In this document: one piece after another, positions 1-5,947 of the stretch
How the letters are laid out: the number at the start of each line of letters is the position of its first letter
Numbering within the stretch: position 1 is the stretch's first letter
IMG/VR virus record: IMGVR_UViG_2681813274_000010
Source of the DNA: a virus
Lineage: Duplodnaviria; Heunggongvirae; Uroviricota; Caudoviricetes
Reading direction: 5' to 3' (one strand)
DNA: 5,947 bases
Program-made: the position numbers and the translations under genes
The notes under the pieces: generated by a model
Seen by the model: the letters and a program-made list of their open reading frames with translations, nothing else
Told to the model about the DNA's origin: nothing
Database searches by the model: none

Positions 1-582
1 GCCGGGAGAAGTAATCCGGAAGAGGTTTGTTTGACCAGTTGTATATGTGCCATCGGCTTTCTCCGGTGGCACGGTGTTACACAGCAGGAGTTCAATCCTG
101 CTCAAGATTGTNNNNNNNNNNNNNNNNNNNNNNNNNNNNNNNNNNNNNNNNNNNNNNNNNNNNNNNNNNNNNNNNNNNNNNNNNNNNNNNNNNNNNNNNN
201 NNNNNNNNNNNNNNNNNNNNNNNNNNNNNNNNNNNNNNNNNNNNNNNNNNNNNNNNNNNNNNNNNNNNNNNNNNNNNNNNNNNNNNNNNNNNNNNNNNNN
301 NNNNNNNNNNNNNNNNNNNNNNNNNNNNNNNNNNNNNNNNNNNNNNNNNNNNNNNNNNNNNNNNNNNNNNNNNNNNNNNNNNNNNNNNNNNNNNNNNNNN
401 NNNNNNNNNNNNNNNNNNNNNNNNNNNNNNNNNNNNNNNNNNNNNNNNNNNNNNNNNNNNNNNNNNNNNNNNNNNNNNNNNNNNNNNNNNNNNNNNNNNN
501 NNNNNCCGCCGAAACGCTGAGAGATCACAGCGATGGGCGGGTTAAGTGCGGGTGCGTTGAGGATGCCTGACACATCAGAGGT

Positions 583-610
583 GGGCGGGGATGGGATCAG
601 CTCCCCGCCC
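583..610 (-). terminator. GC-rich stem-loop just 3' of hok; possible hok mRNA 3' structure or terminator
   Basis: Perfect 8-bp inverted repeat GGGCGGGG (583-590) / CCCCGCCC (603-610) with a 12-nt loop, 8 nt after the hok stop. No U-rich tail follows on the minus-strand transcript, so it may be a structural 3' element (fbi-like) rather than a classic intrinsic terminator. Confidence 0.35.
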
Positions 611-618
611 GGTCACTC

Positions 619-774
619 TTACTTCCTGGATTCGTAGTCTACGAAGACAGCGACCTCCGTCTGGCCGGTTCGGATTCGTACCTCACAGAGGTCTTTCCTC
701 GTTACCAGTGCCGTCACTATGACGGTTAAACAGATGACGATCAGGGCGATTAACATCGCCTTTTGCTGCTTCAT
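619..774 (-). CDS. hok: Hok/Gef-family type I toxin peptide (51 aa)
   Basis: Translation MKQQKAMLIALIVICLTVIVTALVTRKDLCEVRIRTGQTEVAVFVDYESRK has one N-terminal hydrophobic helix and the conserved C..C tail of Hok/Gef peptides. It is nearly identical to E. coli HokD/HokC as I recall them. AAGGAG Shine-Dalgarno lies 9 nt upstream of the ATG at 774; stop TAA at 619-621. Confidence 0.9.
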   Translation of the reverse strand: MKQQKAMLIALIVICLTVIVTALVTRKDLCEVRIRTGQTEVAVFVDYESRK

Positions 775-831
775 AGCCTGCTTCTCCTTGCCTTTCGGCA
801 TGTAAGAGGCTAACCTACATGTGCAAAGCAT
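619..831 (-). CDS. mok: Mok-like overlapping frame (70 aa, N-terminally extended and in-frame with hok)
   Basis: ATG at 831 opens the same frame as hok (MLCTCRLASYMPKGKEKQA + Hok), preceded by a GAGG Shine-Dalgarno about 8-9 nt upstream. The layout resembles chromosomal mokC/hokC as I recall it. Confidence 0.55.
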   Translation of the reverse strand: MLCTCRLASYMPKGKEKQAMKQQKAMLIALIVICLTVIVTALVTRKDLCEVRIRTGQTEVAVFVDYESRK

Positions 832-900
832 GAAATTGGCCTCAGATTAATGTTAAGCGTCTTGCCGGACGCGTAATGTTAACTGGGGCTTTTCTCTATC
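823..900 (+). ncRNA. sok: Putative Sok-like antisense RNA (boundaries approximate)
   Basis: By analogy with hok/sok loci the antitoxin RNA is encoded opposite the mok SD/start region. Candidate plus-strand promoter: TTGCCT (788-793), 17-nt spacer, TAACCT (811-816). Stem-loop GCGTC/GACGC at 856-871. Transcript ends cannot be fixed from sequence alone. Confidence 0.3.
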
Positions 901-1065
901 TGCCTTTTGGTGTTCATGCCTGAGACAGATAGCCTCAAGCACCCGCTGCAATTCTACTTAACTCTCCTTTTCCCGCAAACCGTTTTTATCCCCAGCGGCA
1001 AATCGAATACACCACCAGCGCCACCGCCATCGCAATTCCTACCGTTGTTAATGCTTCAGGCCAGG

Positions 1066-1410
1066 TCATCGTAAAATATCCTCCACGCTTATCAGTCCGT
1101 TCCGCTCCAGATAACTCATCGCCTTATCCGGTAATTTGCAGTCTGGCTTCGCTTTCCTCAGTTGCCAGGTTAACTGCTTTACCAGCATGGTTAACTCATC
1201 GACCAGACGCTGATATCCCACTGGTTTGTATTCATGCAATTTACCGGCTGGCTCTGCTGCCAGCGATACCAGTGCGATTTCCAGAACAGCAATATCCATC
1301 TTATATGTGCGGATGATGTCATGGTCGATTGTGCCCGGTATGCACAGTCTCTGTGCTTCAATAGTCTCCTCTGCGTGAGCTATTAACTGCTCTCTGGTAA
1401 AAGTCGTCAT
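1066..1410 (-). CDS. Hypothetical phage-type protein (114 aa), paralogous to the upstream 55-aa ORF
   Basis: Intact ORF. Its ATG overlaps the stop of the upstream ORF (ATGA), suggesting translational coupling. Shares the N-terminal MTT[IF]T[KR]E and an IAL-SL-AEP motif with the 55-aa ORF. No family recognised. Confidence 0.6.
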
Positions 1411-1574
1411 GCCGTAGCCCCTTCTTGATATTTTTCAAACCAGAACACAACCGGCTCTGCTTCCAGCGATGCCAGCGCAATCCGTGCCAGTTCCATTTGT
1501 TCACCACGGGTAAGCCCGTTTTCAAGCGGGTTTTTAATGAACAATTCAATACGTTCTTTGGTAATAGTGGTCAT
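1407..1574 (-). CDS. Small hypothetical protein (55 aa)
   Basis: Not in the supplied ORF track. ATG at 1574 is preceded by AAGGAG with a 6-nt spacer. Translation [55 protein letters not shown]; stop TGA at 1407-1409 overlaps the next start. Confidence 0.55.
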
Positions 1575-1640
1575 GTGTTACTCCTTAACCCGCAGTGCTT
1601 TCAACTGATGAGGGGAACAANNNNNNGGTGCCCCATAAAA

Positions 1641-2327
1641 TCACTCCTTCTCTTCTTTACCGTAGTGGAGTTGACCAATTTTGATAAGAGGGCGTCCCTG
1701 AGATTTGCGGTGTAGATTGGTATCGCGCAGAGAATACACACAGCCACAATATTCCTGCTGATAGAATTTTTCGCGCTTGCTGATTTCAATCATACGGGAC
1801 GAGCCGCCCTGCTTGCGCCAGTTATAATCCCAGTACACCATGCCCGGATAATGCGCGACGGCTCGCCGCCCACAGTCGTTAACCTGCTGCATATTTTTCC
1901 AGCGTGAAATGCCCAGTGAACTGCTGATCACACTGAAACCATTTTCAGCGGCGTACAGCGCTGTCCGCTCAAAACGCATGTCAAAACACATGGTGCAACG
2001 GATCCCTCGTTCGGGCTCCCATTCCATTCCTTTGGCTCGTTCAAACCAGTTGTCTGTGTCGTAATCAGCATCAATAAACGGCACGCCGTGTTGTTCAGCA
2101 AAGCGAATATTCTCATCCTTACGAATTAAATACTCTTTCTGAGGATGAATGTTCGGGTTGTAGAAAAAGATGGTGTAGTCGATTCCCGAGGCCTGAAGCG
2201 CCTCCATCACCTCACCGGAACATGGAGCACAGCAAGAGTGCAGTAGTAGTTTGTTTGCCCCGTTTGGGAGCTCCAATTTGGGCCGTTTGAAATCAGCAAC
2301 TGTCATAAATATGTTTATTGGGGTCAT
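1641..2327 (-). CDS. queH: QueH-family (DUF208) epoxyqueuosine reductase-like protein (228 aa)
   Basis: Hallmark motifs [33 protein letters not shown] and EYCGCVYS match the cysteine-rich signature of QueH/DUF208 as I know it. Full-length ORF. True start could be ATG 2327 or the in-frame ATG at 2306; neither has a strong Shine-Dalgarno. Confidence 0.85.
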
Positions 2328-2470
2328 AAAAATATCAAAGAGTGTAGCATTAGAACGGGGCTATCGGAAACAGATGTGTGACTGCTCCCCGCCCTTTCGG
2401 GTGGTCTCCTGATGATTTGAGGGTGCAGAAATCCCTCCGGTTAAGGATTAAATTTTTAACAGTGCTAAAT

Positions 2471-2637
2471 TTAATTATTCAGTTCTGGATTTTGTCGCCC
2501 TGCGTATCCGCGCTTTCGCGTTACGCTCAATCTGTATCAGCTTTTCTATATTTCTCCGCCTTTCCTGTTCCTCCTGGCGCAATAGCCTTACATCATCTGC
2601 CAGTCTGGTTTCTCTTTTTGCCACAGAGAGCATCCAG
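2471..2637. repeat. Direct repeat copy A (pairs with 3418-3584)
   Basis: Ungapped alignment of 2489-2637 against 3436-3584 gives 139/149 identical nt (about 93%). Similarity continues more weakly through both stop codons. Copy A extends further to 2702, where copy B is masked. Confidence 0.85.
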
Positions 2638-2702
2638 TCAAACGGCTCCACAACCGCACCGCAGATTTTACAGCGGACCTGACGCTCTTTTTCGTCAACC
2701 CG
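2475..2702 (-). CDS. Copy A of a conserved CxxC plus basic coiled-coil module; 5' end runs into an N-mask
   Basis: Frame reads RVDEKERQVRCKICGAVVEPFDWMLSVAKRETRLADDVRLLRQEEQERRRNIEKLIQIERNAKARIRRATKSRTE, then stop. The apparent start MLIFLMHR in the ORF track is a GTG in an alternative frame of the upstream gene and is probably not real. Either a small gene starting inside the mask or the C-terminus of a fusion. Confidence 0.5.
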   Translation of the reverse strand, partial: RVDEKERQVRCKICGAVVEPFDWMLSVAKRETRLADDVRLLRQEEQERRRNIEKLIQIERNAKARIRRATKSRTE

Positions 2703-2713
2703 NNNNNNNNNNN

Positions 2714-3207
2714 ACCGATGCATGAGAAAAATCAACACCAGACTTTTCAGCCAGGTCCAAGAGACGCGCTACCAAAGGTGGGGGGGTATAGTAAGCCCCC
2801 AATTCCGAACGGTAAGCGGATGGCAGCATTACCGTATAAATTGACCCAATCAGATATCCAGCGTCCTCCGCCGGAAATTGAGCAATAAGCTCACCTGTTC
2901 GTTCAGCGAGCTCGCGTGCATCACATGGAATGTCTTCTATGTAAACAGTGTGCGGTACTGCCCTCATTTTAATGCTGCTTTTTTGCTTTTTTGCAAGGGT
3001 ATCCCAATATGCAGCTACGATGCTGAAGCAGTATGAGCGGGCATGCATCAACCTTGACTGCCCGGTTTTGTAATTGCCCGCATAACCTTTGGCCATGGCT
3101 TTACAAGTTTGATATCTTTCCAGATTAGAAAACTCATTATCTGTAAAAAAATCAAAATGTTGCACATTCATAATGTAAAATCCTAATGTATCAAACATGC
3201 GGGCCAT
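2714..3207 (-). CDS. Truncated gamma-class N6-adenine DNA methyltransferase, N-terminal fragment only
   Basis: C-terminal part of the ORF reads EDAGYLIGSIYTVMLPSAYRSELGAYYTPPPLVARLLDLAEKSG. This matches the D.LG..YE.LL ... G.[FY]YTP..[VI]..L[LM] region that precedes the SAM-binding motif in HsdM-like/type IIG methylases. The expected D-P-x-C-G-x-G motif I and the NPPY/DPPY motif IV are absent: the frame meets the 11-nt mask and then the unrelated module sequence. Confidence 0.45.
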
Positions 3208-3417
3208 AACATCTCATGGTGGCGCATAGCAAACTGGCCCGAAGAATATCACGCACCAAGTCGATCTCATAACCCGTTATGACAATAAATCTTTGTAGCT
3301 GAACTCACTTGGTGATTTGTCAATCATTCCTGGCCTCCAGTTCGTCCTGAATCTCTTTATCGAGTTCACCGTATTTGTTAGTCCTCATCACTCACGACTT
3401 GACTTCCAGAAATAACC

Positions 3418-3584
3418 TTGATTATTCGGGGCTATATTTTGTCACCCTGCGTATCCGCGCTTTCGCATTACGCTCAATCTGGATTAGCTTTTCTATATTT
3501 TTTCGCCTTTCCCGCTCCTCCTGGCGCAAGAGCCTTACATCATCTGCCAGTCTGGTTTCTCTTTTCGCCACAGAGAGCATCCAG
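3418..3584. repeat. Direct repeat copy B (pairs with 2471-2637)
   Basis: Same alignment as copy A. The repeat runs into the 527-nt N-mask, so its true length is unknown. Confidence 0.85.
3422..3584 (-). CDS. Copy B of the conserved module (3' end of a gene whose 5' part is masked)
   Basis: Frame reads WMLSVAKRETRLADDVRLLRQEERERRKNIEKLIQIERNAKARIRRVTKYSPE, then stop TAA at 3422-3424. It has 139/149 identical nt with 2489-2637. Confidence 0.5.
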
Positions 3585-4111
3585 NNNNNNNNNNNNNNNN
3601 NNNNNNNNNNNNNNNNNNNNNNNNNNNNNNNNNNNNNNNNNNNNNNNNNNNNNNNNNNNNNNNNNNNNNNNNNNNNNNNNNNNNNNNNNNNNNNNNNNNN
3701 NNNNNNNNNNNNNNNNNNNNNNNNNNNNNNNNNNNNNNNNNNNNNNNNNNNNNNNNNNNNNNNNNNNNNNNNNNNNNNNNNNNNNNNNNNNNNNNNNNNN
3801 NNNNNNNNNNNNNNNNNNNNNNNNNNNNNNNNNNNNNNNNNNNNNNNNNNNNNNNNNNNNNNNNNNNNNNNNNNNNNNNNNNNNNNNNNNNNNNNNNNNN
3901 NNNNNNNNNNNNNNNNNNNNNNNNNNNNNNNNNNNNNNNNNNNNNNNNNNNNNNNNNNNNNNNNNNNNNNNNNNNNNNNNNNNNNNNNNNNNNNNNNNNN
4001 NNNNNNNNNNNNNNNNNNNNNNNNNNNNNNNNNNNNNNNNNNNNNNNNNNNNNNNNNNNNNNNNNNNNNNNNNNNNNNNNNNNNNNNNNNNNNNNNNNNN
4101 NNNNNNNNNNN

Positions 4112-4471
4112 CTTCCGGCACTCGCGACAGATTATATTCAGGCGCCTGTCGTAGCGGCGTATTTCTCCGTCAGGTAATGACCAGATAAGGTCCGGATCAA
4201 CAACAACCGGTTTCCTCACCTTTACTCTCGAGAGTTTTTTGCGGGCGCTTTGCCAGTCCTTGCGAGCCTGTTCAGACGGGAATAAGCCGTAGCCAGAATT
4301 ATATACATCACCACTTGCGACCAGTTCTATGCATAAGCGACCGACAGACGCACGACTGATACCTGTTTCATCTGACAACTGCCGAATCGTGACCCGACCG
4401 TCCTGATGCACGAGTTCCACAATTCGCGTCTTCAGTTCTTCCCGCTGTTCGGGAGTAAAAGGTTTCGCCAT
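4112..4471 (-). CDS. Winged-HTH (DeoR-like) DNA-binding protein, 3' end masked; possibly Ren-like by position
   Basis: ATG at 4471 with AGGAGG 4 nt upstream, 14 nt after the DnaC-like stop. N-terminus REELKTRIVELVHQDGRVTIRQLSDETGISRASVGRLCIELVASGDV looks like a DeoR-type HTH. Visible part ends NIICRECRKS at the mask edge. Position directly after the helicase loader matches ren in lambda; sequence similarity to Ren is weak and recalled from memory. Confidence 0.55.
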
Positions 4472-4485
4472 AAATCCTCCTGAAA

Positions 4486-5232
4486 CTACTTAACAACCCT
4501 CGAATGGCTAACATTCGGACGCCAGCTCTCCCAGTTAAAATTCACCCAGCGCCCGCCGTTCATGACCATGCGATCCATCACCCGCTCGCCGAGCAATGTT
4601 TTCATCACCTCATAGTTCAGGTTTGTCAGCATCCCCACGCTGCGCATCGACGCTGTCCGGCGATCAACAATCTGGTGCAGCACCACCTGCTCGTTTTTCG
4701 TCTCGCGCTGAATGCCAATTTCATCAAGAACCAGCAGATCCACTTCGCACAGCTCCCGCAAAAATTTTTCGCCTGACTGCCCGTCGTCATAGCTGGCGTG
4801 CAGGGCGCTCATAACATCAGCCACGGTAACCACAATCACTGTCTGACCGTCTTTCAGCAGGCGATTCCCGATAGCTGCCGCTAAGTGATTCTTCCCGGTA
4901 CCAGGTTTTCCGCTGAACGCAAAATTTGTACACCCGGTCATCAGTTCATCGGCGATGGATTTCGCCTGGCTTAACGCGTATCGCTGGCCGTCGTTCTGCA
5001 CCTGGTAATTCGCAAACGAGCATTTACGGTGCAACGGCTGGATGCCTGAGCGATTCAGAATTTTTTCCACCCGCAACTGGCGATTCAGGCGGTTGATCTC
5101 CTCGCTACGTTTCTGGCCTTCAGCAAGTTGCCACTCGCGCCACTCCGCTACCGTTCTGAATGGGGCGGTTACATGTGGCGGGGTCAGTCGGCGGATGCGT
5201 TCCAGAACGCCGCCTGTCGCAATATTTTTCAT
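4486..5232 (-). CDS. DnaC-family AAA+ helicase loader (phage replication protein, 248 aa)
   Basis: Walker A FSGKPGTGKNHLAAAIGN and Walker B DLLVLDEIG, plus RSGIQPLHRKCSFANY and LLGERVMDRM. These align along the whole length with E. coli DnaC as I recall it, at roughly half identity. Intact ORF; its start lies 10 nt after the stop of the upstream initiator. Confidence 0.9.
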   Translation of the reverse strand: MKNIATGGVLERIRRLTPPHVTAPFRTVAEWREWQLAEGQKRSEEINRLNRQLRVEKILNRSGIQPLHRKCSFANYQVQNDGQRYALSQAKSIADELMTGCTNFAFSGKPGTGKNHLAAAIGNRLLKDGQTVIVVTVADVMSALHASYDDGQSGEKFLRELCEVDLLVLDEIGIQRETKNEQVVLHQIVDRRTASMRSVGMLTNLNYEVMKTLLGERVMDRMVMNGGRWVNFNWESWRPNVSHSRVVK

Positions 5233-5238
5233 GGTCCG

Positions 5239-5574
5239 TTACCCCCTGAAGCCTGGCGGGATCGCACTGTCCGGCAACGAGACGGTGTTAACCTGTCGGA
5301 GCAACGTCTCAGGCCGAACACCTTTCGGCGCGAACAGGCCCTGGTATTCATTGGCGATGCTGTGTCGAATCACCTGCTCAGGTGTAAAACCCTGCTGACG
5401 GAATTTTTCCAGTTCCCGTATCGCCCCGTTAGCGCCCTGCTCCGTTCGAATCGGTTTTCGCAATGCCTGTCTGAACCGGACCCACTCATGCCAGAGTGTT
5501 TCCGGCAACCAATCGGGCAGCTCAATAGCCTCCGGCTCGAATTTTTTAGACGCTCGTTTTTGGCGAGGGGGAGA
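5239..5574 (-). CDS. Replication initiator, C-terminal DnaT-like domain (frame segment)
   Basis: Frame reads SPPRQKRASKKFEPEAIELPDWLPETLWHEWVRF...RQVNTVSLPDSAIPPGFRG. The C-terminal motif VNTVS.PDS.IPPGFRG matches the C-terminus of primosomal protein DnaT as I recall it. The segment is bounded upstream by an in-frame TGA at 5575-5577, so it is not a full gene by itself. Confidence 0.7.
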   Translation of the reverse strand, partial: SPPRQKRASKKFEPEAIELPDWLPETLWHEWVRFRQALRKPIRTEQGANGAIRELEKFRQQGFTPEQVIRHSIANEYQGLFAPKGVRPETLLRQVNTVSLPDSAIPPGFRG

Positions 5575-5604
5575 TCAGTATTTAGATCTTCCTCTTCCTC
5601 TTCC

Positions 5605-5865
5605 TCTGGTAACGCTTTTTGATCCGTTTGTGTAACGCTGGCAGCGTTACCTTTTCGTTTCAGTTCGCGTATTTTTGTTACTCGCTCGTTTGTAACCGCC
5701 CGTTTTTTTTAGAGCTTTTTCCGTTATGACGTTCAAAGTTAGGTAGAGAAAGCCCTCCGTCATTTTCGACCAGCCATCCAACCTGAATTAACGCATCAGC
5801 AAAACCAGACATAAAAGTGATGCGATCTATTGCACTTTTTGTAACGCCGCGAGCGTTACAATCTG
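5605..5865. promoter_or_regulatory. Putative replication origin: iteron-like GTAACGC repeats inside the initiator gene
   Basis: GTAACGC occurs at 5609-5615, 5632-5638 and 5841-5847. Its complement GCGTTAC occurs at 5644-5650 and 5853-5859. Two near-palindromes result: GTAACGCTG-g-CAGCGTTAC (5632-5650) and GTAACGC-cgcga-GCGTTAC (5841-5859). A variant GTAACCGC sits at 5692-5699, with T-rich tracts at 5616-5620 and 5703-5710. By analogy with ori-lambda lying inside gene O. Confidence 0.35.
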
Positions 5866-5947
5866 CATTACCGTCTATCATTTGTTGATCCGCCCATGCC
5901 CAGAAGCGAATAACCTGAGGTAGCCTGAGTTTAACGGACACTCCTTC
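5678..5947 (-). CDS. Replication initiator, N-terminal domain (frame segment; 5' end beyond the window)
   Basis: Frame is open to the right edge of the window; the GTG start shown in the ORF track is probably internal. Ends NGKSSKKNGRLQTSE at TAA 5678-5680 directly after an A8 run. An acidic/basic linker continues in a third frame (5550-5708). Confidence 0.55.
   Translation of the reverse strand, partial: EGVSVKLRLPQVIRFWAWADQQMIDGNADCNARGVTKSAIDRITFMSGFADALIQVGWLVENDGGLSLPNFERHNGKSSKKNGRLQTSE

Follow-up and report, generated by a model that had tools for sequence, protein, structure and literature searches.

Queuosine-pathway genes of phages have so far been tied to DNA modification, in which preQ0-derived bases are inserted by DpdA. 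The Dpd-like clusters combine a DpdA/Tgt-like protein with FolE, QueD, QueE and QueC, optionally together with QueF, ArcS or Gat-QueC; they make preQ0 derivatives and act on DNA. A 2019 viral survey reported QueA, QueG and QueH as absent from the viruses it analysed (PMC6884629), and in the searchable literature we found no description of QueH as phage or prophage cargo. Morons of the lambdoid nin region, such as hok/sok, restriction-modification and toxin-antitoxin units, form a second described class of accessory phage genes with which the present locus can be compared.

The substrate of QueH is epoxyqueuosine (oQ) at position 34 of tRNA-Asp, tRNA-Asn, tRNA-His and tRNA-Tyr, which the enzyme turns into queuosine (Q). 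The oQ34-tRNA is made by QueA, and the epoxide is then reduced to give Q34 either by QueG, with B12 and an Fe-S cluster, or by QueH, with an Fe-S cluster and iron (PMC9508795, PMC6461909). The two reductases belong to unrelated families, QueG using B12 and a [4Fe-4S] cluster and QueH iron only (PMC6461909, PMC13443448). QueG is among the cobamide-dependent enzymes of E. coli, where its deletion left growth unaffected in the assay used (PMC11841063); QueH is the cobamide-independent alternative to it (PMC6461909), and S. aureus has both enzymes, divergently expressed (PMC13443448).

Here we analyzed a 5,947-nt stretch of DNA from a member of the Caudoviricetes (IMG/VR record IMGVR_UViG_2681813274_000010; referred to as the window), which carries a queH gene. 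Like the Dpd-like clusters, it places a gene of the queuosine/archaeosine pathway on a phage, but unlike them the prophage QueH is a lone, late, tRNA-specific step and a transglycosylase is absent. It resembles the lambdoid nin-region morons in occupying the same variable slot as a small self-contained unit, in being mosaic across phage backgrounds and in being dispensable for phage propagation; it differs from them in bringing a tRNA-modification enzyme and not a toxin or a defence or virulence function, and it departs from the textbook promoter-gene-terminator moron in having no detected terminator. The family, the reaction, the structure and the RefSeq QueH label are known already, and the gene is an accessory backup gene rather than a new kind of system; what is new is a late tRNA-modification step, QueH, as a phage-borne accessory gene.

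The gene lies in an uninterrupted ORF on the minus strand (1641-2327), which encodes 228 amino acids when counted from its first ATG. Translation most likely begins at the second ATG (2306), which gives a protein of 221 amino acids, because the RefSeq protein starts there, because the N-termini of homologues fall at or just past that column and because divergence is far faster in the 21 nt that separate the two ATGs than in the core. This corrects the call of the first ATG in the original prediction, which had been made from the sequence alone; since the true start would be the second ATG, the interval given there for queH was correct to within 21 nt. Between the window and Escherichia phage HannyBb, 4 of the 21 nt between the ATGs differ, compared with 27 of 663 nt in the core, and among queH alleles the 7 codons between the ATGs hold most of the amino-acid variation. 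The segment is probably 5' UTR and not coding sequence. No Shine-Dalgarno sequence is evident before either the first or the second ATG. The features of the gene are as follows.

1641-2306, minus strand: queH coding sequence, 221 amino acids, running from the most likely start at the second ATG to a stop codon at 1641-1643; the protein has exactly the sequence of RefSeq WP_012421537.1
2307-2327, minus strand: in-frame extension of 7 codons from the upstream ATG, diverging about 5 times faster than the core, with nearly all changes non-synonymous, and missing from chromosomal homologues
2217-2240, minus strand: HSCCAPCS motif, residues 30-37, with Cys32, Cys33 and Cys36 (228-residue numbering), aligned with C9, C10 and D13 of T. 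maritima QueH
1986-2000, minus strand: RCTMC motif, residues 110-114, with Cys111 and Cys114, aligned with T. maritima C87 and C90
1740-1751, minus strand: YCGC motif, residues 193-196, with Cys194 and Cys196, aligned with T. maritima C169 and C171

The PF02677 (QueH/DUF208) profile matched the ORF with an E-value of 1.9e-65 (220.6 bits, gathering cut-off 23.5), residues 27-201 covering positions 1-174 of the 175 in the profile. The original assignment to QueH, which had been made to depend on a significant DUF208 profile hit, is thereby borne out over essentially the whole domain, and all three motifs of the cysteine signature that had been read from the letters are present in the translation. 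An NCBIfam search returned no QueH match at E ≤ 0.01, a result that is uninformative, as RefSeq names the protein regardless. Searching with phmmer against the sequence of T. maritima QueH (7LC5) gave an E-value of 5e-22 with six cysteines aligned. In the T. maritima enzyme, C9, C10, C87, C90, C169 and C171 together with D13 are residues that we take to bind the [4Fe-4S] cluster and an adjacent iron, roles reportedly described by Li and colleagues in 2021. C9 and D13 have been singled out by structural biologists, because C9S and D13N mutants are deposited in the PDB. Unlike T. maritima QueH, the prophage protein has a cysteine, Cys36, where the former has Asp13, and a cysteine stands there in all 10 proteobacterial QueH sequences aligned; across the same 10 proteins all seven positions (Cys32, 33, 36, 111, 114, 194 and 196) are invariant.

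An AF2 model of the prophage protein, of moderate confidence (pTM 0.72, mean pLDDT 69), is predicted to contain the QueH fold with its adenine-nucleotide alpha-hydrolase-like Rossmann core. In a fold search with this model, the best five PDB matches were all T. maritima QueH, 7LC5 and 7LC7 included, with target-normalised TM-scores (TMt) of 0.81-0.85 (0.83 for 7LC5 and 7LC7) and E-values down to 3.8e-12, and the next matches, PP-loop enzymes of the TtuA type, were about six orders of magnitude weaker (E ~1e-5). The protein thus resembles chromosomal and T. maritima QueH (7LC5/7LC7/9DEU) in its full domain, fold, length, six aligned cysteines and the HxCCAP, RCxxC and YCGC motifs. The prophage gene very probably encodes an active QueH, and its 89-92% amino-acid identity to the nearest chromosomal QueH proteins suggests that it would convert oQ-tRNA to Q-tRNA without cobalamin.

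Profile matches confirmed the predicted setting of the gene, with phage replication genes on one side and hok on the other, all on the strand of queH. The neighbouring features in the window are listed below.

5239-5508 and 5678-5941, minus strand: replication-initiator fragments, upstream of queH
4486-5232, minus strand: DnaC-like helicase loader, upstream of queH
3422-4471: a 349-amino-acid "ORF", an artefact produced by a 527-nt N-mask translated as X
1407-1574, minus strand: 55-amino-acid ORF between queH and hok
1066-1410, minus strand: 114-amino-acid ORF between queH and hok
619-831, minus strand: mok ORF with Hok inside (Pfam E 9.8e-23)
769-944: sok RNA (Rfam RF01794, 117.5 bits)

Between the DnaC-like loader and queH lies a partly masked Ren-like/DUF977 gene. 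We rejected 3422-4471 as a single gene; related prophages hold two there, a DUF977/Ren-like gene and a 118-amino-acid hypothetical (phrog_1621). Downstream of queH, a complete hok/mok/sok type I toxin-antitoxin module occupies 619-944.

The two small ORFs downstream of queH had been thought to be co-transcribed with it. Within the window this is possible, as no terminator is predicted, but the ORFs form a separate mosaic insert of 659 nt (968-1626) that occurs in this window only among 90 downstream flanks and is missing in the common prophage. None of the other 89 loci with a comparable downstream flank has the 55- and 114-amino-acid ORFs, which are therefore not functional partners of queH. 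The two encoded proteins have alike N-termini, MTT(I/F)T(K/R)E; the 55-amino-acid ORF is preceded by a strong AAGGAG Shine-Dalgarno sequence, and its stop overlaps the start of the 114-amino-acid ORF in ATGA. They fall in PHROG families 3323, 660 and 60, to which no function is assigned in PHROGs.

Partner genes had likewise been reported as not visible, and this holds more widely: the Pfam families of TGT, QueA, QueC, QueD, QueE and QueF, as well as dpdA, gave no match within 10 kb on either side of queH in eight prophages, in a 40.7-kb annotated stretch comprising a prophage and flanking chromosome, or in the 16.7 kb of HannyBb inspected. A 170-amino-acid "methylase-like" ORF with an AYYTPPP motif was considered as a QueH partner and rejected, since it is no more than the truncated 5' part of an HsdM-family gene that belongs to a different type of prophage.

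The same gene was found widely in related prophages. Of 5426 complete E. coli genomes, 995 (~18%) gave a megablast match to queH, near-full-length in 985, and nearly all of these copies are chromosomal and labelled 'epoxyqueuosine reductase QueH' in RefSeq. The gene is also present on ~190 IMG/VR viral contigs; a family-alignment scan of IMG/VR for distant viral QueH raised the number from 189 to 191 contigs, only 2 more. In the index of the assembly collection, 5483 blocks contain the exact 221-amino-acid protein. One isolated phage, HannyBb, carries queH at 95.6% nucleotide identity, annotated as 'hypothetical protein' at 8001-8687 of the inspected locus, where a short overlapping CDS is also annotated. 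The remaining QueH matches in INPHARED (31-78% identity) were not counted; they come from records of 280-380 kb or from short unannotated faecal contigs and are bacterial-looking or unverifiable. Among such records are Acinetobacter phage MD-2021a (330-380 kb) and Staphylococcus phage SA 1306 Kay (283 kb), as well as Listeria and Staphylococcus 'phage' fragments of 2.5-12 kb.

Complete genomes and IMG/VR contigs together gave the usual gene order: repressor, cro, cII-like, primosomal/O-like, DnaC-like, (DUF1627), DUF977, the 118-amino-acid hypothetical and queH, followed by hok, Rem/NinB-like, YbcO, a Q-like antiterminator, lysis and terminase genes. In the inspected loci the succession from replication genes to queH, hok and NinB/Q-like genes is constant, and the slot of queH is the nin-equivalent region of Rac/lambda-like prophages. 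Phage genes flank every inspected copy of the E. coli type. The host, for its part, already has an enzyme for this step: chromosomal queG (K-12 b4166), scored at ≥95% identity and ≥80% coverage, was detected in every one of the 5426 complete E. coli genomes and so in all 995 queH carriers. QueG and the prophage QueH have the same predicted reaction, oQ34 to Q34 in tRNA, in the same cell, QueG being core whereas QueH is accessory. Because queG is universal, queH is redundant accessory cargo, and the possibility that the host lacks QueG and this is simply its own queH in a non-phage context does not hold.

The nearest relatives of the gene outside Escherichia are chromosomal and stand in non-phage contexts. 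By amino-acid identity they are from Scandinavium (92%), Kluyvera (91%) and Enterobacter (89-90%); chromosomal QueH proteins of Enterobacterales in general are 80-92% identical to the prophage protein, and conservation across Proteobacteria is such that identity is 75-80% even in Sphingomonas. The neighbours are ordinary chromosomal genes: a short-chain dehydrogenase, a metallo-beta-lactamase fold protein and DUF1543 in Scandinavium; a DeoR regulator, a glycosyl hydrolase and a LysR regulator in Enterobacter; purL-queH-glrK in Erwinia; and tmcA-DUF441-queH in Providencia. Unlike these genes, the prophage queH is found in temperate phages and prophages and not at a housekeeping locus. The best reading of the comparison is that a lambdoid (Rac-like) phage lineage captured queH from an Enterobacteriaceae chromosome.

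Upstream of the coding sequence, prophage and chromosomal queH genes share a short element, for which the window has the following coordinates.

2341-2349, minus strand: extended −10-like element TGCTACACT, 43 nt upstream of the ATG at 2306
2364-2369, minus strand: weak −35, TTCCGA, upstream of TGCTACACT

The motif TGCTACA[A/C]T stands 42-44 nt before the start codon in phage queH and in the chromosomal queH of Scandinavium, Kluyvera, Enterobacter and Symbiopectobacterium, and it reads as an extended −10 (TGn followed by TACAAT/TACACT); around it the upstream regions of phage and chromosomal genes are otherwise non-alignable. Comparative conservation therefore points to the motif at 2341-2349 as the putative queH promoter, and, because this is the sole alignable upstream element, the phage would have taken queH together with its native promoter. 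A strict two-hexamer sigma-70 scan gave nothing relevant on the minus strand and missed the element because its −35 is weak. No intrinsic terminator was predicted in the gap that separates the queH stop (1641) from the gene after it, and with three terminator-like sites the stretch 500-3450 has no more of them than shuffled sequence would lead one to expect. An Rfam scan of the whole window by E-value, covering riboswitches and other RNA elements upstream of queH, gave only sok.

The gene behaves as a compact mobile cassette, whose extent in the window is as follows.

1627-2377, minus strand: mobile queH cassette, a block sharing at least ~95% with an E. albertii prophage (1627-2377) and with HannyBb (1635-2377)

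The shared block consists of the queH ORF with ~50 nt upstream and a few nt downstream, and the blastn block boundaries show that outside it the E. albertii and HannyBb flanks differ from those of the window. Among 92 loci compared on the upstream side the cassette adjoins at least 6 different contexts, and among 90 compared on the downstream side at least 5, the hok module lying directly downstream of queH in 74 of these 90. At two Rac-type loci, IS-riddled prophage remnants adjoining ttcA keep queH-hok intact and have lost neighbouring phage genes. That queH and hok survive together in such remnants may be due to domestication or to a stabilising effect of hok/sok, and the persistence of queH there could stem from its linkage to hok/sok rather than from a benefit of its own.

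Prophage queH is under strong purifying selection. Sampling of prophages gave 17 further nucleotide alleles, of which 16 have coding-region differences from the window allele, and comparing these 16 with it gave pN/pS values of 0.014-0.06, with pS up to 0.16 and pN at most 0.0095. A frameshift was present in 1 of 89 sampled full-length copies.

The surroundings of the cassette carry traces of exchange between prophages. In a different lambdoid prophage, of E. coli FDAARGOS_943 (NZ_CP065615.1, 1586694-1597397), the slot past DUF977 and the 118-amino-acid gene is taken by a restriction-modification system of the PstI/BsuBI type, with an HsdM-family methyltransferase and a BsuBI/PstI-type endonuclease, and by a ParDE toxin-antitoxin pair, so that the position behaves as a cargo hotspot. 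Positions 2714-3584 of the window are 100% identical to this prophage, but the window keeps only the first 494 nt of the HsdM-family gene (2714-3207, minus strand). The 3' part of the 118-amino-acid gene is present a second time at 2475-2702, in a copy ~92% identical to that of the FDAARGOS_943 prophage, and is followed by queH. The HsdM remnant is flanked by two 3' ends of the 118-amino-acid gene (2475-2702 and 3418-3584). Together, the remnant and the duplicated gene ends point to a recombination scar between two prophage types, and the window itself appears to be a recombinant of prophage types; its exact gene arrangement was absent among complete E. coli genomes and phage records. Two N-masks fall exactly on mosaic junctions, so that the junction letters are masked: 1621-1626 lies between the queH cassette and the small-ORF insert, and 2703-2713 between the HsdM remnant and the duplicated gene end.

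The reading that we favor, at a probability of about 0.62, is that a captured housekeeping QueH makes the conversion of oQ to Q independent of B12 in lysogens. According to this proposal, QueH, a cobalamin-independent iron-sulfur epoxyqueuosine reductase encoded on a lambdoid (Rac-like) phage lineage, would have been captured as a small cassette of native extended −10 promoter and ORF, without a terminator; it now occupies, as accessory cargo, the variable slot that separates the replication genes from hok/sok and the Q antiterminator. In the lysogen the gene would be driven by its own promoter, and prophage QueH would complete Q-tRNA when B12 is scarce by replacing the cobalamin-needing QueG step; during lytic growth or induction the early-right operon would transcribe queH as well. 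A role under B12 scarcity is suggested because E. coli QueG needs cobalamin and because, to our knowledge, de novo cobalamin synthesis is absent in E. coli; oQ reportedly accumulates in E. coli without cobalamin, an observation credited to Frey and colleagues in 1988. That B12-independence in the lysogen is what selection has acted on has roughly even odds, and the benefit of a backup reductase is unproven because we know of no recorded phenotype of oQ versus Q in E. coli. Of the three options originally offered for the gene, that of a moron, or of a gene that retunes host tRNA modification, is the best supported.

Three other accounts compete with that of a B12-independent step in lysogens. 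It seems unlikely that queH is an auxiliary gene of the lytic cycle, expressed only from the early-right transcript after induction or infection and of no benefit to the lysogen, with Q34 on host tRNAs completed so that the NAU/NAC codons of the phage are decoded optimally. Such a gene would be expected where queH is found, co-oriented with the replication genes and the Q antiterminator with no terminator predicted on either side, at a constant location in the nin-equivalent early region, and also in a free-living isolated phage, HannyBb; however, the retained upstream motif shared with chromosomal queH suggests autonomous transcription, queH is intact in IS-riddled and clearly non-inducible prophage remnants adjoining ttcA, and no difference in decoding between oQ and Q is known. 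We regard it as improbable that the gene is a neutral passenger without a role, captured by illegitimate recombination and persisting by hitch-hiking with hok/sok and the success of the phage lineage. Redundancy with the universal queG, the same downstream hok context in 74 of 90 loci and the survival of queH alongside hok in decayed prophages would all fit a passenger, but pN/pS values of 0.014-0.06 at a synonymous divergence of up to 16% amount to sustained protein-level constraint, a near-full-length copy is kept in 985 of the 995 genomes, and the cassette has stayed intact through moves into at least 6 different contexts on its upstream side.

The idea that QueH acts outside tRNA, reducing an epoxy-7-deazaguanine derivative in phage DNA or in a small molecule for anti-restriction or anti-defence, was another of the original options and is very unlikely to be right. 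Phages are known to put 7-deazaguanine derivatives in their DNA (PMC6884629, PMC10516641), and defence-type cargo (restriction-modification, ParDE) sits in the same slot of other prophages. Against this stand the lack of DpdA/TGT, QueA and preQ0-synthesis families within 10 kb on either side in eight prophages and in the 40.7-kb stretch, the 89-92% identity to housekeeping QueH with no extra domain, and surveys of 7-deazaguanine DNA modification that report no oQ or Q derivative in DNA.

The case is common and its function predictable, and it exposes an annotation gap: RefSeq names the protein QueH, whereas PHROGs and deposited phage genomes call the gene unknown or hypothetical. In PHROGs the prophage QueH is contained in phrog_3217 as 'unknown function', and the profile of that family starts at residue 34, without the N-terminal CCAPC motif. 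Widespread temperate E. coli phages thus carry the late, tRNA-specific step beside a host enzyme that needs B12, which offers a testable handle on whether, and when, finishing the conversion of oQ to Q matters. We suggest only tentatively that prophage queH is a true lysogenic-conversion gene, providing Q instead of oQ, where B12 is poor in the niche, to about one E. coli strain in five; if so, the strong purifying selection would provide the first evidence from nature that the step from oQ to Q in itself affects fitness.

What the first reader, a model, noticed from the sequence alone, without database searches (positions are those of the whole stretch)
2714..3207. Remnant of an N6-adenine DNA methyltransferase, cut off just before its catalytic motifs
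The TPP-containing pre-motif region of gamma-class N6-adenine methylases is clear (DAGYLIGSIYTVML…GAYYTPPPLVARLLDLAEKSG). The frame then stops being methyltransferase-like exactly at the 11-nt mask and joins repeat copy A. This suggests a restriction-modification or other methylase-based module (for example a BREX-like or type IIG system) once occupied this slot and was disrupted. The N-terminal 80 residues of the ORF are AT-rich and unfamiliar, so the true start may be internal.
Basis: partly seen in the sequence, partly recalled or inferred. Interest (0 to 1): 0.5.

Follow-up and report, generated by a model that had tools for sequence, protein, structure and literature searches.

The report
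Methylase "remnant" is a scaffolding artefact
The stretch really is the first 164 codons of a restriction-modification DNA methylase gene, but it looks cut off only because the window is a draft scaffold that stitched pieces of look-alike Shigella/E. coli prophages together across runs of N; finished genomes carry the gene intact elsewhere.

Summary
Window 2714-3207 (minus strand) encodes residues 1-164 of a 610-aa gamma-class N6-adenine methyltransferase. It stops 2 residues before motif I (DPACGGG 167-173; NPPY 260-263).

The "disrupted remnant" reading does not hold.
- The block 2714-3584 is 100% identical to a locus in closed Shigella sonnei chromosomes. There the gene is intact and is followed by a BsuBI/PstI-family restriction endonuclease.
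- The blocks either side (1627-2702 and 4112-5947) are 100% identical to a different prophage locus: DnaC-like, DUF977, hyp, QueH, hokD. In closed genomes these two blocks lie 249 nt apart, with no methylase piece between them.
- Each junction not found in any reference compared (N6, N11, N527) is a run of N.
- An independent S. sonnei draft, CXEN01000180.1, is 100% identical in the flanks. It has single Ns at the same places, and its methylase piece stops at nt 209 instead of 494.
- The left-hand block ends exactly at the end of a 38-nt run shared by the two paralogous loci.
- The window's right end lies 33 nt inside an insertion-sequence (IS) copy.

The Ns are therefore most likely assembly gaps, and the tandem "copy A / copy B" plus truncated methylase is most likely a mis-scaffolded alternative branch. 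The intact gene is on at least 1000 S. sonnei contigs. Interest is low, and the truncation is not a real feature.

The parts
2714..3207 (-). First 494 nt (codons 1-164 plus 2 nt) of a 1833-nt gamma-class N6-adenine DNA methyltransferase gene. It ends 2 codons before motif I.
   Evidence: 100% identical to L001 6001-6494 and L022 5494-5001. Pfam N6_Mtase and Eco57I match the full-length orthologue only.
3208..3421 (-). 214-nt intergenic region upstream of the methylase gene, part of block d.
   Evidence: Part of the 871-nt stretch that is 100% identical to the R-M locus of closed genomes. No sigma-70-like site was found.
3422..3584 (-). 3' 163 nt of 'hyp' copy B, the zinc-ribbon-like 118-aa gene of the R-M-bearing prophage remnant. 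This is the right end of block d.
   Evidence: Equals L001 6709-6871. Weak Zn_Ribbon_TF match on the full protein.
2703..2713 (.). 11 Ns, best read as a scaffold gap between block c (QueH locus) and block d (R-M locus), not as hidden contiguous sequence.
   Evidence: No collection holds this junction. L011 has a single N at the same hyp position but a different methylase endpoint.
2471..2702 (-). 'hyp' copy A: codons 44-118, the stop codon and 4 nt beyond it, belonging to the QueH-locus hyp gene. This is the right end of block c.
   Evidence: 100% identical to closed chromosomes L018, L020 and L021, where the gene is an intact 118 aa. The block ends exactly at the end of a 38-nt run identical between the two paralogous loci.
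1627..2702 (-). Block c: QueH gene (1641-2306/2327), intergenic region and hyp copy A 3' part. True neighbour of block e.
   Evidence: 100% identical to L020 5680-4605 and L011. QueH Pfam match 1.9e-65.
3585..4111 (.). 527 Ns: a gap over the repeat-rich zone (hyp 5' part, intergenic region, DUF977 3' end) shared by the paralogous loci.
   Evidence: The matching distance is 314-315 nt in L001, L003 and L029. The zone contains identical runs of 38, 61 and 91-168 nt.
4112..5947 (-). Block e: DUF977 gene, ydaV/DnaC-like gene and a degraded replication-initiator gene of the QueH-locus prophage. Its last 33 nt are an end of an insertion-sequence (IS) copy.
   Evidence: 100% identical to L020 4355-2520 and L011 4933-3098. 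IS end.
506..1620 (-). Block b: a hokD paralogue plus two small ORFs from a third prophage type, joined to block c by 6 Ns.
   Evidence: 7 mismatches to the true locus over 506-967, while all other blocks are 100%. Window 940-1620 is 100% identical to NCTC86-type prophages, which continue differently. Closed genomes have 20 nt where the window has 659.

Best explanation
The window is a short-read draft scaffold, or the end of one, most likely from Shigella sonnei. Its runs of N are assembly gaps. Contigs from paralogous lambdoid prophage remnants were interleaved in it.

Blocks a, c and e (1-111, 1627-2702, 4112-5947) come from the Rac-like locus: DnaC-like, DUF977, hyp, QueH, hokD. Block d (2714-3584) comes from a second locus: DnaC-like, DUF1627, DUF977, hyp, methyltransferase, BsuBI/PstI endonuclease, IS1. 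Block b (506-1620) comes from a third prophage type.

The two hyp/DUF977 regions share exact runs of 38-168 nt, so the assembly graph branches there. I infer that the scaffolder then placed the two alternative branches one after the other. That would create a false tandem 'copy A / copy B' and a methylase gene that seems to stop at a gap.

Shown: the block identities, the gap positions, the intact gene at its native locus in closed genomes, and the different endpoint in a second assembly. Inferred: the scaffolder's behaviour, and that this isolate's own methylase gene is intact.

Biologically, the fragment is the 5' end of the M gene of a two-gene type II R-M module carried in the accessory-gene slot downstream of hyp. 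The methyltransferase (motif X, then I, then IV, then a C-terminal target-recognition part) would N6-methylate adenine in the site cut by the adjacent BsuBI/PstI-family endonuclease. That site is presumably CTGCAG, by family analogy only, and methylation would protect host DNA.
For: 1. Block d is 100% identical over 871 nt to L001 and to closed chromosomes L022-L025. There the methylase is 610 aa and is followed by a 360-aa BsuBI/PstI endonuclease.
2. Blocks c and e are 100% identical to closed chromosomes L018, L020 and L021. There they are 249 nt apart, with an intact 118-aa hyp and no methylase piece. The window has 1409 nt in that interval.
3. Three of the four N-runs (N6, N11, N527) sit at junctions not found in any reference compared. 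No complete E. coli genome holds the N11 junction or the join across N6. The N11 junction pattern was also absent from the viral, metagenome and species-representative collections.
4. L011 (S. sonnei CXEN01000180.1) is 100% identical to c, to e and to window 2999-3584. It has single Ns at the joins, and its methylase piece ends at nt 209, not 494. Its c and e blocks are 17 nt apart in L003 coordinates. Its two R-M-locus pieces overlap by 29 nt in closed-genome coordinates yet are separated in the scaffold by an IS copy plus block e.
5. Block c ends exactly at the last base of a 38-nt run identical between the paralogous loci. Block e starts at, or within 2 nt of, such a boundary.
6. The window's right end lies 33 nt inside an IS copy, as expected for a contig end at a repeat.
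7. The intact 610-aa protein occurs on at least 1000 contigs and in 3929 index blocks, 76 of them with contigs over 1 Mb. Sources name it Shigella sonnei.
Against: - I could not find the window's own source record or its reads. That the Ns are native gaps is inferred by analogy with L011 and from the block structure.
- Gap sizes fit imperfectly. N527 stands against an expected 314 nt, and the a-to-c distance is 1515 in the window against 886 in closed genomes.
- The left end of block d (2714) and its right end (3584) do not fall exactly on a repeat boundary. Why the contig stops at methylase nt 494 is therefore unexplained; gap-filling extension is only a guess.
- Genuinely truncated homologues do exist elsewhere, for example a 168-aa ORF on a 1.8-Mb Citrobacter freundii contig.
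Confidence: 0.88

Rival explanations
1. Real truncation by illegitimate recombination. In this isolate a crossover joined methylase nt ~494 of the R-M prophage remnant to codon ~44 of the hyp gene of the QueH prophage. That deleted motifs I-VIII and the endonuclease gene, and the 11 Ns hide the true junction.
For: - The readable sequence on the two sides of the Ns is methylase on one side and hyp on the other.
- Copies A and B differ by about 8-9%, so they are not a trivial duplication.
- Truncated homologues exist in other species.
Against: - The junction is never sequenced in any collection.
- It would also need a second illegitimate junction on the other side, because both flanks c and e belong to the QueH locus and lie 249 nt apart in closed genomes.
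- L011 would need an independent event with the same hyp endpoint but a different methylase endpoint, again hidden by an N.
- The intact gene is near-universal in S. sonnei assemblies.
Confidence: 0.06
2. The gene is really interrupted in this isolate by an insertion sequence (IS) at about nt 494, S. sonnei being IS-rich. The contig broke at that repeat, and the scaffolder then joined it to the wrong neighbour.
For: - IS copies are abundant around both loci.
- No paralogue boundary explains why block d stops at 2714.
Against: - Block d matches the methylase gene up to its last base and carries no IS end sequence. By contrast, the window's right end does carry 33 nt of an IS.
- L011 stops at a different position, nt 209, also without IS sequence.
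- The intact protein is the overwhelmingly common state.
Confidence: 0.04
3. The Ns are deliberate masks laid over a truly contiguous contig, and the mosaic (three prophage types in 6 kb) is a genuine recombinant prophage.
For: - Lambdoid prophages are mosaic.
- L029, a contig without Ns, joins block e directly to hyp copy B and an intact methylase, so some e-to-d linkage may be real.
Against: - Masks of 6 and 11 nt that fall exactly on junctions found in none of the references compared, and nowhere else, would be an unlikely coincidence.
- The public record behind L011 carries its own Ns at the same joins.
- Even in L029 the methylase is intact.
Confidence: 0.02

Closest known systems
False duplication or mis-join of paralogous branches in short-read scaffolds (general assembly artefact; stated from my own knowledge, not from a paper read here)
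   Same: - Two about 92%-identical copies of the same gene end are placed in tandem and separated by N-runs.
- Blocks are each 100% identical to separate loci of closed genomes.
- A contig end falls at an exact-repeat boundary.
- The fragment length differs between two assemblies.
   Different: The assembler and scaffolder used are unknown, and the gap sizes do not match the true distances well.
The intact S. sonnei / Enterobacteriaceae prophage-borne methyltransferase (610 aa; WP_000113425.1 in L001, and its one-cluster S. sonnei variant P0015) with its BsuBI/PstI-family endonuclease (360 aa)
   Same: The window fragment is 100% identical at DNA level to the first 494 nt of the gene, plus 377 nt upstream.
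   Different: The window shows only residues 1-164. Motif I, motif IV, the C-terminal region and the endonuclease gene are not in the window.
EcoGIII / M.EcoGIII, the BsuBI/PstI-type R-M system of Stx2a prophages that methylates CTGCAG (as described in PMC3893438)
   Same: A two-gene type II R-M module carried by a lambdoid prophage, with an endonuclease of the BsuBI/PstI family.
   Different: The methyltransferase found in Stx2a phage records is only about 26% identical, over 55% of the query. It is a distant relative, and the specificity of the S. sonnei enzyme is not established here.
M.TaqI, the gamma-class N6-adenine methyltransferase with solved structures
   Same: Best solved-structure match, E = 3e-8 over residues 241-337 around NPPY. 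Same motif order.
   Different: The match lies wholly outside the 164 residues present in the window. The N-terminal 120 residues have no solved or Pfam counterpart.

Membership tests
Gamma-class N6-adenine DNA methyltransferase (Pfam N6_Mtase PF02384 / Eco57I PF07669) | Profile match above the curated cut-off | tested here: met
   Met for the full-length orthologue: N6_Mtase 37.7 bits (cut-off 20.4) and Eco57I 51.4 bits (cut-off 25.3). The 164-aa window fragment alone matches nothing at E <= 1.
Gamma-class N6-adenine DNA methyltransferase | Motif order X, then I (SAM binding), then IV (NPPY/F/W), with the target-recognition part C-terminal | tested here: met
   In the full protein YYTPPP is at 139-144, DPACGGG at 167-173 and NPPY at 260-263. 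The window holds only the motif-X region.
Gamma-class N6-adenine DNA methyltransferase | Catalytic motifs I and IV present in the window's own ORF | tested here: not met
   The readable frame ends at residue 164 and then runs into the Ns.
BsuBI/PstI-family type II R-M system | Adjacent endonuclease gene with BsuBI_PstI_RE and BsuBI_PstI_RE_N domains | tested here: met
   Met at the native locus: L001 3583-4665 (9.3e-45 and 1.2e-30) and L022-L030. No such gene is in the window.
BsuBI/PstI-family type II R-M system | Methylation and cleavage of CTGCAG | not testable with these tools
   Needs a methylome or enzymology. Only the family analogy is available (PMC3893438).
   BREX models score 17.5-37.7 bits against cut-offs of 400-900. 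The endonuclease is a separate 360-aa gene.
Genuine pseudogene or deletion remnant | A sequenced junction between the truncated gene and the foreign flank | tested here: not met
   The junction is Ns in the window and a single N in L011. It is absent from all collections searched.
Genuine pseudogene or deletion remnant | No intact copy of the gene in the same genome | not testable with these tools
   The source assembly and its reads were not found. Closest relatives carry the intact gene.
Scaffold mis-join of paralogous loci | Blocks between Ns are each identical to different loci of closed genomes, and removing the odd block restores the closed-genome order | tested here: met
   Blocks c and e are 100% identical to L020 and lie 249 nt apart there. 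Block d is 100% identical to L022-L025.
Scaffold mis-join of paralogous loci | An independent assembly shows the same join with different fragment ends | tested here: met
   In L011 the methylase piece ends at nt 209, with single Ns at the joins and interleaved locus pieces.
Scaffold mis-join of paralogous loci | Read-level proof: no reads or pairs support the join | not testable with these tools
   No access to reads.

The most novel reading that the evidence does not exclude
The junction is real. Some S. sonnei lineages would then carry a methylase N-terminal domain (residues 1-70 or 1-164) joined to the C-terminal 75 residues of the prophage zinc-ribbon protein. The in-frame version is the 145-aa database ORF P0006. 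This would be a recurrent recombination point at hyp codon 44 that creates a new chimeric small protein while deleting an R-M system.
Probability: 0.05. Interest if true: 0.25.

Novelty: not a real feature. Interest (0 to 1): 0.05.

Why it matters
It matters mainly as a caution for the scan.
- Runs of N in draft scaffolds should not be read as masks over contiguous DNA. In prophage-rich Shigella and E. coli drafts they mark places where paralogous contigs were chained.
- Such chaining produces false tandem repeats, false "remnants" and even chimeric ORFs that reach public protein databases. P0006, annotated "putative bacteriophage protein [Shigella sonnei]", reads straight through a single N.

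The biology underneath is ordinary. It is a known kind of prophage-borne two-gene type II R-M module. It is near-universal in S. sonnei assemblies and rare in E. coli (2 of 5426 complete genomes).

Tried and rejected
- **Junction pattern searches.** The junction, with the 11 positions free, was searched in species-representative genomes, viral contigs and metagenome contigs. There were no hits.
- **45-mer searches.** A 45-mer from the methylase side gave no hit in species-representative genomes or metagenomes. It gave five viral contigs, all with an intact methylase and endonuclease.
- **Profile searches on the fragment alone.** Pfam and NCBIfam found nothing.
- **Homologue search with the fragment.** It returned only short or partial proteins and not the full-length cluster. 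The full-length cluster was recovered by exact look-up instead.
- **Promoter scan of 2330-3584.** No sigma-70-like site was found.
- **BREX and type IIG membership.** Considered and rejected.
- **Recent tandem duplication.** Considered and rejected, because copies A and B differ at 16 of 167 positions and each matches a different locus at 100%.
- **Source record.** I could not identify the window's own record, so the read-level test remains undone.

Full report
**What is in the window.** The window has four runs of N: 112-505, 1621-1626, 2703-2713 and 3585-4111. They split it into five readable blocks:
- a: 1-111
- b: 506-1620
- c: 1627-2702
- d: 2714-3584
- e: 4112-5947

All genes of interest lie on the minus strand:
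- ydaV/DnaC-like, 4486-5232
- DUF977, 4112-4471
- the 3' end of a small zinc-ribbon-like gene ('hyp', copy B), 3422-3584
- a 214-nt spacer
- the ORF of the finding, 3207 down to 2714
- 11 Ns
- the 3' 232 nt of a second hyp copy (copy A), 2471-2702
- QueH, 1641-2327
- 6 Ns
- two small ORFs
- hokD

**Check of the observation.**
- The 164 readable codons of 2714-3207 contain the quoted peptides. They equal residues 1-164 of a 610-aa protein that RefSeq annotates as "HsdM family class I SAM-dependent methyltransferase" in E. coli FDAARGOS_943 (L001). The DNA is 100% identical over 871 nt, window 2714-3584 against L001 6001-6871.
- In the full protein YYTPPP is at 139-144, motif I DPACGGG at 167-173 and motif IV NPPY at 260-263. 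This is the gamma-class order, and the readable frame stops two residues before motif I.
- The full protein passes Pfam N6_Mtase and Eco57I. The fragment alone matches no Pfam or NCBIfam model.
- The best solved relative is M.TaqI, matched only around NPPY.
- The gene downstream in L001 is a 360-aa endonuclease with both BsuBI/PstI domains.
- The description is therefore accurate, and the module is a two-gene type II R-M pair. It is not BREX or type IIG.

**Where the blocks come from.**
- Only 2 of 5426 complete E. coli genomes have this methylase, both intact. None has the methylase/hyp junction.
- The rest of the window matches a different prophage in the same strain and in FDAARGOS_944 (L003, L004). 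That prophage reads DnaC-like, DUF977, hyp, QueH, hokD, and the identity is 98.8-99.9%.
- An exact look-up of the window's QueH protein gave closed chromosomes L018, L020 and L021 that are 100% identical to blocks a, c and e. In them window 2702 and window 4112 are 249 nt apart, hyp is an intact 118-aa gene, and no methylase piece is present. The window has 1409 nt there.
- Block d is 100% identical to a separate locus of closed chromosomes L022-L025 that carry the 610-aa protein sources name Shigella sonnei. That locus reads DnaC-like, DUF1627, DUF977, hyp, methylase (610 aa), BsuBI/PstI endonuclease (360 aa), IS1.
- The intact protein is named Shigella sonnei by its sources. It occurs on at least 1000 contigs and in 3929 index blocks, 76 of them with contigs over 1 Mb.
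- Block b has 7 mismatches to the true locus, while every other block is at 100%. It carries 653 extra nt that are 100% identical to NCTC86-type prophages, which continue differently.

**The second assembly.**
- The homologue search returned a 145-aa S. sonnei ORF, P0006. It consists of methylase residues 1-70 fused to exactly the copy-A peptide RVDEKERQ....
- Its contig (L011; GCA_001258415.1, CXEN01000180.1) is 100% identical to window blocks c and e and to window 2999-3584. It carries a single N precisely at the fusion point, and the ORF reads through it because ACN still codes Thr.
- In L011 the methylase piece ends at nt 209, not 494, while block c starts at the same base as in the window.
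- In L003 coordinates L011's blocks c and e are only 17 nt apart.
- L011's two R-M-locus pieces overlap by 29 nt in closed-genome coordinates, so they are truly adjacent. In the scaffold they are separated by an IS copy plus block e.
- The public record therefore interleaves two paralogous loci, with Ns at every join.

**Why the Ns look like assembly gaps.**
- The three N-runs at joins not found in any reference compared are 6, 11 and 527 nt long.
- Block c ends exactly at the last base of a 38-nt run that is identical between the two paralogous loci. This holds both for the FDAARGOS pair and for the closed chromosomes compared, L020 and L022.
- Block e begins at the end of a 168-nt identical run in the first comparison, and within 2 nt of a run boundary in the second.
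- The zone under N527 contains the long shared runs (38, 61 and 91-168 nt).
- The window's right end lies 33 nt inside an IS copy, as contigs do when they stop at a repeat.
- N394 corresponds to 404 nt in closed genomes.
- L029, a contig without Ns, goes from block e through the shared zone (314 nt) into hyp copy B and an intact methylase plus endonuclease. This shows how easily assemblers cross between the two loci there.

**Conclusion.**
- The most likely account, at about 0.88, is that the window is a mis-scaffolded draft. Block d is the end of a contig from the R-M locus that was placed in series with its paralogous counterpart, block c.
- On this account the "remnant", the tandem copies A and B and the chimeric frames are artefacts.
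- What is shown is the block identities, the gap positions, the intact gene at its native locus and the differing endpoint in L011.
- What is inferred is the scaffolder's behaviour, and that this isolate's own gene is intact.
- Weak points:
  - I could not find the source record or its reads.
  - Gap sizes fit poorly.
  - Nothing explains why block d stops at nt 494.
- Rivals are a real illegitimate deletion (about 0.06), an IS insertion in this isolate (about 0.04), and deliberate masks over a true mosaic (about 0.02).

**How the real gene presumably works.** This part is inference from family membership. The methylase is a gamma-class N6-adenine enzyme that protects host DNA from the adjacent BsuBI/PstI-family endonuclease.
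- The pair sits as an accessory module of lower GC content (43.6%, against 48-52% for the window's other readable blocks) downstream of hyp in a lambdoid prophage remnant.
- A BsuBI/PstI-type pair in Stx2a prophages methylates CTGCAG (PMC3893438). The methylase found in Stx2a phage records is only about 26% identical to this one, so the specificity here is untested.

**Novelty and interest.** The truncation is not a real feature. The gene beneath it is an already annotated, common S. sonnei R-M module. Interest is 0.05. The only value is as a warning about N-runs, false duplications and chimeric database ORFs.

Noticed in passing
L011 6001-6438 (protein P0006): A public 145-aa 'putative bacteriophage protein [Shigella sonnei]' is a chimeric ORF. 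It consists of methylase residues 1-70 plus hyp residues 44-118 and is read through a single scaffold N (ACN = Thr).
   Followed up: yes
L011 whole locus (N at 1865, 5166, 6210): The scaffold interleaves two paralogous prophage loci in the order B1, IS copy, A1, B2, A2. B1 and B2 overlap by 29 nt in closed-genome coordinates, and A1 and A2 are 17 nt apart.
   Followed up: yes
window 506-1620 and 1621-1626: The hokD-containing block has 7 mismatches to the true locus and carries two extra small ORFs (1066-1410, 1407-1574) typical of NCTC86-type prophages. The 6-N join to QueH is found in no complete E. coli genome.
   Followed up: partly
window 5915-5947: The last 33 nt of the window are an end of an IS copy (it looks like IS600 from memory; not verified). 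The window therefore probably ends where a contig ended.
   Followed up: partly
L029 1-5578: A contig without Ns (GCA_053700235.1) joins the QueH-locus DnaC-like and DUF977 genes, 100% identical to window block e, directly to hyp copy B, an intact methylase and the endonuclease. This is either a true homologous recombinant or a chimeric contig formed through the shared repeats.
   Followed up: no
P0001, P0002, P0004: Short homologues exist elsewhere. One is a 168-aa ORF on a 1.8-Mb Citrobacter freundii contig whose frame breaks right after motif I (DPACGGG). Genuine decay of this methylase family probably does occur in other species.
   Followed up: no
window 1641-2327: An epoxyqueuosine reductase QueH gene sits as cargo in the prophage between hyp and hokD. 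The 221-aa product is listed in 5483 index blocks of the assembly collection, and in 8 of the 10 loci read it follows DUF977 and hyp; in all 10, hokD follows it.
   Followed up: no
window 5239-5941: The replication-initiator gene upstream of ydaV is broken into ORFs of 89 and 87 aa. It is 262 aa in L013 and L019, and the closed genome L020 has no gene call there. It is probably a real pseudogene of this prophage remnant.
   Followed up: no
L001 3583-6494 versus all complete E. coli genomes: This R-M module is found in only 2 of 5426 complete E. coli genomes but on at least 1000 contigs in the assembly collection; its sources name it Shigella sonnei/Shigella. It may serve as a lineage marker.
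   Followed up: partly

What the first reader, a model, noticed from the sequence alone, without database searches (positions are those of the whole stretch)
5239..5947. Replication initiator gene split across three frames by two -1 shifts at poly-A tracts
The N-terminal domain ends at TAA 5678-5680 just after an A8 run (coding strand, 5703-5710). The Glu-rich linker (KALPEEEEEEDL…) is open in a second frame. The DnaT-like C-terminal domain is in a third frame, entered at an A6 run (5542-5547). Both transitions are -1 and both sit on slippery-type heptamers (A AAA AAC and A AAA AAT). Single-base under-calls in homopolymers, as from nanopore or 454-type data, are the most economical explanation. 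Genuine pseudogenisation, meaning a replication-defective cryptic prophage, or programmed frameshifting are the alternatives.
Basis: seen in the sequence. Interest (0 to 1): 0.5.

Follow-up and report, generated by a model that had tools for sequence, protein, structure and literature searches.

The report
Decayed prophage replication gene in Shigella
This is the broken remnant of a replication-initiator gene (ydaU-like) in a defective Rac-type prophage of Shigella sonnei, inactivated by a mobile-element insertion, a 2-base expansion of an A-run and a 10-base deletion; it is an ordinary, already-annotated pseudogene, not a sequencing error and not programmed frameshifting.

Summary
The three-frame split is real. 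tblastn of an intact orthologue gives three hits in three minus-strand frames.

Compared with intact 262-aa orthologues, the window has three lesions:
- The A-run at 5703-5710 is A8 where intact genes have A6. That is a +2 expansion, not a 1-base under-call.
- The A6 run at 5542-5547 is identical in intact genes and is not a lesion. The second frame change is a 10-bp deletion between two TCCCCCT direct repeats, with its scar at 5566-5572.
- Window 5916-5947 is the terminal 32 nt of IS600. It has cut off the first 35 codons and the start codon. Full loci show a simple insertion with a 3-bp GGT target duplication.

The exact 87-aa product, which requires both the IS600 junction and A8, is on 492 contigs named Shigella sonnei. 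All 17 such gene copies I fetched also carry the 10-bp deletion. Sequencing error is therefore excluded.

Programmed frameshifting is excluded too. There is no start codon, intact relatives need no shift, the A-run varies from A6 to A9, and no significant downstream structure was found.

Verdict: a multi-hit pseudogene in a cryptic prophage. Low interest.

The parts
5916..5947 (-). Terminal 32 nt of IS600 (IS3 family), ending ...CCTCA at 5916. The element continues beyond the window edge. The GTG at 5941-5939 that opens the 87-aa ORF lies inside it.
   Evidence: The 34-nt query window 5914-5947 (this 32-nt end plus two flanking bases) is 100% identical in 3143 E. coli genomes, at up to 43 places per genome. 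It abuts an annotated IS600 transposase in NZ_CP023844.1. The full element is seen in L008 between ydaU nt 107 and nt 105.
5913..5915 (-). GGT, the right-hand copy of the 3-bp target-site duplication (ydaU nt 105-107).
   Evidence: In L008 ydaU nt 1-107 ends ...AAGGT, followed by TGAGG...IS600...CCTCA and then GGTTATTCGC. Only this side is visible in the window.
5678..5915 (-). ydaU-like remnant, piece 1: N-terminal domain codons 36-105, then 7 out-of-frame codons and TAA (5678-5680).
   Evidence: tblastn HSP aa 33-105, 97% identity, frame -1. phrog_2509 positions 34-102, E 9e-37.
5703..5710 (-). A8 homopolymer: lesion 1, a +2 expansion of the ancestral A6.
   Evidence: Alignment A1. The survey found A6 in 68 copies without IS600 or the 10-bp deletion (nearly all intact ORFs), A7 in 2, A8 in 19 and A9 in 2.
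5573..5708 (-). ydaU-like remnant, piece 2: basic/Glu-rich linker (codons 104-151) in the -1 frame.
   Evidence: tblastn HSP aa 104-151, frame -3. Frame-2 translation.
5587..5604 (-). (GGAAGA)x3 hexamer repeat encoding EEEEEE. Copy number is polymorphic among alleles (1-8).
5566..5572 (-). Single TCCCCCT: the scar of lesion 2, a 10-bp deletion between direct repeats TCCCCCT-AAA-TCCCCCT. This is the true site of the second frame change.
   Evidence: Alignments. All 21 fetched gene copies with A8 or A9 lack the 10 bp. Every copy with A6 or A7 in which this site could be read has the 10 bp (58 copies); 12 further A6 copies could not be scored there.
5542..5547 (-). A6 run (Lys-Lys codons in the intact gene). 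It is not a lesion and is unchanged from intact orthologues.
   Evidence: AAAAAA in every allele scored, intact or broken, except Rac MN652886 (AAACAA).
5239..5574 (-). ydaU-like remnant, piece 3: DnaT-like C-terminal domain (codons 152-262) plus stop TAA at 5239-5241.
   Evidence: tblastn HSP aa 152-262, 99% identity, frame -2. phrog_6451 'primosomal protein', E 1.7e-29. 2RU8 DnaT C-domain, E 9.5e-5.
4486..5232 (-). ydaV, an intact DnaC-like helicase-loader gene (248 aa) immediately downstream.
   Evidence: NF009043, 510 bits, positions 1-248 of 248. Pfam IstB_IS21 and Bac_DnaA. Annotated ydaV in orthologous loci.

Best explanation
The region is a genuine multi-hit pseudogene. It is the replication-initiator gene (ydaU-like, 262 aa when intact) of a Rac-type lambdoid prophage remnant carried by Shigella sonnei.

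Three real mutations disable it:
1. IS600 transposed into codon 35/36. This separated the promoter, start codon and first 35 codons from the rest. Only the IS end and the downstream part are in the window.
2. The A6 Lys-Lys tract expanded to A8, which shifts the frame and gives a stop 8 codons later.
3. A 10-bp deletion between two 7-bp direct repeats (TCCCCCT), the kind expected from replication slippage, shifts the frame again before the DnaT-like C-terminal domain.

Shown: the three lesions, their presence in many independent assemblies, and alleles that have lesions 2 and 3 without IS600.

Inferred:
- Order of events: the deletion and A-run change came first and IS600 later.
- The prophage can no longer initiate its own replication.
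- The 87-aa and 89-aa ORFs that annotators call here are not functional genes.
For: - Alignment to three intact orthologues shows A8 against A6, the 10-bp deletion and the unrelated 5' 32 nt.
- The 5' 32 nt is the end of IS600. In L008 the full IS600 lies within ydaU with TG...CA termini and a GGT target duplication.
- The exact 87-aa product, which needs both the IS600 junction and A8, is indexed in 481 blocks and on 492 contigs. It is named Shigella sonnei (FORC11_0721). The 89-aa C-terminal ORF is FORC11_0720.
- All 10 fetched NCBI assemblies and 6 IMG/VR contigs with that junction (17 gene copies) also carry the 10-bp deletion.
- Window 4112-5947 is 100% identical to several of them.
- Intermediate alleles exist. 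A8 plus the deletion without IS600 gives a 113-aa product, SS53G_2911 of S. sonnei 53G, on 159 contigs. A9 plus the deletion without IS600 is seen in L060 and L087.
- Of the 68 A6 copies without these lesions, nearly all read as uninterrupted 260-264-aa ORFs.
- Other lineages broke the same gene in other ways: A7 in L037 and L084, and an 11-bp deletion in S. flexneri 2a (AAN42505.1).
- The surrounding prophage is degraded in full loci, with several IS copies, a truncated ydaT and an integrase fragment.
- IS-driven and indel-driven pseudogenisation is pervasive in S. sonnei, and IS600 is one of the five expanded IS (PMC7373316).
Against: - I could not see reads, so the claim of independence rests on different accessions and projects and on contig sizes, not on known sequencing chemistries.
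- The A-run length (A8 or A9) does not track a linked SNP among four alleles that lack IS600. Some A-run calls in other assemblies could therefore be errors, or the tract is hypermutable.
- The window is cut at the IS600 end, so the upstream half of ydaU is not shown for this particular sequence.
- ydaV downstream is still intact, which could hint at residual use of the module.
Confidence: 0.93

Rival explanations
1. Sequencing or assembly artefact: single-base under-calls in two homopolymers (true state A9 and A7) split an intact gene.
For: A-run length does differ among related assemblies (A7, A8, A9), as homopolymer errors would. The window contains N gaps elsewhere, so it may be a draft scaffold.
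Against: - Intact orthologues have A6 at both runs, so A9/A7 is not the ancestral state.
- The second A-run is unchanged. The real second lesion is a 10-bp deletion, which is not a homopolymer error.
- Even with both frames repaired the gene lacks its first 35 codons because of IS600.
- The same three lesions are on hundreds of contigs from many projects, including complete 4.8-Mb chromosomes.
Confidence: 0.02
2. Recoding: two programmed -1 ribosomal frameshifts at A AAA AAC and A AAA AAT, or transcriptional slippage on the A8 tract, yield a full-length initiator from the split gene.
For: Both heptamers are in the correct phase for -1 slippage. Runs of 8-9 A can support productive transcriptional slippage in some bacteria and IS elements (PMC1088944). 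The frame-0 to frame-2 overlap is confined to 5681-5708, right at the A-run.
Against: - There is no initiation codon or promoter for frame 0. IS600 separates codons 1-35, and its transposase gene points away.
- Intact relatives encode the protein in one frame with A6, so the shift is not a conserved feature.
- The A-run varies from A6 to A9 among close relatives instead of being conserved.
- The A6 heptamer is just the Lys-Lys codons of the intact gene read in another phase.
- A shift there would replace about 10 residues, because the true lesion is 20 nt upstream.
- Downstream RNA structure is not significant: z -0.65 and -1.58, with 57 and 13 of 200 shuffles folding as well.
Confidence: 0.02
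3. Selected inactivation ('domestication'): loss of the initiator is favoured in Shigella, so that the prophage remnant, with its intact ydaV, queH and hok genes, cannot replicate or excise lethally. This would explain the repeated independent knock-outs.
For: At least four independent kinds of lesion occur in the same gene in different Shigella/E. coli lineages: A7, the 10-bp deletion with A8 or A9, an 11-bp deletion, and IS600. The neighbouring ydaV, queH and hokD stay intact in the window. Hawkey et al. report convergent gene loss in Shigella beyond chance (PMC7373316).
Against: Multiple hits in one allele are what neutral decay after the first knock-out looks like. No test of selection was done. 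Prophage genes are commonly lost neutrally. This rival concerns why the gene decayed, not what it is, and it is compatible with the best explanation.
Confidence: 0.1

Closest known systems
ydaU-like replication initiator of Rac-type prophages (262-aa form, e.g. WP_038340159.1, WP_001737256.1 'phage replication initiator YdaU family protein', QGT53750.1 of phage Rac MN652886)
   Same: 93-98% nucleotide identity over ydaU nt 105-789. Same position directly upstream of ydaV. Same PHROG family 2509.
   Different: The window copy is headless (IS600), has A8 instead of A6, and lacks 10 bp. No continuous ORF remains.
E. coli K-12 Rac YdaU (285 aa, Pfam DUF1376)
   Same: The C-terminal 124 residues are 81% identical. 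Same gene order with ydaV.
   Different: The N-terminal domains are unrelated by BLASTP, and the 262-aa form gets no Pfam DUF1376 hit. The initiator is modular, and this is the other N-domain type.
DnaT (primosomal protein 1) C-terminal domain, PDB 2RU8 / 9ZBT
   Same: aa 170-262 of the intact orthologue align to the DnaT C-domain, including the terminal ...VNTVS.PDS.IPPGFRG motif (E 9.5e-5).
   Different: Only the C-domain is shared. The NCBIfam DnaT equivalog scores 16-17 bits against a cut-off of 201, so this is not a DnaT orthologue.
IS600-interrupted and frameshifted pseudogenes of Shigella (Hawkey et al. 2020, PMC7373316)
   Same: IS600 insertion combined with indel frameshifts in one CDS. 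That paper reports 12% of interrupted S. sonnei genes with both IS and other mutations.
   Different: Nothing material. This is one more example.
dnaX / IS3-type programmed -1 frameshift sites and A9 transcriptional-slippage sites
   Same: A-rich heptamer in phase; A8 tract.
   Different: No conservation, no start codon, no significant stimulatory structure, and orthologues need no shift.

Membership tests
Rac-type ydaU-like replication initiator (PHROG 2509) | Sequence homology across the family profile | tested here: met
   The intact orthologue matches phrog_2509 over 1-262 of 277 positions, E 1.2e-89. The window pieces match positions 34-102 (E 9e-37) and 193-277. Three tblastn HSPs.
Rac-type ydaU-like replication initiator (PHROG 2509) | Location in the lambdoid replication module, immediately upstream of a DnaC-like loader gene | tested here: met
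   ydaV at 4486-5232 starts 7 nt after the ydaU stop. Repressor/cro/ydaT lie upstream in L001-L003 and L008.
Rac-type ydaU-like replication initiator (PHROG 2509) | One uninterrupted ORF with its own start codon (a functional member) | tested here: not met
   IS600 lies at codon 35/36, with +2 at 5703-5710 and -10 at 5566-5572. It is a pseudogene of the family, not a working member.
K-12 YdaU / Pfam DUF1376 (PF07120) | DUF1376 N-terminal domain | tested here: not met
   No Pfam hit at E<=0.01 for the intact 262-aa orthologue or for the window pieces. The N-termini do not align with the 285-aa YdaU.
DnaT primosomal protein | Score above the NCBIfam equivalog cut-off (NF002770, 201 bits) | tested here: not met
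   16-17 bits, last 19 residues only. Domain-level similarity to the DnaT C-domain is real (E 9.5e-5).
IS600 (IS3 family) insertion | Terminal sequence identical to bona fide IS600 ends, with TG...CA termini | tested here: met
   The 34-nt query 5914-5947 (the 32-nt IS600 end plus two flanking bases) is 100% identical next to an annotated IS600 transposase. L008 shows TGAGG...CCTCA.
IS600 (IS3 family) insertion | 3-bp target-site duplication flanking a complete element | tested here: met
   GGT is duplicated in L008. In the window itself only the right flank is present, because the window ends inside the IS.
Programmed -1 ribosomal frameshift site | Slippery X XXY YYZ heptamer in the zero-frame phase | tested here: met
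   AAA AAA AAC in frame 0 and CTA AAA AAT in the linker frame.
Programmed -1 ribosomal frameshift site | Heptamer and two-frame organisation conserved among homologues | tested here: not met
   68 A6 copies lack these lesions and nearly all read in a single frame. The run varies from A6 to A9.
Programmed -1 ribosomal frameshift site | Downstream stimulatory RNA structure | tested here: inconclusive
   MFE z-scores -0.65 and -1.58 against shuffles. Pseudoknots were not evaluated.
Homopolymer sequencing artefact | Lesion private to one assembly, and a +/-1 correction restores the orthologue sequence | tested here: not met
   492 contigs share the 87-aa product. The orthologue state is A6, not A9, and the second lesion is a 10-bp deletion.

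The most novel reading that the evidence does not exclude
The replication initiator of this Rac-type prophage family is a repeated target of inactivation in Shigella lineages. At least four independent lesion types were seen: A6 to A7, the 10-bp deletion with A8 or A9, an 11-bp deletion in S. flexneri, and IS600. The adjacent ydaV, queH and hok genes stay intact. This could reflect selection to immobilise a prophage remnant whose other genes are kept, rather than neutral decay. In that reading the hypermutable A-tract and the (GGAAGA)n repeat act as the mutational entry points.
Probability: 0.1. Interest if true: 0.3.

Novelty: already known. Interest (0 to 1): 0.07.

Why it matters
It matters little biologically. 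This is one more IS-hit, frameshifted prophage gene in Shigella sonnei, a species already known for rapid IS-driven pseudogene accumulation (PMC7373316).

The practical points concern method:
- A three-frame split next to A-runs looked like homopolymer error or recoding. A single alignment to intact orthologues showed a +2 expansion, a 10-bp direct-repeat deletion and an IS insertion.
- The 87-aa and 89-aa ORFs that public annotations call 'putative bacteriophage protein' or 'hypothetical protein' (FORC11_0721 and FORC11_0720) are fragments of one pseudogene.
- The stepwise alleles could serve as lineage markers within S. sonnei: the deletion with A8 or A9 but no IS600 (53G type), and the deletion with A8 and IS600 (the type seen in this window).

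Tried and rejected
- A genome-contig scan for the deletion junction with N{0,10} found only two species representatives, S. flexneri SFBU1023 and E. coli ECMA0423. Both have the 10 bp present. The window's own genome was not found there, probably because S. sonnei is not a separate species representative (inference).
- No complete RefSeq E. coli genome (5426) carries an identical allele; the best is 98.4%. This pointed away from E. coli proper.
- Pfam gave no family for the 262-aa initiator. NCBIfam gave only a sub-threshold DnaT tail. PHROGs and the PDB sequence search were needed.
- I first read the 34-nt 5' segment's overlap with a 'TraT' pseudogene annotation in O157 genomes as possibly meaningful. 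I rejected that: the shared sequence there sits beside a partial transposase pseudogene and appears to be an IS600-end remnant.
- RNA folding downstream of both heptamers gave nothing significant.
- I tried to find a locus collinear with the whole window. None of the 92 fetched loci, and no complete E. coli genome, covers 968-1626 and 2703-2998. I left this as a side observation.
- A literature search for ydaU function found only passing mentions.

Full report
**What is in the sequence**

On the minus strand, 5947..5239 reads in three frames:
- Frame 0 gives ...VIRFWAWADQQ...HNGKSSKKNGRLQTSE and stops at TAA 5678-5680.
- The -1 frame opens just after a TAA at 5709-5711 and gives KKRAVTNERVTKIRELKRKGNAASVTQTDQKALPEEEEEEDLNTDLP...
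- The third frame opens after a stop at 5575-5577 and gives PPRQKRASKKFEPEAIELPDW...IPPGFRG, with a stop at 5239-5241.

tblastn of an intact orthologue against the window gives three collinear HSPs in three frames:
- aa 33-105 at 5923..5705
- aa 104-151 at 5708..~5565
- aa 152-262 at 5574..5242

The split is therefore real and not a chance pattern.

**What the gene is**

megablast places the region in the ydaU-ydaV replication module of Rac-type prophages. It matches 681 complete E. coli genomes at 80% coverage or more, and phage Rac MN652886 at 93%. In those records ydaU is a single 789-nt / 262-aa CDS directly upstream of ydaV.

The intact protein matches several references:
- PHROG 2509 'replication initiation protein' end to end, E 1.2e-89.
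- Its last 93 residues match the C-terminal domain of DnaT, PDB 2RU8, E 9.5e-5.
- It shares that C-terminal half (81% identity) with the K-12 285-aa YdaU.

Its N-terminal domain is unrelated to that of K-12 YdaU, and it has no Pfam DUF1376 hit. ydaV in the window (4486-5232) is full length (NF009043, 510 bits).

**The real lesions**

1. The first A-run is A8 in the window and A6 in intact genes. This is a +2 expansion. It is equivalent to a -1 frame change, but it is not an under-called A9.
2. The A6 run at 5542-5547 is identical in intact genes, where it encodes Lys-Lys. The second frame change is a 10-bp deletion that collapses TCCCCCT-AAA-TCCCCCT to a single TCCCCCT (5566-5572). This is a direct-repeat deletion of the slipped-strand kind.
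3. The first 32 nt of the coding strand (5947..5916) are not ydaU.
   - They are 100% identical to a multicopy sequence found at up to 43 places per genome.
   - That sequence abuts the annotated IS600 transposase.
   - In complete loci the whole IS600 sits inside ydaU as ydaU nt 1-107 | TGAGG...CCTCA | ydaU nt 105 onward, with a GGT target duplication.
   - The window therefore holds only the promoter-less, start-less 3' part of the gene.

**Artefact or real?**

The 87-aa ORF 5678-5941 can exist only if both the IS600 junction and A8 are present.
- Its exact sequence is indexed in 481 blocks and on 492 contigs.
- It is named Shigella sonnei (e.g. FORC11_0721). The 89-aa C-terminal ORF is FORC11_0720.
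- The contigs that carry it range from 2-5 kb fragments to chromosomes over 4.8 Mb.
- All ten NCBI assemblies I fetched, and six further IMG/VR contigs, carry the IS600 junction, A8 and the 10-bp deletion together.
- Window 4112-5947 is 100% identical to several of them.

A survey of 91 gene copies in the fetched loci found:

| Allele | Copies | Notes |
|---|---|---|
| A6, no IS600, no 10-bp deletion detected | 68 | 10 bp confirmed present in 56; nearly all intact 260-264-aa ORFs |
| A7, 10 bp present | 2 | ORF truncated |
| A8, 10-bp deletion, IS600 | 17 | the window's type |
| A8, 10-bp deletion, no IS600 | 2 | 113-aa product = SS53G_2911 of S. sonnei 53G, on 159 contigs |
| A9, 10-bp deletion, no IS600 | 2 | L060, L087 |

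S. flexneri 2a carries an independent 11-bp deletion in the same gene (AAN42505.1).

Sequencing error is thus excluded for the window's lesions. The alleles form a decay series in which IS600 is the latest hit (inference).

**Recoding?**

- The heptamers are in phase, but frame 0 has no start codon and is separated from its promoter by IS600.
- Intact relatives need no shift.
- The A-run is not conserved (A6 to A9).
- The A6 'heptamer' is simply the Lys-Lys codons of the intact gene.
- Downstream RNA structures are not better than shuffles: z -0.65 and -1.58.
- Transcriptional slippage on eight As is documented elsewhere (PMC1088944). It cannot rescue a gene that also lacks 10 bp and its 5' end.

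**Context and comparison with what is known**

Full loci show a heavily degraded prophage, with several IS copies, a truncated ydaT and an integrase fragment. Hawkey et al. report that IS600 is one of five IS expanded in all Shigella species. They attribute 50% of S. sonnei pseudogenes directly to IS, and a further 12% carry both IS and other mutations (PMC7373316). This locus is one such case.

**Verdict**

Nothing here is novel, and interest is low.

The only mildly interesting residue is the repeated, independent inactivation of this initiator in different Shigella lineages. I did not test that for selection.

Noticed in passing
window 112-505, 1621-1626, 2703-2713, 3585-4111: There are four runs of N (394, 6, 11 and 527 nt). 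The 527-nt run corresponds to 690 nt in the closest locus, L092, so the runs do not preserve length. The window looks like a draft scaffold or a masked sequence rather than finished DNA.
   Followed up: partly
window 2475-2738 vs 3422-3584; 2695-3207; 968-1626: Two diverged copies (about 93% nucleotide identity) of the same gene 3' end (…WMLSVAKRETRLADDVRLLRQEE…) flank a fragment resembling a DNA methyltransferase N-terminus (…GAYYTPPPLVARLL…). Segments 2703-2998 and 968-1626 are absent from all S. sonnei-type loci fetched. No complete E. coli genome is collinear with 506-3584 (at most 55% covered). This could be a mosaic of two paralogous Rac-like prophages or a scaffolding chimera.
   Followed up: partly
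window 5587-5604: The (GGAAGA)n repeat encoding the poly-Glu linker is polymorphic. Intact alleles have 1-4 units. Alleles with the 10-bp deletion have 3-8 units, including 3, 6 and 7 among S. sonnei assemblies. This may be relaxed constraint, or long-read and short-read assembly differences.
   Followed up: partly
L037, L084 (A7); L006, L007, L061, L067, L069 (11-bp deletion); L031: The same initiator gene is broken independently in other lineages. A6 to A7 gives 117- and 123-aa products; the 123-aa form is on 84 contigs named S. sonnei or S. flexneri. An 11-bp deletion (GGGCGCTAACG) in the C-domain of S. flexneri 2a gives 210-216 aa.
   Followed up: partly
L049, L091, L060, L087: Among alleles with the 10-bp deletion but no IS600, A8 versus A9 does not co-vary with a linked C/T SNP in the C-domain. 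The tract has changed length more than once, or some assemblies mis-call it.
   Followed up: no
L012, L015, L016, L017 (upstream of IS600, locus positions about 3000-4800): In these draft assemblies the other flank of the IS600 is not the ydaU 5' piece. It is a truncated ydaV of a second Rac-like prophage that has a K-12-type 285-aa YdaU (DUF1376). This suggests IS600-mediated recombination between two prophages, or mis-joins at the repeat.
   Followed up: no
window 5939-5941: The GTG that opens the annotated 87-aa 'putative bacteriophage protein' lies inside the IS600 terminal repeat, so the called ORF is an IS-ydaU hybrid. Whether anything transcribes outward from this IS end is unknown.
   Followed up: no
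L001 2898-3686 vs L012 3176-4033: The two YdaU types share an 81%-identical DnaT-like C-terminal 124 aa but have unrelated N-terminal domains. This is a modular swap like the origin-specificity domains of lambdoid O proteins.
   Followed up: partly
window 619-831 and 1641-2327: A Hok/Gef-family toxin ORF (70 aa, hokD-like) and a QueH epoxyqueuosine reductase ORF (228 aa) appear as uninterrupted ORFs in the same prophage remnant whose initiator is destroyed. Neither was compared with an orthologue here.
   Followed up: no
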